Source: Citrobacter telavivensis
GTDB taxonomy: Bacteria > Pseudomonadota > Gammaproteobacteria > Enterobacterales > Enterobacteriaceae
Assembly (NCBI GenBank): GCA_009363175.1
Contig: CP045205.1
Coordinates: 856,549 to 920,548, forward strand
Direction of reading: 5' to 3'
DNA: 64,000 bases
In this document: piece by piece, positions 1 to 64,000 of the stretch
Layout of the letters: every line of letters begins with the position of its first letter
Numbering within the stretch: position 1 is the stretch's first letter
Made by a program: the position numbers and the translations under genes
The notes under the pieces: model-generated
Told to the model about the DNA's origin: nothing
The model's input: the letters and a program-made list of their open reading frames with translations, nothing else
Database searches by the model: none

Positions 1-497
1 AGCAGGCGATCAGCCGTGGTCTGGCCTACGCCCCGTATGCCGACCTGGTCTGGTGTGAAACCTCCACGCCGGATCTTGAACTGGCGAAGCGTTTTGCCGA
101 TGCCATTCACGCGAAGTATCCAGGTAAACTGCTGGCCTACAACTGCTCGCCGTCGTTTAACTGGCAGAAGAATCTGGACGACAAGACCATCGCCAGCTTC
201 CAGCAACAGTTGTCCGATATGGGCTACAAGTACCAGTTCATCACCCTGGCGGGTATCCACAGCATGTGGTTCAACATGTTCGACCTCGCGCGTTCCTACG
301 CACAGGGCGAAGGCATGAAGCATTACGTTGAAAAGGTACAGCAGCCAGAATTCGCCGCAGGCTCGGACGGTTACACCTTCGTCTCTCACCAACAGGAAGT
401 GGGCACCGGCTACTTCGATAAAGTCACCACCATCATTCAGGGCGGCGCATCATCGGTGACCGCGTTGACCGGTTCGACCGAAGAATCGCAGTTCTGA
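1..497 (+). CDS. aceA: Isocitrate lyase AceA, C-terminal part (5' end lies outside the window; reading frame 3).
   Basis: Frame-3 translation from base 3 reads ...[54 protein letters not shown]... and continues into the ORF-track C-terminus ...TGSTEESQF, as in enterobacterial AceA. Confidence 0.9.
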
Positions 498-499
498 TT

Positions 500-2324
<1,825 letters not shown>

Positions 2325-2327
2325 TTA

Positions 2328-2430
2328 CTATAGGCCGGATAAGGCGCTTACGCCGCCATCCGGCAATATGCGCCGATCTACCTGATGGCGCTACGCTTAT
2401 CAGCCCTACCGAAAATGCCCCTTAGGGATA
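2328..2430. repeat. REP cluster downstream of aceK
   Basis: ggccggataaggcgcttacgccgccatccggca followed by a second palindromic unit. Confidence 0.7.
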
Positions 2431-2436
2431 TTTTGC

Positions 2437-3261
2437 TTACCGGATCCCGCCGTACGCCAGCGTGACTTCTTTCGCCGCCTTGATCACCATCGCGCCAAAC
2501 TCGGTAACGCGGTCGTCGGTGATGCGCGAAATCGGGCCGGAGATAGAGATCGCCGCGAACGGCTCGCGATGCTCGTCAAAAATGCACGACGCCACGCAGC
2601 GCAGACCGAGCGCATGCTCCTCATCATCAAAGGAATAACCGCGCTTGCGGGTCTGGGCGAGGTCGTCCTTCAGATGAACCGGGGAGACCAGCGTCGCGTG
2701 GGTGTACGCATGCAGCCCTTTGCGGTGCAGCAACTGGGTTACCTGTTCTTCACTCAGCTGCGCTAAAAACGCTTTGCCTGCGCCAGAGGCGTGCATCGGC
2801 AGCTTACCGCCAATCGGTGCAGACATGCGCATCAGTTGGGTGCACTGCACCTGGTCAATGATAATCGCCTGATGGTCACTCTGATCCAACACCGCCAGAT
2901 TTACCGTTTCACCGGAATCCTCCATCAGTTTGCGCAGAATCGGATGGACGATTGCCAGCAGATTGCGGCTCTGTAAAAAGCTGCTGCCGACGATGAACGC
3001 GTGCGCGCCTATCGCCCAGTGCCCAAGATCGCCCACCTGACGCACAAAGCCCTGCTGCTGCATGGTGGTGAGTAAACGGTGAGTGGTGGAGTTTGGCAAA
3101 CCAGCCTGCTGTGCCAGTTCGGTCAACGCCACGCTGCCGTTGGATTCCGCGATCCATTCCAGTAGTTTCAGGCCACGGGTCAGCGACTGAACCTGTCCGG
3201 CAGCGGGGGCGGTTGTCGCAGCGGGTTTTCTGCCGCGTTTGGCGGGAACGGGTGCAACCAT
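2437..3261 (-). CDS. iclR: IclR, repressor of the acetate/glyoxylate operon
   Basis: 274 aa, MVAPVPAKRGRKPA...SLTRGLKLLEWIAESNGSVALTELAQQAGLPNSTTHRLLTTMQQQGFVRQ. Divergent from metH as in E. coli. Confidence 0.93.
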   Translation of the reverse strand: MVAPVPAKRGRKPAATTAPAAGQVQSLTRGLKLLEWIAESNGSVALTELAQQAGLPNSTTHRLLTTMQQQGFVRQVGDLGHWAIGAHAFIVGSSFLQSRNLLAIVHPILRKLMEDSGETVNLAVLDQSDHQAIIIDQVQCTQLMRMSAPIGGKLPMHASGAGKAFLAQLSEEQVTQLLHRKGLHAYTHATLVSPVHLKDDLAQTRKRGYSFDDEEHALGLRCVASCIFDEHREPFAAISISGPISRITDDRVTEFGAMVIKAAKEVTLAYGGIR

Positions 3262-3454
3262 AGCGGACTCCTTTTCTGTATCGTGGAAATCATTTTCGTT
3301 TTATTCAATTATAATGCAAGAAGACTTGTACTGATCGGATGAGTGAAGCTGAACATGTCTCATGTTGCCCGTTGTTGGCTTTTCCGTCAGCCCTGTTTAT
3401 GCCACTATGTTTTGTTGACTTTTTCGGTCTGGTTGAGCGTTGTCGGGAGCAAGT

Positions 3455-6400
3455 GTGAGCAGCAAAGTTGAACAACTGCGTGCGCAGTTAAATGAACGTA
3501 TTCTGGTGCTGGACGGCGGCATGGGCACGATGATCCAGAGCTACCGTCTGAGTGAAGAGGATTTCCGTGGTGAACGCTTTGCCGACTGGCCGTGCGACCT
3601 GAAAGGTAATAATGACCTGCTGGTGCTTAGCAAGCCAGAGGTGATTGCTGCCATACACAACGCGTATTTTGACGCGGGCGCGGACATCATTGAAACCAAC
3701 ACCTTCAACTCCACTCCTATCGCAATGGCGGATTACCAGATGGAATCCCTGTCGGCGGAGATCAACTTTGCCGCCGCGAAACTGGCGCGCGCCTGTGCTG
3801 ATGAGTGGACCGCTCGCACCCCGGAAAAACCACGCTATGTTGCGGGCGTTCTCGGCCCAACCAACCGGACCGCGTCGATCTCGCCGGATGTGAATGATCC
3901 GGCATTCCGTAATATCACCTTTGACCAGTTGGTGGCCGCTTACCGCGAATCCACCAAAGCGCTGGTGGAAGGCGGCAGTGATCTGATTTTAATTGAAACC
4001 GTCTTTGATACGCTGAACGCGAAAGCGGCGATTTTCGCCGTTAAAGAGGAACTGGAGGCGCTGGGCGTCGACCTGCCGATCATGATTTCCGGCACCATCA
4101 CCGATGCTTCAGGCCGTACGCTTTCCGGTCAGACAACGGAGGCGTTTTATAACTCCCTGCGCCATGCCGAGCCTCTTACCTTCGGTCTCAACTGTGCGCT
4201 GGGACCGGACGAACTGCGCCAGTATGTGCAAGAGCTTTCACGCATTGCCGAATGCTACGTGACGGCACACCCGAACGCCGGGTTGCCCAACGCTTTCGGT
4301 GAATACGATCTGGACGCCGATACGATGGCGGGTCAGATCCGCGAGTGGGCCGAAGCGGGTTTCCTGAACATCGTTGGCGGCTGCTGCGGTACCACTCCGG
4401 AACACATTGCGGCGATGAACCGCGCCGTCGAGGGATTGGCGCCACGTCAGTTGCCGGAGATCCCCGTCGCCTGCCGCCTGTCCGGTCTTGAGCCGCTGAA
4501 TATTGGCGACGACAGCCTGTTTGTGAACGTCGGTGAACGTACCAACGTCACCGGTTCCGCCAAATTTAAGCGCCTGATCAAAGAAGAAAAATACAATGAA
4601 GCGCTGGATGTTGCCCGTCAGCAGGTCGAAAGCGGTGCGCAGATTATCGATATCAACATGGATGAGGGGATGCTCGACGCCGAAGCGGCGATGGTGCGCT
4701 TCCTCAACCTGATTGCCGGTGAGCCGGATATTGCTCGTGTGCCGATCATGATTGACTCCTCAAAATGGGAAGTCATCGAGAAAGGGCTGAAGTGCATTCA
4801 GGGGAAAGGCATCGTTAACTCTATCTCCATGAAAGAGGGGGTTGAGATCTTCACCCACCACGCGAAGCTGCTGCGTCGCTACGGTGCGGCGGTAGTGGTG
4901 ATGGCCTTTGATGAACAGGGCCAGGCGGATACCCGCGCGCGTAAAATCGAGATTTGCCGCCGTGCGTACAAGATTCTCACCGAAGAGGTGGGCTTCCCGC
5001 CGGAAGACATTATTTTCGACCCGAATATTTTCGCGGTAGCGACCGGGATTGAAGAGCACAACAACTACGCGCAGGACTTTATCGGCGCGTGTGAAGACAT
5101 CAAACGCGAGCTACCGCATGCGCTGATCTCTGGCGGCGTGTCCAACGTTTCGTTCTCGTTCCGCGGTAACGACCCGGTACGTGAAGCCATTCACGCGGTG
5201 TTCCTTTACTACGCCATTCGCAACGGTATGGACATGGGGATTGTGAACGCCGGACAGTTGGCGATTTACGACGATTTGCCGGCTGACCTGCGCGACGCGG
5301 TCGAGGACGTGATCCTCAACCGTCGTGATGACGGCACTGAGCGACTGCTGGAACTGGCGGAGAAATACCGTGGCAGCAAGAGCGATGAGACGGCCAACGC
5401 CCAACTGGCGGAATGGCGCACCTGGGAAGTGAAAAAACGCCTCGAATACTCGCTGGTTAAAGGCATCACCGAATTTATCGAGCAGGACACCGAAGAGGCG
5501 CGTCAGCAGGCCGCCCGTCCGATTGAAGTGATTGAAGGGCCGCTGATGGACGGTATGAACGTCGTCGGCGACCTGTTTGGCGAGGGCAAGATGTTCCTGC
5601 CGCAGGTGGTGAAATCCGCTCGCGTAATGAAACAGGCGGTGGCGTATCTCGAACCGTTTATCGAAGCCAGCAAAGAGAAAGGCTCCAGCAACGGTAAAAT
5701 GGTGATCGCCACCGTGAAGGGCGACGTTCACGATATCGGCAAGAATATTGTTGGCGTGGTCCTGCAATGTAACAACTACGAGATCGTCGATCTTGGCGTG
5801 ATGGTGCCGGCAGAGAAGATCCTCAGAACCGCGAAAGAGGTGAATGCCGATCTGATCGGCCTTTCCGGGCTGATTACCCCGTCGCTGGACGAAATGGTCA
5901 ACGTGGCGAAAGAGATGGAGCGTCAGGGCTTCACCATTCCGCTGCTGATTGGCGGGGCGACGACCTCGAAAGCGCATACGGCGGTGAAAATCGAGCAGAA
6001 CTACAGTGGCCCCACGGTTTACGTGCAGAACGCCTCGCGCACCGTCGGCGTGGTCGCCGCGCTACTTTCCGACACCCAGCGCGATGACTTTGTCGCCCGT
6101 ACCCGCAAAGAGTATGAAACCGTGCGTATCCAGCATGGGCGTAAGAAACCGCGTACGCCGCCGGTGACACTGGCGGCCGCGCGTGAAAACGATCTGGCGT
6201 TTGACTGGGAAAACTATACTCCGCCGGTGGCGCATCGTCTGGGCGTGCAGGAGGTCGAAGCCAGCATCGAAACGCTGCGTAACTACATCGACTGGACCCC
6301 GTTCTTTATGACCTGGTCGCTGGCCGGGAAATATCCGCGCATTCTGGAAGATGAAGTGGTCGGCGTCGAGGCGAAGCGCCTGTTTAACGATGCTAACGAC

Positions 6401-7138
6401 ATGCTGGATAAACTGAGCGCGGAGAAGGCGCTGAATCCGCGCGGCGTGGTGGGGCTGTTCCCGGCAAACCGTGTGGGCGATGACATTGAAATCTATCGCG
6501 ATGAAACGCGTACTCACGTGCTGACGGTCAGTCATCATCTGCGTCAGCAAACCGAAAAAGTGGGCTTTGCCAACTACTGTCTGTCTGACTTCGTGGCGCC
6601 AAAACTGTCCGGTAAAGCGGACTACATCGGTGCCTTTGCGGTGACGGGAGGTCTGGAGGAAGACGCGCTGGCCGATGCGTTTGAAGCGCAGCACGATGAT
6701 TACAACAAGATCATGGTGAAAGCGCTTGCCGACCGTCTGGCGGAAGCCTTCGCGGAATACCTGCATGAGCGCGTGCGTAAGGTCTACTGGGGCTATGCGG
6801 CCAACGAGAACCTCAGTAACGAGGAGTTGATTCGCGAAAACTACCAGGGGATTCGTCCGGCGCCAGGGTATCCGGCCTGTCCGGAGCACACCGAGAAAGG
6901 CACCATCTGGCAGTTGCTGGATGTGGAAAAACACACCGGTATGAAGCTCACCGAATCCTTCGCCATGTGGCCTGGCGCATCGGTCTCCGGCTGGTACTTC
7001 AGTCATCCGGACAGCAAGTACTACGCAGTCGCGCAGATTCAGCGCGATCAGGTAGAAGACTATGCTTTCCGTAAAGGGATGAGCGTCTCTGAAGTTGAAC
7101 GCTGGCTGGCCCCTAACCTGGGCTATGACGCCGACTGA
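3455..7138 (+). CDS. metH: B12-dependent methionine synthase MetH. The likely start is the GTG at 3455, not the TTG at 3440 given in the ORF track.
   Basis: ORF of ~1227 aa. [32 protein letters not shown]... matches the MetH N-terminus, and the cobalamin-binding and AdoMet-domain blocks are present. Confidence 0.95.
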
Positions 7139-7217
7139 TCGGTCCGGGCGTTTCCCGTCAGCGTCAGCCGTTCAGCGGCGCTGGTGGGAAACGTAATGGC
7201 AACGGAGGCCATGTAAC

Positions 7218-7670
7218 ATGTTTAGCCTGTTCAAAACCCGAAATAAAATTCTCTTATTCTGGGGGCTGATGGATCTGCTGGCGCTGGGCGCATATTTCTG
7301 GCTGTCCACGCGTCAGGGCAACGTACCCTTTTATTCGGATGTGGTTAATTTCACCCACACCTTTTCCGCTTTTGGGGCGAGTGAAGGACCCGGCGCAGCG
7401 ATCCAGATCGTCTTCTTCGTTGGCCTGTTAATGAAGATTTCGCTCGTCTACACCGCATATTTGTTTCTGTTTAAAGATAAATTGAATTATATCCTGCTGG
7501 GCATTCAGGAGGTTTTACGCTTTGCGTCACTGACCTGCTCGGTCTCACTGTTTCCCCTGTTTTTCTCGCTCATCGGCAGCCATTCGGCAGCGTTGGCGCT
7601 GTCCGGATTTCTGTTATCCGAATGCGGCAAAGTGGGGTCGCTATGGTGGTATCACAGACGTTCGGCATGA
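7218..7670 (+). CDS. Small predicted inner-membrane protein (150 aa, 3-4 hydrophobic helices), function unknown
   Basis: GGAGG lies 11 nt upstream of the ATG. Long hydrophobic segments are present (LLALGAYFWL, IVFFVGLLMKISLVYTAYLFLF, SLFPLFFSLIGSHSAALALSGFLL). It fills the gap between metH and yjbB. Confidence 0.45.
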   Translation: MFSLFKTRNKILLFWGLMDLLALGAYFWLSTRQGNVPFYSDVVNFTHTFSAFGASEGPGAAIQIVFFVGLLMKISLVYTAYLFLFKDKLNYILLGIQEVLRFASLTCSVSLFPLFFSLIGSHSAALALSGFLLSECGKVGSLWWYHRRSA

Positions 7671-7789
7671 CGTGAGCGGGGAAATTCCGACAGGATGTCA
7701 CGAAACTGTCATCTTTCCTTACAACTAACAGGGTGCTCACCGGGCACCCTGTCTCTTTCTTGCGTTTAAACCCTTATACTGGAAGAAGG

Positions 7790-7900
7790 CTCATGAACGT
7801 TACTTGCCGGATGGCGGCGTATGCGCCTTATCCGGCCTACCGGGCTTATTTGTAGGCCTGATAAGCGCAGCGTCATCAGGCATGATGCGGGCGCCATGAG
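7790..7900. repeat. REP/BIME cluster upstream of yjbB
   Basis: ccggatggcggcgtatgcgccttatccggcctac ... gtaggcctgataagcgcagcgtcatcaggc. Confidence 0.75.
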
Positions 7901-7937
7901 TCCCGGGAACCTATAACAATAAGGAGTACCTGATTCC

Positions 7938-9569
7938 GTGTTAACTTTGCTCCACCTGCTTTCTGCTGTCGCCCTGCTGGTCTGGGGTACCCATATTGTT
8001 CGTACTGGCGTCATGCGGGTGTTTGGCGCTCGCCTGCGTACCGTTCTGAGCCGTAGCGTTGAAAAGAAACCGCTCGCCTTCTGCGCGGGGATTGGCGTCA
8101 CTGCGCTGGTACAAAGCAGTAACGCCACCACCATGCTGGTGACCTCGTTTGTCGCCCAGGATCTTGTCGCGCTGACGCCTGCGCTGGTGATTGTGCTCGG
8201 CGCTGACGTGGGGACCGCGCTGATGGCGCGTATTCTCACCTTCGATTTATCATGGTTGTCGCCGCTGCTGATTTTTATCGGCGTGATCTTCTTCCTCGGC
8301 CGTAAACAGTCACGCGCCGGGCAACTGGGGCGGGTGGGTATCGGCCTTGGCCTGATCCTGCTGGCGCTGGAGCTGATTGTCCAGGCCGTCACGCCCATGA
8401 CGCAGGCCAACGGCGTGCAGGTGATTTTCGCCTCGCTGACCGGCGATATCATGCTGGATGCGCTAATTGGCGCGATGTTCGCGATAATCAGTTACTCCAG
8501 CCTGGCGGCGGTACTGCTAACGGCCACCCTGACGGCGGCGGGGATCATCTCCTTCCCGGTGGCGCTGTGTCTGGTGATTGGCGCCAACCTTGGCTCCGGC
8601 CTGCTGGCGATGCTCAACAACAGCGCGGCCAATGCCGCGGCTCGCCGCGTCGCGCTCGGCAGTCTGCTGTTCAAGCTGGTGGGCAGCCTGATTATTCTGC
8701 CGTTTGTACACCCACTGGCGAATCTGATGGATGAATTACCGCTGCCGAAATCCGAGCTGGTGATCTATTTCCACGTCTTCTACAACCTGGTGCGCTGCCT
8801 GGCGATGATTCCTTTTGCCGAGCCGATGGCGCGCTTCTGTAAGCGCATCATCCGCGACGAGCCGGAGCTGGATGCACATCTCAAGCCGAAGCACCTGGAC
8901 GTTAGCGCGCTGGATACGCCGACCCTTGCGCTGGCCAATGCCGCCCGTGAAGCGCTGCGCATCGGCGATGCGATGGAACAGATGATGGAAGGGCTGAAAA
9001 GGGTGATGCACGGCGAGCCGCGTGAAGAGAAAGAGCTGCGCAAAATGGCGGATGACATTAACGTGCTCTACACCGCCATTAAGCTCTACCTGGCGCGAAT
9101 GCCGAAAGAGGAACTGGCGGAGGAGGAGTCGCGCCGCTGGGCGGAGATTATTGAGATGTCGCTCAACCTTGAACAGGCGTCGGATATTGTGGAGCGCATG
9201 GGCAGTGAAATTGCCGACAAGTCGCTGGCGGCGCGTCGGGCGTTTTCGATTGAGGGGTTAAAAGAGCTGGATGCGCTCTATGACCAACTGCTCAGCAATC
9301 TGCAACTGGCGATGTCGGTGTTCTTCTCCGGCGACGTGACCAGCGCCCGCCGGTTGCGTCGTAGCAAACATCGTTTCCGGATCCTGAACCGTCGTTACTC
9401 GCATGCGCACGTAGACCGTCTGCATCAGCAAAACGTACAAAGCATCGAGACCAGTTCCCTGCACCTGGGGTTACTGGGCGATATGCAGCGTCTGAACTCG
9501 CTGTTCTGTTCTGTGGCCTACAGCGTGCTGGAACAGCCGGACGAAGACGATGAGCGGGATGATTACTAA
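7938..9569 (+). CDS. yjbB: YjbB, Na+/phosphate cotransporter-family membrane protein with C-terminal PhoU-like repeats
   Basis: 543 aa. Membrane N-terminal half and a helical, PhoU-like C-terminal half. Same position as E. coli yjbB. Confidence 0.88.
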   Translation: MLTLLHLLSAVALLVWGTHIVRTGVMRVFGARLRTVLSRSVEKKPLAFCAGIGVTALVQSSNATTMLVTSFVAQDLVALTPALVIVLGADVGTALMARILTFDLSWLSPLLIFIGVIFFLGRKQSRAGQLGRVGIGLGLILLALELIVQAVTPMTQANGVQVIFASLTGDIMLDALIGAMFAIISYSSLAAVLLTATLTAAGIISFPVALCLVIGANLGSGLLAMLNNSAANAAARRVALGSLLFKLVGSLIILPFVHPLANLMDELPLPKSELVIYFHVFYNLVRCLAMIPFAEPMARFCKRIIRDEPELDAHLKPKHLDVSALDTPTLALANAAREALRIGDAMEQMMEGLKRVMHGEPREEKELRKMADDINVLYTAIKLYLARMPKEELAEEESRRWAEIIEMSLNLEQASDIVERMGSEIADKSLAARRAFSIEGLKELDALYDQLLSNLQLAMSVFFSGDVTSARRLRRSKHRFRILNRRYSHAHVDRLHQQNVQSIETSSLHLGLLGDMQRLNSLFCSVAYSVLEQPDEDDERDDY

Positions 9570-9574
9570 CCGGC

Positions 9575-9664
9575 GGTAATGCCGGATAGCGCGGCGTTTA
9601 TCCGGCCTACAGTGAGCGCAATCTGTAGGCCGAATAAGGCGTTTACGCCGCCATCCGGCAACGT
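9575..9664. repeat. REP cluster between yjbB and pepE
   Basis: gccggatagcgcggcgtttatccggcctacag ... gtaggccgaataaggcgtttacgccgccatccggca. Confidence 0.75.
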
Positions 9665-9667
9665 CGG

Positions 9668-10360
9668 TTAAAAGCAGTGACCTGCCTCAACGGCAACCGC
9701 ATCTTTACCGGCTTCGAACACGTACGTGGTGTTCGGGCCGCCAAGCACCGCCTGGCCTTTGCTCACTTTAATCCAGTTCCCTTCCGGCAGACCGATCACC
9801 GTCAGTTCTGGCGCGACAACCAGTAGCTCGCGAATACGCTGTTCACGCGTTTCGCCTTTATGACCTTCCGGCAGCGCGTTGGTGAAATGCGGGTTAATCT
9901 GTAGCGGGAACAGGCCCAGCGCATCGAAACCTTTTGGATCGACAATCGGCATGTCGTTGGTGGTGCGGATGGTCTGGCAGGCGAGGTTCGCACCCGCGCT
10001 CCAGCCGATGTACAGCGCACCGCGTTTTACCACGTCAACCATCGGCGCCAGCAATCCGCGTTCGCGGCTCTCTTTCAGCAACTGGAAGGTATTCCCTCCG
10101 CCGACGATCACCACTTCCGCATTTTCAATTGCTGCCAGCGGATCGGCGACGCTGTGAATGCCCACCACCCTGACGCCCATGGGGGCGAAAATCGCTGCCG
10201 TTTTTTCCGTGTACTCATCCCAGGTCTGGGTCACGCCTGCGAAGGGAATAAACACCGCTGAGCGGCGACCATTCAACTGTTCCACAATCAGCGGCAGCGC
10301 GTGTTCCATCCAGTCTTTACCTGGCAACGTCGAGTTACTCAATAAAAGCAGTTCCATCAT
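9668..10360 (-). CDS. pepE: Peptidase E (alpha-aspartyl dipeptidase)
   Basis: (M)[42 protein letters not shown]...[24 protein letters not shown]. The S51-family catalytic Ser motif is present. Confidence 0.93.
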
Positions 10361-11283
10361 TTCTCCGTAAAATCAGAAAATTACAAAACGCGATAATGTA
10401 CCACTGACAGTGTAGCGTCTTACTGACATGGCTCACGATGTTGGAAGGGGATTGCGGAAAGGCAAAGCCGTGTTTTAACGATGCGCCCGGTTCCTGGCGC
10501 ATTCATCAGCACTGACCGGTATTCACTGTCGGACGATTTTCTCGCTAATTTGCGATGAAACAGGCGCGACAGACGCATTAAACAGCGCGAGACATTTCCA
10601 ATATTTAAGTTTGAAAATGATAACTATTTTTAATACGGTAAATGCAGAATAGCGTTTAGCGGTTTTATATTTATTATTGCTGATGTTTTTTATTCAATAT
10701 TCCTGAGGGTTAAAAGGGGTTCTTATTTTAAAATTTAGAAAATGTTCTATTTAATAAGACAGTCAAAATGCGGCTCTGTCATAGCGTTAACCAGGAAAAG
10801 ACGGGCATTAAGTGGAAAAGGCATACGGCGCTCGCTCGCCCCTCTGAAGCCTCGAATCCGGTGTCTGAAGGGGAGGTATCGTCTGGATGGTGCCATGCAA
10901 GCAATTTTCATATTTGTGTAACTAAATATTTCATTTCGAATATATAATTTTACGTAACTAGCTGAAATATGGGAATTTTACCAAAAATTTAATTTTATGT
11001 ATCTTTTTGTTTTACCTACAATCAGTAAGGTAAATTCCGAAAAAAAGATCGATTACAACGATCGATATTTCTCCAGTAATAGTCTTTGTCTATTGGTTTT
11101 GTTCTATCGATCAGGTTTGACAATCAATATTGCTCATGTACTATTCTGGTTGAATCAATATTATACCGACAGCAACAGAGTGGGCGTGCCGGACTATGTC
11201 AGAATAAATAATCTCGCCGGATAACAGACTCCCTACTAAGAATAAATGAACGGGCTGTCCTTGATATAGGGAGCATAATCTGT
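10361..11283. other. AT-rich (~30-35% GC) non-coding spacer marking the start of an accessory block. Probably an H-NS-type silenced regulatory region for the downstream LuxR/autotransporter genes.
   Basis: Sharp fall in GC relative to the flanking genes (>52%). Only short ORFs without ribosome-binding sites. Confidence 0.5.
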
Positions 11284-11829
11284 ATGACAAAGGAATATGT
11301 AAAGAAGTGCCATATCGCCAGTTGGCCTGAAAATGATTTTTATTTTTCCAGGGGAATTTCCGTTCTGTCCAGGAAATTGATTAATTCTCATTCCGGCTCA
11401 GACTACCTGTTTATTCACCTTAATAGCTACACATTAAAGAGTTTCTTTCGATCATTCTCTCAATTGAGTAAGAGTGGTTATCAGCTGATCATTATTTCCA
11501 GCCAACGACTCATGCCACTGGCTTTTTTCTGGCACCTGAAATGTCAGGCTGTTAGCGCAATCTTTGAATCGCGTTGTTCTGTTAACGATATCATCCGCGG
11601 TCTGGACACTGTCGCGACGGGGCGTCAAATCGTGTGGTCATTCCCGGGACCAGCCTGTCGGCTCTCCTCAAGAGATGTTTTGCTTCTGCGACATTATCTT
11701 GAAGGCGGAAGTATGAGTTATTTGCAGGAGAAACATTGCCGCGCCTATTCCACCTTGCAAGGATGGAAAACCACTGTTGCTCGTAAATTTAAAGTAAAGA
11801 AACTCGAACATCTGCTTATTCCGAACTGA
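11284..11829 (+). CDS. Small LuxR/GerE-family transcription regulator (181 aa; HTH in the C-terminal ~60 aa, no receiver domain)
   Basis: C-terminus LSSRDVLLLRHYLEGGSMSYLQEKHCRAYSTLQGWKTTVARKFKVKKLEHLL is a LuxR-type HTH. Low-GC gene directly upstream of the autotransporter. Confidence 0.65.
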   Translation: MTKEYVKKCHIASWPENDFYFSRGISVLSRKLINSHSGSDYLFIHLNSYTLKSFFRSFSQLSKSGYQLIIISSQRLMPLAFFWHLKCQAVSAIFESRCSVNDIIRGLDTVATGRQIVWSFPGPACRLSSRDVLLLRHYLEGGSMSYLQEKHCRAYSTLQGWKTTVARKFKVKKLEHLLIPN

Positions 11830-11938
11830 ATAACACGCTCAAAAATCAGTTTTCTTTTCTTCGGCCGGCCCATGACACTTTCATAAGCCGCAGAGAAGTG
11901 CTCGTCAAATATGGACTTTATTAACTATGGATTTAGAT

Positions 11939-14779
11939 ATGAAACGCGTCTTTTACCATGCTTTTTTCCCTGCATTATGCTTAACGGCGTATCCGCTTGC
12001 GGCGGCAGAAACGCTCCCCACGCCTTATCCTCCCGTACAAACAACTACGATGCCGGGCGATCTGACGTCGAATCCGGACTATACCAATCACTGGGATTGG
12101 GTGAAAGAAACGTGGGAAAAAGGCTATTCCACTTTTTCCATCAAAGACAAAAAATATATTGCGAACCAGGAAATCGTCCTGCTTAACCCCGCATATTCCA
12201 AACAGGTCGTGACGTTATTAAATGAGTCGTACAGTTACAACAATACGTTAAACTCTGTTCAGCTTAATATCGGCGACGGTATTTATGATGCTGCGGGTTC
12301 TGAAGCGGTGAATACCACGGTTAAAGGCGAATACACCAATAGCAAAGGGAATATTGAAACGGGGGTTTTACAACTGAACAGTGGTGGTAAAGCCTTCCAT
12401 ACGCTGGTTGAAAATAACGGCGCCCTTACGCTGAATGGCGATTCCGAAGCCTATGACACCGTGGTGAAAACAGGCGGAAGACAGACTGTGGGTGGGCGTG
12501 GCTATGCCCAGGCGAACCTCATTGATGGCGGCACGCAGGTGCTTTCTGTCACCAGCACCGCGCTGGTTGAAGATACGATTGTGCAAAATGGCGGCCAGCA
12601 GATTATTTATAGCGGGACCGCGAAAAACTCTCATATTGGCGCGGGCAGCTATCAGCTTGCCAGCGGGCTGGCTCTGGACACATTCCTGTATAACGGCGCA
12701 TTCCAGCAGGTTTATAGCGGAAAAGGCGCTGAATACGTCGCTGACCGGGATACCACGGTGTATGCGGGCGCGCGACAAACGATTACCTCCGGAATTTCAG
12801 AAAATGCGCAGGTTTATGGTACGCAGGTGATCACTGGCGTAGACGGTCAATGGAGTGGTGGAGACTGGATTTCCGACAGCAATTCAACAGTGCGCGTCAA
12901 CGGACAACAGGCGAAGGACGCCACCATTCATGCGGGAGGGTTGCAACGAATTCAAACCGGTAATGCCGACGGGACGCAGGTCTACGGCACGCAACTGGTT
13001 AATGGTCAGAAAGGCGGTTGGTCCGGTGGAAGCTGGGTTGAGCAGGAAGGCTGGACGGGCGGTATTCGCGCCAACGCGACCAATACAACCGTTCATGCCG
13101 GAGGCCTCCAGCAGCTCGCCTGGTACGGTGAAGCCAGTAACACGGTCGTTGATGGCGGACGCCAGGAGGTGCTCGCGCGGGGGCATATTTCGAACACAAC
13201 GCTTCGCAATGGCGGGAGCAGCCTGATTGCCTATGGCGGTTACTCAACTGACGCGCTGACGGTAGAAGAGGGTTCGCTGACGATGGAAGGGGGAAGCGTA
13301 CATGACTGGACAGGAAATCTGGGCAAGGGGGCCTGGGCTGCCGCCGTGGACTTACAAAGCCCTTCATCGGTTCTCTACCTGAAACACAATGCTGACACCA
13401 CCGAATCCGTCGCTACGATTAAAGCCTTAACGAACAATGGCGTGGTCAATTTTAGCGCGTCAGAGGGTCACACGGCGGGGCAGTTTAACCGTCTGGAACT
13501 CACCACGCTTGAGGGTAACGGTACTTTCGTCATGAACACCAATTTATCCGGTGGCACAGGCGATTTTCTGAATGTTTCTGAATCTGTCAGCGGGCAATTT
13601 AATGTCACAGTGCAGGATTCAGGAAGTGAGTTACGTAGTCGCGCTGCTGCGCCTTACCATCTGATTTATGCGAACGGGAGTGTGGCCAATACGTTTGCGA
13701 TGACAAACGGCAGCGTCGATCTTGGCGCATATAAATACTATCTGGTGCACGGCGCTGACAGCGACAAAGACAACTGGTATCTGTCGCCACAAGCGAATAC
13801 GCCAGAGCCAGGCCCCAACCCTGATCCAGGCCCAGGCCCTTCTCCGACTCCAGAACCAGAGGTAAAACCGGATTTATCAGAAAGCGCTAAAGCGGTGATT
13901 GCCATGGCGAATGTGACCCCCACCATATGGGATGCTGAGCTGACAACGCTGCGGACACGTCTCGGTGAAATTCGTCAGATGCGTGACCATGAAAATGGCG
14001 TCTGGGGCAAATATATCAGTAGCCGCTACCGTGTATCCACAGAGCACGTAGGTTACCGTCAGGATGTGAATGGCGTGATGTTCGGCGGTGATACGCGTTT
14101 TGCGTTGGAAGATAGCGCATTCATTGTGGGCAGTATGACTTCTTATACGCGTGCGGATCTCGACGCATCCAGCACAAATGGTAAAGCCGACAGTTATGGC
14201 ATCGGGCTGTATACGACCTGGTTACACAACAGCGGTTATTACGTTGATGGCGTATTGAAAGCTAACTATTTCCGCACTGAGAATAACCCTTACTTCAACG
14301 GCGGACGCACACATGCGAAAGATAATACCGTTGGCGGCGGCCTGTCTGTCGAAGCCGGGAAGCATATTGCGCTGGAGAGTTGGTTTGTAGAACCGTACAT
14401 TCAGGCATCGTGGTTTATGGGGGACAGAACCCATTACAAACTCGACAGCGGCATGTCGGTTAAAGCGGATGCAACCCGGTCTCTGAAAGGGGAAACGGGG
14501 TTAACCTTCGGTAAGAATGTGGCGTTGGCGGATGGGACAATGCTACAGCCTTACGCGAGACTGGCTGTTCGCCATGAGTTTATGAAGAACAATGATGTCG
14601 TTATTAACCACACCGAGAAGTTTACCAACGATCTGTCTGGCACAAGCGGTAAATACGGCCTGGGGATGACAGCAAAACTGAACGATCGGTGGTCCGCCTG
14701 GGGAGAGGTGAGCTACGAAAAAGGCCAACATATCGAGACGCCTTACAGTGGCCAGTTGGGCATCCGCTACAGTTTCTGA
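11939..14779 (+). CDS. AIDA-I-type (type Va) autotransporter adhesin: signal peptide, repetitive beta-helical passenger, Pro-rich linker, C-terminal 12-strand beta-barrel
   Basis: MKRVFYHAFFPALCLTAYPLAAA signal peptide. Passenger repeats GG.Q.V..G.A..T.V.NGG.Q. Linker PEPGPNPDPGPGPSPTPEPE. Beta-domain ends ...GIRYSF. The 11927 start in the ORF track is probably 4 codons too far upstream. Confidence 0.85.
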   Translation: MKRVFYHAFFPALCLTAYPLAAAETLPTPYPPVQTTTMPGDLTSNPDYTNHWDWVKETWEKGYSTFSIKDKKYIANQEIVLLNPAYSKQVVTLLNESYSYNNTLNSVQLNIGDGIYDAAGSEAVNTTVKGEYTNSKGNIETGVLQLNSGGKAFHTLVENNGALTLNGDSEAYDTVVKTGGRQTVGGRGYAQANLIDGGTQVLSVTSTALVEDTIVQNGGQQIIYSGTAKNSHIGAGSYQLASGLALDTFLYNGAFQQVYSGKGAEYVADRDTTVYAGARQTITSGISENAQVYGTQVITGVDGQWSGGDWISDSNSTVRVNGQQAKDATIHAGGLQRIQTGNADGTQVYGTQLVNGQKGGWSGGSWVEQEGWTGGIRANATNTTVHAGGLQQLAWYGEASNTVVDGGRQEVLARGHISNTTLRNGGSSLIAYGGYSTDALTVEEGSLTMEGGSVHDWTGNLGKGAWAAAVDLQSPSSVLYLKHNADTTESVATIKALTNNGVVNFSASEGHTAGQFNRLELTTLEGNGTFVMNTNLSGGTGDFLNVSESVSGQFNVTVQDSGSELRSRAAAPYHLIYANGSVANTFAMTNGSVDLGAYKYYLVHGADSDKDNWYLSPQANTPEPGPNPDPGPGPSPTPEPEVKPDLSESAKAVIAMANVTPTIWDAELTTLRTRLGEIRQMRDHENGVWGKYISSRYRVSTEHVGYRQDVNGVMFGGDTRFALEDSAFIVGSMTSYTRADLDASSTNGKADSYGIGLYTTWLHNSGYYVDGVLKANYFRTENNPYFNGGRTHAKDNTVGGGLSVEAGKHIALESWFVEPYIQASWFMGDRTHYKLDSGMSVKADATRSLKGETGLTFGKNVALADGTMLQPYARLAVRHEFMKNNDVVINHTEKFTNDLSGTSGKYGLGMTAKLNDRWSAWGEVSYEKGQHIETPYSGQLGIRYSF

Positions 14780-14803
14780 TTGCGCTGATTAATCGTTAAA
14801 TCA

Positions 14804-14835
14804 ATATCCTCCGGCATAGCCGGAGGATATTTTTA
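14804..14835 (+). terminator. Rho-independent terminator after the autotransporter gene
   Basis: 12-bp perfect stem atatcctccggc / gccggaggatat with a 3-nt loop, followed by TTTT. Confidence 0.7.
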
Positions 14836-14842
14836 CCCCTTC

Positions 14843-15655
14843 TTATCCCGCACGGGCAAATTCCGCGGCTTCAACAATCAGCGCGTCATCCGGGCGCACG
14901 CCGGTGTACATCGCGAACTGCTCGACGGCCTGCAACGCAATCACTTCCGCGCCGCTGATGGTCTTTTTACCCAGCTTCCGTGCCAGCGTAATCACCGGGG
15001 TTTCCGGCGGCAGGGCGACGACATCGAACACCACGCTGGCGTTGGCGACCATTGGCTCGCTGTACGCCAGTTCATCGCTCTCTTTGCCACCGGCCATGCC
15101 AACGGGCGTGACGTTGACCAGAATGTCACAGGCAATGCCTTCCGGCAGCGGCTGCCACTGAAAGCCATACTGTTTTGCCAGCGCCGGGCCGCTGTCCCGG
15201 TTGCGAGCGGCGACGATCACATCGCGAAAACCGGCGTCGCGAAAGGCGGCAATCACCGCTTTGCCCATCCCGCCGCTGCCGCGAATCATCACCCGCGCAG
15301 CGGTGTCGAGCTGGTGGCTGGCGATCAGGCTTTTTACCGCGATGTAGTCGGTGTTGTAGCCCGTCAGCCTGCCGTCGTCATTGACGATGGTATTGACGGA
15401 ATCAATCACTTTCGCCGACGGATCGACGGCGTCAAGAAACGGCATGCAGCTTTCTTTGAACGGCATCGAGACCGCGCAGCCACGAATGCCTAACGCGCGA
15501 ACCCCTTTCACCGCCGCTTCAATATCTTGGGTGGTGAATGCTTTGTAGATGAAATTTAAACCCAGCTTTTCATAGAGATAGTTATGAAAACGGGTCCCAA
15601 AGTTGCCGGGCCGACCGGCAAGCGACATGCACAACTGGGTGTCGCGGTTAATCAT
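14843..15655 (-). CDS. AroE/YdiB-family shikimate/quinate 5-dehydrogenase-like oxidoreductase. Its start is 1 nt after the sorE stop (TAAcATG).
   Basis: MINRDTQLCMSLAGRPGNFG..., SMPFKE substrate motif, NTDYIA, Gly-rich NAD(P) motif GSGGMGKAV. Confidence 0.8.
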   Translation of the reverse strand: MINRDTQLCMSLAGRPGNFGTRFHNYLYEKLGLNFIYKAFTTQDIEAAVKGVRALGIRGCAVSMPFKESCMPFLDAVDPSAKVIDSVNTIVNDDGRLTGYNTDYIAVKSLIASHQLDTAARVMIRGSGGMGKAVIAAFRDAGFRDVIVAARNRDSGPALAKQYGFQWQPLPEGIACDILVNVTPVGMAGGKESDELAYSEPMVANASVVFDVVALPPETPVITLARKLGKKTISGAEVIALQAVEQFAMYTGVRPDDALIVEAAEFARAG

Positions 15656-15656
15656 G

Positions 15657-16886
15657 TTAAATCTCCTCGGCATGCGACAGTAAATACTGTTCGGCTTCCT
15701 TAGACCAAATCCCGTGATGGCGTTCCAGAATAGCGCACAGCGTGGGATCGTCAATCTGGTTGAGGGCGGTTAACGGTAATGCTTTCCCGGTATAGACCAG
15801 CTTTTTACCGCCGCCCACTTTCGGCAATTCCAGCGTGGTCTCGCCTGCGGCATTCAGTCCAAGAATGTGTGTCACCACTTTGGCCGCCTGCACTTTCTTC
15901 TCTTCAATCAGTTTGACCGCCGCGCGCATGTCGTCAGTATTTCCGCCCGAGGTGCCCACATAGTGAGTGAAGGCGTAATGTACGTCGTAGAAGTTGATCG
16001 GCGCGCTGAACTGCTTATCCTGCGGGCCGGCAAAGAAGTTCATGCAGCCGTCGGGAGCGAGCAGAGAAGAGGCCAGGGTGACCAGTTGTTCGCTCGGCAC
16101 GAAGACAAAAATATCATCAAAACCGTGGCCGCCACTCAGCGTCATCAGCGTGTCGTACGAGGCATCCTGCGCGTGCAGGTAGTGGATCAACGTTTGTGGT
16201 TCAGAAGGATAGTGTTTACGGGCATAGCTCAGCTTGTCGTCGTTGGTATCGGTCACCACCAGTAGCGCCGGGTTGACTGGGCCATGCAGCGCATAGTCGA
16301 TTGCCAGCAGCCCCATCGGTCCCGTCCCGCCGAGGATCAGCGTGCGACCCTGCGGACGAATCCCCATGTTGTGGTTATAGCTGCCTTCCTGCAGGTGATA
16401 GTTTGCGTTGAACGCGCCGATCACGCAGGAGAGCGGCTCAACCAGCGATCCTTCAAAGTAGGTTTCGCCTTCGTAAGCCAGCAGGCAGTCCTGCTCCATC
16501 ACCACATTGGGGATCACGACGTGCGTGGCTTCGCCACCCACCCACGGGAAGGAGTAGCCGGGGCAATCCGGGCGATCCGCCAGTTGCAGGTTCGCCTGGA
16601 TCACATAGCGCTGGCCGGGCTGAAACTTGTGCTGCCACTTTTTCCCCACGGCGATAATATCGCCGCAGAACTCGTGGCCGATGATGATCGGGTGGGTTGC
16701 CACATCGTCTGGCACCTTTTTATGATCCTCACCCTGATTGGCCTCTTTCCAGGAGGAGAGGCACAGGCTGTCGGTGACCACGGTTGCCAGAATTTCATCG
16801 TCCTGCATCTCAGGAAGTTCAAACGTTTCCAGGCGCAGATCGCGTTTGCCATAAAGGCGCAGAGCTGTCGTTAACATATATTCCAC
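15657..16886 (-). CDS. sorE: L-sorbose-1-phosphate reductase (Zn-dependent MDR/ADH family)
   Basis: 409 aa Zn-ADH fold (GHEFCGDIIAVG, GGTGPMGLLAIDYA). It is the last gene of a sorCDFBAM-type cluster. Confidence 0.8.
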   Translation of the reverse strand: MEYMLTTALRLYGKRDLRLETFELPEMQDDEILATVVTDSLCLSSWKEANQGEDHKKVPDDVATHPIIIGHEFCGDIIAVGKKWQHKFQPGQRYVIQANLQLADRPDCPGYSFPWVGGEATHVVIPNVVMEQDCLLAYEGETYFEGSLVEPLSCVIGAFNANYHLQEGSYNHNMGIRPQGRTLILGGTGPMGLLAIDYALHGPVNPALLVVTDTNDDKLSYARKHYPSEPQTLIHYLHAQDASYDTLMTLSGGHGFDDIFVFVPSEQLVTLASSLLAPDGCMNFFAGPQDKQFSAPINFYDVHYAFTHYVGTSGGNTDDMRAAVKLIEEKKVQAAKVVTHILGLNAAGETTLELPKVGGGKKLVYTGKALPLTALNQIDDPTLCAILERHHGIWSKEAEQYLLSHAEEI

Positions 16887-16930
16887 CTCATGTTGAGCGA
16901 GAGCCCCGGCTTACCACCGGGGCGAAAAAA

Positions 16931-17755
16931 TCAGGACAGGAAGCCCAGTGCGTTACCGATAATCCCCAGACCAAACAGGGCGAAGATCAGCCATACCGGG
17001 TTAATTTTTTTGTTGAGCAGACGTACCATCAGCATCGTCAGGCCCAGCGCCAGCAGGCCGGGGCAGAGCTGGTCGAGGATGTTCTGCACGGTCATCGTGA
17101 CGGTGCCGCCGTCCGCGCCGGGGGTTTGCGATACCACCAGCGGCACGTTGATACTGGTCCACTTGGTGACCAGCACCCCCATCACGAACAGGCCGAGAAT
17201 CGATGCGCCTTCGGTCAGTTTTTGCAGCAGGTTGCCACCCATGTCGCTGACGATGTTGACTCCTTTGTTGAAGCCAATTTGCAGGCCGTACCACTTCATC
17301 GCCAGACGGACCGCGTTGAAAATAAAGAAGAACAACAGCGGGCCGAGAACGTTGCCGGACAACGCCAGCGACGCGCCGAGCGCGGCGGTGATCGGTCGCA
17401 GCGTGCCCCAGACCAGCGGGTCGCCAACGCCCGCCAGCGGTCCCATCAGGCCAACTTTGATGCCGTTGATCGCGCCATCGTCAATTTCCGCCCCGTTCGC
17501 TCGCGCCTCTTCCATGGCGGCGGTCACGCCAATCACCGGACCGCACACCGCGGGCGTGGTGTTGAAGAACACCAGATGACGCTTGAGGGCTGCCACCTGA
17601 TCTTCCTTCAGCGGATACAGGCGCTTGATGGCGGGGATCATGTCGTAGCAAAAGCCCAGCCCATGAATACGTTCAAAGTTGAAAGACGCCTGCTGCAGGT
17701 TGGAGCGGACAAACATGCTAAACAGGTCAGATTTGGTCAGTTTTTTCTGTTCCAT
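16931..17755 (-). CDS. sorM: PTS mannose-family EIID component (sorbose)
   Basis: 274 aa; begins MEQKKLTKSDLFSMFVRSNLQQASFNFERIHGLGFCY, which is IID-like. Confidence 0.88.
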   Translation of the reverse strand: MEQKKLTKSDLFSMFVRSNLQQASFNFERIHGLGFCYDMIPAIKRLYPLKEDQVAALKRHLVFFNTTPAVCGPVIGVTAAMEEARANGAEIDDGAINGIKVGLMGPLAGVGDPLVWGTLRPITAALGASLALSGNVLGPLLFFFIFNAVRLAMKWYGLQIGFNKGVNIVSDMGGNLLQKLTEGASILGLFVMGVLVTKWTSINVPLVVSQTPGADGGTVTMTVQNILDQLCPGLLALGLTMLMVRLLNKKINPVWLIFALFGLGIIGNALGFLS

Positions 17756-17766
17756 GATGGGCTCCG

Positions 17767-18564
17767 TTAGTCATCAAGCTGGTCAAGGGCGGTGGTGGAG
17801 GCGGTCTGCGCCTGCGGTTCGGCTTTACGCCACTGCGGGTTTAACTGGATGTAGACCAGCGCAATAATCGCGCCGACGCCGCCAAAGGCCAGCAGGCTCA
17901 GGTCGAGGTAACCACCGGCGATAAAACCGAGGAAGAAGAAGGGCATCAGGTACTTCACGCCCATCATGCGCAACACCATGGCGTAGCCGACCACCACGAT
18001 AAAGCCACCGGCAATTTGCAGGCCGCGAGTGACGAATTCCGGGATGGCATTCAGCATATTGCTGACCATATCAGCACTGACAAACAGCGAGACAATCAAC
18101 GCCGGGATGGCGACGCGTAGCGCCTGTACGCCCAATGCGGAGACGTGGAGGATGTCGATGGTGCGAAAACGCGCGTCTTCTGCGGCCTTATCCGCCGCAT
18201 GCTGGAACACCACGGTGATAGTACGAGCGAAGACGGTCAGGACCTGGCCTGCCGCCGCCACTGGCAGCGCGATAGCGATACCGGTCGCGATGCTCTGCTG
18301 GCCGACGATCACCAGAATGGCGGAGATAATACTGGCGAGCGCGGAGTCCGGAGACTGCGCGGCGCCGACGTTCATCCAGCCAAGCGCGATCAGCTCCAGC
18401 GTCCCGCCGAGCATCACTCCGGTTTTTAAATCACCGAGGATCAGGCCAATAACCGTACAGGCAATGAGCGGGCGGTGGGTCTGAAATTCATCCAGCACGC
18501 TGCCCATCCCGGCAATACAGGAAAATATAAATATGGCGATAATTTGTAGGGTACTGATTTCCAT
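17767..18564 (-). CDS. sorA: PTS mannose-family EIIC component (sorbose)
   Basis: 265-aa polytopic membrane protein directly upstream of the IID gene. Confidence 0.88.
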   Translation of the reverse strand: MEISTLQIIAIFIFSCIAGMGSVLDEFQTHRPLIACTVIGLILGDLKTGVMLGGTLELIALGWMNVGAAQSPDSALASIISAILVIVGQQSIATGIAIALPVAAAGQVLTVFARTITVVFQHAADKAAEDARFRTIDILHVSALGVQALRVAIPALIVSLFVSADMVSNMLNAIPEFVTRGLQIAGGFIVVVGYAMVLRMMGVKYLMPFFFLGFIAGGYLDLSLLAFGGVGAIIALVYIQLNPQWRKAEPQAQTASTTALDQLDD

Positions 18565-18628
18565 AATGGGTCACCTTAAAGTGTGAACATCCCTGCCTGT
18601 TAAAGCATACGTACACAGGCGCTTTTAT

Positions 18629-19123
18629 TTATTCAGCGAACGACTGTTCTTTTATTTTTTCGAGAATATTAATGGATGGATCGGAGGCGACCACGCGCAA
18701 ATCCAGGTTGACGCCAAATTTATCCAGTTCGCGAAACGCATTAATATCATCGTCATCTAAGGATACGGCTTTGGTTAATTGTTTTTTACCCGGTCGCCAG
18801 GCCATGCCGCCAATATTTAAGGTGGCAATTTTCACGCCTTGCTTGACCATTGCCAGCGCATCCTGTGGGCGGGTAAATAAATAAAATACCGTTTCGTCCT
18901 GATACTGCGGATTATGATAAACCGCGACGGCTTTTTCGATATTCACCACGTTGACCTTCATCCCCGGCGGGGCGGCCTGGCGTAATAATGTCCGGCGCAC
19001 TTCATCGTTATAAACCTCGTCATTACAGATAATAATCCGCTGAGCATTCGCCACCTTCGACCAGACGGTGGTGACCTGACCGTGGATCAGGCGGTCATCA
19101 ATACGGGCAAGGGTAATATTCAT
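18629..19123 (-). CDS. sorB: PTS mannose-family EIIB component (sorbose). Its start overlaps the sorF stop (ATGA).
   Basis: MNITLARIDDRLIHGQVTT... is the EIIB-Man N-terminus with the phosphorylatable His. The ORF-track N-terminal extension is spurious. Confidence 0.85.
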   Translation of the reverse strand: MNITLARIDDRLIHGQVTTVWSKVANAQRIIICNDEVYNDEVRRTLLRQAAPPGMKVNVVNIEKAVAVYHNPQYQDETVFYLFTRPQDALAMVKQGVKIATLNIGGMAWRPGKKQLTKAVSLDDDDINAFRELDKFGVNLDLRVVASDPSINILEKIKEQSFAE

Positions 19124-19530
19124 CAGAAATCCTCTTCGGTCGTTTCCAGATGCTGCCAGACCACGCAGGTTTGTTGTGCAATGGTCGTCAGGTGTTCGCA
19201 CAGTTCATCCACATTCATACTGCTCTGGTTATCCACCAGTTCCAGCGCCAGCGGCAGGGAAAGCCCGCTGATCACCCGAATATCCGGATTGCGCATCGCA
19301 AGCAATGCCGCGGCGTTCCACGGACTGCCGCACTGCAGGTCAACGGCTATCAACCATTCACTGTTGGTGTGAGTACTCACCAACTTTTCCAGCTTCGCGA
19401 CGATATCGCTGGCGTTCTCGCCGGGGACAAAGGCTACCGCCTCAACGTTGGCGTCGCCGTAAACCATCTGCACCGATTCCAGCATGGCGCAGGCCAGTTT
19501 GCCGTGAGCACAGAAGATTGCATTAACCAT
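19123..19530 (-). CDS. sorF: PTS mannose-family EIIA component (sorbose)
   Basis: 135 aa; begins MVNAIFCAHGKLACAMLESVQMVYGD, typical of EIIA-Man. Confidence 0.85.
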   Translation of the reverse strand: MVNAIFCAHGKLACAMLESVQMVYGDANVEAVAFVPGENASDIVAKLEKLVSTHTNSEWLIAVDLQCGSPWNAAALLAMRNPDIRVISGLSLPLALELVDNQSSMNVDELCEHLTTIAQQTCVVWQHLETTEEDF

Positions 19531-19539
19531 AACGCCTCC

Positions 19540-20346
19540 TTAGCCGCGCGTTTTTCCGCCCGCAATGTTAGTGGTTACTCCGGTAATGTAGCTGGCGCGT
19601 TCTGACAGAAGATAACAAACGAAATCAGCAACTTCGGTCAGGCGTCCTGAGCGACCAATCGGAATGGCGTTCTTGCTATAGCCTTCGCGCAGCTGATCAA
19701 CGGTGATATTGCGGGTCCAGGCCAGCGCTTCTTCATATTCCGGCGTGCGCAGTCCGGTTTTTTCCAGAATCCCGGGGGCAATGCCGACCACGCGAATACC
19801 GTGTTTACCCAGCTCTTTTGACCAGGAACGGGTGAAGCTATTCAGCGCCGCCTTCGTTGCGGCATAGCAACTCTGGCCTTCTGACCCTTCCAGCCCGCTT
19901 TCAGAAGAGACGTTAACGATAACGCCGTTACGTTGTTTCACCATCTGGCGCGCCACCGCTTGTGACATTAAGAACACGCCTTTCTGGTTGATATTGACCA
20001 TTTTTTCAAATGCGGCTTCGTTTAATTCATACTTTCCAGCCGGGGCTTTTTCATCGACCAGTAGACGGGGGAAGTTAACGCCGGCGTTATTGACCAGACC
20101 GTCAATTCGGCCAAAGCGCTGGATGATTTCATCCACGGTGTGATTAACTTCTTTAGCGCTGGAAATATCCGTCGGCCAGAAGTGATAACCGTTATTTCCT
20201 TCATGTGTTGCTTCACCACCGTGAATATCTGCCATCTGGACATTCGCGCCTTGTGCTAATAACTCTTCGACAATAGCCAGGCCAATTCCGGATGCACCGC
20301 CGGTTACAATAATGACTTTGTCCTGTAGGTTTAACCACGTTTGCAT
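19540..20346 (-). CDS. sorD: SDR-family D-glucitol-6-phosphate dehydrogenase of the sorbose pathway
   Basis: 268 aa; TGGASGIGLAIV Rossmann motif and the YxxxK catalytic dyad. Confidence 0.82.
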   Translation of the reverse strand: MQTWLNLQDKVIIVTGGASGIGLAIVEELLAQGANVQMADIHGGEATHEGNNGYHFWPTDISSAKEVNHTVDEIIQRFGRIDGLVNNAGVNFPRLLVDEKAPAGKYELNEAAFEKMVNINQKGVFLMSQAVARQMVKQRNGVIVNVSSESGLEGSEGQSCYAATKAALNSFTRSWSKELGKHGIRVVGIAPGILEKTGLRTPEYEEALAWTRNITVDQLREGYSKNAIPIGRSGRLTEVADFVCYLLSERASYITGVTTNIAGGKTRG

Positions 20347-20416
20347 AATTAACTCCCAATTTCAGAGAAGGGGATCCTGCATAAAATAAATTACGTCAGG
20401 ATCAAGATGAATATAT

Positions 20417-21370
20417 CTACTTCAATAACAATTCAGCGGTATGGCTGTTAGTGACTAAACAATTAATATATTTTCCACGTAATGCACCGAGAATACCGCT
20501 TAACTTTTCTTCACCCATTGCGATGCCGATGGAATAACGCGCCTGCTTTAATTTGTTGGTTTCGATGGAGAGTGTTTTTTCGCTCATATTGGTCTCCACC
20601 GTTACGCCGTTGGTATCGTAAAAGCGCGAGCAAATGTCTCCGGCAACCTGCCGGGCGTGCAGGTCGTCGCTTTCTTCGCTACCGTAAAATGCGTGCCAGT
20701 TTGCGCCGTCGCGAATTGCCGGAGAACCGATCCCCACCAGTGCGACATCCAGATTCTCCCAGTAGGCAGAAATCGACTTAAAGTGCTGAGACTGCATAAT
20801 ACCGTTACGGATCAATGGGTTTTCCAGCAGCGCCGGAAAATCGGCCAGGTGTGATTCTCCTTTCAGCTTTGCCGCCGCGCCGTAGGTCAGCGTATTGACG
20901 TGATAGCGGCTCTCAAGCTTGCCGGACGGCCCGCCGATGATCGGCACACAGATCAACTGACGTGACTGGCTGGCTGGCGACAACCCCTCGACCAGCGCGC
21001 ATACCGCACGTCCCCAGGAAAAACCAATGATGTCGCCGGGTTCCAGTAAACGTTCCAGCAACTGCGCGCCATGCACGCCCATCATTGCGAGTTGTTCCTC
21101 TTCCTGCTCGCTGTCGCAGGTGATCACCACCGCCTCTTTAAGACCGAATCGTTGTTTGAGTTGCTGTTCCAGCCACAGGTTTTCGTTGTAGTCGTAGTTG
21201 ATGGCAATAGTGACAATGCCCTGTTCGCGACCGCGTTTCAGCAGGCGGCTGATGGTGGTGCGATAAATCCCCAGTTCACGGGCGATCTGCGCTTGTGTCA
21301 TATCCTGTTCGTAATAGAGCTGCGCTATTTTTACGATCAGGCGGATATCATCACTGTTTTCCGTCGCCAT
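20417..21370 (-). CDS. sorC: SorC-family transcription regulator of the sorbose operon
   Basis: N-terminal HTH (TQAQIARELGIYRTTISRLLKRGREQGIV) plus a sugar-phosphate-binding SorC/DeoR-C domain. It is the first gene of the cluster. Confidence 0.82.
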   Translation of the reverse strand: MATENSDDIRLIVKIAQLYYEQDMTQAQIARELGIYRTTISRLLKRGREQGIVTIAINYDYNENLWLEQQLKQRFGLKEAVVITCDSEQEEEQLAMMGVHGAQLLERLLEPGDIIGFSWGRAVCALVEGLSPASQSRQLICVPIIGGPSGKLESRYHVNTLTYGAAAKLKGESHLADFPALLENPLIRNGIMQSQHFKSISAYWENLDVALVGIGSPAIRDGANWHAFYGSEESDDLHARQVAGDICSRFYDTNGVTVETNMSEKTLSIETNKLKQARYSIGIAMGEEKLSGILGALRGKYINCLVTNSHTAELLLK

Positions 21371-21838
21371 CTGTAGACTCCTGCACATTTGTGCAAATCA
21401 CGAACCAGCCTTCTTGATCTGATATAACCTCATAAAAGCGGGAGTTCAAAGCAATTTTCTCTTCTTTCCACGTCCTGTACTGGCGGTTTATATTGCACAT
21501 ATGATGTGCGGGTCGATCGTTGTTGGCACAGATGTGCAAGTAATCCTAATGTCTTGATTCTGCTGATTTTCATTCAACAAAATTGCAGGCTAAGATCGGC
21601 GACACTTTTGTGTCGAAAGGTGTGGCGGATCACAAATAGTGCAGAGGCCATTCTGCACGATTATTTTTTATCGCCAGCAAGGTAGGGTATATTCCGCATT
21701 TATTACACAAAGCATTCAGGCTGTATCAAGGCGGCAAGGGAGCGAATCCTCTGGAGCATAGATAACTATGTGACTGAGGTGAGTGCGGGCAGCCAACGCA
21801 GAGACAGCCTGAAGGATAAAGTGTACAAAGGAGAAATT

Positions 21839-22717
21839 ATGCTGCCCGACTCATCATCCATTCGACTCAACAAATACATCAGTGAAAGCGGAATCTGCTC
21901 GCGTCGCGAAGCCGATCGCTTCATCGAGCAAGGAAACGTCTTCATCAATGGCAAACGCGCCACCATTGGCGACCAGGTGATGCCTGGCGACGTCGTGAAG
22001 GTGAATGGTCGGTTGATTGAGCCGCGTGAAGCGGAAGATTTGGTCTTTATCGCACTGAATAAGCCGGTAGGGATCGTGAGCACCACTGAAGACAGCGAAC
22101 GCGACAATATTGTTGATTTCGTTAACCACAGCAAGCGCGTGTTTCCGATTGGCCGTCTGGATAAAGACTCCCAGGGACTGATCTTTCTGACCAACCACGG
22201 CGATCTGGTGAATAAGATCCTGCGTGCCGGTAACGATCACGAAAAAGAGTATCTGGTCACGGTCGACAAACCGGTTACGGATGAATTTATTCGTGGGATG
22301 AGTGCGGGCGTGCCGATTCTGGGCACCGTCACCAAAAAGTGTAAGGTGAAGAAAGAGGCGCCGTTTGTATTCCGCATTACTCTAATCCAGGGGCTGAACC
22401 GTCAGATCCGGCGCATGTGCGAACATTTCGGTTATGAGGTGACGAAGCTTGAACGTACGCGCATCATGAACGTTAGCCTCTCCGGTCTGCCGCTGGGTGA
22501 ATGGCGTGACCTGACGGATGATGAGCTAATTACGCTGTTTAAGCTTATCGAAAATTCCACTTCGGAAGCAAAACCGAAGGCGAAAGCGAAGCCGAAAACG
22601 GCGGGAATCAAGCGCCCGGTGGTGAAAATCGAAAAGACGGCGGAGAAAGAAAAATCACGCCCGGCGGCAAACGGTAAACGCTTTACCTCGCCGGGGCGTA
22701 AGAAGAAAGGGCGTTAA
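21839..22717 (+). CDS. rluF: 23S rRNA pseudouridine synthase RluF
   Basis: [41 protein letters not shown] has an S4 domain and RsuA-family catalytic core. The C-terminal tail is Lys-rich. An AAGGAG ribosome-binding site is present. Confidence 0.9.
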
Positions 22718-22986
22718 CGTCTGCCGCGCGTTGGCGTATTCGCGGACCAGGAAAAAGAGGCCTCCGCATCCGGTTTATAAGCCTGCTTTTTCTTCAACTG
22801 ACGGGCTTTTTTTGCCTCGGCTTCGCGCAAGACCATCAGCTTATCAATGTACTCTTTCTTCACGCTGTTGGTTTCTGCGTTGGTCAACTGACGACCATGC
22901 GCGATACGGGCGCGATCAAGCAGCGTTTTCAGTTCGCGCTGTTCGCGCTCGGTCATCTCTTTTTGGGTAATGCGGGGGAGTGCCAT
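22714..22986 (-). CDS. yjbD: YjbD (DUF3811 family) small protein. Its 3' end overlaps the rluF 3' end by 4 nt (convergent).
   Basis: [52 protein letters not shown]... Confidence 0.8.
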
Positions 22987-23049
22987 ACGGGTGCCCTCTG
23001 TCTGCCAGGTGATTTCAGTGTACGGCAATACGCCACGGGCGGATAGCGC

Positions 23050-23808
23050 TCAGTCAGCAATACGCAGTTTTCCTGCGAAATCCTGCTGTGTATAACCCGT
23101 TGTTTTAAATCCCTTATCCGTAATGACGTGATCAATCTCTTTGAGCGTGGCGATACACATCACGCCGTCCTGACCAAATTTAGTATGGTCGGCGAGAATC
23201 ACGGATTTTTTACTCATTGCAATCATCGCTTTGGCAACGTAAGCCTCATCAAAGCTCTTCACGAGTATGCCATGCTGCGGTGAAATGCCGCCCGCACCGA
23301 TAAAGCAGATATCGGCGTGAATCGCGTTAATCTGCTGGCATACCGAGACGCCCAGATTGGCGCGGAAATGGTAATCATATTCGCCGCCTAAGACATAGAC
23401 ACGCGCCTGGAGATTATGCTCTTTTATTTTATCGGCAATTAAGGCGGAATTGGTAATAACGGAAAATGCGAAAGGAGGTAAGTGTTCGGCAAGAATAAGA
23501 TTCGTGGTACATGAATCAATAAACAGCGTATCGCGCTCGCTGACCATTCCCGCGGCGACTTTGCCAATTGCCATTTTTTCTTCACGATGCGCATCTATTC
23601 TTGCGCCAAATGCATCTTCCTGGACAACCTGTTTTTTGACTGCACCACCGTGAATTTTGGTGATCTGACCTTCAGACTCCAGTAAAGAGAGATCGCGGCG
23701 AATGGTTTCTGAGGTCACATTTAGCGTTTCTGATAATTTAATAACGGTCACTTCACCGAATTTGTTTAATTCATCAAGAATATGTTTTCTTCTTTTAATC
23801 GGGTTCAT
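23050..23808 (-). CDS. DeoR-family transcription regulator (HTH plus sugar-phosphate-binding domain)
   Basis: MNPIKRRKHILDELNKFGEVTVIKLSETLNVTSETIRRDLSLLESEGQITKIHGGA. Confidence 0.85.
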   Translation of the reverse strand: MNPIKRRKHILDELNKFGEVTVIKLSETLNVTSETIRRDLSLLESEGQITKIHGGAVKKQVVQEDAFGARIDAHREEKMAIGKVAAGMVSERDTLFIDSCTTNLILAEHLPPFAFSVITNSALIADKIKEHNLQARVYVLGGEYDYHFRANLGVSVCQQINAIHADICFIGAGGISPQHGILVKSFDEAYVAKAMIAMSKKSVILADHTKFGQDGVMCIATLKEIDHVITDKGFKTTGYTQQDFAGKLRIAD

Positions 23809-24658
23809 TATTTTCCGCCTGGGCCGAGCTTTGCCGCATGGTAACTGGATGCGCAGAGCAACGCAACCACTCCAGCGCACAGACGATACCCTCATCATCA
23901 TTCGTGGTTGTCACATAGCGGGCCTGACGTTTCACACTCTCTGGTGCGTTGCCCATCGCGATGCCGAACCCGGCAACGGCAAACATACTGACGTCGTTCT
24001 GCTGATCGCCAATGGCGGCAATCTCTGCGGTAGGTCGATTTAATTGCCGGGCGATTTCATTTATCGCATAGCCTTTATTAATCTCGCTACGTTGAATATC
24101 AATATAATTGCCGCCAGTGATCGTCGCCTTATAGTCATCAGGCAGCAGGCTGTTTATTTTCAGGCACAGATCGTCGATTCTGTCGTGTTCTGCCACCAGC
24201 GTGATTTTAAATATATCGCGACGATTAAAGATATTCCCTGGTGCGGCGTTAATAAGTGGTAACTCAAATAAGCTGGCCTCATACGATGTCCACGGAGCGA
24301 TAAGGCGATCGTAACGGTGATAAATTGCCTGTGGAGTAAAAAAATGGTGAGGATAGCGGGACAGCGAAATATGCCGGTCAATATCTCTGAGATCCATTTG
24401 GGTGAGCGCGGCAGAATGCAAAATGCGCTGCTGCGCCGTTTCAAGAATTTGCCCGCCGTTGAAGCCGGCGCACCAGCCAAACAGCGTCTCAACCTGCTGC
24501 TGTTGTAACAGGCGCGCCATGGAGGAGACCGGTCTGGCGGAACAGGCGGCCAGCAGACCGCCGTGCTGGCGAAATTCAACCAGCGCCTGACGCGTACGTG
24601 AACTGATGGTCTTCTGCGACGTCAGTAATGTTCCATCCAGATCGGTAACCAGTAGCAT
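23795..24658 (-). CDS. Cof-type HAD-IIB sugar-phosphate phosphatase
   Basis: MLLVTDLDGTLL (motif I), ...GDQQNDVSMF... (motif IV). Confidence 0.85.
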   Translation of the reverse strand: MLLVTDLDGTLLTSQKTISSRTRQALVEFRQHGGLLAACSARPVSSMARLLQQQQVETLFGWCAGFNGGQILETAQQRILHSAALTQMDLRDIDRHISLSRYPHHFFTPQAIYHRYDRLIAPWTSYEASLFELPLINAAPGNIFNRRDIFKITLVAEHDRIDDLCLKINSLLPDDYKATITGGNYIDIQRSEINKGYAINEIARQLNRPTAEIAAIGDQQNDVSMFAVAGFGIAMGNAPESVKRQARYVTTTNDDEGIVCALEWLRCSAHPVTMRQSSAQAENNEPD

Positions 24659-24673
24659 TATTGTTCTCTGTGG

Positions 24674-25540
24674 TTATGCGTGCGCAATAAAGGGGGCTAC
24701 GGCCTCTTTAGCGGCATTGCAAACCATATTGTCGATTGCCGTGCCGACGACCAGAATATTGACCCCGGTGTCCTTAAACGCTTTGGCATTGGCGAGGTTA
24801 ATTCCGCCTTCTGCCAGCGTCGGGACGTCCACCGCGCTAACCAGCGCCCGAAGACGGTCTTTAATCATCTGCGGGATATCGCCTGCCGCCACGCCCTCAT
24901 AGCTCATCCCGGTCATCAGGCCGATCATATCGACCCCCATCTCCTGCATGCGCTTCGCCACGCTGGCGACCTCTTCCGGGGTGCGTGCCGGAATGCCGAA
25001 GGTATGCAGGTCATCCGGATGACCAATGTAGGCGTCAACGGTCAGGCCATATTCATGGGCGAGGTTGACGATGTCCTGCAGGTCGTCCCAGTCAGATTTG
25101 TGGGTGTGTAAACCGTCGGCCCCGGCGCGGGCAATCTCCAGAATCTCCGTTTCACTGAGCGGCACGGGCAGCGTTTCGGTAAACCCGCCCGCAATACCCA
25201 CGGTGATGAAGATGTCGTCCGGCACCACATTACGCACACCGTGTACCGCTTCTGCCATCTGACCGTTGGTGATTTCGTGGCGGATTTGCTCCGCAGCGTG
25301 CATGTTGCTCACCCCCTTGTGTCCGCGAGCCAACGCCAGTGCCGGATGGTTGGGCTCCAGCAGTTTCACGCCTGCTTCACACACCGCTTTCGCCAGGCGC
25401 GCATCGTCGCCGGTGATCCCCGTACTGAGGATGGTTTGCCCGCCGTGCAACGCGATGGCATCTTTCACTTTCTGTAACGCTTTGGCGCGTTTTTTATTCA
25501 TATCGCCTTTAAACATGGTGTACCTCTGGTGTTGGTGCAT
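24674..25540 (-). CDS. Probable TIM-barrel enzyme (aldolase / epimerase-like). I cannot assign a family. The start may be the downstream MFKGD codon.
   Basis: Alternating beta/alpha pattern. Late motifs ...DMIGLMTGMSYEG... and EGGINLANAKAFKDTGVNILVVGTAI resemble the phosphate-binding end of (beta/alpha)8 enzymes such as Eda/NanE. Confidence 0.45.
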   Translation of the reverse strand: MHQHQRYTMFKGDMNKKRAKALQKVKDAIALHGGQTILSTGITGDDARLAKAVCEAGVKLLEPNHPALALARGHKGVSNMHAAEQIRHEITNGQMAEAVHGVRNVVPDDIFITVGIAGGFTETLPVPLSETEILEIARAGADGLHTHKSDWDDLQDIVNLAHEYGLTVDAYIGHPDDLHTFGIPARTPEEVASVAKRMQEMGVDMIGLMTGMSYEGVAAGDIPQMIKDRLRALVSAVDVPTLAEGGINLANAKAFKDTGVNILVVGTAIDNMVCNAAKEAVAPFIAHA

Positions 25541-25543
25541 TAA

Positions 25544-27130
25544 TTAACGGGCAGACGGCACAGATTCACTCTGTACGACAGCCTTAAAACGGTTCGCAAC
25601 GATGGTGGTAATGCAGGTCATGATCATGACGGTGGCCATCACGATAGCCATCTGCAGCGCATTGCTGGATAAGAACGGTGAGGCGAAAGCCGGAACGTAG
25701 GCCACCCCTTTGACGTTAAAGAAGCCGAGCATCATGCCGCCCATTCCTGCCCAGAAAATGGCGGAGCCAAAGACGATTTTGTTGGCGAACATGAAGGGGT
25801 AGGCGGATTCCACGAAGGTCCCGAAGCCCAGGTTGATAAGCAGTCCTGGTGTGGCAACGGCCGCTTCGCTTTTTTCGCGTGGCGCGATGACGTTGGCCAG
25901 GTTGATACCGGCTGCGACCATGACCAGCCCGACCATGTCCACTGCACCGAGGAAGCTGACGCCGGATTTTTCCATCTCCAGCAGCACCAGTGGCAGGATG
26001 ACCGCGTGATAGACGCCACCCAGAATGGCAGGCCAGATAACCAGACCGGCCAGCAGCCCGGCAAGAATCGGACTAAATGCCAGCGTGCTTTCGATAGCCA
26101 GTTTGATGTAGTTACCCGCGGAGAGCGCCAGTGGGCTCAACAGATAGTGCATGATCAAGCCGGCAGCCAGGCCCGAAATACCGCCAGCAACGATGTTGAC
26201 GGTGGTCATCGGGAAGCGCCAGTTCAGGCACAGTTCAAACAACCAGCGCACAAAAATCCCGGCCATCACGCCGCCAATAATCCCGCCGATCAGGCCGCCT
26301 TCAACAGAAAGCACCCCGGCGACGACCCCGGCCACAATAGAAACTTCATCAAGTTCGGAAATCTGTTTTGCCGCCAGCACAGCAACCAGCACCGGCAGCC
26401 CTTTCAGCAGGATTTCAAAGATATCGTTGAGTTTTTCCAGCCCGGGAATGTGGCTCAGGGCGAGTACGATCGCCATCGCGATAAAGCCCGGTAGCGCTGG
26501 AATCATGATGCTGCGAATGTTAAAGCGCTTGAGCAGGCTCTTTCCGGAACCGCCCTGTGAAGGTGACGCGCTGCCCAACTGGGGTTTGTACTTGATGCCC
26601 CAGTATTTACACAGCGAAGCCACGAAGGAGACCGCGCGGGTGCGGCTGGTGGTGCCGGTTGTGCCTGAAGTCGCGACCACATTGGCGCCTTTTGCGGCGA
26701 CCAGTGCCATCGACGTGCCTCCGGTGCCGACGATAGGGGTTTTCATCTCCACGGCGGCATCAAAAACGGCCTGGTTTGCTTTTACCGGATCGGCGCTCAT
26801 CACGACGATCCCGTCGATCTCACCACGGCGGATCATTCCGGCTATCCGACTATCGCTCTCGACGACGGAGGCATTCACCTCAGAGAGTTTGCCCTGGAAG
26901 ATGCGTTGTGGTTTTGTTTGGTTTTCTGTGGTTAATGCATAGACGGAGGCGGGGGTGTCAGGTTTAGCGACATCCATCGAGGCATCTGCCGCGATGAACT
27001 GCACGGCGGCGACATCCACACCTGCGGCTTCGCACTGCTGATAAATCTCCTGGAGTAACTTTTCTGGCTCGGCGCCACCCAGGTTGTAGAGGTTGCCTCC
27101 ACTGCTTCCAATAATCGCAATTTTTTTCAT
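25544..27130 (-). CDS. 528-aa fusion-like membrane protein: a ~200-aa N-terminal soluble domain followed by a Gly-rich polytopic membrane domain. Putative transporter or permease.
   Basis: Good coding potential. The membrane segments are rich in GxxxG (GVVAGVLSVEGGLIGGIIGGVMAGIF). Confidence 0.6.
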   Translation of the reverse strand: MKKIAIIGSSGGNLYNLGGAEPEKLLQEIYQQCEAAGVDVAAVQFIAADASMDVAKPDTPASVYALTTENQTKPQRIFQGKLSEVNASVVESDSRIAGMIRRGEIDGIVVMSADPVKANQAVFDAAVEMKTPIVGTGGTSMALVAAKGANVVATSGTTGTTSRTRAVSFVASLCKYWGIKYKPQLGSASPSQGGSGKSLLKRFNIRSIMIPALPGFIAMAIVLALSHIPGLEKLNDIFEILLKGLPVLVAVLAAKQISELDEVSIVAGVVAGVLSVEGGLIGGIIGGVMAGIFVRWLFELCLNWRFPMTTVNIVAGGISGLAAGLIMHYLLSPLALSAGNYIKLAIESTLAFSPILAGLLAGLVIWPAILGGVYHAVILPLVLLEMEKSGVSFLGAVDMVGLVMVAAGINLANVIAPREKSEAAVATPGLLINLGFGTFVESAYPFMFANKIVFGSAIFWAGMGGMMLGFFNVKGVAYVPAFASPFLSSNALQMAIVMATVMIMTCITTIVANRFKAVVQSESVPSAR

Positions 27131-27501
27131 AGCGGCCTCAAAGGTAGGGTAAGGGGTTATCTGTGTTGTAGTGGAATCATATTCCCAATCAAAACAAAAT
27201 AAAGCAACATGAAAAGATCGATGACAATAACCGATGAGACAATGTGACTGGCTTAATTTTATGAAAATTCAGGGGTTACGTTGTTTTTTGTTTTATGTTG
27301 TTATTTGTTGTTTTGTGATGCACTTCAAATACTGTACCGGGAGTTGAAGTACCAAAAGAAGGAATAACCTGGAAAGCGCCTCGCAGATTATGCCTTTCTG
27401 AAGTGACGATATGTCTTGCCTGAATTAGTTTACCCGAGCAGGGATGGTGCGCTTGTATTTTACTCAACAAATGCGTATAAAATTTTATACAAGGATGCGA
27501 T

Positions 27502-27857
27502 ATGCTGCTAAACAAGCAGGTACTTAGATCTGTTGCCTGGGTCGGGCATTCTTTCGAAGACTGCGCGATTTCCCGCCAGAGGTACGTAAAGATGCCGGTT
27601 ACCCACTACATCGTGTCCAGGCGGGATTAGAGGCTGCTGACTGGAAACCGATGCCTGAGATTGGGCGTGGTGTTGAAGAGCTCCGATTACGTAATGAAGC
27701 TGGAGCATACCGGATTATCTACCTTGCCCGCTTTGAGGATACCGTCTATGTGCTGCACTGTTTCAGTAAGAAAACGCAGCGGACTTCCGGGCAGGATAAA
27801 CACATTGCGCAGGTTCGCTTTCAGGCGGTCTGTCAGGAACACAGGAGGCGTCAATGA
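27502..27857 (+). pseudogene. Gp49/HigB-like (RelE/ParE superfamily) toxin gene, broken by a 1-nt deletion at about 27560
   Basis: Frame A reads MLLNKQVLRSVAWVGHSFED and then stops. Frame B continues LRDFPPEVRKDAGYPLHRVQAGLEAADWKPMPEIGRGVEELRLRNEAGAYRIIYLARFEDTVYVLHCFSKKTQRTSGQD. Together they make a typical DUF891 toxin. Confidence 0.7.
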
Positions 27858-28192
27858 GCCACGAAGTGGATACTAAAATTCGTCATGTCACTTCTGCACA
27901 GGCGAATATTTTTGCTGAACCAGGCTTTGATGACGCAGAAGCCAAACACCTTCAACAAGACGCAGAACGTGAAGTGGAACAACTCATCCGTCTCAAACAA
28001 CAGCTTATGCAGGAAATCGCTGTCTGGATTGAAGAAAATCACATGAAACAATCAGAGGCGGCGGTGAGATTAAATATCTCGCGGCCCCGCGTTTCCGATG
28101 TCGTTAACCAGAAAGCGAGCAAATTTACCCTGGATGCATTGGTCATGATGCTGATGAAGTTAGGAATACCGGTGACGGTGCAGGTAGGTTAG
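27854..28192 (+). CDS. XRE-family HTH antitoxin (HigA-like), partner of the broken toxin. Its start overlaps the toxin stop.
   Basis: ...HMKQSEAAVRLNISRPRVSDVVNQKASKFTLDALVMMLMKLGIPVTVQV is a C-terminal HTH of the addiction-module antidote type. Confidence 0.75.
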   Translation: MSHEVDTKIRHVTSAQANIFAEPGFDDAEAKHLQQDAEREVEQLIRLKQQLMQEIAVWIEENHMKQSEAAVRLNISRPRVSDVVNQKASKFTLDALVMMLMKLGIPVTVQVG

Positions 28193-28224
28193 GCCCGGTT
28201 TTTCGTCATATCGGGCCTGTGCCT

Positions 28225-29166
28225 TTAACTTTCTTTAACCGTATTCCGTTGCGGCTTATCAATCGGTTTACCGGACCAGTAGCCGGCCAGCAGGGAACCG
28301 GAAAGGTTGTGCCAGACGGAGAACAGTGCGCCAGGCAGCGCAGCGAGCGGTCCGAAGTAAATTTTACCCAGCGCGGCGGCGAGGCCTGAGTTTTGCATTC
28401 CAACCTCGATTGCCAGCGTGCGGCAGGTTGACTCGTCAAAGCCAAACAGACGTCCCCCCCAGTAACCGCCGAGCAGGCCGATAGTGTTGTGCAGGATCAC
28501 GGCGATAATCACCACGAAGCCGACGGACGCGATATGCGCCGCGGAACCCGCGACCACCGCGCTGATGATTGCCAGAATGCAGACCATCGAAAACGCAGGC
28601 AGGTAAGGCTCAACTGCCTTCACCACGCGCGGGAACAGGTGGTGGATCACCAGGCCCAGGGCAATCGGGATCACCACAATCTGCAAAATACTGAGCAGCA
28701 TGCCCATCACATCAACCTGAATATGCGCATCGACATACATACGTGTTAGCAGCGGCGTGGCGACCACGCCCACCAGGGTGGAAACGGATGAGATCGTCAC
28801 CGAGAGCGCCACATCCCCTTTCGCCAGATAGATCATGACGTTAGATGCCGTGCCGCTGGCCACGCTACCGACCAGTACCATCCCGGCAGAGAGTTCCGGC
28901 GGCATGTTAAACGCCAGCGCCAGTATCCATGCCGCGAGCGGCATCACCAGATAGTGCAGGAAGATCCCGGCCGCAACCGGCGCAGGGCGCGAAAGCACGC
29001 GTTTGAAATCATCCACTTTCAGATGAACGCCCATACCGAACATGATCAGCATCAGCAGTGTCGTCACCCACGGGCCGACAGGCGTAAAGGTGGTTGGCGT
29101 GTAATACGCAATAACAGAGAGCAGCAGCGCCCATAACGGGAACAGCCTGGTGAGAGTGGCGAGCAT
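28225..29166 (-). CDS. Bile acid:sodium symporter (BASS) family transporter
   Basis: 313-aa protein with 9-10 TM helices and the typical BASS length and pattern (...[26 protein letters not shown]...). Confidence 0.8.
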
Positions 29167-29284
29167 GTTGTTTTCCTTGCACGTATGTTGTGTTTGCTTG
29201 TTATTAACCGGTTGGGATCGAGCCCAACCATAGTTAGTTTTTATCGTGTGAAGGAATATTATTCAAACAAATTATACACTTTAT

Positions 29285-29392
29285 CCTTCAAGCTGCCTCA
29301 GCGTTGGCTGTCTTCGTTCACCCCTGTCACTTACTTATGTAAGCTCCAGGGGATTCTCTCAGTTGCCGCCTTGATGCAACTCGAATGATTTT
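29285..29392. repeat. ERIC/IRU element (copy 1), directly downstream of rtcR
   Basis: The minus strand reads ...GAGAATCCCCTGGAGCTTACATAAGTAAGTGACAGGGGTGAACG..., the conserved ERIC core. A paralogous copy lies at 62422-62525. Confidence 0.8.
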
Positions 29393-29402
29393 GTGTATAT
29401 GC

Positions 29403-30983
29403 TCATGTTCTGACTTTGAGATTTTCCCAGCTCAGGCCGAACCGTGCGAGGTACTTACGCAGACGGTCGGCATCGTTGGGATTGGCTTTCTTCTGTCGGG
29501 AGACGGCGAAGAGTTCACGTCCGGCTTCGGACAACGATGCGCTGCGTCGGCATACCTCGAGCACCGTTTCCAGTTGGCGGCGGTCAAAGAGGTCGAGTTC
29601 CATCTCTCGTTCCGGTTGCAACGCCGTCTCCCCCCAACTCTCCTGCAAAAGCGCGATCTCTTCTTCGACGAGGGCGGGCGTAATACGCCCTTGCTCAGCC
29701 AGCGTTGCCATTCGCGCGACGGAGGAGCTCAGCTCGCGGAAATTGCCGCGCCACTGCGCCTGGGGCGAACAGGCAAACGCCAGATAGCGTTCGCGCGCCT
29801 CTTTATCAAAGCGGATCTGATTCTGTCGACTGCGGGAGAAACGTTGCAACTCATACTCAACGTTAGGGGCAATGTCTTCACGCCGCTGGGCAAGGCCGGG
29901 CAAGGCAAAGCGCCACATGTTAATACGTGCGTAGAGATCTTCGCGAAAACGCCCTTCGGCGACCCACTGTGGCATATCGCGATGGGTGCCGGCAATCAAC
30001 TGGAAGTCGCTGTGCACCTCTTTATCTGAGCCAAACGGGAAGAAGGTTTTCTCCTCGATCGCTTTCAGCAGCATGGCCTGTTCGTCCAGCCCCAGTTCAG
30101 CGATTTCATCCAGAAACAGCACCCCGCCGTCGGCTTCGCGTAACAGTCCGGTTCGCGATGACAGGGCACCTGTAAACGCGCCTTTCACATGTCCAAACAG
30201 CGTCGACATAGCGTTATCGCCGCGCAGGGTAGCGCAGTTAACCGCTACCAGTTTTCCACCCACCAGATGTCGCGACTGGCGAAGCTGGAAAATCCGTTTG
30301 GCGAGGAAGGATTTCCCCGCGCCGGTCGGGCCGGTGAGCAGGATAGGATCGCCTGAGCGCAAGGCCACGCGCTCAATGCGGTCAATCAGTTTGTTGAAGG
30401 TAGCATTGCGCGTCTCGATACCGGCTTTGAGGAAGGAGACCGACTGCTGCTGCTCACGCTGAAAGCGACTGGTGAGCGTGGCATAGCGGCTTAAATCGAG
30501 ATCGATAACCGAACAGGTGCCAGCGGCAACGTCCTCCGGTGGAGCGCCCTTCGGCGCGGGGCCGGTTTGCAGCAGGCTGGCGGGCAGATAGCGGGCTTCC
30601 GTCAACAGGAACCAGCAAATTTGTGCCACGTGAGTGCCGGTGGTGATGTGCACCAGATACTCTTCGTTCTCGGTATCGAAGGTGTAGTGCGTGGCAAAGT
30701 CGAGGAACGCGGCATAGACCTCTTCGAAATCCCACGGATCGGCAATGGTGATCGCATGCGGGCGGACCTGGGTATGTGGGGAGAGCAGGTTGATATCCTC
30801 CGCCAGTTGCTGACACATCCCGGCATCGCGTGGCTGGTGGATAAGCTCCAGTCGATCGACCGGGAAATCCGGCTGTTGACACAGTCCGACCGTTGGTCGC
30901 CATTTCTTGAGCCGGTTTGCCCGCTTGCCGCGTTTATCCAGCACCGTGCCCAGCACGCCAATCACCACCCGCCGCTTTTTCAT
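29403..30983 (-). CDS. rtcR: RtcR: sigma-54-dependent activator with an N-terminal CARF-like sensor domain, an AAA+ (GAFTGA) domain and a C-terminal HTH
   Basis: 526 aa. MKKRRVVIGVLGTVLDKRG...ITIADPWDFEEVYAAFLDFA (RtcR N-domain), GPTGAGKSFLAKRI, HVKGAFTGA, C-terminal HTH. Divergent from an rtcB operon. Confidence 0.9.
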   Translation of the reverse strand: MKKRRVVIGVLGTVLDKRGKRANRLKKWRPTVGLCQQPDFPVDRLELIHQPRDAGMCQQLAEDINLLSPHTQVRPHAITIADPWDFEEVYAAFLDFATHYTFDTENEEYLVHITTGTHVAQICWFLLTEARYLPASLLQTGPAPKGAPPEDVAAGTCSVIDLDLSRYATLTSRFQREQQQSVSFLKAGIETRNATFNKLIDRIERVALRSGDPILLTGPTGAGKSFLAKRIFQLRQSRHLVGGKLVAVNCATLRGDNAMSTLFGHVKGAFTGALSSRTGLLREADGGVLFLDEIAELGLDEQAMLLKAIEEKTFFPFGSDKEVHSDFQLIAGTHRDMPQWVAEGRFREDLYARINMWRFALPGLAQRREDIAPNVEYELQRFSRSRQNQIRFDKEARERYLAFACSPQAQWRGNFRELSSSVARMATLAEQGRITPALVEEEIALLQESWGETALQPEREMELDLFDRRQLETVLEVCRRSASLSEAGRELFAVSRQKKANPNDADRLRKYLARFGLSWENLKVRT

Positions 30984-31112
30984 GGTTTATCCCAAAAGAT
31001 AAATATCGATATTGAAAGATAAAAAATACGGAAGGCATCTGCAATCACCATTATTGGCGATAAAAATTAATCCATTATTAATCAGATAATTAAAAATTAA
31101 TTTTGTCTTTTT

Positions 31113-31128
31113 TTCGTTCTGGCACGCT
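31113..31128 (+). promoter_or_regulatory. Sigma-54 (-24/-12) promoter driving the SPFH-rtcB-NTase operon
   Basis: TGGCACgcttcTGGCA, one mismatch from TGGCAC-N5-TTGCA. It lies in the rtcR-divergent intergenic region, as in known rtc operons. Confidence 0.7.
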
Positions 31129-31138
31129 TCTGGCAATA

Positions 31139-31436
31139 ACACTCTCGTCAACACGTTGAAAGCGCAGGGGGTTAAACCCCGCCGGCACGTCAGGAACGGC
31201 AGCGGCTGTTTTCCGGAGGTGTTCCGTCAACCGATGACACCTGAACAATGGGTTCGATTCCCGATTCATTCTCCCAATGAAACTGGTTGTTAATCATAGA
31301 AATAAAAACGGGTACTGCGCAGTCAGCAGGCCCCAAAACAGGTTGCCGGTCACGATGCCGCGCCGCAGGCAAAAGGGAATTCCCCTGTAGCTTCGCCTCC
31401 GCACCCGCACCTGACTTTGATAAGGAAAAGAGAAAA
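31139..31436 (+). ncRNA. Candidate structured leader or Y-RNA-like / tRNA-like RNA between the sigma-54 promoter and the first CDS
   Basis: Non-coding stretch of ~300 nt with three elements: GGGGTT-aaa-AACCCC hairpin (31160-31176), 6-bp hairpin AGGTGT...ACACCT (31218-31243), and GGTTCGATTCCC (31251-31262), which is near-identical to the tRNA T-arm consensus GGTTCGAATCC. Confidence 0.3.
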
Positions 31437-32564
31437 ATGACGAAGAAAATCACTATCCGCAAAGGACAATTAGGTCTGTTAGCGAAAAACGGCGACTACT
31501 ATCAGGTTCTGGAGGCGGGTGAACACCGTCTGCCGTGGTTCAATACGCCAGAGGTGCTGGTGGTTAATCTGGACGGTAGCGAAGTGCCGGAAGCGCTGGC
31601 GAATTATTTACGCCGTTTTCAGCCGGACTGGGTAACGCGTTACGGTCTGGCCGTCGATCTTAACGACAGCGAAGCGGGGGCGTTATACATGAATGAGGTG
31701 TTGCAGGAGATCCTGCCGCCGTCCACGCGCCGTTTGTACTGGCGAGCCGACGAGGCGTTGAAACTGGTACGCATGGATACGCGTCAGGTTCAGGTGCCCA
31801 CAGAGGTCATGAATGCGGTCCTGCAACCGCGACGTAACGGTGCGGTTAAAGGTCGTGAAGCGATGCTCACCGTGCAGGTTCCGGCCTGGCATGCGGGTGT
31901 GTTGAAAATTGACGGTGAGACGCAGGCGCTGTTGCCGCCGGGTCTGACGGCGTACTGGAAAGTGAATCATCTGGTTGACGCGGAAGTGGTGGATACCCGT
32001 TTGCAGGTACTGGAAGTGGGCGGTCAGGAAATTTTGACCAAAGATAAGGTCAACCTGCGTCTGAATCTGGCGGCGAACTGGCGTTACAGCGACGTGCTGC
32101 AGGCTTTTGCGCAGCTCACTAAACCGCTCGATCATCTGTACCGCGAACTGCAGTTTGCACTGCGTGAAGCCGTCGGGACGCGCACGCTGGATGAGTTGCT
32201 GGAAGATAAGCAGGTGATTGATGACGTAGTCAGCGCGCAGGTGAAAAAACGTATGGCGCCCTATGGCATCGACGTGGCCTCGCTGGGCGTGAAGGACATC
32301 GTGTTGCCGGGGGATATGAAAACGATTCTGTCCCGTCTGGTTGAAGCGGAAAAATCGGCGCAGGCCAACGTGATCCGCCGTCGTGAAGAAACGGCCGCGA
32401 CGCGCTCGCTGTTGAATACGGCGAAAGTGATGGAAAACAACCCGGTAGCGCTGCGCTTAAAAGAGCTGGAAACCCTCGAAAGAGTGGCGGAGCGTATCGA
32501 TAAAATCTCGGTATTCGGTGGCCTGGACCAGGTTCTGCACGGCTTAGTGAACATTAAAGGATAA
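31437..32564 (+). CDS. SPFH/band-7 (stomatin/HflKC-like) domain protein with no predicted TM helix
   Basis: The C-terminal half is ...EILTKDKVNLRLNLAANWRYSD...GIDVASLGVKDIVLPGDMKTILSRLVEAEKSAQANVIRRREETAA..., an SPFH core plus coiled-coil tail. AAGGAAAAG ribosome-binding site. First gene after the sigma-54 promoter. Confidence 0.8.
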   Translation: MTKKITIRKGQLGLLAKNGDYYQVLEAGEHRLPWFNTPEVLVVNLDGSEVPEALANYLRRFQPDWVTRYGLAVDLNDSEAGALYMNEVLQEILPPSTRRLYWRADEALKLVRMDTRQVQVPTEVMNAVLQPRRNGAVKGREAMLTVQVPAWHAGVLKIDGETQALLPPGLTAYWKVNHLVDAEVVDTRLQVLEVGGQEILTKDKVNLRLNLAANWRYSDVLQAFAQLTKPLDHLYRELQFALREAVGTRTLDELLEDKQVIDDVVSAQVKKRMAPYGIDVASLGVKDIVLPGDMKTILSRLVEAEKSAQANVIRRREETAATRSLLNTAKVMENNPVALRLKELETLERVAERIDKISVFGGLDQVLHGLVNIKG

Positions 32565-32569
32565 GAAAC

Positions 32570-33796
32570 ATGGCACATAACGACTATGCGCTGTTGGCGT
32601 CGCAGAACGCGGCGCCGGTGAAAATGTGGACGCACGGCGTTCCGGTGGAGCCCGAAGCGCGCCAGCAACTGCTGAACACGGCGAAGATGCCGTTTATTTT
32701 TAAACACCTGGCGGTGATGCCGGATGTGCATCTGGGGAAAGGGTCGACCATCGGCAGCGTGATCCCAACCAAAGGGGCGATTATTCCGGCGGCAGTAGGG
32801 GTGGATATCGGCTGTGGGATGATCGCAGTGCGTACTTCGCTGCTGGCCGGCGATCTGCCGGATAACCTCAGCGGGTTGCGGAGCGCGATTGAGCAGGCCG
32901 TTCCACACGGGCGTACGAATACGCGCTCCCGTCGCGACAAAGGCGCGTGGGATACGCCGCCAGAGGAGGTGAGTACTCACTGGGGGATGCTGGCACCGCG
33001 CTTTAAGCGCCTGACTGACAAGTATCCCTCGTTGCTGAAGACCAACAACTATCAGCATCTGGGAACATTGGGAACCGGTAACCACTTCATTGAGGTTTGT
33101 CTGGATGAGCAGCAGCGCGTCTGGGTGATGTTGCACAGCGGCTCGCGCGGCGTGGGGAATGCCATCGGCAACGTTTTCATCACGCTGGCGCAGCAGGATA
33201 TGCAGCAGCATATCGCGAATCTCCCGGACCGAAACCTGGCGTACTTCCAGGAAGAGAGCCAGCACTACAACGACTACATTGAAGCGGTGGAATGGGCGCA
33301 GGATTTTGCCCGGCAAAACCGGGAGGTGATGATGTCCCGTGTCCTGGCCGCGCTGTCGCGCATCGTGAGTAAACCGTTTATCACCCAGCAGGAAGCGGTG
33401 AATTGCCACCATAACTATGTGCAAAAAGAGCGTCACTTTGGTGAAGAGGTGCTGGTGACGCGTAAAGGCGCTGTTTCAGCGCAGAAAGGCCAGATGGGGA
33501 TTATTCCGGGGTCGATGGGGGCGAAAAGCTTCATCGTGCGTGGGCTGGGGAATGAAGAGAGCTTCTGCTCCTGCAGCCATGGCGCAGGAAGAACCATGAG
33601 CCGAACGGCGGCCAAAAAACGCTTTACCGTGGCGGATCAGATCCGCGCGACGGCCCACGTTGAATGCCGTAAAGACAGCGAGGTGATCGATGAAATTCCA
33701 ATGGCTTACAAAGACATTGATGCCGTGATGGCGGCGCAGTCTTCACTGGTGGAGATCGTGCATACGCTGCGGCAGGTGGTGTGTGTAAAAGGATAA
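32570..33796 (+). CDS. rtcB: RNA 3'-phosphate ligase RtcB
   Basis: 408 aa with RtcB signature blocks (MPDVHLGKGSTIGSVIPT, GVDIGCGM, GTGNHFIE, HSGSRGVGN, CHHNYV, NEESFCSCSHGAGR). Very close to the E. coli RtcB sequence as I remember it. Confidence 0.93.
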   Translation: MAHNDYALLASQNAAPVKMWTHGVPVEPEARQQLLNTAKMPFIFKHLAVMPDVHLGKGSTIGSVIPTKGAIIPAAVGVDIGCGMIAVRTSLLAGDLPDNLSGLRSAIEQAVPHGRTNTRSRRDKGAWDTPPEEVSTHWGMLAPRFKRLTDKYPSLLKTNNYQHLGTLGTGNHFIEVCLDEQQRVWVMLHSGSRGVGNAIGNVFITLAQQDMQQHIANLPDRNLAYFQEESQHYNDYIEAVEWAQDFARQNREVMMSRVLAALSRIVSKPFITQQEAVNCHHNYVQKERHFGEEVLVTRKGAVSAQKGQMGIIPGSMGAKSFIVRGLGNEESFCSCSHGAGRTMSRTAAKKRFTVADQIRATAHVECRKDSEVIDEIPMAYKDIDAVMAAQSSLVEIVHTLRQVVCVKG

Positions 33797-33802
33797 AAGA
33801 AG

Positions 33803-34588
33803 ATGGCGAAAAATGCAGTGAGTGCCGCGATGCGCGAACGGGTCGCGCGGCAACTCAAAGAAGTGGAAACGCGTTACGGCGTCAGGGTGCTGTATGCCTG
33901 CGAGTCAGGGAGTCGCGGCTGGGGATTTGCCTCGCCGGATAGTGATTACGATGTGCGGTTTTTGTATGTTCATCCGCCACAGTGGTATCTGCGGGTCGAC
34001 GCGCCGCGCGACGTGATCGAGCTGCCGATAGACGATGAACTGGACGTGTGCGGCTGGGAGTGGCGTAAAGCGCTGGGACTGCTGAAGGGGGCCAACCCGA
34101 CGCTGATCGAGTGGCTGGATTCCCCGGTGGTTTATCAGCAGGATGAGGTCACGGTCAGCGCACTTAAAACGATGATACCGCAGTGGTTTTCTCCACTTCG
34201 CGCACGTTGGCATTACTACTCGATGGCGCGAAAAAACTTTCGCGGCTATTTGCAGGGAGAAGAGGTGCGGCTGAAAAAATACTTCTACGTCCTGCGTCCG
34301 CTGCTGGCGGTGCGTTGGGTCGAAGCGGGTAAAGGCGTTCCGCCCATGCGCTTTGCCGAACTGCTGGCCGGAAGCGAACTGGAGGCGCCGTTACGTCAGG
34401 AGATAGACGAACTGCTGGCGCGCAAACAGCGTGCGGGAGAGGCGGAGTATGGTCCGCGCCGTCCGTTGCTGCATGCGTTCATCCACGCTGAACTGGCGAG
34501 AGGCGAAATCCCGCCCACGCTGCCGGACAGCCGGGAAGGCGACGTGAAGGCACTGGATAAACTGCTTTATGAGACGGTGATGGTATGA
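33803..34588 (+). CDS. Pol-beta-superfamily nucleotidyltransferase, 261 aa, in the position normally occupied by rtcA
   Basis: N-terminal NTase motif ...LYACESGSRGWGFASPDSDYDVRF (hG[GS]...DxD) followed by a helical C-terminal domain. Starts 7 nt after the rtcB stop. Confidence 0.75.
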   Translation: MAKNAVSAAMRERVARQLKEVETRYGVRVLYACESGSRGWGFASPDSDYDVRFLYVHPPQWYLRVDAPRDVIELPIDDELDVCGWEWRKALGLLKGANPTLIEWLDSPVVYQQDEVTVSALKTMIPQWFSPLRARWHYYSMARKNFRGYLQGEEVRLKKYFYVLRPLLAVRWVEAGKGVPPMRFAELLAGSELEAPLRQEIDELLARKQRAGEAEYGPRRPLLHAFIHAELARGEIPPTLPDSREGDVKALDKLLYETVMV

Positions 34589-34594
34589 CTACGT

Positions 34595-34682
34595 TGCCCG
34601 ATGGCGCTGCGCTTATCGGGCCTACGTGGGCAAAATTTGTAGGCCGGATAAAGCGCGGAGCGCCGCCATCCGGCATTGAATC
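34595..34682. repeat. REP cluster between the NTase gene and lysC
   Basis: cccgatggcgctgcgcttatcgggcctac ... gtaggccggataaagcgcggagcgccgccatccggca. Confidence 0.75.
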
Positions 34683-34686
34683 TATA

Positions 34687-36036
34687 TCACTCAAACAAAT
34701 TCTGGTGCAGTTTTTGCACCACTTGCTCGGCTTCGGTGCCAGGCACCAGGAAACAGAGGTTATGGCTGGAAGCGCCATAGCAAATCATACGGATATTGAA
34801 CGGTTCCAGCACGCCGAACACCTCTTTGCCGACGCCGCAGGCTTTCGACAGATCGTTACCAATCAGCGCAACCAGCGCGAGACCCTCTTCAACCTCCACC
34901 CGACACAAGGCAGACAGTTCCATTAGCAGCGACTGCGTCAGCAGCGTATCGCCAGTGGAGGTCGAGCCGGTGGTATCCAGCGTTAGCGCCACGCTCACTT
35001 CGGAGGTGGTGATCAGATCGACCGAGATATTATGGCGTGCCAGAATACCGAATACTTCGGCCAGGAAACCGCGCGAGTGCAGCATATTCAGGCTGTGCAG
35101 CGTTAACAGGGTTTGTTTACGACGCAGCGCCAGCGCGCGGAACAGCGGTGGATTCTGGGTTTTATTGCAGACCAGCGTACCGCCCGCTTTCGGATCTTTA
35201 CTGGAGCCGACGAAGACCGGGATATCGCTGCGCACGGCGGGCAGCAGGGTGGCCGGATGCAGCACTTTCGCACCAAAGGTGGCCATTTCCGCCGCCTCTT
35301 CAAAGGCGATTTCATCAATGCGCTGCGCCGCAGGCACCACGCGAGGATCGGTGGTGTAGATGCCCGGAACGTCCGTCCAGATATCGACACGCGCGGCATG
35401 GAGCGCTTCGGCCAACAGGGCCGCCGTGTAGTCGCTGCCGCCGCGTCCGAGTGTGGTTGTGCGCCCTTTGCCTTCGCTGCCGATGAACCCCTGAGTGATC
35501 ACCAGCCCTTCGTTCAGACGTGGGGTCAGTTGCAGCGTTGCCAGTTCTGCCAGCGCCGCGACGTCAGGTTCGGCGCGACCAAAGCGATCGTTGGTACGCA
35601 TCACTTTACGCACATCGAACCACTGCGCCTGAACGTGACGCTCACGCAGGATTTCAACAAACAGCAGAGTAGACATCAGTTCGCCGTGGCTGACCAGTTC
35701 ATCCGTCAGCGCGGTGGAAGTGGCGAGTGAGGCCGCTTCCGCCAGCGTGGTGATATTTTCCAGCAGACGTTCGATCTCTTCACGAATAACGTTTGGATAA
35801 CGCAGACGTTCCAGGATATCGAATTGAATTTTGCGGATAGCGTCGAGTTTCTCGAAGCGTTCGGTGGGTTCCAGACCTTCAGCCAGTGCAACCAGTAAAT
35901 TAGTGATGCCTGCGGAAGCGGAGAGCACCACTAAACGCACGTTTGCATCGGAAAGCACCACGTCGGCGCTGCGGTTCATGGCATCGAAATCAGCGACGCT
36001 GGTTCCGCCAAATTTGGAAACAACGATTTCTGTCAT
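34687..36036 (-). CDS. lysC: Lysine-sensitive aspartokinase III
   Basis: MTEIVVSKFGGTSVADFDAMNRSADVVLSDANVRLVVLSASAGITN..., 449 aa. Confidence 0.95.
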   Translation of the reverse strand: MTEIVVSKFGGTSVADFDAMNRSADVVLSDANVRLVVLSASAGITNLLVALAEGLEPTERFEKLDAIRKIQFDILERLRYPNVIREEIERLLENITTLAEAASLATSTALTDELVSHGELMSTLLFVEILRERHVQAQWFDVRKVMRTNDRFGRAEPDVAALAELATLQLTPRLNEGLVITQGFIGSEGKGRTTTLGRGGSDYTAALLAEALHAARVDIWTDVPGIYTTDPRVVPAAQRIDEIAFEEAAEMATFGAKVLHPATLLPAVRSDIPVFVGSSKDPKAGGTLVCNKTQNPPLFRALALRRKQTLLTLHSLNMLHSRGFLAEVFGILARHNISVDLITTSEVSVALTLDTTGSTSTGDTLLTQSLLMELSALCRVEVEEGLALVALIGNDLSKACGVGKEVFGVLEPFNIRMICYGASSHNLCFLVPGTEAEQVVQKLHQNLFE

Positions 36037-36059
36037 AACAACCTCGTGTCAGGGAGTGA

Positions 36060-36265
36060 GAAAGCGACCTGGGCACAAAGGCAGAACAGAAACCGGTGCA
36101 GGCGCAAATACCGTATTTATAAATAAAATGTGTGGCCTGGACTGTCAACGCTGGGATTATGCGGATTTTTCATGCTGCGTTTAGCCTCAGTAATGGTGCT
36201 TATAACAACGATACTTTTCGGCGGCATTTGACCGTGGCCAGGCAACGGCACTAAAACAATCACAC
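36060..36265 (-). ncRNA. lysC leader, expected lysine riboswitch (LYS element). Coordinates approximate.
   Basis: ~230-nt untranslated leader. The ribosome-binding-site-proximal part (CCCTGACACGAGGTtGTTATG on the minus strand) matches the E. coli lysC leader as I remember it. Enterobacterial lysC carries a lysine riboswitch. Confidence 0.55.
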
Positions 36266-36328
36266 TTTTCTGTGACTGGCGTTACAATCGATCCCAGTCA
36301 CAATTCTCAAATCAGAAGAGTATTGCTA

Positions 36329-37975
36329 ATGAAAAACATCAATCCAACGCAGACCTCTGCCTGGCAGGCACTACAAAAACACTTTGATGACATGAAGGAC
36401 GTTACTATCGCGGATCTGTTCGCGAAGGATAGCGATCGCTTCAGCAAATTCTCCGCAACGTTTGACGATCTGATGCTGGTGGATTACTCCAAAAACCGCA
36501 TCACCGAAGAGACGCTGGCGAAACTGCAGGATCTGGCGAAAGAGACCGATCTGGCGGGCGCCATCAAGTCCATGTTCTCCGGCGAGAAAATCAACCGTAC
36601 TGAAGATCGTGCCGTGCTGCACGTGGCGCTGCGTAACCGTAGCAATACCCCGATTATCGTGGACGGCAAAGATGTGATGCCGGAAGTCAACGCGGTGCTG
36701 GAGAAGATGAAATCCTTCTCTGAAGCCATTATTTCGGGCCAGTGGAAGGGGTATACCGGTAAAGCGATCACCGACGTGGTTAACATCGGTATCGGCGGCT
36801 CCGACCTCGGCCCGTTCATGGTGACCGAAGCGCTGCGTCCGTACAAAAACCACCTGAATATGCACTTTGTTTCTAACGTCGACGGTACCCATATCGCCGA
36901 AGTGCTGAAGAAAGTGAACCCGGAAACCACCCTGTTCCTCGTGGCGTCCAAAACCTTTACGACGCAGGAAACCATGACTAACGCCCATAGCGCGCGTGAC
37001 TGGTTCCTGAAAACCGCCGGTGACGAAAAACACGTTGCGAAACACTTCGCCGCGCTGTCTACCAACGCGAAAGCGGTCGGTGAGTTCGGTATCGATACCG
37101 CCAATATGTTCGAGTTCTGGGACTGGGTGGGCGGTCGTTACTCGTTGTGGTCAGCGATTGGTCTGTCGATCATCCTGTCCGTCGGTTACGACAACTTTGT
37201 GCAACTGCTGTCCGGCGCGCATGCGATGGATAAGCACTTCTCGACCACGCCTCTGGAGAACAACCTGCCGGTGCTGCTGGCGTTGATTGGTATCTGGTAC
37301 AACAATTTCTTCGGTGCAGAAACCGAAGCGATCCTGCCGTATGACCAGTATATGCACCGTTTCGCGGCCTATTTCCAGCAGGGCAACATGGAGTCTAACG
37401 GGAAATACGTTGACCGTAACGGCAACCCGGTGGATTACCAGACGGGCCCGATCATCTGGGGTGAACCGGGAACCAACGGTCAGCACGCCTTCTATCAGCT
37501 GATTCACCAGGGAACCAAAATGGTGCCTTGTGATTTCATCGCCCCGGCGATTACCCATAACCCGCTGTCCGATCACCATCCGAAGCTGCTGTCTAACTTC
37601 TTCGCCCAGACGGAAGCGCTGGCGTTCGGGAAATCGCGTGAAGTGGTTGAGCAGGAATACCGCGATCAGGGTAAAGATCCGGCCACGCTGGAACACGTGG
37701 TGCCGTTCAAAGTGTTCGAAGGCAACCGCCCGACCAACTCCATCCTGCTGCGTGAAATCACTCCGTTCAGCCTGGGTGCGCTGATTGCGCTCTATGAGCA
37801 CAAAATCTTTACTCAGGGCATCATCCTGAACATCTTCACCTTCGACCAGTGGGGCGTTGAGCTGGGTAAACAGCTGGCGAACCGCATTCTGCCGGAGCTG
37901 AAAGATGATAAAGCGATTGAAAGCCACGACAGCTCGACTAACGGATTGATTAACCGTTATAAAAACTGGCGTTAA
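36329..37975 (+). CDS. pgi: Glucose-6-phosphate isomerase
   Basis: [34 protein letters not shown]..., 549 aa. The ORF-track start at 36272 is an upstream in-frame extension. Confidence 0.95.
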
Positions 37976-37984
37976 TCTGGCGCA

Positions 37985-38062
37985 GTGCCGGATGGCGACG
38001 CTAATGCGTCTTATCCGGCCTACTCTCTACCGTAGGCCTGATAAGCGCAGCGTCATCAGGAA
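37985..38062. repeat. REP cluster downstream of pgi
   Basis: gccggatggcgacgctaatgcgtcttatccggcctac ... gtaggcctgataagcgcagcgtcatcagg. Confidence 0.75.
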
Positions 38063-38077
38063 AGTTAATAATGAAAT

Positions 38078-38106
38078 GAGCCGATATTATTATCGGCTTT
38101 TTTTAT
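38078..38106 (+). terminator. Rho-independent terminator after pgi
   Basis: gagccgata-ttatta-tatcggc followed by TTTTTTT. Confidence 0.75.
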
Positions 38107-38425
38107 AAGATAATTCCGGTTGTCCGTGTTGTTTCCCGCAATTTTATATTGAGCATAATCCTAAAATAATAAATAACCGTAAAATAACCCAGTGTTATTT
38201 TAGGATAATACGGATCGTTTAGCTAAATGAATTTAATGTTAATATGCTGTTTTTAATGATTATTATTATTTTTATAAAAATGAATTGTTCAGCAAAAGTC
38301 CAATTATCCTAAAACCACCTTGCTATTTCCCCCTGCCGTAATTCGCATGCTTTAGTTGTGTATACTCGATCCCGCCCGAAATGCTTTTGGGTAAATCTCC
38401 ATTCATTCAATGAAGGGAAATTGTT

Positions 38426-38668
38426 ATGAAAAAAGTTCTGTATGGCATTTTTGCCATATCTGCGCTTGCGGCGAGTTCTGTCTATGCAGCCCCCGTTCAG
38501 GTGGGTGAAGCGGCAGGGTCGGCAGCAACGTCGGTGTCGGCGGGTAGTTCCTCCGCATCCAGCGTGAGCACCGTAAGTTCGGCGGTGGGTGTCGCGCTTG
38601 CGGCAACCGGCGGCGGTGACGGTTCCAATACCGGGACCACCACTACCACGACCACCAGTACCCAGTAA
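38426..38668 (+). CDS. yjbE: YjbE, secreted Ser/Thr/Gly-rich small protein (exopolysaccharide locus)
   Basis: [46 protein letters not shown]...[10 protein letters not shown]. Confidence 0.88.
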
Positions 38669-38731
38669 GATCGGTACATTTAATCCTAACCACACTTCGG
38701 TGTGGTTATTTTGCCCCTCTGGAGAAGAGTC

Positions 38732-39370
38732 GTGAAGCGACCTGCACTCATACTACTTTGCCTGCTGTTACAGGCATGCTCAGCCACGACAAAGCAACTG
38801 GGCAACTCACTGTGGGACAGTCTGTTTGGCACGCCCGGCGTACAGCTAACGGACGATGACATTCAAAACATGCCCTACGCCAGCCAGTACATGCAGCTTA
38901 ACGGCGGGCCGCAGCTGTTTGTGGTGCTCGCTTTCGCAGAGAACGGACAGCAGAAATGGGTGACGCAGGATCAGGCCACCCTCGTGACCCAGCACGGTCG
39001 TCTGGTGAAGACGCTGCTGGGCGGCGACAACCTCATCGACGTGAATAACCTCGCGGATGACCCGCTGAATAAACCAAATCAGATCGTCGACGGCACGACC
39101 TGGACACGCACGATGGGCTGGACCGAATACAAGCAGGTGCGCTATGCCACCGCGCGCTCGGTCTTTACATGGGATGGCAACGACACGGTAAAAGTCGGCA
39201 GCGAAGAGACCCCGGTTCGCGTGCTGGATGAAGCCGTCACGACCGATCAGGCTCGCTGGCATAACCGTTACTGGGTCGATGACGAAGGGCAAATCCGCCA
39301 GTCGGAGCAATATCTGGGGGCGAACTATTTCCCGGTGAAAACCACGCTGATTAAGGCGGCAAAATCATGA
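38732..39370 (+). CDS. yjbF: YjbF lipoprotein (probable GTG start)
   Basis: VKRPALILLCLLLQACSATTKQLGNSLWDSLFGTPGV... has a lipobox LLQAC. Confidence 0.85.
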   Translation: MKRPALILLCLLLQACSATTKQLGNSLWDSLFGTPGVQLTDDDIQNMPYASQYMQLNGGPQLFVVLAFAENGQQKWVTQDQATLVTQHGRLVKTLLGGDNLIDVNNLADDPLNKPNQIVDGTTWTRTMGWTEYKQVRYATARSVFTWDGNDTVKVGSEETPVRVLDEAVTTDQARWHNRYWVDDEGQIRQSEQYLGANYFPVKTTLIKAAKS

Positions 39371-40104
39371 TGAAACGGACTATTGCGGCACTGATCTTCA
39401 GTCTGAGCACGTCATCTGTTTTTGCTGCGGGAACCGTTAAGGTCTTTAGCGCAGGCAGCGCAGAACCGAAAACACTTACCGGCGCTGAACATCTTATCGA
39501 TCTGGTGGGACAGCCCAGACTGGCGAACAGCTGGTGGCCCGGTGCAGCGATCGCGGAAGAGAAAGCGACCGTGACGGCGCAGAGCCAGCAGCAGGCGCTG
39601 CTGGGGCGTCTGGCGGCGTTAAGCGGCGAAGAGAGCGGGGAGGGTGCAGCCGCCATTAACGCGCTGCGCCAGCAAATTCAGGCGCTGAAGGTGGCAGGTC
39701 GACAGTGGGTAAATCTCGATCCGGACATTGTGCGGGTCAGCGAGCGCGGCAATCCGCCATTGCAGGGCAACTACACGCTGTGGGTAGGCGCGCAGCCGAC
39801 GGATGTCACAGTCTTTGGTCTGATAAGCCGTCCCGGAAAGCAGCCGTTTATGCCAGGACGCGATGTTGTCAGCTATCTCGAGGGACAACAGCGGCTCAGC
39901 GGTGCAGATCGCAGCTATGCATGGGTGGTTTATCCCGATGGACGAACGCAGAAAGTGCCGGTTGCGTACTGGAATAAGCGTCACGTTGAGCCGATGCCCG
40001 GCAGCATCATTTTTGTCGGCCTGGATGACGCTTTCTGGAGCAGCGAACCGGAAGCGCTTAACGCCGACATTCTTCACACCCTGACGCAGCGGATACCCGA
40101 ATAA
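39367..40104 (+). CDS. yjbG: YjbG, exported protein
   Basis: [27 protein letters not shown]... Overlaps the yjbF stop. Confidence 0.85.
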
Positions 40105-42200
40105 TGAAAAAAACACATCTGCTTAGCTTACTGGCGCTGGGCATCAGCGCAGCGTGCCATGCCGAAACGTATCCGGCACCGATTGGGCCCTCCCAGTCGG
40201 ATTTTGGCGGCGTGGGATTATTACAGACCCCAACCGCGCGCATGGCGCGTGAAGGGGAGTTGAGTCTCAACTATCGCGATAACGATCAGTACCGTTATTA
40301 CTCCGCGTCCGTGCAGCTTTTCCCCTGGCTGGAAACCACACTGCGCTACACCGACGTGCGGACCAAACCGTACAGTAGCGTCGAGTCGTTCTCGGGCAAT
40401 CAGACCTACAAAGATAAGGCGTTCGACCTGAAGTTGCGGCTGTGGGAAGAGAGCTACTGGACACCGCAGGTGTCGGTCGGCGCGCGGGATATCGGTGGGA
40501 CCGGTCTGTTCGATGCGGAATACATCGTGGCGAATAAAGCCTGGGGACCGTTTGATTTCTCGCTTGGCCTCGGCTGGGGTTATCTGGGGACCAGCGGCAA
40601 CGTCAGCAATCCGCTCTGTTCGTACAGCGATAAATATTGCTACCGCGATAACAGCTATAAACAGGCCGGCTCTATTGACGGCAGTCAGATGTTTCACGGT
40701 CCGGCGTCGCTGTTTGGCGGTGTTGAGTACCAGACGCCGTGGCAACCGCTGCGACTGAAGCTGGAATATGAGGGCAACAACTACCAGCAGGACTTCGCGG
40801 GCAAGCTGGAACAAAAAAGCAAGTTTAACGTCGGTGCCATTTACCGCGTCACCGATTGGGCCGACGTTAACCTCAGCTACGAACGCGGTAACACCTTTAT
40901 GTTTGGGGTGACGCTGCGGACCAATTTCAACGATTTGCGGCCGTCGTATAACGATAACGCGCGGCCGAAATATCAGCCGGAGCCGCAGGACCCGATCCTG
41001 CAACACTCGGTGGTAGCGAACCAACTGACGCTGCTGAAATACAACGCCGGACTGGCGGATCCGCAGATTCAGGTGAAGGGCGACACGCTGTACGTGACGG
41101 GCGAGCAGGTGAAATACCGCGACTCGCGTGAAGGGATCGAACGAGCGAATCGGATCGTCATGAACGATCTCCCGGAGGGGATCCGCACGATCCGCGTGAC
41201 GGAAAATCGCCTCAATCTGCCGCAGGTGACCACCGAAACGGACGTCAGCAGCCTGAAACGCCATCTGGAAGGCGAACCGCTGGGACAGGAAACGCCGCTG
41301 GCGCAAAAACGCCTTGAGCCGATAGTGCCGGAAAGTACCGAACAGGGCTGGTATATCGATAAATCGCGCTTTGACTTCCATCTCGATCCGGTGCTGAACC
41401 AGTCCGTGGGGGGGCCGGAAAACTTCTACATGTACCAGTTGGGCGTGATGGCGACGGCGGATCTGTGGGTCACCGACCACCTGCTGACCACCGGCAGCCT
41501 GTTTGGCAACCTTGCCAATAACTACGATAAATTTAACTACACCAACCCGCCGAACGATTCGAAGCTACCGCGCGTGCGTACCCGCGTGCGTGAATACGTA
41601 CAGAACGACGTTTACGTGAATAACCTGCAGGCCAACTACTTCCAGTACTTCGGTAATGGTTTCTATGGTCAGGTTTACGGCGGCTATCTTGAAACCATGT
41701 ACGGTGGGGCGGGAGCGGAAGTGTTGTACCGTCCGGTCGACAGCAACTGGGCGTTTGGCCTGGATGCCAACTACGTGAAGCAGCGTGACTGGCGCAGCGC
41801 ACAGGACATGATGAAATTCACCGACTACAGCGTGAAGACCGGACACTTGACGGCCTACTGGACGCCATCATTCGCCCAGGACGTGCTGGTGAAAGCGAGC
41901 GTCGGTCAGTATCTGGCGGGGGATAAAGGCGGCACGCTGGATATCTCTAAACGCTTCGACAGCGGCGTGGTGGTCGGTGGTTACGCCACTCTCACTAACG
42001 TCTCGCCGGATGAGTATGGCGAAGGGGATTTCACCAAAGGCGTCTACGTGTCGATTCCGCTGGATCTCTTCTCTACTGGTCCGACCCGCAGCCGTGCGGC
42101 AGTGGGCTGGACGCCGCTGACGCGTGATGGGGGTCAGCAGCTTGGACGTAAGTTCCAGCTGTATGACATGACCAGCGATAAAAGCGTGAATTTCCGCTAA
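40104..42200 (+). CDS. yjbH: YjbH, outer-membrane lipoprotein or beta-barrel of the yjbEFGH polysaccharide locus
   Basis: 698 aa, signal peptide [20 protein letters not shown]. Confidence 0.88.
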
Positions 42201-42204
42201 GGTT

Positions 42205-42290
42205 GTTTTGCCGGATGGCGCTGCGCTTATCCGGCCTACATTCCCATAGGCCCGGTAAGCGAAGCGCCACCGGGCGATTCTTCTGGTTTG
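42205..42290. repeat. REP cluster after yjbH
   Basis: gccggatggcgctgcgcttatccggcctac ... Confidence 0.7.
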
Positions 42291-42373
42291 CACAAAATAT
42301 AAACAAAAAATATAGATCTCCGTCACATTTTTGCGTTATACAGGAACCTCACCACTGAGATCGAGGTGCTGTT

Positions 42374-42784
42374 ATGACGTCACTCTCTCGTCCGCGCGTG
42401 GAGTTTATCTCCACGATCCTACAGACCGTGTTGAACCTTGGGCTGCTGAGTCTGGGTATGATCCTGGTCGTATTCCTCGGTAAAGAGACGCTGCATCTGG
42501 CAGATGTGCTCTTCGCGCCTGAACAAGCCAGCAAGTATGAGCTGGTGGAAGGGCTGGTTGTCTACTTTCTCTATTTCGAATTTATCGCGCTGATTGTGAA
42601 GTACTTTCAGTCAGGCTTTCACTTTCCGCTGCGCTATTTCATCTATATCGGGATCACCGCGATCGTCCGGCTGATCATTGTCGATCACAAATCCCCTCTC
42701 GATGTGCTGATCTATTCGGCGGCGATCCTGCTACTGGTGATCACGCTCTGGATGTGTAATTCAAAACGCCTGAAGCGCGAGTAG
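42374..42784 (+). CDS. psiE: Phosphate-starvation-inducible protein PsiE
   Basis: [47 protein letters not shown]..., 136 aa. Confidence 0.92.
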
Positions 42785-42789
42785 GTCGG

Positions 42790-42890
42790 ATAAGGCAATG
42801 TGTGTCGTGGTTGCCTGATGGCGCTGCGCTTATCAGGCCTACAAACTGAAGCGCGAGTAGGCCGGATAAGGCAACGCCGCCATCCGGCAG
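42790..42890. repeat. REP/BIME cluster. It includes a ~30-bp direct repeat of the psiE 3' end.
   Basis: ctgaagcgcgagtaggtcggataaggcaa ... ctgaagcgcgagtaggccggataaggcaacgccgccatccggca. Confidence 0.7.
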
Positions 42891-42891
42891 A

Positions 42892-42920
42892 CAAAAAAAA
42901 AGGCGCTCCGTGGAGCGCCG
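42892..42920 (-). terminator. Rho-independent terminator for malG (minus strand)
   Basis: Hairpin ggcgctcc-gtgg-ggagcgcc preceded on the plus strand by A9, which is T9 on the minus strand. Confidence 0.75.
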
Positions 42921-42987
42921 AATTACAGTCACAAGTTGGATAAAACAAGTTGAGGGTGCAGTGGCATTACAGGGACTTCAATGAAAC

Positions 42988-43878
42988 TTAACCTTTGACT
43001 CCGCCCGCCGTCAGGCCGTTGACCAGCCAGCGCTGTGCCAGCAGGAAGACCAGGGTGATCGGGATCGCAGAAAGCACGGCCGCAGCGGCAAAATCGCCCC
43101 ACAGGTAGTTTTGCGGGTTGAGGTATTGCTGCATCCCGACGGCCAGGGTGTAGCTGTCCACATCACGTAGCAGCAGTGAGGCAACCGGCACTTCGGTAAT
43201 GGCGGCAATGAACGACAGAATAAAGACCACCGCCAGAATCGGCACCGACAGCGGCAACAGCACCAGGCGGAAAGCCTGCCACGGGGTTGCGCCATCCAGT
43301 GCGGCCGCTTCTTCAAGCGACCCGTCGATGGTTTCGAAATAGCCCTTGATGGTCCACACATGTAGAGCGATACCGCCGAGATAGGCGAAGATCACCCCAC
43401 CATGGGTGTTCAGACCAATGAACGGAATGTACTGGCCAAGGCGATCAAACAACGCGTACAACGCGACCAGCGACAGCACCGCCGGGAACATCTGGAAAAT
43501 CAGCATCCCTTTGAGCAGCGTGGCTTTACCCGGAAAACGCATACGGGCAAAGGCGTAGGCGCAGGTCGTTGACAGCGCCACGATGCCAATCGCGGTGATC
43601 CCGGCGATTTTCACCGAGTTCCACAGCCATAACAGAACCGGGAAGGGGGGCGGCGTGATGCGGCCATCAGCATGTTCAACGCTGAAGCCCAGCGCCAGCC
43701 GCCAGTGCTCCCAGGAGATGGTTTCCGGGATCAGGCTGCCGGTCGCAAAGTTACCTTCACGCAGGGAGATGGCGATAACCATCAGCAGCGGGAACATGAT
43801 GGCCGCGATAAAAATCAGGAGTAACAGGTGCGTCGTGAAGAGACGCAATTTTTGAGATTTCGGTTGTACCATAGCCAT
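42988..43878 (-). CDS. malG: Maltose ABC transporter permease MalG
   Basis: 296 aa. [40 protein letters not shown]... EAA loop present. Confidence 0.95.
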
Positions 43879-43978
43879 AATTTTTTACTCCTTAACATCG
43901 CTCCAGGCTATTTCACTTGCCATTCTGAACGCTGGCAGCATCCAGACTGGCTGCGCCAATTACGCCTGGTGATTCTGA

Positions 43979-45523
43979 TTAATCAAACTTCATGCGTGTG
44001 GCTTTCAGGTTCACGATGGCAAGCGCACCGACCAGCAGGAAGATCAGCGTGGCGATTGCCGCCGCCAGGCCGAAGTCCTGTCCGCCGCCGCCTTCAAAGG
44101 CGATGCGGTAGGTGTAGCTTACTAACAGGTCGGTATACCCGGCTGGCGTGGTCGTTCCGAGACGATCCGGACCGCCGTTGGTCAACAGTTGAATCAGCAC
44201 GAAGTTGTTAAAGTTAAAGGCAAAGCTGGCGATCATCAGCGGCGTCAGCGGCTTAATCAACAGCGGGAGCGTAATCTTAAAGAAGTTCTGGAACGGGCCC
44301 GCGCCATCCATTGCCGACGCCTCGTACAGGTCGTCCGGAATCGCTTTCAGCAGACCCATGCACAGGATCATCATGTACGGGTAGCCCAGCCAGGTATTGA
44401 CGATAATAATCATCGAACGCGCGGTGGTCGGGTCGCTAAACCATGCCGGCTTGATGCCAAACAGCGCGCTTAGCATCATGTTGATTTCACCAAAGCTCTG
44501 GTTGAACAGGCCTTTGAAAATCAGAATCGAGATAAACGACGGTACGGCGTACGGCAGAATCAGCAGGACACGGTAAATCGCTTTACCTTTCAGCGACTCC
44601 CACTGAACGAGACACGCCAGCACCATCCCGACCGCCACGGTCAGGATGACGGTGAGTACCGAGAACACCACGGTCCAGACGAAGATGGCGAAGAACGGCT
44701 TCTGGATCCCTTCGTCAGTGAAGACGCGGGTAAAGTTATCCCAGCCGATGGTCACGGTGTAGCCCGGACTGAGCTTTTCGTCACCCCAGTTACCGTCCGC
44801 ATTGATGGACTGGTAGTAGCCAATGTCGTTATTGGGACGGTATTTCACGCCGCTCTGGTTGTTGGTCAACATGCCGTCATCGGCGAGCGCGTACAGCGGC
44901 TGCGTGCCGGAGAACTGGCGCAGCGAGCTCATGATCACTTTGCTGTCATCGGGCAGCACGGCGGTAATCTGGTTCAGCGCCTGGCGATTCTGGGTGATGA
45001 TGCGCAGCGTCGCGCGCTCACCCTCTGGCAGGGCGTCCGTTTCTTTCAGCGCCAGCTTTTGTTCGCCGCCAAATTTAAAGGCGTCGGAGAGGTAATTCTT
45101 ACCGGTTTCGCCGTCGGTGAGGGCCAGTTGCCACTCTTCACCTGCCGGATAGAGCCCGAAGTTATAGGATTTACCCGCCTGATAAGAGCGGTCCATCAGC
45201 ACCTGTTGGGCGCGTTCGAAAGTGAGCTGGTTGGTGCTGCTGTAGTTGGTAAAAGCGATGGCGATGGTGCAAATCAGCGGAAACAGAACGAACAGTCCCA
45301 TGCCCGCCATGCCAGGATAAACGTAACGCCAGGCGTAGGCCTTACGGTTAGCGAAAATGTACAGGCCAGCAGAGCTTAAAATCAGCGTCATGATGGCGAA
45401 CAGATATTCCCCTTGTGCATACATTAAAACGACAAGGTAACCCACCAGCAGGCCCAGCAATCCGATCGCGGACCACTTCAGCATGTCGCTCTGCCACCAG
45501 TGACTCTTTTTAACGGCATCCAT
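43979..45523 (-). CDS. malF: Maltose ABC transporter permease MalF
   Basis: 514 aa. MDAVKKSHWWQSDMLKWSAIGLLGLLVGYLVVLMYAQGEYLFAI... Confidence 0.95.
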   Translation of the reverse strand: MDAVKKSHWWQSDMLKWSAIGLLGLLVGYLVVLMYAQGEYLFAIMTLILSSAGLYIFANRKAYAWRYVYPGMAGMGLFVLFPLICTIAIAFTNYSSTNQLTFERAQQVLMDRSYQAGKSYNFGLYPAGEEWQLALTDGETGKNYLSDAFKFGGEQKLALKETDALPEGERATLRIITQNRQALNQITAVLPDDSKVIMSSLRQFSGTQPLYALADDGMLTNNQSGVKYRPNNDIGYYQSINADGNWGDEKLSPGYTVTIGWDNFTRVFTDEGIQKPFFAIFVWTVVFSVLTVILTVAVGMVLACLVQWESLKGKAIYRVLLILPYAVPSFISILIFKGLFNQSFGEINMMLSALFGIKPAWFSDPTTARSMIIIVNTWLGYPYMMILCMGLLKAIPDDLYEASAMDGAGPFQNFFKITLPLLIKPLTPLMIASFAFNFNNFVLIQLLTNGGPDRLGTTTPAGYTDLLVSYTYRIAFEGGGGQDFGLAAAIATLIFLLVGALAIVNLKATRMKFD

Positions 45524-45547
45524 GGGGATCTTCCTCTACAACGGTGA

Positions 45548-45648
45548 AATCTTGTCGTAAATGTGCCAGATGGCGGCATAAATGCCTTATCCGGCCTACA
45601 GACGTTTGTAGGCCTGATAAGCGCAGCGCCATCAGGCACATCGACAGC
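45548..45648. repeat. REP pair in the malE-malF intergenic region
   Basis: gccttatccggcctacagacgtttgtaggcctgataagcgcagcgccatcaggc. A REP pair is classically found at this site. Confidence 0.8.
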
Positions 45649-45649
45649 A

Positions 45650-47208
<1,559 letters not shown>

Positions 47209-48318
47209 ATGGCGAGCGTACAGCTGCGAAATGTAACGAAAGCCTGGGGTGACGTGGTGGTATCGAAAGATATCAATCTCGACATTCACGAAGGGGAATT
47301 CGTGGTGTTTGTTGGACCGTCAGGCTGCGGCAAATCGACCCTGCTCCGTATGATTGCCGGACTTGAAACGATTACCAGCGGGGACCTCTATATTGGGGAT
47401 ACCCGCATGAACGATATCCCACCCGCGGAACGTGGCGTCGGTATGGTCTTCCAGTCCTACGCGCTCTATCCCCATTTATCCGTTGCCGAAAATATGTCGT
47501 TTGGCCTGAAACTGGCGGGCGCGAAAAAAGAGGTGATGAATCAGCGTGTTAACCAGGTTGCGGAAGTGCTGCAACTGGCGCACCTGCTGGAGCGTAAACC
47601 GAAAGCCCTCTCGGGGGGGCAGCGCCAGCGCGTGGCGATTGGCCGTACGCTGGTGGCGGAACCGCGCGTGTTCCTGCTCGATGAACCTCTCTCTAACCTC
47701 GATGCCGCGCTACGTGTGCAGATGCGCATCGAGATCTCCCGTCTGCATAAGCGCCTTGGGCGCACGATGATCTACGTTACCCACGATCAGGTCGAAGCGA
47801 TGACGCTGGCCGACAAAATCGTGGTGCTGGACGCCGGTCGCGTCGCGCAGATCGGTAAACCGCTGGAACTGTATCACTACCCGGCAGACCGCTTCGTCGC
47901 GGGCTTTATTGGTTCGCCGAAGATGAACTTCCTGCCGGTGAAAGTTACCGCGACGGCCATCGACCAGGTCCAGGTTGAACTACCGAACCGTCAGCACGTC
48001 TGGCTGCCGGTCGACAGCCGTGATGTGCAGGTGGGCGTAAACATGTCGTTAGGTATCCGTCCTGAACACCTGTTACCCAGTGATATCGCCGATGTCACGC
48101 TGGAAGGCGAGGTTCAGGTCGTCGAACAGCTTGGTCACGAAACACAGATTCATATCCAGATCCCCGCCATTCGTCAAAACCTGGTGTACCGCCAGAACGA
48201 CGTGGTGTTGGTAGAAGAGGGCGCCACATTCGCTATTGGCCTGCCGCCAGAGCGTTGTCATCTGTTCCGTGAAGATGGCACTGCATGTCGTCGGTTGCAT
48301 AAAGAGCCAGGCGTTTAA
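47209..48318 (+). CDS. malK: Maltose ABC transporter ATPase MalK
   Basis: [53 protein letters not shown]..., 369 aa. Confidence 0.96.
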
Positions 48319-48356
48319 GGTGTCCCATTAAAAAAAAGCGCAAAGCCCTACGGTGA

Positions 48357-49694
<1,338 letters not shown>

Positions 49695-49739
49695 TCCAGC
49701 ACTAACCTGACGTAACGAGGGGCGAAAGCCCCTCCCAAA

Positions 49740-49835
49740 CTGCTGCAATGCCCGATGGCGCAAGCTTATCCGGCCTACGGCACCAGTTTGTAGGCCGGAT
49801 AAGGCGTCCGCCGCCATCCGGCATCATCTGGTTTA
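49740..49835. repeat. REP cluster after lamB
   Basis: gcccgatggcgcaagcttatccggcctacggcaccagtttgtaggccggataaggcgtccgccgccatccggca. Confidence 0.75.
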
Positions 49836-49886
49836 GCGCGCTATTGCCTGGCCACCGCTGAACCCACGCTTTCTGAGGTGATAACA

Positions 49887-50831
49887 ATGAAAATGAAGAA
49901 AAGTCTCGTCGCCCTTTGTTTATCCGCAGGGTTATTTGCCAGTGCGCCGGGCATCAGCCTGGCTGACGTTAACTATGTGCCGCAAAATACCAGCGCTGCG
50001 CCGACGATTCCGACGACTGCGCTCCAGCAGTTAACCTGGACGCCGGTTGACCAGTCCAACACGCAAACGACGCAGCTTTCGACTGGCGGTCAGCGTCTTG
50101 ACGTGGCTGGCATTTCCGGTCCGGTTGCCGCGTACAGCGTACCGGCGAACATTGGGGAGTTAAACATCACGCTCTCCAGCGAAGTGAACAAACAGACCAG
50201 CGTATTTGCGCCCAACGTCCTGATTCTTGATCAGAACATGACGCCTTCTGCGTTCTTCCCGAGCAGCTATTTCACCTACCAGGAGCCCGGCGTGATGAGC
50301 GCGGATCGCCTGGAAGGGGTTATGCGCCTGACGCCAGCACTGGGCCAGCAGAAACTTTATGTTCTGGTCTTTACGACCGAGAAAGATCTCCAGCAGACCA
50401 CCAAACTGCTCGACCCGGCGAAAGCCTATGCCAAAGGGGTGGGTAACTCTGTTCCGGATATTCCGGATCCGATTGCCCGTCATACCACCGACGGCCTGCT
50501 GAAGCTGAAAGTGAAAACCAACAGCAGCTCCAGCGTGCTGGTGGGGCCACTGTTTGGTTCTTCCGGCCCAGGTCCGGTGACGGTGGGGAATACTGCCGCC
50601 CCTGCGCCGACCTATGCTGCACCTGTTGCCGCGCCGGTGGTGACTCCTGCACCTGCGAAGAAAAGCGAGCCGATGTTGAATGACACCGAAAGCTACTTTA
50701 ACAAAGCGATTAAAGACGCCGTTGCCAAAGGCGACGTTGATAAAGCGCTGAAACTGCTTGATGAAGCTGAACGTCTGGGATCGACATCTGCCCGTTCCAC
50801 CTTTATCAGCAGTGTAAAAGGCAAGGGGTAA
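49887..50831 (+). CDS. malM: Periplasmic MalM
   Basis: MKMKKSLVALCLSAGLFASAPGISLADVNYVPQNTSAAP... Confidence 0.9.
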   Translation: MKMKKSLVALCLSAGLFASAPGISLADVNYVPQNTSAAPTIPTTALQQLTWTPVDQSNTQTTQLSTGGQRLDVAGISGPVAAYSVPANIGELNITLSSEVNKQTSVFAPNVLILDQNMTPSAFFPSSYFTYQEPGVMSADRLEGVMRLTPALGQQKLYVLVFTTEKDLQQTTKLLDPAKAYAKGVGNSVPDIPDPIARHTTDGLLKLKVKTNSSSSVLVGPLFGSSGPGPVTVGNTAAPAPTYAAPVAAPVVTPAPAKKSEPMLNDTESYFNKAIKDAVAKGDVDKALKLLDEAERLGSTSARSTFISSVKGKG

Positions 50832-50863
50832 TGTTCTCCCCACATTGCTGATTTGCAACAACT

Positions 50864-50891
50864 GGTGCGTCATCTGGCGCACCTTTTTTTT
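50864..50891 (+). terminator. Rho-independent terminator of the malK-lamB-malM operon
   Basis: ggtgcg-tcatctgg-cgcacc followed by TTTTTTTT. Confidence 0.75.
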
Positions 50892-51011
50892 AGCATTTCC
50901 TGCGACTTGTTACGCTTCTGTTGCGCAACAGATCACTTAATTATGTTTCCATCTCCCGTAAGCTCTTTTCTGCGATACAATGCCTTTCAGTTATGAAACG
51001 GAGAGTCAGGC

Positions 51012-51509
51012 ATGTCACACCCCGCGTTAACGCAACTGCGTGCGCTGCGCTATTTTGAAGAGATCCCCGCCCTGGACCCAGAACAGCTCGACTGGCTGCT
51101 ACTGGAAGATTCCATGACAAAACGTTTTGAGCAGCAGGGAAAACGGGTCACTGTGACACTGATCAGGGAAGGATTTGTGGGTCAACATGAGGTGGTGGAA
51201 GAGCTAACCCGACTGCCAAAAGAAACCCGCTACTGGCTGCGTGAAATCCTGTTATGTGCCGATGATGAACCCTGGCTGGCCGGACGCACCGTGGTGCCCG
51301 AATCCACGCTGTCTGGCCCTGAGCTGGCCCTACAAAATTTGGGCAAGACCCCGCTGGGGCGTTATCTGTTTACATCATCGACGTTGACCCGAGATTTTAT
51401 TGAAATTGGTTGTGATGTCGGGCTGTGGGGACGCCGTTCCCGACTGCGACTGAGCGGTAAGCCGCTGATGTTGACCGAACTGTTTTTACCCGCATCACCG
51501 TTGTACTAA
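51012..51509 (+). CDS. ubiC: Chorismate pyruvate-lyase UbiC
   Basis: [44 protein letters not shown]..., 165 aa. Confidence 0.93.
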
Positions 51510-51521
51510 GAGGAAAATAAA

Positions 51522-52394
51522 ATGGAGTGGAGTCTGACGCAGAATAAGCTGCTGGCGTTTCACCGCTTGATGCGTACGGATAAGCCCATCGGCGCCTTAC
51601 TGCTGCTCTGGCCGACGCTGTGGGCGCTGTGGGTGGCGACCCCTGGAGTCCCTCAATTGTGGATCCTAGCGGTGTTTGTCGCCGGGGTCTGGCTGATGCG
51701 TGCCGCCGGATGTGTGGTTAATGACTATGCCGATCGGAAATTCGACGGGCATGTTAAACGCACGGCGAACCGCCCGTTGCCCAGCGGCGCGGTGACGGAG
51801 AAAGAGGCCCGGACGCTGTTTGTCGTGCTGGTGGTGCTCTCGTTTCTACTGGTGCTGACGCTCAATACCATGACCATTCTGCTGTCAATTGCGGCGCTGG
51901 CGCTGGCGTGGGTCTATCCGTTTATGAAGCGCTACACCCATCTACCGCAGGTGGTGCTGGGGGCGGCGTTTGGCTGGTCGATTCCGATGGCCTTCGCGGC
52001 GGTGAGTGAATCGGTACCGTTGAGCTGCTGGCTGATGTTCCTGGCCAACATTCTGTGGGCGGTGGCCTACGACACGCAGTACGCGATGGTTGACCGCGAT
52101 GACGATCTGAAAATCGGCATCAAATCGACCGCCATTCTGTTTGGCGAGCATGACAAGCTGATCATCGGTATCTTGCAGGTGGCGGTGTTGGCGCTGATGG
52201 CGCTGATTGGTTGGCTGAACGGCCTGGGGCTGGGCTATTACTGGTCTGTACTGGTCGCTGGCGCGCTGTTTGTCTGGCAGCAGAAGCTGATTGCCAACCG
52301 CGAACGTGAAGCGTGCTTCAAAGCGTTCATGAACAATAACTACGTGGGACTGGTACTCTTTATCGGTCTGGCGATGAGTTACTGGCACTTATAA
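51522..52394 (+). CDS. ubiA: 4-hydroxybenzoate octaprenyltransferase UbiA
   Basis: 290 aa, membrane; [10 protein letters not shown] prenyltransferase motif. Confidence 0.95.
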
Positions 52395-52399
52395 AGCAT

Positions 52400-52482
52400 C
52401 TTGTCCGATGGCGCTGCGCTTATCGGGCCTACCAAACGGTAAGCTGATGTAGGCCGGATCAGGCGGAACGCCGCCATCCGGC
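52400..52482. repeat. REP cluster between ubiA and plsB
   Basis: gtccgatggcgctgcgcttatcgggcctac ... gtaggccggatcaggcggaacgccgccatccggca. Confidence 0.75.
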
Positions 52483-52489
52483 AATCTGA

Positions 52490-52525
52490 CATAAAAAAAG
52501 CCGGTCATCTCGACCGGCTTTTCTA
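52490..52525. terminator. Bidirectional rho-independent terminator (ubiA on plus, plsB on minus)
   Basis: aaaaaaagccggtc-atct-cgaccggcttttc. Confidence 0.75.
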
Positions 52526-52529
52526 TGTA

Positions 52530-54950
52530 TTACTCGCCTTGTGTTGCGCTCTCAATCGTCAGGCGCACATCCGACGTGATGAGCTCCGCCAGCATCTGAT
52601 ACACCTTCATCGTTTCGCCCGGTTCCGCATCGCCGGTATCGCTGATGTAACCCTCGTCACGCAGGGTCAGCACCAGTGAGCTGAACACCGCCTTGTCGAA
52701 GAATTCCGGTGCGTTGATACCGTGCAGCACGGACAAACGCTGCGCCACGGTGCGGCTTTCTTTCTCCAGCGTCCCGCGGTTGATAGACGGGTTGGCGCTC
52801 AGCAGCCAGAAGGTGATGGCATAGCGTTGCAGCGTTTCGCGCGCGCCCGCCGCCAGCAGTTGCAGCGTGCGGGAGTGGGCCGGGTTGATATGCAGCTCGT
52901 CGTCCTGAACGGTAATCAGCCCCTGACGCTGCATTTCAGCCGTCAGCGCGTCAATCACGCCTGCCAGTTCATCACGCTCCCAGCGCAGGAACAGCTCGGC
53001 TTTCAGCATCGGGTAGAGCACGTCAACGTGTTGCAGCAGCGCTTCGCGGGAAATATGACGATGCTGGGTGACGATCGCCGCCATCAGTGAAGGCAACACC
53101 AGCATATGCGCGATGTTATTGCGATAGTAGGTCATCAGCACCGCCTGCTCGCGCGGCAGAATGATGATATCGCCAATGGTATCCTTCTCGACTTCGAACT
53201 TGTTCATCTGCAACGCGTGATCGATAAGATCGCCGGCGCTGACAGATGGCACGGTCGAATCAGAGGAATACGGCACATTGCGCATCAGATCCAGATAACA
53301 GTTGAGCTGCTCGGTCAGTTGCTCGCGGGTCAGCGAACGCTGACGAGAAGCTAACAGCGCGGTGCAGCACAGGTTCATGGCGTTTGCCGCACCCGCGTTG
53401 TTAATACGCACCATCAGCTCTGCCGCAATCCCGTTCACCGTTGGCGTCAGCCAGGCCGGACGCACGGCTTCGATAGGATCGATAGACTCGCGCCACTCCG
53501 GCACGTGGTGATTCAGGTACGTCATCAACGGCATCGGCTCGCCAAAGTTCACGTAGCCCTGACCGAGATTACGCAGCTTGCTCAAGCCACGCAGCATCTG
53601 CGGCAGACTCTCTTTCTCTTTGGTTGCCCCGCGCAGCTCTTTGGCATAGGTTCCCACTTCCATCACGTGTTCGTAACCGATGTAAATCGGCACCAGGGTG
53701 ATCGGACGGGTGCCACCGCGCAGCATCGCCTGGATAGTCATCGACAGCGTGCCGGTTTTCGGATCCAGCAGACGACCGGTACGGGAACGACCGCCTTCGA
53801 CAAAGTATTCAACCGAGTAGCCGCGGCTGAACAGTTCGCCCAGATACTCACGGAAGACGGTGGAATAGAGCTTATTGCCCTTAAAGGTACGACGAATAAA
53901 GAACGCGCCCAGGCGGCGGAAGATCGGGCCTGCCGGCCAGAAGTTCAGGTTGATACCCGCGGCAATATGCGGCGGCACCAGCCCCTGGTGATAGAGCACG
54001 TATGAGAGCAACAGATAGTCCATGTGGCTGCGGTGGCAGGGAACATAGACAATTTCGTGCCCGTCGTGCGCCAGCTGGCGCACGCGCTCAGCGTTGTGAA
54101 CGTTAATCCCCTGATAGAGCCGATTCCAGGTGAAGCCCAGGATACGGTCAGTCAGGCGAATCATCTCGTATGAGAAGTTGGCGGCGATCTCTTCCATCAG
54201 CGCAATCGCGTTTTGCTGCGCCTTTTCATGGGAGATTTTCTTGCTGCGCGCTTCATCTTCTACCGCGCGGGCAATCGCTTTGGACGCCAGTAGCTTGTTG
54301 AAGAGATCCTGACGTGCAGGCAGACGTGGCCCCACGGCAGCCAGTCGCTGACGGGCAAAGTGCATACGCGCCACGCGTGCCAGTTTCTGCGCAATGATTT
54401 TATCCGTGCCGTGCTCATCGGCCATGCGGCGCAGGGAGACGGAAGGAGAGAAACGGACAAAGCTGTCGCGACCCAGCCAGGAGACGGCAAAGAATTTCTG
54501 GATGCCGTTAAGCATACGCAGCGGCGGGTTAACCTCACCCTTCTCGCGACCCGGTGAGCGTCCAAACATCACCGACACCGGCACCATTTGCACATCCAGA
54601 TCCGGATTGCTGCGATGCAGGTCGAGATAGTTATGGAACAGCTTAATGGACTCTTCTTTCGGCGTGTAATAGGTGAACACCCGCGGTCCGCCGTGAATGA
54701 ACACATAGCGCGGCAACTGCGTACCATCGATCTCCAGCGGCTCTAATGGGTCGGGGAGATCGTGCGCCAGGCATTGCGCGCGCAGCGTCAGCAAGTCCGC
54801 TTTGGAGTTGTACGGTAAAACGTACATAATTGGACGAGAGGTATCGAGTCCTAACTCCGGGGCAGGATCTGCCGGAATAGACTTGCTTTTTACCAGTACG
54901 CTTAATGGTAAATTCAGGATTTTGTAGTAAATTCGTGGCCAGCCGGACAT
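52530..54950 (-). CDS. plsB: Glycerol-3-phosphate acyltransferase PlsB
   Basis: 806 aa; begins [46 protein letters not shown] acyltransferase motif (CHRSHMD). Confidence 0.96.
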
Positions 54951-55120
54951 AAACGATGTAAAGCCTCTGGTTAATAATGCAATTGCGTTGCAAGGATATC
55001 AGAAAGTCATGTGAATTTCTGGTGTATCCCGTCATACTTCGCGCCGCGTTGCCTTAACTCGAATCACATGAGTTAACAAGACAATGTCATTGACGCCAAT
55101 AATGCAAAAAGGTTCTTTTA

Positions 55121-55489
55121 ATGGCTAATAATACCACTGGATTCACCCGAATTATCAAAGCCGCAGGCTATTCCTGGAAAGGTTTTCGCGCCGCGTGGAT
55201 TAACGAGGCCGCGTTCCGTCAGGAGAGCGTGGCGGTTCTGCTGGCCGTGGCTATCGCCTGTTGGCTGGATGTGGATGCCATTACGCGCGTGCTGTTGATT
55301 GGCTCCGTCATGCTGGTCATGATTGTTGAAATCCTGAACAGCGCCATCGAGGCCGTGGTGGACCGTATTGGTTCTGACTATCACGAACTCTCTGGTCGCG
55401 CAAAAGATATGGGCTCGGCGGCGGTGCTGCTCTCTATCATTGTGGCGCTGATCACCTGGGGCATCCTGCTGTGGACACATTTTCGCTAA
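55121..55489 (+). CDS. dgkA: Diacylglycerol kinase DgkA
   Basis: MANNTTGFTRIIKAAGYSWKGFRAAWINEAAFRQE..., 122 aa. Confidence 0.95.
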   Translation: MANNTTGFTRIIKAAGYSWKGFRAAWINEAAFRQESVAVLLAVAIACWLDVDAITRVLLIGSVMLVMIVEILNSAIEAVVDRIGSDYHELSGRAKDMGSAAVLLSIIVALITWGILLWTHFR

Positions 55490-55567
55490 GGTTTTTTCGA
55501 CCCTGATTCCATAACAGGTTAAATCTGCTGTTGAATGTGCAGTTTGTGGTTCCAAAATCACCTTTAG

Positions 55568-55604
55568 CTGTATATACTCACAGCATAACTGTATATACAC
55601 CCAG
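55568..55604 (+). promoter_or_regulatory. Two tandem LexA (SOS) boxes in the lexA promoter
   Basis: CTGTATATACTCACAG (55568-55583) and CTGTATATACACCCAG (55589-55604), both matching CTGT-N8-ACAG. Confidence 0.9.
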
Positions 55605-55612
55605 GGGGCGGA

Positions 55613-56221
55613 ATGAAAGCGTTAACGGCCAGGCAACAAGAGGTGTTTGATCTCATTCGGGATCACATCAGCCAGACAGGTATGCCACCGACGCGTGCAG
55701 AGATCGCACAGCGTTTGGGGTTCCGTTCCCCAAACGCGGCTGAAGAACACCTGAAAGCGCTGGCGCGTAAAGGAGCAATTGAAATCGTCTCCGGCGCTTC
55801 TCGCGGCATTCGACTGCTGCAGGAAGAAGAAGAGGGTTTACCGCTCATCGGTCGTGTTGCGGCGGGCGAACCCTTGCTGGCGCAGCAGCACATTGAAGGC
55901 CATTATCAGGTGGATCCGTCTTTGTTTAAGCCGAATGCCGATTTCCTGCTGCGCGTCAGCGGAATGTCGATGAAAGATATCGGCATTATGGATGGCGATT
56001 TGTTGGCGGTACACAAAACCCAGGATGTGCGTAACGGCCAGGTGGTTGTGGCGCGTATCGACGACGAAGTGACGGTCAAACGCTTGAAAAAACAGGGCAA
56101 CAAAGTTGAGTTGCTGCCTGAAAACAGCGAATTTAAACCTATCCTGGTTGACCTTCGCGAACAGAATTTCACCATCGAAGGATTGGCCGTTGGCGTCATC
56201 CGTAACGGTGAATGGCTGTAG
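55613..56221 (+). CDS. lexA: SOS repressor LexA
   Basis: [58 protein letters not shown]..., 202 aa. Confidence 0.97.
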
Positions 56222-56314
56222 TATTCCTGTAGGCCGGATGAGGCGTTTACGCCGCTATCCGGCACTCTCACCACTCTCACCACTCTCGTTATGACCTCTT
56301 CTCAGGCTCGCTCC

Positions 56315-57640
56315 ATGCCGTTTTTTGCTCCTGCTGACAAAGCGCTCTGGCGTCTCGCCTTACCGATGATTTTCTCCAATATCACCGTTCCGCTGTTGGG
56401 ACTGGTGGATACGGCGGTCATTGGTCACCTGGACAGCCCCGTGTATCTCGGCGGGGTGGCGGTGGGGGCGACGGCAACCAGTTTTCTGTTCATGCTCCTG
56501 CTCTTTTTACGCATGAGCACGACCGGGTTGACGGCGCAGGCGTTCGGTGCGAAGAATCCTCAGGCGCTGGCGCGGGCTCTGGTGCAACCGCTGATCCTGG
56601 CGTTGGGCGCAGGGGCAGTGATTGCGCTCTTTCGTACACCGATTATCGATCTGGCGCTGCACATTGTGGGTGGTAGCGAAGCGGTACTGGAACAGGCAAG
56701 ACGGTTTCTGGCCATTCGCTGGCTGAGCGCCCCGGCATCGCTGGCGAATCTGGTATTGCTCGGTTGGTTACTGGGCGTACAGTACGCGCGTGCGCCGGTG
56801 ATCCTGCTGATTGTCGGCAATATCCTGAATATTGTGCTCGACCTCTGGCTGGTGATGGGGTTGCACATGAACGTGCAAGGAGCCGCGCTGGCGACGGTGA
56901 TCGCGGAATATGCGACGCTGCTGATCGGTTTGTTGATGGTGCGTAAAGTGTTGCACCTGCGTGGCGTCTCCCTCGTTATGCTCAAACAGGCCTGGCGGGG
57001 AAACATTCGTCGCCTTCTGGCGCTCAATCGCGACATCATGCTGCGTTCACTGCTGCTGCAACTTTGCTTTGGCGCTATCACCGTGCTGGGGGCCAGACTG
57101 GGCAGCGATATCATCGCCGTTAACGCCGTATTGATGACGCTGCTGACATTTACGGCCTATGCGCTGGATGGCTTTGCTTACGCCGTGGAGGCGCATTCTG
57201 GTCAGGCCTATGGTGCCCGCGACGGCAGTCAGTTACTGGAAGTCTGGCGTGCCGCGTGCCGCCAGTCAGGTATCGTCGCGCTGCTGTTTTCACTGGTTTA
57301 TTTACTCGCCGGCGAACCGATCGTTGCGCTGCTGACATCACTACCACAAATCCAACAACTGGCCGATCGCTACCTGCTCTGGCAGGCGATTTTGCCTCTG
57401 GTCGGCGTCTGGTGCTATCTGCTGGATGGCATGTTTATCGGCGCAACGCGGGCGGCTGAAATGCGCAACAGCATGGCGGTGGCCGCCGCCGGGTTTGCGC
57501 TGACGCTATTCGCGCTACCCGTGTTGGGTAATCACGGTTTATGGCTGGCGCTGGCGGTATTTCTGGCGCTGCGCGGGCTGTCATTAGCCTGGATCTGGCG
57601 GCGTCACTGGCGAAACGGAACCTGGTTTACTGTCTCGTAA
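56315..57640 (+). CDS. dinF: MATE-family efflux protein DinF (SOS-regulated, co-transcribed with lexA)
   Basis: MPFFAPADKALWRLALPMIFSNITVPLLGLVDTAVIGHLDSPVYLGG... The ORF-track start at 56291 is 8 codons upstream. Confidence 0.92.
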   Translation: MPFFAPADKALWRLALPMIFSNITVPLLGLVDTAVIGHLDSPVYLGGVAVGATATSFLFMLLLFLRMSTTGLTAQAFGAKNPQALARALVQPLILALGAGAVIALFRTPIIDLALHIVGGSEAVLEQARRFLAIRWLSAPASLANLVLLGWLLGVQYARAPVILLIVGNILNIVLDLWLVMGLHMNVQGAALATVIAEYATLLIGLLMVRKVLHLRGVSLVMLKQAWRGNIRRLLALNRDIMLRSLLLQLCFGAITVLGARLGSDIIAVNAVLMTLLTFTAYALDGFAYAVEAHSGQAYGARDGSQLLEVWRAACRQSGIVALLFSLVYLLAGEPIVALLTSLPQIQQLADRYLLWQAILPLVGVWCYLLDGMFIGATRAAEMRNSMAVAAAGFALTLFALPVLGNHGLWLALAVFLALRGLSLAWIWRRHWRNGTWFTVS

Positions 57641-57767
57641 TGGTTAAAGATTCTGAATAGTGAATTTAACCCAGAATCTATGACTACACTTAATCTCACG
57701 TCCAGCAGAAAACGAACGCAGTTGGGCGGTTTACTCTCACTATTCACAGCCTAATAAAGAGGACTTT

Positions 57768-57980
57768 ATGATGAATAAAGACGAAGTCGGCGGTAACTGG
57801 AAACAGTTCAAAGGTAAAGTGAAAGAGCAGTGGGGCAAACTGACCGATGACGATATGACGGTCATTGAAGGTAAGCGTGATCAACTGGTGGGTAAAATCC
57901 AGGAACGTTATGGTTACGCGAAAGACCAGGCGGAGAAAGAGGTCGATAGCTGGGAAAAACGCAACGACTATCGCTGGTAA
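57768..57980 (+). CDS. yjbJ: CsbD-family general-stress protein YjbJ
   Basis: MMNKDEVGGNWKQFKGKVKEQWGKLTDDDMTVIEGKRDQLVGKIQERYGY. Confidence 0.9.
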   Translation: MMNKDEVGGNWKQFKGKVKEQWGKLTDDDMTVIEGKRDQLVGKIQERYGYAKDQAEKEVDSWEKRNDYRW

Positions 57981-58057
57981 TCCCCCCTCTTACCCGTGAG
58001 TACAAGGATGTACACCCCTCTGTTTGCTTCGGGCGGCATCGCGTGCCGCCCACGCCC

Positions 58058-58573
58058 TTAACGGGGCTTCTTTTTAACCTGAATCGAATGGTCGTGCTGG
58101 CACTCGCCAGGATGACGACAGGCTTCTACTTCCACGCAGGCTGAACATAATCCGTGTGCTTCAATGACATTGTGGCGCAGGGCAAATCCCATCTTCGCTG
58201 CCAGCGTATGCATAATGTCTTCCACGCCTTCCGCACACTCTTCCTTCACCGCGCCGCAGCGGTCACAGATAAACATGGCGGAAGTATGGGTCGGCTGATC
58301 GAACAGGTAGCACAACACGTAGCTGTTGGTGGATTCGACCTTATGCACAAACCCTTGTTCAAGTAGAAAATCGAGGGCGCGATAGACCGTTGGCGGCTTG
58401 GCCTGCGGTTCGGATTCACGCAGCAGGTCGAGCAGATCGTAAGCGCTAATCGCGCCTTCCTGCAGGCTCATCAGACGCAACACTTCGAGGCGCTGTGGGG
58501 TCAGGCGCACATTGCGTTGCGCGCACAGTTTTTCAGCTTGCGCCAGCAACTCTTGCGTTGTGGTCTTTTCCAT
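58058..58573 (-). CDS. zur: Zinc uptake regulator Zur
   Basis: 171 aa, Fur family (…HHHLICLQCGEV-like …CDRCGAVKE… CxxC pairs). Confidence 0.92.
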   Translation of the reverse strand: MEKTTTQELLAQAEKLCAQRNVRLTPQRLEVLRLMSLQEGAISAYDLLDLLRESEPQAKPPTVYRALDFLLEQGFVHKVESTNSYVLCYLFDQPTHTSAMFICDRCGAVKEECAEGVEDIMHTLAAKMGFALRHNVIEAHGLCSACVEVEACRHPGECQHDHSIQVKKKPR

Positions 58574-58852
58574 TGGGCACCTCGGATCGCGTGGAGTAAG
58601 AAAACCCTCACTTTATCATGTTATGGGAGAAACGCCGAGTTCCAGGCCAGAGCGATAAATCGCCCGCTAATCTTTCCCTGATTTACAAACTCTTCTATAT
58701 ATATTGAGGCATGTCACAAAAATAAACGCCCCGGCGATAAAAGGACGGGGCAAAACAGGCAACTTTTTCCTTGTTAATCACAGCAATGCTCCAGCTTTGT
58801 CCGGTTGATACTGGCAGAGACGATTTTCACCTGCGAATAAAATGGGCTTACT

Positions 58853-60100
58853 GTGAATAAAAATTTGAATATTTTGGTGGTGGCGATGACGGGCTCGCTG
58901 TTGGCGTCTCAAACCGCGAGTGCCGCGAATTCCTGGACAGAAGCGCGTAATGACGCGATGGGCGGCACGGGCGTGGCGTCAGCAAATTATGGCAGCGGCG
59001 TACTCATCAACCCGGCATTATTGGCGAAGTCACAGCCGGATGATGACATTACGGTGATCTTCCCGGCTATCGGTGGACAGATTTCCGACAAGGATAATCT
59101 GCGCGATAAGATTGATGATGTCACCGACGACGTGAATAACTACCGCCGCTCCCTGGACAATATCAACCCTCTCGATCTCTTTGTTCCCGGCAGCGCAGGC
59201 TACCGGCAGGTGTCTAATGCCGCGGGCGATCTGGCTGACCAACTGGAATCCCTGAAAGGGAAAACGGCCAGTGCGAAAGCCGGGGGCGGGCTTGCGGTCA
59301 GCATTCCGAACGATGTGTTAGCCGTGGCCTTTGTGGCGAAAGCCAACGCCCGCGCCCGTGTGAGTTCGTCTATTGATCAGGGCGACATTGACACGCTGCG
59401 CGGCGTTGAAGCGGTGCCTTCCAGCATCCTGGCGGTGGATCCTGAGAACCTTAAGTCAAAAGGGTTTGGCCGCGCCGCCATTGTCTCTGATTACGGTGTC
59501 GCGGTGGCTCGCCAGTTCGACCTGGGCGGCGTACCGGTTTCGGTTGGCGTGACGCCGAAACTGCAAAAAACCTGGCTCTACAACTACACGGTCTCGATTT
59601 ACGATTTCAATAGCGACGACATCAACAGCAGTCGCTATCGCAATGATGATACCGGTTTTAACGTTGATGCGGGCCTGGCCGCGGACTTTGGCGAACACTG
59701 GACGGTTGGCCTGAGCGGGCAAAACCTGTTCTCTCGCGATATCGACACAAAAGAGGTGGCTGGCGTCCGCGATACTTACCAGATTCGACCGTTGGTCACC
59801 GCCGGTGTGGCGTGGCACAACGATCTGCTGACGCTGAGCGCAGACGGTGATTTAACCGAAACTAAAGGCTTCAAAAGCGAGGAAAACTCACAGTATGTTG
59901 GCGTCGGTGCTGAAGTCCGACCGCTCGACTGGTTGGCCGTCCGTGCCGGTTATCGTGCTGACGTGAAGGACAATGACAGCAATGTCTTCACCGGCGGTGT
60001 CGGGTTTGCCCCGTTCAATCGCGTCCATCTTGATTTGATGGGGCTGTACGGCGAGGACGAAACCTGGGGTGCAGGCGCGCAGGTCAGCGTGACGTTCTGA
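58853..60100 (+). CDS. TraF-like outer-membrane beta-barrel protein, intact 415-aa version of what I recall as the K-12 yjbL/yjbM fragments
   Basis: Signal peptide MNKNLNILVVAMTGSLLASQTASA. Alternating amphipathic beta-strands. C-terminal ...GAGAQVSVTF has an aromatic terminus. Confidence 0.65.
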   Translation: MNKNLNILVVAMTGSLLASQTASAANSWTEARNDAMGGTGVASANYGSGVLINPALLAKSQPDDDITVIFPAIGGQISDKDNLRDKIDDVTDDVNNYRRSLDNINPLDLFVPGSAGYRQVSNAAGDLADQLESLKGKTASAKAGGGLAVSIPNDVLAVAFVAKANARARVSSSIDQGDIDTLRGVEAVPSSILAVDPENLKSKGFGRAAIVSDYGVAVARQFDLGGVPVSVGVTPKLQKTWLYNYTVSIYDFNSDDINSSRYRNDDTGFNVDAGLAADFGEHWTVGLSGQNLFSRDIDTKEVAGVRDTYQIRPLVTAGVAWHNDLLTLSADGDLTETKGFKSEENSQYVGVGAEVRPLDWLAVRAGYRADVKDNDSNVFTGGVGFAPFNRVHLDLMGLYGEDETWGAGAQVSVTF

Positions 60101-60130
60101 TGAGGATGGCGGGGCAGTATGCCCCGTCTT

Positions 60131-60463
60131 TCAGCCATGAGCTGCTTTAGTCAACGTATCGTTAATCCATTGATTTACACTTTTCCCGGAGACTTCGGCG
60201 GCGATGTTAATCGCCGAATGCACCTCCGGAGAAATACGCAGACTGATCTTTCCACTAGCCGGGCGCAGAGGTTCTCTGCCTTGTTCAGCACAGTAAGAAA
60301 GGTAATCATCGACCGCTTCTTCGAAGGCATTGCGAAGATCGGAAACGTTGTCGGCATGGAAACCAATCACATCACGTATACCGGCAACATGCCCGACGAA
60401 GCACAAATCTTCGTCACTGTAATCAATTTTGGCGGCATAGCCTTTATAAGTCATGGTGTTCAT
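60131..60463 (-). CDS. hicB: HicB-family antitoxin (HicB fold plus C-terminal RHH)
   Basis: MNTMTYKGYAAKIDYSDEDLCFVGHVAGIRDVIGFHADNVSDLRNAFEEAVDDYLSYCAEQGREPL...SPEVHSAINIAAEVSGKSVNQWINDTL. Confidence 0.85.
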   Translation of the reverse strand: MNTMTYKGYAAKIDYSDEDLCFVGHVAGIRDVIGFHADNVSDLRNAFEEAVDDYLSYCAEQGREPLRPASGKISLRISPEVHSAINIAAEVSGKSVNQWINDTLTKAAHG

Positions 60464-60724
60464 GGGATCACTCCTACTGCGATAAGAAAGGCCATAGCAT
60501 CCTTGACCTGATAAACTTTGGCTTCCTTTTCAGGATGTGGGCGATGAAAAGAGGCCACAACCTGATTGATTTCAAATCTGACACGGGATCCGTTCCCCTC
60601 TGAGACCTTTGCACCTAAGGCAACAAACAGCGCCTCAATTTTTCGCCATTCCAGCGCCGCAGGCGTTGGTAGTGAGAAAATCTGCTGTAATGTTTTTTTG
60701 GTATCTGGCGCTTAGTGATGTCAT
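60460..60724 (-). pseudogene. hicA: HicA-family toxin gene, out of frame at an A7 run (T7 on the plus strand at 60693-60699). Its stop overlaps the hicB start (ATGA).
   Basis: TATACT -10 element and AAGGAAAC ribosome-binding site precede the ATG at 60724. Frame 1 reads MTSLSARYQKN then stops. After a +1 shift in the A-run the frame reads ...TLQQIFSLPTPAALEWRKIEALFVALGAKVSEGNGSRVRFEINQVVASFHRPHPEKEAKVYQVKDAMAFLIAVGVIP, which is a HicA. Confidence 0.7.
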
Positions 60725-60869
60725 ATCAATGCCGTTTCCTTGTGAGTATAATGCCCGCCAGGACAATTTGATGCTATCATTTTTTGATAGCACATCAAGG
60801 TGAATCGTATCCCTTTCCTGCCTGTGCTATAGTAGCGCCCCCAAATCACCGGATGCTCAAAAAATCACC

Positions 60870-61865
60870 ATGTCACCAGAATTACAATCCGTCTTTCCGG
60901 CCCACCGTTTTTCCATCGCGCCCATGCTCGACTGGACGGACAGGCACTGTCGCTATTTCCTGCGCTTGTTGTCTCGCCAGACGTTGCTCTACACCGAGAT
61001 GGTGACGACGGGGGCGATTATTCATGGCAAAGGGGATTATCTGGCGTACAGCGAAGAAGAGCATCCGCTCGCGCTGCAACTGGGCGGCAGCGATCCGGCA
61101 GCGCTGGCGCACTGTGCGAAGCTGGCTGAGGCACGCGGCTACGATGAGATTAACCTCAATGTCGGCTGTCCTTCCGATCGCGTGCAGAACGGCATGTTTG
61201 GCGCCTGTCTGATGGGCAATGCGCAACTGGTGGCGGATTGCGTAAAGGCGATGCGCGACGTGGTGTCGATTCCGGTGACGGTGAAAACCCGCATTGGTAT
61301 TGATGACCAGGACAGCTATGAATTTCTCTGTGATTTCATCAGTACGGTGTCCGGTCGCGGTGAGTGCGAGATGTTCATCATCCACGCCCGCAAAGCCTGG
61401 CTTTCCGGGTTAAGTCCGAAAGAAAACCGTGAGATCCCGCCGCTGGATTATCCGCGCGTTTATCAACTGAAACGCGACTTCCCGCAGCTGACGATGTCCA
61501 TCAACGGCGGCATTAAGTCGCTGGATGAGGCGAAGGCGCATCTCGAACATATGGACGGTGTGATGGTTGGCCGCGAGGCTTATCAGAACCCGGGTATTCT
61601 GGCCTCTGTCGACCGCGAAATCTTTGGCTCCCCGACCGCTGATGCCGATCCGGTGGCGGTGGTGCGGGCCATGTATCCCTATATCGAGCGCGAACTGAGC
61701 CAGGGGACGTATCTCGGCCACATTACGCGCCATATGCTGGGTCTGTTCCAGGGGATCCCTGGGGCGCGCCAGTGGCGTCGTTACCTGAGCGAAAACGCCC
61801 ATAAAGCCGGTGCCGATATCAATGTGCTGGAGCATGCGCTAAAGCTGGTTGCCGATAAGCGGTAG
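60870..61865 (+). CDS. dusA: tRNA-dihydrouridine(20/20a) synthase DusA
   Basis: ...[64 protein letters not shown]..., 331 aa. Confidence 0.93.
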
Positions 61866-61947
61866 ATTTTCACTAAAAGTTAGTCAATTTCACCACGCCC
61901 TGCAAAAATTTACGGGGCGTTTTGTTGATAAATCAACAAATTAACTT

Positions 61948-61963
61948 TGGCATGATTTTTGTA
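61948..61963 (+). promoter_or_regulatory. Sigma-54 promoter of pspG, with an upstream 8-bp inverted repeat (TTGTTGAT-aa-ATCAACAA, 61922-61939) that may be a PspF/IHF site
   Basis: TGGCATgatttTTGTA, two mismatches from TGGCAC-N5-TTGCA. pspG is sigma-54 / PspF dependent in E. coli. Confidence 0.6.
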
Positions 61964-61998
61964 ATGGATTGTGCAGGAATTCATTATGGGAGAGCATC

Positions 61999-62241
61999 AT
62001 GCTGGAACTACTTTTTGTGCTTGGCTTCTTTATCATGCTGATGGTCACCGGCGTCTCGCTGTTGGGCATTCTGGCTGCGCTGGTTGTCGCCGCGTTCGTG
62101 ATGTTCCTTGGCGGCATGTTTGCACTGATGATCAAACTGCTGCCGTGGCTACTGCTGGCTGTTGCCGTAGTGTGGGTGATCAAGGCGATTAAGTCGCCGA
62201 AAGTCCCACAATATCAGCGCAATAACCGTTGGCGTTACTAA
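61999..62241 (+). CDS. pspG: Phage-shock protein G
   Basis: MLELLFVLGFFIMLMVTGVSLLGILAALVVAAFVMFLGGMFALMIKLLPWLLLAVAVVWVIKAIKSPKVPQYQRNNRWRY. Confidence 0.9.
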   Translation: MLELLFVLGFFIMLMVTGVSLLGILAALVVAAFVMFLGGMFALMIKLLPWLLLAVAVVWVIKAIKSPKVPQYQRNNRWRY

Positions 62242-62365
62242 AGATGTGAGGGATGCGTCACAACCTGTAATTTTGGCGTCATAACCAAATAGGAATTGAT
62301 CGTCAAATCTGTCAGTATTGCGCGTCTAACAGATTCATCGAGCTGTACCCTACATACAGCCGAAC

Positions 62366-62410
62366 AAAAAAAGAAAGGGCTTCCCAATGGGAAGCCCAAT
62401 TTCTTTCTCC
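62366..62410. terminator. Bidirectional rho-independent terminator (pspG on plus, qorA on minus)
   Basis: aaaaaaagaaagggcttccc-aatg-ggaagcccaatttctttct. Confidence 0.7.
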
Positions 62411-62421
62411 CTGTCATAATT

Positions 62422-62525
62422 AAAGCTGCAGGTGTGTTGGCTGCTGTCACTCACCCCAGTCACTGATTTCAGTAAGCTCCTGAGGATTCGTTCCATTGCC
62501 GCCTTCCTGCAACTTGAATGATTCA
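62422..62525. repeat. ERIC/IRU element (copy 2)
   Basis: About 85% identical over ~55 nt to the copy at 29285-29392 (gtaagctcctgaggattcgttccattgccgccttcctgcaacttgaatgatt). Confidence 0.75.
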
Positions 62526-62539
62526 GGGGAGCCAGGCAG

Positions 62540-63523
62540 TTAAGGAATCAGCAAACTGGAACCCTGCGTCGCCCGACTCTCCAGCACTTCATGTGCTCGC
62601 CGCGCCTCTTTCAACGGATATTTCTGACTGTCTGCCACATCCACTTTGATCACACCGCTGGCGATCAGCGAAAACAGTTCGTTGCTGGCTTCGGTCAGTT
62701 CTTCCGCGTTGGTGATGTAGCCCTGAAGAGAAGGGCGCGTGGCGTACAGGGAACCTTTCTGATTCAGAATCCCCAGGTTCACGCCGGTCACTGGCCCCGA
62801 TGCGTTGCCAAAACTGACCATCAGTCCACGACGTTGCAGACAGTCCAGCGAGGCTTCCCAGGTATCCTTGCCGACGGAGTCATAGACCACGCGGACTTTT
62901 TTACCGCCGGTTATCTCTTTTACCCGCTCGACAATGTTCTCTTCGCGATAGTTAATCACCTGCCATGCGCCGGCATCCAGTGCCCGCTGCGCCTTCTGCG
63001 CGCTGCCGACGGTGCCAATCAGTTTCGCGCCGAGTGCTTTTGCCCACTGACAGGCAATCAGCCCGACGCCGCCAGCGGCCGCGTGGAACAGGAACGGTTC
63101 GTCGGGCTTGATTTCGTAAGTTTTGCGCAGCAGATAAAAAACGGTCAGTCCCTTCAGGAAAGAGGCAGCAGCCTGCTCATAGGAGATGGCATCAGGCAGG
63201 ATAGCGGCCTTATCAGCCGGTACGTTGTGGACTGAACTGTAGGCGCCGAGCGCGGACTGCGCATACACCACGCGATCGCCCACGTTAATATGGCTGACGC
63301 CGCTGCCGACTTTGACGACGACGCCAGCCGCTTCGGTCCCTAAACCGCTGGGCAGCGCGGGAGGCGGATAGAGCCCGCTACGAATATAGGTATCGATAAA
63401 ATTAATGCCGATCGCTTTGTTTTCGACCTGGATTTCGTTCGCCGCCGGATCGGAGGGGGTAAAGTCCACGGCCTGAAGCACGTCAGGGCCGCCATGCTTG
63501 TGAAATTCAATTCGTGTTGCCAT
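62540..63523 (-). CDS. qorA: NADPH:quinone oxidoreductase (zeta-crystallin family)
   Basis: MATRIEFHKHGGPDVLQAVDFTPSDPAANEIQVENKAIGINFIDTYIRSGLYPPP..., 327 aa. Confidence 0.92.
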   Translation of the reverse strand: MATRIEFHKHGGPDVLQAVDFTPSDPAANEIQVENKAIGINFIDTYIRSGLYPPPALPSGLGTEAAGVVVKVGSGVSHINVGDRVVYAQSALGAYSSVHNVPADKAAILPDAISYEQAAASFLKGLTVFYLLRKTYEIKPDEPFLFHAAAGGVGLIACQWAKALGAKLIGTVGSAQKAQRALDAGAWQVINYREENIVERVKEITGGKKVRVVYDSVGKDTWEASLDCLQRRGLMVSFGNASGPVTGVNLGILNQKGSLYATRPSLQGYITNAEELTEASNELFSLIASGVIKVDVADSQKYPLKEARRAHEVLESRATQGSSLLIP

Positions 63524-63587
63524 GATTTCTCCAGTATCATCGGAAGATTAGCTTCAACTCACTTTTATCTCGGTAACTCCATTCACT

Positions 63588-64000
63588 ATGGCAGGAAATA
63601 AACCCTTCAACAAACAACAGACTGATGTCCGTGACCGCGACCCACAGGTTGCCGGACTGAAAGTACCGCCGCACTCGATTGAAGCGGAACAGTCGGTGTT
63701 GGGCGGTTTAATGCTGGATAACGAGCGCTGGGACGATGTCGCCGAGCGCGTGGTGGCGGAAGATTTTTATACCCGTCCACATCGTCACATCTTCACCGAG
63801 ATGGGACGGTTGCAGGAAACCGGCAGTCCGATTGACCTGATTACGCTCGCGGAATCGCTGGAGCGACAAGGGCAACTGGACAGCGTCGGCGGTTTTGCTT
63901 ATCTGGCTGAACTCTCCAAAAATACGCCAAGTGCGGCGAACATCAGCGCGTATGCGGATATCGTGCGCGAACGCGCGGTAGTGCGCGACATGATCGCCGT
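63588..64000 (+). CDS. dnaB: Replicative DNA helicase DnaB, N-terminal part (continues beyond the window)
   Basis: MAGNKPFNKQQTDVRDRDPQVAGLKVPPHSIEAEQSVLGGLMLDNERWDDVAERVVAEDFYTRPHRHIFTEM... No stop before the window end, so it is absent from the ORF track. Confidence 0.93.
   Translation, partial: MAGNKPFNKQQTDVRDRDPQVAGLKVPPHSIEAEQSVLGGLMLDNERWDDVAERVVAEDFYTRPHRHIFTEMGRLQETGSPIDLITLAESLERQGQLDSVGGFAYLAELSKNTPSAANISAYADIVRERAVVRDMIA

What the first reader, a model, noticed from the sequence alone, without database searches (positions are those of the whole stretch)
27502..28192. Second TA pair with the same pattern: Gp49/HigB-like toxin broken by a 1-nt deletion, XRE antitoxin intact
The N-terminal 20 codons (MLLNKQVLRSVAWVGHSFED) and the remaining ~95 codons (LRDFPPEVRKDAGY...YVLHCFSKKTQRTS...) of a DUF891-type toxin are in different frames, joined at about 27560 (gaagaC|TGcgcgat, one missing C). 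The downstream HTH antitoxin, whose start overlaps the toxin stop, is complete. With hicA this makes two independent TA loci in the window whose toxins are frameshifted and whose antitoxins are preserved. The pattern is consistent with selection against toxin activity while the antitoxin or regulator function is kept. An internal ATG at 27651 could still yield an N-terminally truncated 68-aa product.
Basis: seen in the sequence. Interest (0 to 1): 0.5.

Follow-up and report, generated by a model that had tools for sequence, protein, structure and literature searches.

The report
Eroding HigB-like toxin–antitoxin cassette
A small chromosomal toxin–antitoxin cassette in Citrobacter telavivensis has lost one C in its toxin gene, and its still-open antitoxin gene has begun to pick up damaging changes, which is the ordinary, well-documented toxin-first decay of such modules.

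Summary
Window 27502-27857 is a Gp49/PF05973 (RelE/ParE-fold, HigB-like) toxin gene. Codons 1-20 and 22-118 lie in different frames because one C is missing (GACCTG to GACTG, at 27561/27562). Intact alleles from the same species differ at this site only by that C, and one is 117/118 identical to the repaired protein. At least 8 independent samples, in two haplotypes, carry the deletion, so it is not a sequencing error. No slippery site or homopolymer is present, and the frameshift is absent from other species. The 68-aa internal-ATG product lacks 10 of the 11 invariant residues. The downstream HTH_37/XRE antitoxin (27854-28192) is an open ORF with its own AGGAGG. The upstream 16-bp palindrome is conserved.

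"Toxin broken, antitoxin open" is the usual, viability-constrained order of TA erosion (185 toxin-only versus 8 antitoxin-only cases in Photorhabdus, PMC13617665). The window's antitoxin also carries L23P and K105I. Both residues are absent from 112 homologues at near-invariant sites, and both arose after the frameshift. That points to relaxed constraint, not preservation. The hicA frameshift (in an A7 run) is real. Ordinary; low interest.

The parts
27336..28225 (+). TA cassette of about 890 bp, inserted between the 528-aa membrane-protein gene (25544-27130, -) and the SBF-family transporter gene (28225-29166, -).
   Evidence: The cassette is at the same site in Citrobacter sp. ANG330 (L001), C. 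amalonaticus (L002) and C. telavivensis (L022). It is absent from the related contig L021, where about 46 nt replace it.
27475..27490 (.). Perfect 16-bp palindrome GTATAAAATTTTATAC, 12 nt upstream of the toxin ATG. Putative operator overlapping the -10 region; function is inferred.
   Evidence: Found as an inverted repeat. Invariant across the window, three Citrobacter loci and Klebsiella in alignment A2. One hapB carrier (L013) has an A-to-T change inside it at 27481. Binding was not tested.
27502..27561 (+). Toxin codons 1-20 (frame A), MLLNKQVLRSVAWVGHSFED. Frame A then runs on to TAG 27628-27630, giving a 42-aa ORF.
   Evidence: Covers strand beta1 (residues 10-13) and most of helix alpha1 (17-22) in the model of a 91%-identical intact homologue. 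R6Q (27518) is derived in this haplotype.
27561..27562 (+). Frameshift site. One C is lost from the CC of GAC-CTG (D20-L21).
   Evidence: Alignments A4. Intact conspecific L022, L023 and L024 read GACCTG. The window and 10 other loci read GACTG.
27564..27857 (+). Toxin codons 22-118 plus the stop codon (frame A-1): RDFPPEV...QEHRRRQ*.
   Evidence: Identical to the corresponding residues of the intact C. telavivensis protein XQS15645.1 (P0092).
27651..27857 (+). Internal-ATG ORF of 68 aa, corresponding to residues 51-118 of the toxin. Probably not a functional toxin.
   Evidence: No Shine-Dalgarno sequence upstream. Lacks 10 of the 11 invariant columns of alignment A1 (F24 P25 R29 A32 G33 L36 Q40 G42 D47 K49). 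Also lacks beta1, alpha1 and alpha2.
27843..27848 (+). AGGAGG Shine-Dalgarno sequence of the antitoxin, 5 nt before its ATG.
   Evidence: It allows antitoxin translation without coupling to the toxin.
27854..28192 (+). HTH_37/XRE antitoxin (HigA-like), 112 aa, open ORF. Carries the derived substitutions L23P (27921) and K105I (28167).
   Evidence: Pfam PF13744, 59.5 bits. The exact sequence is WP_152401390.1 of C. telavivensis. P23 and I105 are unique among 113 aligned sequences.

Best explanation
This is a horizontally acquired type II toxin-antitoxin cassette of about 0.9 kb. It encodes a Gp49/PF05973 RelE-fold HigB-like toxin followed by an HTH_37/XRE antitoxin, in the chromosome of Citrobacter telavivensis, and it is at an early stage of neutral erosion.

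Shown:
- A single C was lost from GACCTG at codons 20-21.
- Translation from the native ATG therefore ends after 42 codons. The catalytic body is out of frame and has no canonical start until M51.
- The deletion is a real, heritable allele that segregates within the species alongside intact alleles.

Inferred:
- The toxin is dead.
- The antitoxin is still made from the autoregulated promoter through its own AGGAGG.
- The antitoxin no longer has a toxin to neutralise, so purifying selection on it has relaxed. This would explain the two radical substitutions at near-invariant positions (L23P, K105I) in the window's sub-lineage.
- The 'toxin broken, antitoxin open' state is simply the viable first step of decay, because losing the antitoxin first would be lethal.
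For: - Frameshift and family.
- Exact site and lost base.
- Intact conspecific allele: XQS15645.1 is 117/118 identical to the repaired toxin. Its flanks are 97.3-99.3% identical to the window.
- Not an error: the same deletion, with no gap at the site, is in NCBI GCA_009295665.1 and in Logan and ENA contigs from at least 8 samples. They fall into two haplotypes that differ at 5-9 positions across the cassette.
- Cassette nature: absent from L021 and present at the same site in other Citrobacter species. Homologous pairs occur on a C. freundii plasmid and in Mycobacterium prophages.
- Fold: the AF2 model (pLDDT 91) matches M. tuberculosis HigB1, S. pneumoniae HigB, T. thermophilus RelE and V. 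cholerae HigB2. The profile hits 6af3 HigB at E 8e-5.
- Antitoxin relaxation: P23 and I105 are unique among 113 sequences. The antitoxin partnered with the intact toxin (P0100) has no unique residue. Both changes are derived and post-date the deletion.
- Recurrence: independent truncations of this toxin occur in other lineages (P0061, P0082, P0083, P0084, P0097).
- Literature: toxin-first erosion is the norm (PMC13617665; PMC7167474).
Against: - Toxin inactivity is inferred, not measured.
- dN/dS on the whole window branch shows no clear relaxation. The toxin has 5 synonymous and 5 nonsynonymous changes, and the antitoxin has 11 synonymous and 3 nonsynonymous by strict codon parsimony, a count that did not score L23P. 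The frameshift is too recent for a statistical signal.
- The case for antitoxin relaxation rests on two substitutions only. With 35% of positions at least 97% conserved, two random hits land on such positions 12% of the time under neutrality.
- The other frameshift haplotype (hapB) keeps an ancestral antitoxin.
- All carriers keep the antitoxin ORF, its SD and the palindrome, apart from one SNP inside the palindrome in L013. This is also what selective retention would predict.
Confidence: 0.85

Rival explanations
1. The toxin was removed by selection because it is costly, and the antitoxin is kept by selection for a function of its own. That function could be transcriptional regulation, or anti-addiction against related plasmid- or phage-borne Gp49 toxins.
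For: The antitoxin ORF, its AGGAGG and the upstream palindrome are retained in all carriers, apart from one SNP inside the palindrome in L013. A related TA pair sits on a Citrobacter freundii plasmid at 72.5% nucleotide identity. A second TA locus in the window (hicAB) shows the same state. Anti-addiction is an established proposal (Saavedra De Bast 2008, cited in PMC7167474).
Against: The pattern is what viability-constrained neutral decay predicts, and it is common. The frameshift is recent, so an open antitoxin ORF needs no selection to explain it. The window antitoxin carries two unique substitutions at near-invariant sites that arose after toxin loss. Intact alleles persist in the same species, so there is no evidence that the toxin is strongly counter-selected.
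Confidence: 0.1
2. The gene is still expressed as a functional toxin. This would happen by recoding (ribosomal frameshift) or from a non-canonical start, as RefSeq annotates it: ATC 27528 giving 109 aa, or CTG 27561 giving 98 aa. Reinitiation at ATG 27651 (68 aa) is a further route.
For: RefSeq lists WP_371306080.1 (109 aa) and WP_446715168.1 (98 aa) as proteins, not pseudogenes. A product starting at CTG would keep every invariant residue from L21 onward. The frame-A stop (27628-27630) lies 20 nt before ATG 27651, so reinitiation is conceivable.
Against: There is no X_XXY_YYZ heptamer and no homopolymer of 4 or more in 27502-27640. There is no SD before ATC, CTG or ATG 27651. The frameshift is absent from every other species and from conspecific intact alleles, so it is not a conserved recoding site. 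Products from any of the three starts lack beta1, and full-length homologues always include it. The short database entries are contig-edge partials or other broken alleles. The 68-aa form lacks 10 of the 11 invariant residues.
Confidence: 0.03
3. Sequencing or assembly error in this genome. The real gene would then be intact.
For: Single-base indels are the commonest assembly error, and reads could not be inspected here.
Against: The site is a CC dinucleotide, not a homopolymer run. The identical deletion is in 11 fetched loci, from one NCBI genome assembly and from Logan and ENA assemblies of at least 8 different samples. These fall into two haplotypes separated by several SNPs.
Confidence: 0.01

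Closest known systems
HigBA-type modules with a Gp49/PF05973 toxin and an HTH_37 (XRE) antitoxin. Examples are S. pneumoniae HigBA (PDB 6af3/6af4) and M. tuberculosis HigB1 (7awk, 7nbu). V. cholerae HigBA2 (5jaa) is also close by fold.
   Same: Toxin-first gene order with overlapping stop and start codons (ATGA). RelE/ParE fold (Foldseek probability 1.0, TM 0.55-0.66). The profile hits 6af3 HigB at E 8e-5. The antitoxin has an N-terminal extension followed by a C-terminal HTH.
   Different: The toxin is frameshifted after codon 20. Sequence identity to solved HigB proteins is only 15-22%. The single sequence finds no solved toxin structure. Ribosome-dependent mRNase activity has never been tested for this enterobacterial clade.
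Decay of chromosomal TA systems. Examples are ccdO157 in E. coli (Mine et al. 2009, Genetics 181:1557, cited in PMC7167474) and the erosion of TA systems in Photorhabdus (Belot et al. 2026, PMC13617665).
   Same: The toxin is inactivated by truncation or frameshift while the antitoxin ORF persists. Intact and broken alleles are polymorphic within a species at a conserved chromosomal site. The cassette is present or absent among related genomes.
   Different: This is a different TA family and a different host. Here the first post-inactivation substitutions in the antitoxin can be ordered along haplotypes (intact, then hapB, then hapA).
Orphan antitoxins and anti-addiction modules (Saavedra De Bast et al. 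2008, J Bacteriol 190:4603; cited).
   Same: An expressed antitoxin without an active cognate toxin, in a genus that also carries related plasmid-borne pairs.
   Different: There is no evidence of cross-neutralisation. The window's antitoxin has non-conservative changes at near-invariant sites.

Membership tests
Gp49/DUF891 (PF05973) toxin of the RelE/ParE superfamily | Sequence match to the family profile above the curated threshold | tested here: met
   The repaired 118-aa sequence scores 82 bits against a cut-off of 23.9, over profile positions 1-89 of 90. The TIGR02683 hit is only sub-threshold (20 versus 62.85 bits).
Gp49/DUF891 (PF05973) toxin of the RelE/ParE superfamily | Uninterrupted full-length ORF (105-120 aa, including beta1) | tested here: not met
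   A 1-nt deletion at 27561/27562 splits the gene. Frame A stops at 27630. It is a pseudogene of the family, not a functional member.
Gp49/DUF891 (PF05973) toxin of the RelE/ParE superfamily | RelE/ParE fold (beta-alpha-alpha followed by an antiparallel sheet) | tested here: met
   AF2 model of the 91%-identical intact homologue P0001: pLDDT 91, pTM 0.84. The best PDB matches are HigB1, HigB, RelE and HigB2.
Gp49/DUF891 (PF05973) toxin of the RelE/ParE superfamily | Toxicity, i.e. ribosome-dependent mRNA cleavage, neutralised by the partner | not testable with these tools
   Needs a kill-rescue assay with the repaired and the native allele.
HTH_37/XRE antitoxin (HigA-like) | HTH_37 domain, gene immediately downstream of and overlapping the toxin gene | tested here: met
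   PF13744 scores 59.5 bits against a cut-off of 27, over residues 40-111. ATGA overlap at 27854-27857. The TIGR02607 HigA equivalog was not reached (18 versus 47.7 bits).
HTH_37/XRE antitoxin (HigA-like) | Family-conserved residues retained | tested here: not met
   L23 (109/112 homologues) is P in the window, and K105 (110/112) is I. Neither residue occurs in any homologue.
HTH_37/XRE antitoxin (HigA-like) | Autoregulation through an operator in the promoter | tested here: inconclusive
   A conserved 16-bp palindrome lies at 27475-27490. The consensus scan found no sigma-70 promoter on the + strand. Binding was not tested.
Eroding chromosomal TA (toxin pseudogene) | An intact allele in close relatives whose only frame-disrupting difference is this indel, with the lesion reproducible across independent assemblies | tested here: met
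   L022, L023 and L024 are intact and 98.9-99.1% identical over the cassette. Eleven loci carry the deletion.
Programmed ribosomal frameshift | Slippery motif at the shift site, and conservation of the two-frame arrangement in homologues | tested here: not met
   No heptamer or homopolymer is present. All other species and the conspecific intact alleles are in one frame.

The most novel reading that the evidence does not exclude
After toxin loss, the orphan HTH_37 protein is being re-tuned rather than decaying. On this reading L23P and K105I are adaptive changes. They would convert a toxin-binding antitoxin into a stand-alone regulator or a cross-reactive anti-addiction factor. Alternatively, the 68-98-aa toxin remnant is expressed and has a new, non-toxic role.
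Probability: 0.05. Interest if true: 0.4.

Novelty: already known. Interest (0 to 1): 0.12.

Why it matters
It has little importance beyond annotation. The locus should be annotated as a frameshifted RelE/ParE-family (Gp49) toxin pseudogene followed by an orphan XRE antitoxin. RefSeq instead lists 109-aa and 98-aa 'proteins' with ATC and CTG starts, and GenBank lists a 68-aa hypothetical protein.

Its modest value is as a clean, datable snapshot of TA erosion. The series runs from the intact allele, to loss of one C, to the first radical substitutions in the antitoxin, all within one species. That series could be used to test experimentally how quickly antitoxin function decays once the toxin is dead.

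Tried and rejected
- E. coli genomes: megablast of the locus found nothing. The locus is Citrobacter-specific.
- Solved structures: the single-sequence PDB search with the toxin gave only chance hits. A profile and a fold search were needed.
- Identity of the lost base: the first cross-species DNA alignment suggested a missing T, from GACTTG. Conspecific intact alleles corrected this to a missing C, from GACCTG.
- Apparent 13-nt insertion in L016: it is a scaffold N-run, not biology.
- The 95-96-aa database homologues looked like natural short forms. P0056 and P0073 start with L at a contig edge, and the others are broken alleles.
- Locating hicA: E. coli K-12 HicA/HicB tblastn, phmmer with remembered consensus sequences and several regexes all failed. 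The locus was found through a synteny gap against L020.
- Two exact-protein look-ups failed because my ORF starts were too long.
- Pairwise and branch dN/dS had too little power to show relaxation in the toxin.
- The consensus promoter scan found no + strand sigma-70 site upstream of the toxin.

Full report
**What is in the sequence.** From the ATG at 27502, the + strand reads MLLNKQVLRSVAWVGHSFED and then continues out of register to a TAG at 27628-27630, giving a 42-aa ORF. The frame one base back reads (L)RDFPPEVRKDAGY...QEHRRRQ and ends at the TGA at 27855-27857. That frame has no ATG, GTG or TTG before the ATG at 27651.

Joining the two pieces gives 118 aa. This matches Pfam Gp49/DUF891 (PF05973) over profile positions 1-89 of 90, at 82 bits against a cut-off of 23.9.

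The next gene (27854-28192, 112 aa) is an HTH_37/XRE protein (PF13744, 59.5 bits). Its ATG overlaps the toxin stop codon (ATGA), and it has its own AGGAGG five bases upstream. A perfect 16-bp palindrome, GTATAAAATTTTATAC (27475-27490), lies 12 nt before the toxin ATG. It is invariant from the window to Klebsiella in the cross-species alignment.

**Is the frameshift real, and where exactly is it?** A search of 5.8 billion proteins returned 84 relatives. The full-length ones are 105-122 aa, and the close enterobacterial ones are 116-118 aa. They align with the repaired protein from the first residue to the last, and the junction motif SFEDLRDFP is conserved.

The window is Citrobacter telavivensis. 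Its antitoxin is exactly WP_152401390.1 / QFS69862.1. Contig WHIY01000016.1 of GCA_009295665.1 is 100% identical across the locus.

Another C. telavivensis genome (CP175802.1, L022) encodes an intact 118-aa toxin, XQS15645.1. It is identical to the repaired window protein except for R6 in place of Q6. At the DNA level L022 and two further intact conspecific alleles (L023 = Citrobacter sp. Ct235, and L024) read GAAGACCTGCGC. The window reads GAAGACTGCGC. My first cross-species alignment suggested a lost T, because other species have TTG at that codon. The conspecific alleles settle the point.

**Not an artefact.** The same deletion, with no gap relative to the window, occurs in 11 fetched loci. 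These come from one NCBI genome assembly and from Logan and ENA assemblies of at least 8 different samples. They fall into two haplotypes:
- hapA: the window, L010, L011/L014, L012 and L016.
- hapB: L013, L015 and L017-L019.

Across the cassette, hapB loci differ from the window at 5-9 positions. An apparent 13-nt insertion in L016 is a run of N.

Flanking DNA of the intact alleles is 96.5-99.3% identical to the window. Intact and broken alleles therefore segregate within one species-level group.

**Not recoding.** Between 27502 and 27640 there is no X_XXY_YYZ heptamer in the upstream frame and no homopolymer of four or more bases. The two-frame arrangement is absent from every other species.

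RefSeq nevertheless lists the remnant as proteins of 109 aa (ATC start at 27528) and 98 aa (CTG start at 27561). GenBank lists the 68-aa ORF. None of these starts has a Shine-Dalgarno sequence.

An AlphaFold model of the 91%-identical intact homologue (pLDDT 91) has beta1 at residues 10-13, alpha1 at 17-22, alpha2 at 26-40, a four-stranded sheet across residues 48-90 and a C-terminal helix. Its best matches among solved structures are M. tuberculosis HigB1, S. pneumoniae HigB, T. thermophilus RelE and V. cholerae HigB2. A sequence profile also reaches 6af3 HigB at E 8e-5.

The 42-aa product keeps only beta1 and most of alpha1. The 68-aa product lacks 10 of the 11 invariant columns of the family alignment. 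I infer that no functional toxin is made. This was not measured.

**What the module is.** The TA pair is a cassette of about 890 bp (27336-28225). It lies between a 528-aa membrane-protein gene with no Pfam family and an SBF-family transporter gene, next to rtcR. It sits at the same site in Citrobacter sp. ANG330 and C. amalonaticus. It is missing from a related contig (L021, about 90% flank identity), where roughly 46 nt take its place. Related pairs occur on a 425-kb C. freundii plasmid and in Mycobacterium abscessus prophages. It is therefore an ordinary mobile type II TA cassette of the HigBA kind.

**Interpretation.** Three results argue for plain erosion instead.

First, the state 'toxin broken, antitoxin open' is the expected first step, because the reverse order is lethal. 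It is also the common pattern. Across Photorhabdus genomes the toxin alone was pseudogenised 185 times, both genes 186 times, and the antitoxin alone 8 times (PMC13617665). Reviews describe the same decay for E. coli systems such as ccdO157 (PMC7167474). Within this toxin family, other lineages also show independent truncations (P0061, P0082, P0083, P0084, P0097).

Second, the lesion is young. Besides the indel, hapB differs from the intact L022 allele by only one to a few SNPs across the cassette. An open antitoxin ORF therefore needs no selective explanation.

Third, polarising the variable sites with intact conspecifics and two outgroups shows four changes that the window's haplotype acquired after the deletion:
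- one intergenic change at 27370;
- R6Q in the toxin remnant;
- L23P in the antitoxin;
- K105I in the antitoxin.

In an alignment of 112 homologues, position 23 is L in 109 and position 105 is K in 110. Neither P nor I occurs at these positions in any homologue. The antitoxin that partners the intact toxin has no unique residue at all. This suggests that constraint on the antitoxin relaxed once the toxin died.

The caveat is sample size, since this rests on two substitutions. With 35% of positions at least 97% conserved, two random hits fall on such sites 12% of the time. Branch-wide dN/dS has no power here: toxin 5 synonymous and 5 nonsynonymous, antitoxin 11 synonymous and 3 nonsynonymous by strict codon parsimony, a count that did not score L23P.

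**The hicA companion claim.** A HicB-family gene lies at 60131-60463 on the minus strand (PF05534, E 1.5e-18). Upstream of it, an ORF starting at 60723 breaks frame inside the A7 run of CCAAAAAAACATT. Removing one A gives a protein of 87 aa; the 88-aa approximation actually scanned, which carries one extra Lys, matches HicA_toxin (PF07927, E 1.7e-9). The locus is an insertion of about 0.7 kb relative to a related genome (L020). So the window does hold two TA loci with frameshifted toxins, which is unremarkable given the published frequencies.

**Verdict.** The feature is a known kind of element in a known kind of decay, already present in public records, although RefSeq annotates the broken toxin as shortened proteins rather than as a pseudogene. 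Interest is low.

Noticed in passing
window 60131-60725 (- strand): A hicAB locus. HicB (110 aa, PF05534) is intact. hicA starts at 60723 and is frameshifted inside an A7 run (about 60694-60700). Deleting one A restores a HicA_toxin protein of about 87 aa. The locus is an insertion of about 0.7 kb between a TraF_2-like outer-membrane protein gene and dusA, relative to L020. A homopolymer site could be a sequencing error or slippage-prone, unlike the CC site of the Gp49 toxin.
   Followed up: partly
window 29273-29397; also 21704-21828 (-) and 62420-62523: Three copies of a hairpin-forming repeat of about 125 nt (76-80% identical, MFE -39 kcal/mol). From memory it resembles ERIC, because it contains ...CACTTACTTATGTAAGCTCC.GGGGATTC.... 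The copy between the SBF transporter gene and rtcR is present in hapA loci and L015 but absent from L001, L002, L013 and L022, so it is a recent insertion polymorphism.
   Followed up: partly
window 27528 and 27561: RefSeq annotates the broken toxin as proteins with non-canonical starts: WP_371306080.1 (109 aa) from ATC, and WP_446715168.1 (98 aa) from CTG. GenBank annotates a 68-aa hypothetical protein (CAI9391885.1). None is flagged as a pseudogene.
   Followed up: yes
window 27921 and 28167: The antitoxin substitutions L23P and K105I are unique among 113 aligned family members. They arose after the toxin frameshift, in the window's sub-lineage only.
   Followed up: yes
window 23050-27130 (- strand): An operon-like run upstream of the cassette: a DeoR-family regulator, a Cof/HAD hydrolase, a protein of 280-288 aa with only weak TIM-barrel-like Pfam hits, and a 528-aa predicted membrane protein with no Pfam family. 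The run is conserved across Citrobacter loci. Its function is unknown.
   Followed up: no
window 10360-14779 compared with L021 13022-13757: The window carries a 181-aa gene and a 950-aa gene between pepE and the shikimate-dehydrogenase-like gene. The related contig L021 has two different small genes (179 and 73 aa) there. This is another variable spot.
   Followed up: no
window 28090: The synonymous site R79 of the antitoxin is C in the window and in the intact alleles L023 and L024. It is G in hapB, L022 and the outgroups. This is homoplasy, or a small recombination tract within the cassette.
   Followed up: no

Follow-up and report, generated by a model that had tools for sequence, protein, structure and literature searches.

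A horizontally acquired RNA-repair module in Citrobacter telavivensis with an SPFH protein, RtcB, RlaP and a conserved structured leader RNA

[quoted passage not shown] The ligand of RtcR, the activator of rtc operons, is known from Salmonella, where tRNA fragments activate it (PMC7790460), and activation of E. coli RtcR needs both RtcA and RtcB (PMC9650030). The biochemistry and structure of Pseudomonas RlaP were reported in a 2025 preprint, according to which the enzyme extends RNA 3'-OH ends by one or two NMPs and contributes to restoring tRNA function; its authors flagged a mismatch, as the product end is a 3'-OH whereas RtcB requires a 3'-phosphate (PMC12776372). Deletion of paFlo8, the SPFH gene of the P. 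aeruginosa rtc locus, was without phenotype in the assays tried (PMC13086221). For the DNA analysed here, a window of 64,000 nucleotides from Citrobacter telavivensis, the original prediction had expected linkages of RtcB to Band-7 proteins and nucleotidyltransferases to appear in surveys, as they do in that of Burroughs and Aravind, relayed above; its statement that it knew of no experimental work on the combination is outdated by the RlaP and paFlo8 studies. The cluster in the window is a genuine, horizontally acquired RNA-repair module, and its type, largely uncharacterised, is already known from comparative genomics and is not a new kind of system.

The rtcR gene is divergent from a sigma-54 promoter, which is followed by a leader of ~290 nt and by the SPFH/slipin, rtcB and rlaP genes, spaced 5 and 6 nt apart. 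The locus and its flanks contain the following features.

27504..28192, plus strand: higB pseudogene and intact higA (Gp49 and HTH_37 domains)
29300..29375: ERIC-like element between panS and rtcR, core at about 29315-29358
29403..30983, minus strand: rtcR, CARF-AAA+(sigma-54 activator)-HTH transcriptional activator (Pfam, NCBIfam, PADLOC)
30986..31030: candidate RtcR upstream activating sequence, A/T-rich with repeated TTATC...GATAA, adjoining the rtcR start
31120..31135, plus strand: sigma-54 promoter TGGCACGCTTCTGGCA, TGGCAC-N5-TGGCA (-24 GG, -12 GC), by pattern match
31146..31436, plus strand: conserved, structured leader RNA of ~290 nt (RNAalifold, pair counts)
31437..32564, plus strand: soluble SPFH/Band-7 slipin, 375 aa (Band_7 PF01145, E 9e-27)
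32570..33796, plus strand: rtcB, 3'-phosphate/2',3'-cyclic-phosphate RNA ligase (PF01139, E 2e-131)
33803..34588, plus strand: rlaP, RNA ligase-associated Pol-beta nucleotidyltransferase (PF10127, E 7e-96, full length)
34589..34686: REP/BIME-like palindromic spacer, GCCGGATAAAGCGC..., recognised by eye, separating the convergent rlaP and lysC

These four genes lie where the original prediction had placed them, with RtcR divergent from the promoter and a leader-SPFH-RtcB-nucleotidyltransferase order lacking rtcA and rsr. Searches of the 64 kb found no rtcA (best tblastn E 0.25), rsr, tRNA gene or Y RNA, the Rfam YrlA and Y RNA models had no match in the window, and a single copy of RtcB is present. 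No sigma-70-like promoter was found at the locus, where terminator-like sites occurred at chance level and no internal signal rose above chance. The flanks were also described correctly: each half of the ERIC core, at 29315 and 29335, carries two substitutions and two insertions relative to the consensus, and higB, which is 62% identical to the intact C. portucalensis HigB over residues 3-118 (tblastn), has an in-frame stop upstream of an intact higA.

RtcR contains PF06956 (CARF-type, 1.5e-79), Sigma54_activat (5e-48) and AAA_lid domains (Pfam), exceeds the 650-bit cut-off of the NCBIfam RtcR equivalog NF038308 with 822 bits, reaches 865 bits with the PADLOC RtcR model, and is 61% identical to E. 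coli RtcR. Across 11 Enterobacterales loci from 9 genera the sigma-54 promoter keeps its position with little or no change in sequence, and transcription would start near 31146; the putative activating block is conserved across 11 aligned Enterobacterales intergenic regions. The SPFH open reading frame spans 31287-32564 (plus strand), but the 375-aa length of all homologues and their shared N-terminus, MTKKITIRKG, place the true start at the ATG at 31437; an AAGGA Shine-Dalgarno sequence precedes it. In the protein, an N-terminal extension of 150 residues that forms two beta/alpha units is followed by a stomatin-like SPFH domain and then by a long C-terminal helix, with the match to stomatin extending through the C-terminal oligomerisation helices, and neither a transmembrane nor a hairpin membrane anchor was found in it. 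RtcB is 72% identical to its E. coli counterpart and conserves all eight residues that we take to be catalytic (D75, C78, H168, H185, H281, H337, R341 and R345 in E. coli numbering); it is predicted to be catalytically intact. RlaP has a GS...DxD motif at residues 36-50 and is 58-61% identical to homologues that occupy equivalent operons in Pseudomonas and Chitiniphilus.

The leader could be divided into the following elements, all on the plus strand.

31147..31238: multi-branch 5' domain (helices 1-4 and covariance model R1), with P1 31147-49/31236-38, P2 31155-59/31227-31, hairpin P3 31164-70/31177-82 and long hairpin P4-5 31183-200/31205-26
31249..31263: tRNA-type T-arm hairpin GGGTTCGATTCCC, T-loop TTCGATT, read from the sequence
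31265..31281: hairpin P7 (TTCATT-CTCCC-AATGAA), directly 3' of the T-arm
31310..31334: hairpin P8, in 11 of 11 sequences with differing stems
31340..31412: 3' domain, 31340-50/31403-12, 31357-58/31395-96 and 31362-73/31380-91

The consensus fold holds 55 pairs, 36 of them with compensatory change (RNAalifold). By pair counts, 96% of cells are paired and 37 of the 55 pairs show double changes, compared with 13 ± 2.6 in shuffles and 12 or fewer in slid controls. This covariation bears out the structured leader of about 300 nt that had been proposed from the sequence, although folding the one sequence by itself gives no significant signal (z = 0.09). Helices 1-4 of the 5' domain are 89-100% paired with double changes in 21 of 30 pairs, and model R1 recovers the domain upstream of betaproteobacterial SPFH genes (L011, 37.8 bits, E 2e-6; L012, 32.5 bits; L013, 28.7 bits). 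The stem pairs of the T-arm (helix 5) covary. P7 stands where a tRNA would have the 3' strand of its acceptor stem, a place at which hairpins of differing sequence are found in L003, L004, L002 and L083-L085; support for it is weaker, since RNAalifold missed it owing to alignment problems. In the 3' domain (helices 6-8) 14 of 21 pairs have double changes, and model R2 matches all Enterobacterales loci and Gilliamella (28.5 bits, E 2e-4) with none further afield. The leader matches no Rfam family at E ≤ 10, and ARAGORN finds no tRNA in it. Nearly all of the 80 related loci have the motif GGTTCGAnTCC 180-600 nt 5' of the SPFH gene and on its strand, and T-loop motifs upstream of SPFH homologues span Proteobacteria, Cyanobacteria and Chloroflexota. 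The RNA elements of other taxa form complete tRNA-like genes that encode their CCA ends; in Dechloromonas the second element is recognised as a genuine tRNA (Rfam tRNA, 47.9 bits), and YrlA is weakly matched beside it. The cloverleaf tRNA-like copy present in betaproteobacterial and other classes is missing from the window's leader, which makes a role as a tRNA mimic less obvious at this locus. New in our analysis is that the leader is a conserved, covariation-supported structured RNA with a canonical, tRNA-type T-arm hairpin, and that it is, as judged by its covariance-model matches, homologous to RNAs located 5' of SPFH genes in Betaproteobacteria; it is the local version of the Band-7/SPFH-associated RNA. 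The original prediction recognised neither the T-arm nor this RNA family.

The leader might instead be a purely cis-acting 5' UTR that controls stability, processing or translation, with the SPFH protein working without RNA, which we consider unlikely. Its structured region reaches the Shine-Dalgarno sequence with no terminator before the SPFH gene, the free-standing tRNA-like copy is lost in the enterobacterial form, and a 3' domain conserved only in Enterobacterales and Orbales might fit a lineage-specific regulatory leader. However, the 3' domain does not pair the Shine-Dalgarno sequence, the position of the T-arm relative to SPFH genes is kept across phyla with or without RtcR, the complete CCA-encoding genes elsewhere argue for an RNA product, and the Salmonella operon transcript yields processed Y RNAs (PMC7790460).

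The Citrobacter amalonaticus clade has SPFH-RtcB-RlaP as its standard order, at a fixed site between panS and lysC; the order is thus common in the source clade, an eventuality the original prediction had raised, but is uncharacterised. Divergent RtcR with SPFH was found in 27 of the 80 fetched loci (leaving out L012, a 37% partial match) and in the window, and of these 28 loci 21 have RtcB, 16 RlaP and 10 RtcA. The order in relatives is SPFH-RtcB-RlaP-RtcA, in Pseudomonas with rtcR divergent from SPFH-rtcB-rlaP-rtcA. The same module without rtcB occurs in the C. freundii complex, Kluyvera and Klebsiella oxytoca. The locus had been described as the native module with canonical RtcB and RtcR orthologues and replaced partners. 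Such a vertically inherited locus, in which RtcA (and Rsr) gave way to new partners, would share its protein families and RtcR/sigma-54 logic with E. coli, as is observed, and would fit both the sole RtcB in the window and the one fixed site throughout the C. amalonaticus clade. We nevertheless regard it as very improbable. The identities to E. coli of 72% (RtcB) and 61% (RtcR) are low for Enterobacteriaceae orthologues; RtcB is closer (76-81%) to the enzymes of SPFH-linked operons in Providencia, Pseudomonas and Chitiniphilus, and the panS-lysC site differs from glpR-rtcR-rtcBA-malT of E. coli. Near-identical modules, whose SPFH proteins show 93-94% identity, have an integrase as neighbour in [Enterobacter] lignolyticus and IS1/ParA/DnaB in Chania. 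Enterobacterales carry the module patchily, and none of the 5,426 complete E. coli genomes contains it, in agreement with the predicted accessory insertion beside lysC missing from K-12. Since SPFH and RlaP coexist with RtcA in relatives, they are ancestral partners, and rtcA was lost rather than replaced. The locus thus appears, on these comparisons, to represent a laterally acquired lineage and not the E. coli orthologue.

The locus is probably a laterally acquired RNA-damage-response operon of a "Band-7/SPFH + tRNA-like RNA + RtcB + RlaP" class. RNA damage would generate pieces of tRNA or rRNA that end in a 2',3'-cyclic phosphate, and by analogy with known rtc systems these would be sensed by the CARF domain of RtcR, whose AAA+ domain would open the promoter at 31120-31135. 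The layout suggests a single transcript carrying the structured RNA, which may be processed into a stable form, followed by SPFH, RtcB and RlaP. As in E. coli, RtcB would reseal 3'-phosphate or 2',3'-cyclic phosphate ends to 5'-OH ends, and, as in Pseudomonas, RlaP would extend trimmed 3' ends by one or two nucleotides and thereby let shortened RNAs regain function. The membrane-less SPFH protein may oligomerise into a stomatin-type ring or cage and, in contact with the T-arm-bearing RNA, form a scaffold or cofactor RNP for RtcB and RlaP, paralleling the Ro60 ring and tRNA-like Y RNA of Salmonella rsr-yrlBA-rtcBA. The gene identities, catalytic motifs, promoter, tight spacing and RNA covariation and homology support this explanation, as do the linkage of SPFH to divergent RtcR in 28 loci and the stomatin match of the anchorless SPFH protein. 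Against it stand the missing cloverleaf copy, the 3'-OH versus 3'-phosphate mismatch between RlaP and RtcB at a locus from which RtcA and a kinase, either of which could bridge the two end chemistries, are both missing, the RtcA requirement of E. coli RtcR (PMC9650030) and the lack of a phenotype for paFlo8 deletion in the P. aeruginosa assays tried. Furthermore, C. portucalensis, Kluyvera and Klebsiella keep RtcR, the RNA, SPFH and RlaP without RtcB, and the SPFH-RNA pair is therefore not solely an RtcB cofactor. A core unit of these four components with RtcB optional, mainly remodelling or protecting tRNA 3' ends or sequestering damaged tRNAs, would accommodate the incompatible end chemistries of RlaP and RtcB, the RtcB-less versions that C. 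portucalensis and Kluyvera carry at this very lysC site and those in Klebsiella, Superficieibacter, Lonsdalea and Mangrovibacter, all with a clean SPFH-rlaP junction, as well as the 38 of 80 SPFH loci without RtcB within 7 kb. It is doubtful in view of the widespread, cross-class SPFH-RtcB-RlaP(-RtcA) order and the apparently intact RtcB of the window, and RtcB-less genomes may encode RtcB elsewhere.

Compared with known systems, our locus resembles P. aeruginosa rtcR | paFlo8-rtcB-rlaP-rtcA in its divergent RtcR, its SPFH-RtcB-RlaP order and the T-arm RNA upstream of SPFH, with identities to Pseudomonas homologues of 54-58% (SPFH), 76-78% (RtcB) and 58-59% (RlaP). It differs from the Pseudomonas-type Band-7 system in lacking rtcA and the near-canonical cloverleaf (b7a-tRNA), in having one T-arm instead of two and in its enterobacteria-specific 3' RNA domain. 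With E. coli rtcR | rtcBA it shares the divergent RtcR, the sigma-54 promoter and an RtcB that belongs to the same class and retains every catalytic residue, whereas RtcA is absent, SPFH, RlaP and the 290-nt leader are present and the chromosomal site is different. The Salmonella rsr-yrlB-yrlA-rtcB-rtcA operon has the same RtcR/sigma-54 control and likewise a putative ring-former and a tRNA-featured RNA 5' of rtcB, but the window has no TROVE/Ro60 protein or Y RNA, its SPFH fold is unrelated, and its RNA precedes the protein gene instead of following it. The SPFH domain and long C-terminal helices are those of the stomatin, HflK-HflC and prohibitin cages (16- to 24-mer), with the human stomatin sequence match covering residues 185-373; unlike these cages, the protein has no membrane anchor or NfeD partner and carries the N-terminal extension. 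Repeated N-terminal beta units leading to an SPFH "shoulder" and a long helix are also the architecture of the eukaryotic vault protein MVP, whose chains aligned over the greatest length in Foldseek (405-461 columns, E about 1e-10 to 1e-11), and, as with vault RNA and MVP, the SPFH protein is associated with a small structured RNA, here through its gene context.

The locus comprises rtcR and, divergent from it, three closely spaced genes, and domain searches (RtcR, SPFH, RtcB, RlaP) place the four genes exactly at the coordinates proposed in the original prediction. The features of the operon are as follows.

29403-30983, minus strand: rtcR, with an RtcR-type CARF domain, a sigma-54 AAA+ domain and a lid/HTH region
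31120-31135, plus strand: predicted sigma-54 promoter TGGCACGCTTCTGGCA, with the GG-N10-GC pattern
31437-32564, plus strand: SPFH/Band-7 gene, with an ATG start and an AAGGA Shine-Dalgarno sequence
32570-33796, plus strand: rtcB (PF01139, 439 bits)
33803-34588, plus strand: rlaP (PF10127, 'RlaP', full length)

RtcR scored 822.6 bits against the NCBIfam equivalog NF038308 (cut-off 650), covering residues 3-523 of 526, and contains the domains PF06956, PF00158 and AAA_lid_14. The promoter expected opposite rtcR was found, and its sequence is kept in 11 loci. A mechanical call of the SPFH reading frame begins at a TTG at 31287; the start was set at the ATG at 31437 because all homologues are 375 amino acids long and begin there. 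The gaps between the SPFH gene, rtcB and rlaP are 5 and 6 nt, a search of the operon for sigma-70-like promoters gave none with terminator-like sites at the chance rate, and there is no additional gene between rlaP and lysC. The lack of rtcA and rsr holds, as tblastn of E. coli RtcA against the whole 64-kb window gave a best E of 0.25 and a domain search of the operon proteins found no TROVE/Ro60 domain. The locus is a compact form without RtcA, consisting of a single promoter, a single RNA and three proteins. In PADLOC 2.0 RtcR alone matches (model PDLC01993), with no model for the SPFH protein, RtcB or RlaP.

Alignment of the window RtcB with the E. coli enzyme shows that D75, C78, H168, H185, H281, H337, R341 and R345, which we take to be the catalytic, metal and GMP-histidine residues of E. 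coli RtcB, are all kept. RlaP matches PF10127 with 321 bits over profile positions 1-248 of 249, carries the GS...DxD Pol-beta motif (GSRGWGFASPDSDYD) and is 58-61% identical to its Pseudomonas and Chitiniphilus homologues. Its start 6 nt past rtcB is consistent with the RNA-ligase-adjacent position that defines RlaP; a sequence search with RlaP of a PDB copy that lacks the PfRlaP structure gave no match. The SPFH protein matches PF01145 (94.7 bits). By phmmer it matches PH stomatin (7e-22) and, over residues 185-373, human stomatin (2e-18), and the best Foldseek matches are stomatin and HflK; sequence and fold matches together comprise stomatin, HflK/C and prohibitin. The match to stomatin extends through the C-terminal helices that form the cage in stomatin. 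The monomer model (pLDDT 89.5) consists of two N-terminal beta/alpha units, the SPFH domain and a helix at 292-353, with the N-terminus confidently modelled as a beta-rich soluble domain. Classical stomatins are anchored, whereas no membrane anchor was found in the window protein (maximum 19-residue Kyte-Doolittle hydropathy 0.95); the lack of a hydrophobic segment suggests that it should be cytoplasmic. The family comprises 537 clusters at E <= 1e-30.

[quoted passage not shown] The same source raises possible redundancy of the Band-7/b7a-tRNA pair with Rsr/YrlA and describes the b7a RNA as lacking experimental validation. The original prediction knew of no experimental work on the combination; this needs amending for two of its components. 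Two Pseudomonas RlaPs, from operons with rtcB-rlaP-rtcA and a divergent rtcR, add 1-2 NMPs to RNA 3'-OH ends and have been proposed to counter nucleotide-removing ribotoxins (PMC12776372, a December 2025 preprint). In P. aeruginosa, paFlo8 is an SPFH gene inside the rtc locus, and deleting it produced no phenotype when growth, virulence, motility, biofilm and oxidative stress were assayed (PMC13086221, 2026).

The window SPFH protein is 100% identical to Citrobacter amalonaticus proteins and to a protein under the label C. freundii; its identity to C. farmeri and C. telavivensis proteins is 99%. The arrangement panS-rtcR, divergent from SPFH-rtcB-rlaP-lysC-pgi, is found at the same site in 4 other assemblies of the clade, so this gene order, predicted as a variant, is standard in this Citrobacter clade, but the system is largely uncharacterised. 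Other gene orders were scored in 80 loci that an SPFH-protein profile retrieved. SPFH-rtcB-rlaP-rtcA with divergent rtcR occurs in Pseudomonas, Chitiniphilus and Delftia; Dechloromonas has SPFH-rtcB-rlaP-rtcA with RtcR not detected. The window order is shared with Burkholderia. In further loci rtcR is divergent from SPFH-rtcB-rtcA-rlaP, SPFH-rtcB-rtcA, SPFH-rtcB or SPFH-rlaP. Several Pseudomonas and betaproteobacterial loci have the SPFH gene and rtcB separated by a spacer of about 0.45 kb that is missing from the window (gaps of ~430-510 nt in L007, 8128-8564, and in L014, L017, L020 and L025). The SPFH-adjacent RtcBs of two betaproteobacterial MAGs (L008, 8697-9773; L013, 4396-4866) are 30-34% identical to that of the window and therefore fall into another class of RtcB that occupies the same context.

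A native RNA-repair locus with replaced partners, with RtcB and RtcR as the canonical orthologues, was the reading of the original prediction. RtcR belongs to the RtcR equivalog. The module is present in 0 of 5,426 E. coli genomes, in which the rtcB gene alone matches, at 73% nucleotide identity. The proteins are only 72% (RtcB) and 61% (RtcR) identical to those of E. coli, and the sites differ, glpR/malT flanking the E. coli rtc locus and panS/lysC that of the window. The RtcBs of SPFH-linked operons are 81% (Providencia), 79% (Chitiniphilus) and 76-78% (Pseudomonas) identical to the window protein, and modules with 93-94% identical SPFH proteins have as neighbours, in [Enterobacter] lignolyticus, a phage-type integrase and, in Chania, IS1/ParA/DnaB; a plasmid search showed no sign of a plasmid-borne module. 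The identities, the site and the mobile-element neighbours therefore mark the locus as a lateral lineage and not a vertical orthologue of E. coli rtcR-rtcBA. Relatives have SPFH and RlaP together with RtcA, which makes both long-standing partners of this RtcB lineage; the window form has lost rtcA instead of exchanging its partners.

The decayed toxin-antitoxin pair and the ERIC element described as flanks are present, and STnc430 lies beyond the operon.

27504-27857, plus strand: higB pseudogene (Gp49/RelE family), interrupted early by an in-frame stop relative to the intact 118-aa C. portucalensis gene
27854-28192, plus strand: higA, intact
29300-29375, no strand assigned: ERIC-like element between panS and rtcR
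38067-38228, minus strand: STnc430, an enterobacterial sRNA (full-length match, 136.6 bits), downstream of pgi

STnc430 is the sole Rfam family found in the 64 kb, searches for tRNA, Y RNA, YrlA and the others being negative. The higB/higA pair is missing at this site in other C. amalonaticus-clade genomes, and a second, weaker ERIC-like match lies at ~62448-62495. Between yjbD and the higB pseudogene, an island at ~23100-27211 encodes a PTS transporter, a Cof-type HAD hydrolase and a DeoR regulator; few E. coli strains share it, at ~81% identity, and the majority of E. coli genomes match rluF-yjbD only.

The ~300-nt structured leader proposed upstream of the SPFH gene was upheld by comparative covariation and not by folding, since the leader folded alone is no better than shuffles (z = 0.09); the structure claim therefore rests on comparative data. 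In a full-length alignment of 11 Enterobacterales sequences from 9 genera, the consensus comprises 55 pairs (96% of cells paired), and both sides change in 37 pairs, compared with 13 +/- 2.6 for column shuffles and <=12 for slid partners. The leader contains the following elements.

31147-31238, plus strand: 5' multi-branch domain (consensus structure)
31249-31263, plus strand: T-arm hairpin GGGTTCGATTCCC, a textbook tRNA T-arm
~31265-31281 and 31310-31334, plus strand: two more hairpins, P7 and P8 (per-sequence folds only)
31340-31412, plus strand: 3' domain (consensus structure; covariance model R2)

For the segment linking T-arm and 3' domain, RNAalifold returned no structure, owing to misalignment. 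An AGGTGT/ACACCT stem, spotted by eye as anticodon-like, was rejected because it is not kept in other loci; the covarying P1/P2/P4 pairing takes its place. The Rfam matches of the leader are all at chance level, among them mascRNA (minus strand, E 1.6) and NsiR8 (E 0.34), which were also rejected.

In nearly all 80 loci the SPFH gene is preceded on its own strand by a GGTTCGAnTCC T-loop motif, mostly as two copies 70-78 nt apart outside Enterobacterales. Many of these elements are called as tRNAs by ARAGORN, often with odd anticodon loops, and in 48 of 81 loci tRNA calls lie no more than 700 nt before the SPFH gene. Covariance model R1, built from the 5' domain and T-arm, detects betaproteobacterial loci (L011, 37.8 bits, E 2e-6; L012, 32.5; L013, 28.7 bits) and aligns to them with the same P2-P5 helices, the window T-arm being the counterpart of their first T-loop. 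The second element of these loci is close to a canonical tRNA (L011: Rfam tRNA, 47.9 bits), and Rfam and ARAGORN found no counterpart of it in the window. ARAGORN calls no tRNA in the window and Rfam gives no tRNA match at E <= 10, so the tRNA likeness of the leader is limited to the T-arm. The 3' domain was detected by R2 in Enterobacterales and Gilliamella only; the alignment of enteric with betaproteobacterial sequences downstream of the tRNA-like elements was set aside as too ambiguous. The leader agrees with the b7a-tRNA in being a predicted ncRNA beside a Band-7 gene in an RtcB neighbourhood, structured and homologous to its betaproteobacterial counterparts, but lacks the strong cloverleaf likeness to a genuine tRNA. 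Supported by covariation and absent from Rfam 15, it is a candidate new RNA family.

The RNA elements of other loci vary. The first element of L011 (6498-6707) is mini-tRNA-like, with an acceptor-like stem, one hairpin, a T-arm and an encoded NCCA end, and directly precedes a near-canonical tRNA-like gene whose acceptor stem is short; similar elements occur in the betaproteobacterial loci L012, L013, L015, L019, L021, L026 and L031. In L011 both elements are spanned by a match to Rfam YrlA that is weak (24 bits, E 0.01). A second subgroup, of Gammaproteobacteria and others (L041, L043, L044, L046, L049, L051, L054, L059, L065, L067, L071, L072, L075 and L078), has the SPFH-nearest T-arm preceded by a conserved TGGTAAAGGC-loop-GCC motif in place of a D-arm and anticodon arm, and Providencia L005 looks intermediate. 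Of 53 RtcR-less loci, 14, including L054 (2530-6667), L031 (2530-6583), L015, L035, L046 and L067, carry a same-strand array of 4-25 tRNA genes immediately before the tRNA-like element and the SPFH gene; among 28 RtcR-scored loci the only one with such an array is L012, whose 'RtcR' is a 37% partial match. No published link between tRNA arrays and SPFH/Band-7 genes was found in the literature.

Based on homology to studied proteins and on the gene layout, the most likely mechanism is that RtcR would sense damaged RNA and switch on the sigma-54 promoter, giving a single transcript that would yield the RNA, the SPFH protein, RtcB and RlaP, after which RtcB would reseal breaks and RlaP would rebuild trimmed 3' ends. 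In Salmonella, tRNA fragments activate RtcR (PMC7790460). By analogy with Ro60/Y RNA, a putative SPFH cage and the T-arm RNA would act as a scaffold or cofactor. Several observations weigh against so simple a scheme. RtcB requires a 3'-phosphate, which RlaP does not supply (PMC12776372), and the locus has neither RtcA nor a kinase for this mismatch in end chemistry. In E. coli, RtcR activation requires both RtcA and RtcB (PMC9650030). The loss of the cloverleaf copy and the lack of a phenotype for the paFlo8 deletion also count against it, as do sister loci without rtcB. In Kluyvera and C. portucalensis, SPFH-rlaP with divergent rtcR occupies the same lysC site with rtcB cleanly missing, and this order also occurs in Klebsiella oxytoca, Superficieibacter, Lonsdalea and Mangrovibacter. 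The rtcB-less loci (L084, 5001-6922, Kluyvera sp. CRP; L085, 5001-6919, C. portucalensis; L001-L004; L039) have retained the leader RNA together with rtcR, rlaP and the SPFH gene, with 5-8 nt from the SPFH stop to the rlaP start.

Less likely, the core functional unit could be independent of the ligase, as these sister loci would suggest; the intact catalytic residues of the window RtcB and the wide occurrence of SPFH-rtcB-rlaP, with or without rtcA, count against this. Also less likely, the leader, lying between promoter and SPFH gene, could be a cis-acting element, against which its T-arm and the tRNA calls at related loci count. A bolder reading, which we regard as possible though rather unlikely, is that the leader is a processed stable ncRNA, a cloverleaf-less descendant of the b7a-tRNA, which with a soluble vault-like SPFH cage would form a stress-induced RNP capturing damaged tRNAs or fragments of rRNA and handing them to RlaP and RtcB. 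If true, bacteria would have in this RNP, next to Ro-Y RNA, a third 'ring/cage + small RNA' machine, and the rtcB-less loci would show a ligase-independent function of the RNP and RlaP. One such function could be to decoy or sequester toxins that target tRNA, an idea that fits the link of the SPFH family to tRNA gene arrays in other phyla.

Predictions of RtcB operons with modules of the 'scaffold + small RNA' type (Ro60/Y RNA, Band-7/b7a-tRNA) date back a decade. The locus bears on SPFH-RNA binding, on RtcR activation without RtcA and on how the 3'-OH chemistry of RlaP relates to the 3'-phosphate requirement of RtcB. Its Citrobacter host, a close relative of E. coli, should be genetically tractable, the locus is compact, and the rtcB-less sister loci at the same chromosomal site are natural comparators. 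The underlying observation is confirmed and its first interpretation was right in part; little in the locus would surprise a specialist, and its interest is moderate. Compared with known systems, the canonical E. coli rtcBA operon has RtcA, whereas the window operon does not, and the Salmonella Rsr/Y RNA module has a TROVE/Ro60 protein and YrlA/YrlB RNA, both of which the window operon lacks. The system is of a kind known from comparative genomics and partly from biochemistry, here in a variant without rtcA and without the tRNA-like cloverleaf.

Follow-up and report, generated by a model that had tools for sequence, protein, structure and literature searches.

A tRNA T-arm-like hairpin in a conserved structured leader 5′ of a slipin gene: a candidate reduced form of the Band-7-associated tRNA-like RNA

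We analysed a 64,000-nt stretch of Citrobacter telavivensis DNA (contig CP045205.1, hereafter the window) in which the leader of a slipin gene carries a tRNA T-loop motif. Our best explanation is that a degenerate Band-7-associated tRNA-like RNA is encoded here and that the motif represents its T-arm. We give this reading, with the docking role proposed in the Discussion included, a probability of roughly one half. Comparison of orthologous leaders shows the leader to be a modular, evolutionarily conserved RNA whose predicted structure comprises five hairpins (H1, a bulged rod, the T-arm and two smaller ones) and a 3′ domain.

Results

The leader lies in a predicted RtcR/sigma-54-dependent operon

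The locus contains the following features.
29403-30983, minus strand: rtcR, encoding a CARF and sigma-54 activator protein, divergent from the leader (Pfam RtcR and Sigma54_activat; NCBIfam RNA_repair_RtcR equivalog, 822 bits)
31120-31135, plus strand: predicted sigma-54 promoter TGGCACGCTTCTGGCA, read from the sequence (−24 GG at 31121-22, −12 GC at 31133-34)
31437-32564, plus strand: slipin gene, Band-7 (SPFH, stomatin-type; Pfam Band_7, residues 147-318)
32570-33796, plus strand: rtcB, RNA ligase (Pfam RtcB, 439 bits)
33803-34588, plus strand: rlaP, RlaP (PF10127) nucleotidyltransferase (Pfam RlaP, 321 bits)

The plus-strand operon is slipin-rtcB-rlaP, with rtcR divergent and the leader directly 5′ of slipin. 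An initial annotation of this DNA had placed the sigma-54 promoter at 31113-31128; the promoter is present, but it lies seven bases downstream of that position. It resembles the canonical E. coli rtcBA promoter, and its inferred transcription start falls at about 31146. Across loci, a TGGCAC-N5-TNGCA element was found about 125-170 nt 5′ of the T-loop in 40/40 Enterobacterales loci, plus several others. The −24/−12 promoter and the divergent rtcR, both predicted features of an RtcR/sigma-54-dependent operon, are thus present in the window.

Between this promoter and the slipin ATG there is an ORF-free leader of about 290 nt (~31146-31436). The initial annotation was right that no plausible ORF precedes the start codon at 31437; this ATG is the earliest plausible start and agrees with the RefSeq-annotated 375-aa E. 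coli orthologue, which is named 'slipin family protein'. We searched 30900-31600 for intrinsic terminators and sigma-70 promoters and found neither. The N-terminal ~150 residues of the slipin gave no Pfam match. The closest solved relatives of the protein are stomatins, and several of its solved relatives are deposited as 16-26-chain assemblies. A Pfam scan of eight neighbouring proteins returned RtcR, Band_7, RtcB, RlaP, AA_kinase/ACT (aspartokinase), SBF, or no family.

The T-loop motif is at chance level in the window and is missed by tRNA detectors

The T-loop motif GGTTCGATTCCC lies at 31251-31262 on the plus strand, exactly where it had been annotated. It belongs to a hairpin with a UUCRANY loop closed by G-C, which is the tRNA feature present in the window. 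The motif is not significant alone, because the degenerate T-loop pattern GGTTCRANYCC is at chance level here, with one occurrence in the window vs 0.51 expected and at least one match in 42/100 shuffles of the window. Its significance is comparative.

Performing ARAGORN over the 64-kb window, we found no tRNA. A search of the leader (30950-31500) with Rfam 15 at E≤10 returned no tRNA RF00005, no Y RNA/YrlA and nothing credible; Rfam at gathering thresholds, together with the leader search at E≤10, gave chance-level matches only (NsiR8, snoRNAs, minus-strand mascRNA). The scan of the leader with tRNA and Y RNA models, which the initial annotation had proposed as a check, therefore came out negative for both. 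By ARAGORN and Rfam RF00005, an acceptor stem, D-arm, anticodon arm and above-threshold tRNA score are all absent in the window. An acceptor-like stem of at best 5 bp can be drawn, and it is contested. In the comparative fold, a 44-nt rod hairpin sits where the D and anticodon arms would be. Whole-leader MFE folds were not better than those of shuffled sequences (z −0.6 and −1.2), so single-sequence thermodynamics is uninformative here.

The same searches bear on the proposal that the leader holds a YrlA-like, Ro-binding Y RNA. The leader does occupy an analogous place in an RtcR-controlled operon, and it does have a T-loop. However, a Rfam Y RNA/YrlA match is absent even at E≤10, no Ro/TROVE protein is among the eight neighbours scanned with Pfam, and no terminal Ro-binding stem is formed by the 5′ and 3′ ends. 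The architecture differs, and the partner gene is slipin throughout. We consider membership of this RNA family to be effectively refuted.

The leader folds into covarying modules

We define the window clade as Citrobacter, Escherichia, Klebsiella, Enterobacter, Phytobacter and Yokenella. The leader contains the following predicted modules.
31164-31182, plus strand: hairpin H1 (GC-A-GGGG / CCCC-GC), from RNAalifold on 28 leaders
31183-31226, plus strand: the rod, a long bulged hairpin (14 pairs, 13 compensatory; 93.1% of cells paired)
31249-31263, plus strand: T-arm hairpin UGGG-UUCGAUU-CCCG, with the loop and two inner G-C pairs invariant in 28 leaders
31265-31281, plus strand: post-T-arm hairpin UUCAUU-CUCCC-AAUGAA, covarying in the window clade (TTCACT/AGTGAA, TCACC/GGTGA, TTTCA/TGAAA)
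31282-31290, plus strand: block ACUGGUUGU, apparently unpaired, nearly invariant in 13 window-clade leaders
31310-31333, plus strand: middle hairpin (GGG..CUGC-GCAGUCA-GCAG..CCC), from RNAalifold on 13 leaders (4/6 pairs compensatory)
31341-31412, plus strand: 3′ domain, a long interrupted hairpin (21 pairs, 18 compensatory; conserved blocks GGCA(A/G)AA, UUCCCC and GCUUCGC)

All six pairs of H1 (6/6) show compensatory changes, with 93.5% of cells paired. A GC hairpin had been annotated at 31160-31176; the hairpin exists, but its GGGG/CCCC core lies at 31167-70/31177-80 and the helix extends over 31164-31182. In some relatives H1 itself resembles a T-arm, as with CGGA-UUCGAAG-UCCG of Xenorhabdus. 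The 3′ strand of the rod bears the widely conserved GUGUUCCG, which is GUAUGCCG or GUGUACCG in other lineages. The outer pairs of the T-arm covary (2/4 pairs compensatory, 95.5% of cells paired over the 28 leaders).

The 5′ part as a whole (H1, rod and T-arm) has 93.6% of cells paired vs 41-57% in slid controls. The covariation that the initial annotation had suggested looking for in orthologous leaders was found there, with compensatory changes in 21/24 pairs vs 4-8 in slid controls, and again in the 3′ domain (18/21). None of 500 shuffles of the 5′ part (0/500) matched the observed values on 4/5 measures. For the 3′ domain, 94.8% of cells are paired vs 42-53% in slid controls, and 0/500 shuffles reached the observed values. 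Support for the middle hairpin and the ACUGGUUGU block is at the clade level and weaker than for the other modules. When each window module was folded singly, H1, the rod, the T-arm, the middle hairpin and the post-T-arm hairpin came out as in the comparative fold, and for the 3′ domain the agreement was no more than approximate.

From these alignments we built two covariance models, R1 for H1, rod and T-arm (28 Enterobacterales leaders) and R2 for the 3′ domain. R2 detects the 3′ domain in Providencia, Orbaceae and Neisseriaceae; an R2 search of Burkholderiales at E<0.1 did not detect it.

An additional hairpin, AGGTGT/ACACCT, had been annotated at 31218-23/31238-43. It does exist, but one base away (31217-22/31237-42), and it is not conserved. 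We found it in the window and in E. coli (GGCGT/ACGCC), and it was missing in most other window-clade leaders inspected by eye (L002, L003, L005, L007, L008, L012). As a conserved fold it was rejected, being incompatible with the covarying base of the rod.

The T-arm is conserved across slipin loci

We scanned slipin loci taking one genome per species. The resulting 80 loci span Enterobacterales, Burkholderiales, Neisseriaceae, Orbaceae and Thiotrichaceae, and the GGTTCGANTCC T-arm was present 5′ of slipin in 76/80. Enterobacterales have one GGTTCGANTCC copy, 180-280 nt ahead of the slipin start codon, and most non-Enterobacterales lineages have two copies, about 70-78 nt apart. The five-base T-stems covary (ATGGG/CCCGA, ACGGG/CCCGT, TCAGG/CCTGA, CCAGG/CCTGG, CTGGG/CCCAG, TTGGG/CCCAA and others). 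We counted 56 distinct T-stems, and all five pairs were formed in 86/116. The T-loop motif was invariant over the 28 Enterobacterales leaders. In E. coli, the leader is about 77% identical over ~300 nt in 1632/5426 complete genomes and carries no annotation there.

These results bear on whether the motif could be a chance match or a functionless remnant, for instance of an island attachment site or of a tRNA gene that has decayed. The chance-level occurrence of the motif in the window alone would fit such a view, as would the erosion of the tRNA-like fold in the window clade (described below). The T-arm can also be lost, since one Providencia locus (L033) has no T-arm and keeps the rod and the 3′ domain. 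Against this, the T-loop is invariant and its stem covaries in the 28 Enterobacterales leaders while the flanks have diverged, and the position relative to the promoter and slipin is constant in 76/80 loci. The T-stem covariation and the upstream conservation therefore argue that a chance match and a neutral relic can be ruled out, and we regard this explanation as very improbable.

The window T-arm corresponds to a tRNA-like element of other Band-7 loci

In Beta- and other Gammaproteobacteria, ARAGORN calls the elements at the same position tRNAs, and they score 38-68 bits on Rfam RF00005 (gathering score 29). Among the loci tested, L042, L044, L046, L052, L056, L059, L061, L067, L071, L072 and L077 passed the RF00005 threshold, and Enterobacterales L010, L021, L026 and L034 and Burkholderia L039 failed it. 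The anticodons given by ARAGORN were inconsistent or malformed (att, agg, tta, 2-nt and 4-nt 'anticodons'). The anticodon loops of these relatives vary freely and are sometimes of the wrong size.

Two types of element can be told apart. The downstream element, 'B', has the canonical cloverleaf form, with TAGCTCA..GGTAGAGCA as its D-arm; its acceptor stem is often short, and CCA is absent. The upstream element, 'A', is variable: at one extreme it is a true tRNA ending in ACCA (for instance tRNA-Met-like in L064, L068 and L076), at the other a D-armless acceptor/T-arm minihelix, which in L056 consists of GGCGATG, a small hairpin, the T-arm, CATCGCC and ACCA. Searching with R1, we obtained matches in Undibacterium L058 (E 2.5e-10), L056 (6.8e-8), Burkholderia L039 (3.8e-4) and others. 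In L058, L056 and L039, the R1 alignments pair the window T-arm with the first of two T-arms. Since R1 aligns H1, the rod and the first T-arm, we conclude that the window T-arm is element 'A' and that Enterobacterales are without 'B'. By this R1 test, the window element is homologous to the tRNA-like elements of other Band-7 loci.

In many Enterobacterales the T-arm is enclosed by 4-7 bp of acceptor-like stem (GCGAA/TTCGC, GCAAA/TTTGC, TGATA/TATCG, GTGAT/ATCAC, TCGGA/TCCGA), with a linker of 11-16 nt, often including GGUUA, and a trailing (C)ACC. In 41 leaders, the mean best helix was 4.49 bp vs 4.15 bp for shuffled flanks, a marginal difference in a set where four Providencia sequences were mis-anchored. 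Leaders of the window clade have lost both the acceptor 5′ strand and the GGUUA linker through a deletion of about 25 nt. The former acceptor 3′ strand, still used as such by other Enterobacterales, is taken up by the post-T-arm hairpin, where it pairs downstream (31265-70 with 31276-81) and covaries. As read from the sequence, the tRNA-like remainder in the window is only the 4-bp T-arm with its invariant T-loop.

Elements at the same position thus form a series among the loci, from cloverleaf tRNAs through acceptor/T-arm minihelices ending in ACC(A) to the bare T-arm of the window. The comparison shows that the predicted T-arm is either derived from a tRNA-like element or convergent with one. 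The initial proposal of a tRNA T-arm mimic, as opposed to an ordinary 5′UTR, is upheld by the conservation in 76/80 loci, by the covariation, and by the R1 link to elements that ARAGORN and Rfam call tRNAs.

The free variation of the anticodon loops also bears on the possibility that the co-induced RNA is a decoy, sponge or sentinel, which soaks up or is cut by tRNA-targeting nucleases and whose fragments might feed the CARF domain of RtcR. tRNA fragments activate RtcR (PMC7790460), tRNA arrays co-regulated with rtcB have been proposed as toxin-RNase sponges (PMC8421152), and arrays of 8-25 real tRNA genes stand at the same place in distant slipin loci. However, freely varying anticodon loops in the relatives argue against a specific anticodon-nuclease decoy. 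The window element has no anticodon arm or D-arm, which prevents it from imitating what anticodon nucleases usually target. Moreover, the leader would be transcribed only once RtcR is already active. We find a decoy role quite improbable.

The RNA accompanies slipin rather than rtcB or rtcR

Most Enterobacterales and Burkholderiales loci have the order rtcR / leader / slipin / rtcB / rlaP (tblastn). Many slipin loci are without rtcB (tblastn), and the Escherichia loci L001 and L009 have no adjacent rtcR. The E. coli yjbD-lysC island carries the leader, slipin and RlaP, with no adjacent rtcR or rtcB. For the most distant loci, the fetched DNA yielded neither rtcR nor rlaP, and for rtcB a weak similarity at best; the tRNA-like elements are kept there, in some cases with an array of 8-25 real tRNA genes ahead of them. 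Because rtcB, rtcR or rlaP is missing in these exceptions, the invariant association is that of the RNA with slipin.

The initial annotation had linked the element to rtcB. This link did not hold: the RNA accompanies slipin instead, and the canonical E. coli rtcR-rtcBA operon, whose 5′UTR is about 38 nt, gave no R1 match even with filters off. Across the loci compared, it is slipin that the predicted RNA follows, and neither rtcB nor rtcR. A mobile or phage origin was also considered and rejected. One viral contig encodes slipin, with the leader cut off, and R1 found no convincing leader on 43 viral contigs matching a loose DNA pattern.

The constant place of the leader brings in the main rival explanation, a cis-acting leader in which the structured RNA would control processing, stability or translation of the slipin-rtcB-rlaP mRNA instead of being a trans-acting RNP subunit. 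Variants of this view take the element as a processing signal for RNase P/Z/E (as in MALAT1-mascRNA or tRNA-mRNA co-transcripts) or as a T-loop tertiary-contact module in a sensor-like fold. The leader directly precedes slipin in all cases, downstream of the promoter and in the orientation of the gene, and no terminator-like site intervenes; this fixed position fits a cis-acting role equally well. RNase P and RNase Z processing of cloverleaves and ACC(A)-ended elements is established tRNA biology, and it would be expected for the cloverleaves and ACC(A) minihelices of the relatives. A switch could also be drawn, in which the 3′ flank of the T-arm pairs upstream (GAUGA 31233-37 / UCAUU 31266-70) or downstream (31265-70 / 31276-81). 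L013 has both pairings at full strength, compatible with a switch, but the upstream alternative is not conserved in E. coli, Klebsiella and Enterobacter. None of the conserved helices includes the Shine-Dalgarno sequence or the start codon, no terminator/antiterminator arrangement was found (30900-31600), and some 290 nt conserved in several independent modules exceed the need of a processing site. We judge the cis-acting leader to be somewhat unlikely, while ranking it as the main rival to a Band-7-associated tRNA-like RNA with a docking role.

Discussion

How might a degenerate Band-7-associated tRNA-like RNA work in this operon? In the mechanism we propose, tRNA damage would activate RtcR, and the leader would then be made along with the repair proteins. 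The T-arm with its invariant T-loop would act as a mimic of the tRNA elbow, that is, as a docking handle for a protein of the operon, most probably the putative cage-forming slipin. By analogy with Ro and Y RNA, the resulting RNP might organise or specify the repair of tRNA-like substrates by RtcB and RlaP. RlaP extends damaged RNA 3′ ends by one or two nucleotides (PMC12776372). A role in structure or recognition seems more likely than decoding, or than acting as a specific anticodon-nuclease decoy, because the anticodon loops of the relatives vary, the acceptor and D regions erode, and the T-loop is invariant.

A broader version is that the whole 290-550-nt leader would be one multi-domain ncRNA, serving as the RNA subunit of a slipin cage in a vault-like or Ro/Y-like RNP. 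The T-loop would then be a protein-docking handle or an internal tertiary contact, and the rod and the 3′ domain would serve separate functions. Taken to its extreme, this version would have the leader itself sense damaged tRNA or toxin activity and gate the operon. We hold this version to be unlikely.

A related RNA has been predicted before. [quoted passage not shown] There was no experimental validation of b7a-tRNA as of 2018 (10.1101/312249), and our literature search for experimental work on it found none beyond the 2018 preprint citing the prediction. Equated through that secondary description, the window element matches the predicted b7a-tRNA. Both are non-coding tRNA-like elements adjoining a Band-7/SPFH gene in an RtcB repair operon, and the same-position elements of Beta- and other Gammaproteobacteria look like authentic tRNAs. 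The window copy departs from the description in three ways. It does not strongly resemble an authentic tRNA, as b7a-tRNA is said to do, and has only a 4-bp T-arm. It corresponds to 'A' (the minihelix type), the first of two tandem elements, and not to the cloverleaf 'B'. It is also embedded in the conserved H1, rod and 3′ domain, as far as the secondary description allows this comparison. The RNA would thus be a reduced form of a predicted, uncharacterised kind of RNA, and the extra modules may be previously undescribed.

Other known systems share parts of this arrangement. Salmonella YrlA has a tRNA-like domain (10.1101/312249). Like the window RNA, YrlA (rsr-yrlBA-rtcBA) is an ncRNA with a T-loop tRNA mimic in an RtcR/sigma-54 RNA-repair operon, and for both a cofactor role for a ring- or cage-forming protein has been proposed. 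Unlike YrlA, the window RNA has no Ro among the neighbours scanned, no Y RNA match and no Ro-binding stem, is a 5′ leader and not intergenic, and is partnered with slipin. The minihelix mimics, namely the tRNA-like domain of tmRNA and MALAT1 mascRNA, resemble element 'A' of L056, L039 and L010, which has an acceptor-like stem, a 12-15-nt linker, a T-arm and ACC(A), with no D stem. As in those cases, element 'A' lies inside a longer transcript, from which RNase P/Z could by analogy release it. The window differs in that its acceptor 5′ strand is deleted and no CCA end or alanine identity elements are shown. The Anabaena L-array (PMC8421152) is similar in that tRNA or tRNA-like genes are expressed with RNA repair, and distant slipin loci carry arrays of 8-25 tRNAs; it differs in that its array tRNAs are functional and aminoacylatable, whereas the window encodes none.

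The locus bears on the substrates of bacterial RtcB systems and on their frequent pairing with tRNA-like RNAs and cage- or ring-forming proteins. Taken with the strict linkage to slipin, the series from tRNA to minihelix to bare T-arm limits both the portion of the tRNA shape that may be recognised and the protein that would recognise it. The presence of the RNA in Citrobacter, Klebsiella, Enterobacter and ~30% of complete E. coli genomes provides a genetically tractable instance, and the invariant T-loop is a clear mutational target. The RNA is absent from Rfam and unannotated in E. coli RefSeq; its 5′ part (H1, rod and T-arm) and 3′ domain could become new RNA families. As a minor observation, an AAA ATPase lies downstream of slipin in both of the distant loci examined, L061 and L068.

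An E. coli island that lacks an adjacent rtcR

Examining the slipin loci of other genomes, we find that the leader occurs in an island between yjbD and lysC of E. coli, where it precedes slipin and RlaP and a gene of the zeta-toxin family is convergent with this set.
L001 (E. coli O103:H2 12009), locus positions 6001-9215: island with leader, slipin and RlaP
The yjbD-lysC island is present in 1632 of the 5426 complete E. coli genomes. It has kept the sigma-54 promoter but no adjacent rtcR, and this combination implies that a distant rtcR, the one at the rtcBA locus, controls the island.

Loss of the T-arm and alternative pairing in the leader

The T-arm is entirely gone from the leader of Providencia sp. 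SKLX146130 (L033 3688-3979), while H1, the rod and the 3' domain are retained (53 bits with R1, the covariance model of H1, rod and T-arm; 59 bits with R2, that of the 3' domain). Within window positions 31233-31281, the strand 3' of the T-arm has two possible partners, either upstream in an acceptor-like pairing or downstream in the post-T-arm hairpin. In Superficieibacter (L013, ~3780-3840), the upstream GCGAA/TTCGC and the downstream TTCGCC/GGTGAA pairings are each strong. Such dual pairing could be an intermediate step in evolution or a switch between conformations.

tRNA arrays and an AAA ATPase at distant slipin loci

In uncultured Burkholderiales and other Proteobacteria, canonical tRNA gene arrays of 8-25 genes lie on the same strand immediately 5' of the two tRNA-like elements and slipin.
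L054, L064-L066, L068, L070, L074, L080 and L081, locus positions ~200-3700: tRNA arrays
An AAA ATPase takes the place of rtcB after slipin in L061 and L068, the two distant loci examined; L061 has no tRNA array.

The slipin N-terminus and neighboring features

The N-terminal ~150 residues of slipin (residues 1-146, window 31437-31880), which precede the SPFH domain, matched no Pfam family; we regard this region as a candidate RNA-binding or partner-binding module. Three further features lie downstream.
34585-34926, plus strand: 113-aa ORF 3' of rlaP, in antisense overlap with the lysC 3' end
34687-36036, minus strand: lysC
36037-36330, minus strand: lysC leader
The 113-aa ORF is most likely not a gene: Pfam returned no family for it, and its tblastn match in L001, the one locus checked, sits within lysC. 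The lysC leader has no lysine riboswitch; searching Rfam, we detected none. Relative to the lysC-pgi spacer of E. coli, this leader lacks ~235 nt, a stretch that in E. coli contains the annotated riboswitch; a related Enterobacter locus retains the riboswitch. The Rfam search also gave a full-length match (136.6 bits) to the enterobacterial sRNA STnc430 (RF02053) at 38067-38228 on the minus strand.

What the first reader, a model, noticed from the sequence alone, without database searches (positions are those of the whole stretch)
33803..34588. Pol-beta-type nucleotidyltransferase occupies the rtcA slot
A 261-aa protein with a classical minimal NTase motif (GSRGWGFASPDSDYD) and a helical C-terminal domain is translationally coupled to rtcB (7-nt gap). 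RtcA, the 3'-phosphate cyclase that normally follows rtcB, is absent. One possibility is that this enzyme acts on RNA 3' ends (nucleotide addition, CCA-like repair or nucleotidylylation) to complement RtcB ligation. Alternatively it could be an MNT-like toxin or modifier.
Basis: partly seen in the sequence, partly recalled or inferred. Interest (0 to 1): 0.6.

Follow-up and report, generated by a model that had tools for sequence, protein, structure and literature searches.

The report
RlaP nucleotidyltransferase in RtcB repair operon

Summary
The ORF at 33803-34588 (+) is real. It has 261 aa, the motif GSRGWGFASPDSDYD at residues 36-50, and a 6-nt (not 7-nt) gap after rtcB.

It is a full-length member of Pfam PF10127, RlaP, the 'RNA repair pathway DNA polymerase beta family' (E 7e-96). 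That family was named for this gene association (Burroughs & Aravind 2016). A 2025 preprint shows that two Pseudomonas RlaPs add one or two NMPs to RNA 3'-OH ends.

The window is from a Citrobacter. The gene closes an operon made of divergent rtcR, a sigma54 promoter, a structured tRNA-like leader RNA, band7, rtcB and rlaP. This cassette sits at the same lysC-pgi locus across Enterobacterales.

RtcA is absent from the window and from every enterobacterial locus examined. Pseudomonas and beta-proteobacterial relatives carry rtcB-rlaP-rtcA. RlaP therefore accompanies RtcA rather than replacing it, and rtcA is simply missing here.

Seventeen species keep band7-rlaP without rtcB. How the 3'-OH product of RlaP feeds RtcB, which needs a 3'-phosphate, is still unsolved.

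The MNT-like, CCA-adding and CD-NTase readings are not supported.

Verdict: already known, low interest. Two side observations are a covarying leader RNA with no Rfam family and a lysC gene that has lost its lysine riboswitch.

The parts
29403..30983 (-). rtcR, the sigma54-dependent activator with an RtcR/CARF N-terminal domain, transcribed divergently from the operon
   Evidence: NCBIfam NF038308 RNA_repair_RtcR, E 1.5e-247, 822 bits against a cut-off of 650. Pfam RtcR plus Sigma54_activat. 61% identical to E. coli RtcR.
31120..31135 (+). sigma54-type promoter TGGCAC-GCTTC-TGGCA (-24 GG at 31121-31122, -12 GC at 31133-31134)
   Evidence: A TGGCAC-N5-TGGC element is present at the same place in all but one (L078) of the band7-type loci scanned. 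E. coli rtcBA has TGGCACGACGGTTGC at the equivalent site. No sigma70-like promoter was found anywhere in 30900-34800.
31147..31412 (+). Structured untranslated leader RNA with at least 9 helices. It includes a tRNA T-arm-like hairpin (31248-31264, loop UUCGAUU) followed by a closed hairpin (31265-31281). It is probably the degenerate enterobacterial form of the Band-7-associated tRNA-like RNA.
   Evidence: RNAalifold on 27 genera or species gives 51 pairs, 34 with compensatory changes. 96.4% of cells are paired against 40-51% when partners are slid, and 0 of 500 shuffles reach the observed values. GGTTCGAnTCC lies upstream of band7 in 49/49 band7 loci and is absent in 22/23 loci without band7. 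The Pseudomonas leader has the same GCAGGGG..CCCCGCCGG hairpin followed by two tRNA-shaped genes called by ARAGORN. There is no Rfam hit and no ARAGORN hit in the window itself.
31437..32564 (+). band7 (SPFH/slipin-like protein, 375 aa), first gene of the operon
   Evidence: Pfam PF01145 Band_7, E 5e-27. Orthologues of 377-380 aa are called at the same position in K. aerogenes and Cronobacter. Indels that are not multiples of three upstream of 31437 rule out the longer TTG-started ORF.
32570..33796 (+). rtcB, RNA 3'-phosphate ligase (408 aa)
   Evidence: Pfam PF01139, E 2e-131, full length. 72% identical to E. coli RtcB over 404 of 408 residues, with the C-terminal CSCSHGAGR block identical in both.
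33803..34588 (+). rlaP, an RlaP-family Pol-beta nucleotidyltransferase (261 aa) and the finding itself. NTase motif G36-S37...D48-x-D50 (nt 33908-33952) and third carboxylate D81 (nt 34043-34045).
   Evidence: Pfam PF10127 RlaP, E 7.3e-96, residues 10-256 on profile positions 1-248 of 249. PHROG 14344 'nucleotidyltransferase', E 9e-116. G36, S37, D48, D50 and D81 are invariant in 21 sequences down to 37% identity. 59% identical to a Pseudomonas orthologue encoded in rtcB-rlaP-rtcA. AlphaFold pLDDT 95.6.
34595..34675 (.). Pair of inverted REP-like palindromes that fill the spacer between the converging rlaP and lysC genes and mark the end of the operon
   Evidence: Nested inverted repeats of 10-13 nt. 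The GCCGGATAA(G/A)GCG motif occurs 16 times in the window against 2.25 expected.

Best explanation
The gene encodes an RlaP-family (PF10127) Pol-beta-fold nucleotidyltransferase. It is the last cistron of an RtcR/sigma54-controlled RNA-repair operon: tRNA-like leader RNA, band7, rtcB, rlaP.

Proposed sequence of events:
- RNA breakage, mainly of tRNA, yields fragments ending in 2',3'-cyclic phosphate.
- These fragments bind the CARF domain of RtcR, which then activates the sigma54 promoter at 31120-31135.
- RtcB seals 3'-P or 2',3'-cyclic-P ends to 5'-OH ends.
- RlaP uses D48, D50 and D81 with a divalent metal (Mn2+ in the homologues) to add one or two untemplated NMPs to the 3'-OH of broken RNAs. 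This lets ends that have lost nucleotides be rebuilt before or alongside ligation.

Shown here: family membership, intact catalytic residues, two-domain fold, operon structure, promoter, and conservation of the cassette.

Inferred by homology: the chemistry (Pseudomonas enzymes, preprint) and the RtcR signal (Salmonella).

Not known: the physiological substrates, and how a 3'-OH product becomes a substrate for RtcB.
For: Family and catalytic residues:
- Full-length PF10127 match, E 7e-96.
- Invariant GS/DxD/D triad.
- Confident model with an NTase domain plus a helical domain.

Operon structure:
- A 6-nt spacer with the SD inside rtcB, and no internal promoter or terminator.
- rtcR equivalog hit.
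- Near-invariant sigma54 promoter.

Conservation of the linkage:
- rlaP lies directly downstream of rtcB in 55 of 80 species loci from Enterobacterales to beta-proteobacteria, and in Pseudomonas.

Literature:
- PfRlaP and PaRlaP add 1-2 NMPs to RNA 3'-OH. They prefer a nicked-tRNA mimic, are Mn2+-dependent, and do not act on DNA or protein (PMC12776372).
Against: - There is no experiment on this protein. Identity was measured (59%) to a Pseudomonas orthologue, not to the two characterised enzymes, whose sequences I could not obtain.
- The biochemical source is a non-peer-reviewed preprint.
- Its authors state that RlaP products (3'-OH) are not RtcB substrates.
- This operon also lacks RtcA, which Salmonella needs for induction.
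- Seventeen species keep band7-rlaP with rtcB cleanly missing, and about five keep rlaP alone. The link to RtcB is therefore not obligatory.
Confidence: 0.8

Rival explanations
1. RlaP works mainly with Band7 and the tRNA-like leader RNA rather than with RtcB. It might extend or tag the operon's own tRNA mimic, or broken tRNAs held by a Band7 assembly. That would be an RNA-surveillance module in which RtcB is optional.
For: - Seventeen species loci have rtcR | leader | band7-rlaP with rtcB precisely absent.
- The leader RNA is strictly linked to band7: 49/49 loci against 1/23.
- The leader RNA is strongly structured.
- RlaP homologues prefer tRNA-shaped substrates.
Against: - Fourteen rtcR|rtcB-rlaP loci and nine rtcB-rlaP loci have neither band7 nor the leader, so band7 is just as dispensable.
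- RlaP is also found with other RNA ligases and in jumbo phages.
- There are no interaction data.
- Species without rtcB in the operon may encode it elsewhere. This was not testable here.
Confidence: 0.12
2. It is a small-molecule nucleotidyltransferase, for example an antibiotic-modifying enzyme like ANT(4')/KNTase, LinB or AadA, that merely happens to sit in the operon.
For: The best Foldseek matches to solved structures are KNTase/ANT(4'), the 3c18 NTase-like protein, AadA and LinB.
Against: - The matches are remote: TM <= 0.46, 8-15% identity, E no better than 4e-5.
- The Pfam family is distinct.
- Operon linkage to rtcB and rtcR is conserved over long evolutionary distance.
- The homologues label RNA.
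Confidence: 0.03
3. It makes a nucleotide or oligonucleotide signal, in the way CD-NTases or Hailong HalB do, as part of a defence system.
For: Hailong HalB, an oligodeoxyadenylate-making NTase, is among the top structural matches. The family also occurs in phages.
Against: - There is no PADLOC match for RlaP, Band7 or RtcB.
- CdnC appears only at rank 50 with probability 0.30.
- No effector gene lies nearby.
- The homologues add only 1-2 nt and need an RNA primer.
Confidence: 0.03
4. It is an MNT-like antitoxin or toxin, or a protein AMPylase.
For: Only the shared minimal Pol-beta NTase motif supports it.
Against: - The protein is 261 aa with a large helical domain.
- There is no adjacent HEPN or other partner gene, and the next gene is a convergent lysC.
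- No MNT or HEPN families appear in the Pfam or PADLOC results.
- E. coli proteins are not substrates of the homologues.
Confidence: 0.02

Closest known systems
RlaP family (Pfam PF10127), as characterised for Pseudomonas fluorescens and P. aeruginosa RlaP (Carruthers, Fatma & Huang 2025, PMC12776372) and named by Burroughs & Aravind 2016
   Same: - Full-length profile match and the same three invariant Asp residues.
- The same NTase plus helical-domain layout.
- The same position directly after rtcB under RtcR control.
- 59% identity to a Pseudomonas orthologue.
   Different: - The enterobacterial cassette has no rtcA after rlaP and no zinc-ribbon gene.
- It sits at the lysC-pgi locus.
- Activity of this orthologue is untested.
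Canonical E. coli rtcR | rtcBA operon
   Same: - Divergent RtcR (61% identity).
- A sigma54 promoter of the same type.
- RtcB at 72% identity.
   Different: - RtcA is absent here.
- A roughly 300-nt structured leader RNA, band7 and rlaP are added.
- The chromosomal site differs (lysC-pgi instead of glpR-malT).
Salmonella rsr-yrlBA-rtcBA operon and its YrlA tRNA-like Y RNAs (Rfam RF02553)
   Same: - An RtcR-controlled RNA-repair operon that carries a tRNA-mimicking noncoding RNA.
- The order T-arm then closed hairpin in the leader resembles the start of the YrlA layout.
- One relative, L081, has rsr-YrlB-YrlA-rtcB-rlaP-rtcA.
   Different: - There is no Rsr/Ro60 here. Band7 takes that position.
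- The Rfam YrlA model does not match the window even at E <= 10.
[quoted passage not shown]
   Same: A noncoding tRNA-like element lies immediately upstream of a Band-7 gene next to rtcB. In Pseudomonas L087 and Burkholderiales L082 these are cloverleaf tRNAs found by ARAGORN.
   Different: In the window only the T-arm and a following hairpin survive. They are embedded in a larger covarying RNA, and ARAGORN does not call it. I could not read the original description.
Kanamycin nucleotidyltransferase / ANT(4') and related two-domain NTases (structural neighbours)
   Same: An N-terminal Pol-beta NTase domain followed by a helical domain. These are the top Foldseek matches.
   Different: The structural match is remote, with TM about 0.45 and 11-14% identity. 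They belong to a different Pfam family, use a different acceptor (aminoglycosides), and lack the RNA-repair context.

Membership tests
RlaP (PF10127) | Full-length match to the family profile above the curated threshold | tested here: met
   321 bits against a cut-off of 23, E 7.3e-96, profile positions 1-248 of 249.
RlaP (PF10127) | Pol-beta NTase catalytic signature: G[GS] loop, DxD, and a third conserved Asp | tested here: met
   G36, S37, D48, D50 and D81 are invariant in 21 diverse family members. The preprint reports three strictly conserved Asp residues.
RlaP (PF10127) | N-terminal NTase domain plus C-terminal helical domain, with a last helix that returns to the NTase domain | tested here: inconclusive
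   The AlphaFold model (pLDDT 95.6) shows a beta/alpha N-terminal domain, helices from residue 115 onward and a terminal helix at 248-260. I could not inspect the packing of that helix, and the PfRlaP coordinates are not in the PDB copy.
RlaP (PF10127) | Gene neighbourhood with an RNA ligase in an RNA-repair operon | tested here: met
   The gene lies 6 nt downstream of rtcB and is under RtcR/sigma54 control. The linkage is conserved in 55 of 80 species loci.
RlaP (PF10127) | Adds 1-2 NMPs to RNA 3'-OH, prefers Mn2+, and has no activity on DNA or protein | not testable with these tools
   Known only for PfRlaP and PaRlaP.
Canonical rtcBA operon | RtcA cyclase encoded with RtcB | tested here: not met
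   No RtcA hit better than E 0.25 in the 64-kb window, and none in the enterobacterial loci. Whether rtcA lies elsewhere in the genome is unknown.
MNT/HEPN toxin-antitoxin | Minimal NTase (about 100-150 aa) paired with an adjacent HEPN gene | tested here: not met
   The protein has 261 aa and two domains. Its neighbours are rtcB and a convergent lysC, and there are no HEPN or MNT hits.
CCA-adding enzyme / poly(A) polymerase (class II NTase) | PolyA_pol head domain with the neck, body and tail architecture | tested here: not met
   PF10127 is the only Pfam hit. No CCA-adding enzyme appears among the top 50 Foldseek PDB matches.
CD-NTase / CBASS | cGAS-like fold with an adjacent effector gene | tested here: not met
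   There is no PADLOC hit. CdnC ranks 50 with probability 0.30 and TM 0.20. No effector gene lies nearby.
YrlA Y-RNA-like (RF02553), for the leader RNA | Match to the covariance model, and association with Rsr | tested here: not met
   No hit at E <= 10 in 31100-31450, although the same model scores 79 bits in L081. There is no rsr in the window.

The most novel reading that the evidence does not exclude
In Enterobacterales the module may be a self-baited RNA-damage sensor and repair device. The first thing transcribed from the RtcR promoter is a degenerate tRNA mimic inside a large structured leader. Anticodon-nuclease-type toxins could cut this decoy and produce cyclic-phosphate fragments that feed back on RtcR. 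Band7 and RlaP, which persist together in 17 species that have lost rtcB, would then act on this RNA or on broken tRNAs independently of RtcB ligation. RlaP might mark or rebuild 3' ends for a ligase or decay pathway that has not been identified.
Probability: 0.1. Interest if true: 0.6.

Novelty: already known. Interest (0 to 1): 0.2.

Why it matters
As a discovery it adds little. The family is in Pfam under the name RlaP. It was predicted in 2016 to be an RNA-repair nucleotidyltransferase because of exactly this linkage to RtcB, and its chemistry was reported in 2025.

What remains useful is the comparative picture. Enterobacterales carry a stripped version of the cassette with no RtcA, and often with no RtcB. 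This sharpens an open problem stated by the biochemists: how can an enzyme that leaves a 3'-OH help a ligase that needs a 3'-phosphate?

These natural variants, and the conserved tRNA-like leader RNA that has no Rfam family and no experimental validation, are ready-made genetic material in tractable species such as Citrobacter, Klebsiella aerogenes and Enterobacter.

Tried and rejected
- PDB sequence search: no relative at E <= 0.5, and the PfRlaP crystal structure is not in the copy.
- NCBIfam has no model for the protein. PADLOC has none for RlaP, Band7 or RtcB.
- E. coli complete genomes do not carry the cassette. Only rtcB matches, at 73%.
- The longer TTG-started ORF (31287) for band7 was rejected, because indels that are not multiples of three occur upstream of 31437 in relatives. 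The ORF at 34585-34926 overlapping the REP spacer and lysC was treated as spurious.
- For the leader RNA, ARAGORN finds no tRNA and Rfam finds nothing relevant at E <= 10. The single-sequence folding energy is unremarkable (z = -0.3). Only the comparative analysis revealed the structure.
- I could not fit the leader to a canonical cloverleaf by eye. The stretch after the second hairpin (31283 onward) is not conserved enough to call a D-arm.
- The Burroughs & Aravind 2016 paper is not held, so its content is cited second-hand.
- I could not test whether rtcA or a second rtcB lies elsewhere in the genome, or in species with only band7-rlaP.

Full report
OBSERVATION. The ORF at 33803-34588 (+) exists as described. 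It starts with ATG and encodes 261 aa, with GSRGWGFASPDSDYD at residues 36-50. The upstream gene (32570-33796) is RtcB: PF01139, E 2e-131, 72% identical to E. coli RtcB over 404 of 408 residues, with the C-terminal CSCSHGAGR block identical in both. The spacer is 33797-33802, which is 6 nt, not 7. An AGGA Shine-Dalgarno at 33790-33793 lies in the last sense codons of rtcB. Co-translation is therefore plausible but untested. No sigma70-like promoter was found anywhere in 30900-34800, and the terminator-like matches there are no more frequent than in shuffled sequence. RtcA is absent: tblastn with E. coli RtcA finds nothing better than E 0.25 in the whole 64-kb window.

IDENTITY. The protein matches Pfam PF10127, 'RlaP, RNA repair pathway DNA polymerase beta family'. 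The match is end to end (residues 10-256 on profile positions 1-248 of 249) with E 7.3e-96. It also matches PHROG 14344 'nucleotidyltransferase' at E 9e-116. NCBIfam has no model for it. There is no PADLOC hit and no solved relative by sequence.

The family is large. At least 7780 sequences score E <= 1e-3 (only 8000 candidates were scored), and the 120 best shown are 75-92% identical, from Citrobacter, Kluyvera, Klebsiella, Enterobacter, Kosakonia, Cronobacter and others. There are 5187 clusters at 50% identity. Homologues occur in 131 phage records, mostly phiKZ-like jumbo phages at about 43% identity. The best genomic matches are Citrobacter sp. ANG330 (95%) and Citrobacter amalonaticus (94%), so the window is from a Citrobacter.

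In an alignment of 21 members down to 37% identity, G36, S37, D48, D50 and D81 are invariant. So are R38, W40, K89, N98, E103, W104, H137, Y138, K158, Y162, R165, K208 and E213. This is the Pol-beta NTase signature with its three carboxylates. An AlphaFold model built on that alignment is confident (pLDDT 95.6, pTM 0.90). It shows an alpha/beta N-terminal domain followed by an all-helical C-terminal half.

Foldseek against the PDB finds only remote two-domain NTases: KNTase/ANT(4'), the 3c18 protein, Hailong HalB, AadA, LinB and GlnE. These have TM <= 0.46 and 8-15% identity. TUTases and CdnC are marginal, and no CCA-adding enzyme appears in the top 50.

OPERON. Divergent from the operon lies rtcR (29403-30983, -). 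It hits the NCBIfam equivalog NF038308 at E 1.5e-247 and is 61% identical to E. coli RtcR. At 31120-31135 there is a sigma54-type promoter, TGGCAC-GCTTC-TGGCA. The element is present in all but one of the band7-type loci scanned. E. coli rtcBA has TGGCACGACGGTTGC at the equivalent site.

A leader of about 300 nt follows, then band7 (31437-32564; PF01145, E 5e-27), rtcB and rlaP. The operon ends in a pair of inverted REP-like elements before the convergent lysC.

COMPARATIVE ANATOMY. I collected 80 species-representative loci that encode a relative of the protein and annotated them by tblastn.
- 28 have rtcR | band7-rtcB-rlaP, as here.
- 17 have band7-rlaP with rtcB cleanly absent. These include the Citrobacter freundii-complex species, Kluyvera, the Klebsiella oxytoca complex, Superficieibacter, Mangrovibacter, Hafnia and Brenneria.
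- 14 have rtcR | rtcB-rlaP without band7 (Leclercia, Serratia, Erwinia, Pantoea).
- 9 Photorhabdus loci have rtcB-rlaP.
- About five keep rlaP alone.
- 3 beta-proteobacterial-type loci have rtcB-rlaP-rtcA.

K. aerogenes and Cronobacter carry the cassette at the same lysC-pgi position. A Pseudomonas orthologue that is 59% identical is encoded in rtcR | band7 - zinc-ribbon gene - rtcB - rlaP - rtcA. This agrees with the rtcB-rlaP-rtcA order reported for P. fluorescens and P. aeruginosa.

RlaP therefore does not replace RtcA. The two coexist in the fuller form of the cassette, and the enterobacterial version lacks rtcA.

A 9-nt direct repeat, AAAGGATAA, closes both band7 and rtcB, and both proteins end in KG-stop. 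Several of the loci with only band7-rlaP (Citrobacter pasteurii, Kluyvera, Klebsiella oxytoca) have a single copy at the junction. This gives a simple route to the repeated clean loss of rtcB.

MECHANISM. [quoted passage not shown] I could not read that paper, so I cite it through later papers.

Carruthers, Fatma & Huang (bioRxiv 2025, PMC12776372) report the following for PfRlaP and PaRlaP:
- They label RNA, but not DNA or protein.
- They need a 3'-OH and add one or two NMPs (or dNMPs) from any NTP.
- They prefer Mn2+ and the broken end of a nicked-tRNA mimic.
- They have an NTase domain, a helical domain and three conserved Asp residues.
- They partly restore aminoacylation of a tRNA that lacks one anticodon-loop nucleotide.

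I therefore commit to the following. After RNA damage, RtcR activates the sigma54 promoter. RtcB religates cyclic-phosphate and 5'-OH ends. [quoted passage not shown]

Family membership, catalytic residues, fold, operon structure and conservation are shown here. The chemistry and the inducing signal are inferred from homologues. The weak point is admitted by the preprint: RlaP leaves a 3'-OH, which RtcB cannot use. This cassette also lacks RtcA, and many species keep rlaP without rtcB.

RIVALS.
- A Band7/leader-RNA-centred role independent of RtcB cannot be excluded (about 0.12). Band7 is equally dispensable in 23 loci, however.
- A small-molecule NTase, a signalling NTase, and an MNT-like or AMPylase role each rest only on remote fold similarity or the generic motif. 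All are contradicted by the context and by the homologues' substrates.

NOVELTY. The protein, its family name, its predicted role and its operon type (including the Band-7 partner and a Band-7-associated tRNA-like RNA) are all in the literature and in the databases. The finding is a correct re-discovery. I rate it 'already known', with low interest.

NOTICED IN PASSING.

(1) The leader RNA (31147-31412) is a real structured RNA. RNAalifold on 27 sequences gives 51 pairs, 34 with compensatory changes. 96.4% of cells are paired against 40-51% for slid controls, and 0 of 500 shuffles reach the observed values. It contains a T-arm-like hairpin (31248-31264, loop UUCGAUU) followed by a covarying closed hairpin (31265-31281).

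The motif GGTTCGAnTCC lies upstream of band7 in 49/49 band7 loci and is absent from 22/23 loci without band7. The Pseudomonas leader shares the GCAGGGG..CCCCGCCGG hairpin and then carries two cloverleaf tRNA-like genes. A Burkholderiales locus has six tRNA genes ahead of band7. Another relative has rsr-YrlB-YrlA in that place. The window's element has no Rfam family and escapes ARAGORN.

(2) lysC here has lost its lysine riboswitch through a clean deletion of about 228 nt relative to E. coli. K. aerogenes keeps the riboswitch. Five other Citrobacter loci and one Enterobacter locus give no Lysine-riboswitch hit.

(3) A HigB-like toxin gene beside an intact antitoxin gene lacks its start.

(4) The sRNA STnc430 lies at 38067-38228 (-).

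Noticed in passing
window 31147-31412 (+), between the sigma54 promoter (31120-31135) and the band7 ATG (31437): A conserved structured leader RNA of about 270 nt with a tRNA T-arm-like hairpin (31248-31264) and a following closed hairpin (31265-31281). It has 51 predicted pairs, 34 with compensatory changes. 96.4% are paired against 40-51% in slid controls. It is strictly linked to band7 (49/49 loci). It has no Rfam family and no ARAGORN call. It is probably the degenerate enterobacterial form of the predicted but unvalidated 'Band-7-associated tRNA'. The Pseudomonas leader (L087 1600-2150) shares its first hairpin and carries two cloverleaf tRNA-like genes.
   Followed up: partly
window 36037-36328 (lysC 5' region, - strand): lysC has no lysine riboswitch. 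Rfam finds none at E <= 10. Alignment with the E. coli pgi-lysC spacer shows a clean gap of about 228 nt that removes the annotated riboswitch, while promoter-like hexamers and the SD/ATG are kept. K. aerogenes (L001) retains RF00168 (91 bits). Citrobacter loci L005-L008 and L013 and E. bugandensis L022 give no hit either.
   Followed up: partly
window 32556-32564 and 33788-33796; loci L008, L011, L016: A 9-nt direct repeat, AAAGGATAA, forms the last codons plus stop of both band7 and rtcB. Both proteins end in KG-stop, and the SD for the next gene lies inside the repeat. Several species that have band7-rlaP without rtcB carry one copy at the junction, which suggests repeated clean deletion of rtcB between the repeats.
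   Followed up: partly
L008-L014, L016-L019, L023, L028, L049, L052, L067, L078: Seventeen species loci keep rtcR, the leader RNA, band7 and rlaP but lack rtcB in the operon. E. ruysiae (L020) and Intestinirhabdus (L066) keep only rlaP next to lysC. I could not check whether these genomes encode RtcB or RtcA elsewhere.
   Followed up: partly
L081 2352-4720: One relative carries rtcR | Ro60/Rsr-like gene (549 aa) - YrlB-like RNA - one YrlA above threshold (RF02553, 79 bits) flanked by two weaker YrlA-like matches - rtcB - rlaP - rtcA. RlaP therefore also occurs in the Ro/Y-RNA version of the operon. The contig is labelled as a Chitinophaga MAG, but its genes look proteobacterial.
   Followed up: partly
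L082 8828-10348: In a Burkholderiales MAG, six tRNA genes called by ARAGORN (Asp, Arg, Pro, His, Glu, Thr) lie between rtcA and a band7 gene, downstream of rtcB-rlaP-rtcA.
   Followed up: no
window 27528-28192 (+): A HigB/Gp49-like toxin gene (61% identical to the K. aerogenes L002 copy from residue 11) has an in-frame stop just upstream. It has no ATG, GTG or TTG before 27651, so it is probably a truncated pseudogene. It sits next to an intact HTH_37-type antitoxin ORF (27854-28192).
   Followed up: partly
window 38067-38228 (-): The enterobacterial sRNA STnc430 (RF02053, 136.6 bits) lies downstream of pgi. It is the only Rfam family above its gathering score in the window.
   Followed up: no
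window 29277-29400 (-): A weak sub-threshold Rfam match to Vibrio RNA AS5 (33 bits against a gathering score of 96, E 5e-4) lies just downstream of the rtcR stop codon. It is probably a chance match or a terminator or REP-like structure.
   Followed up: no
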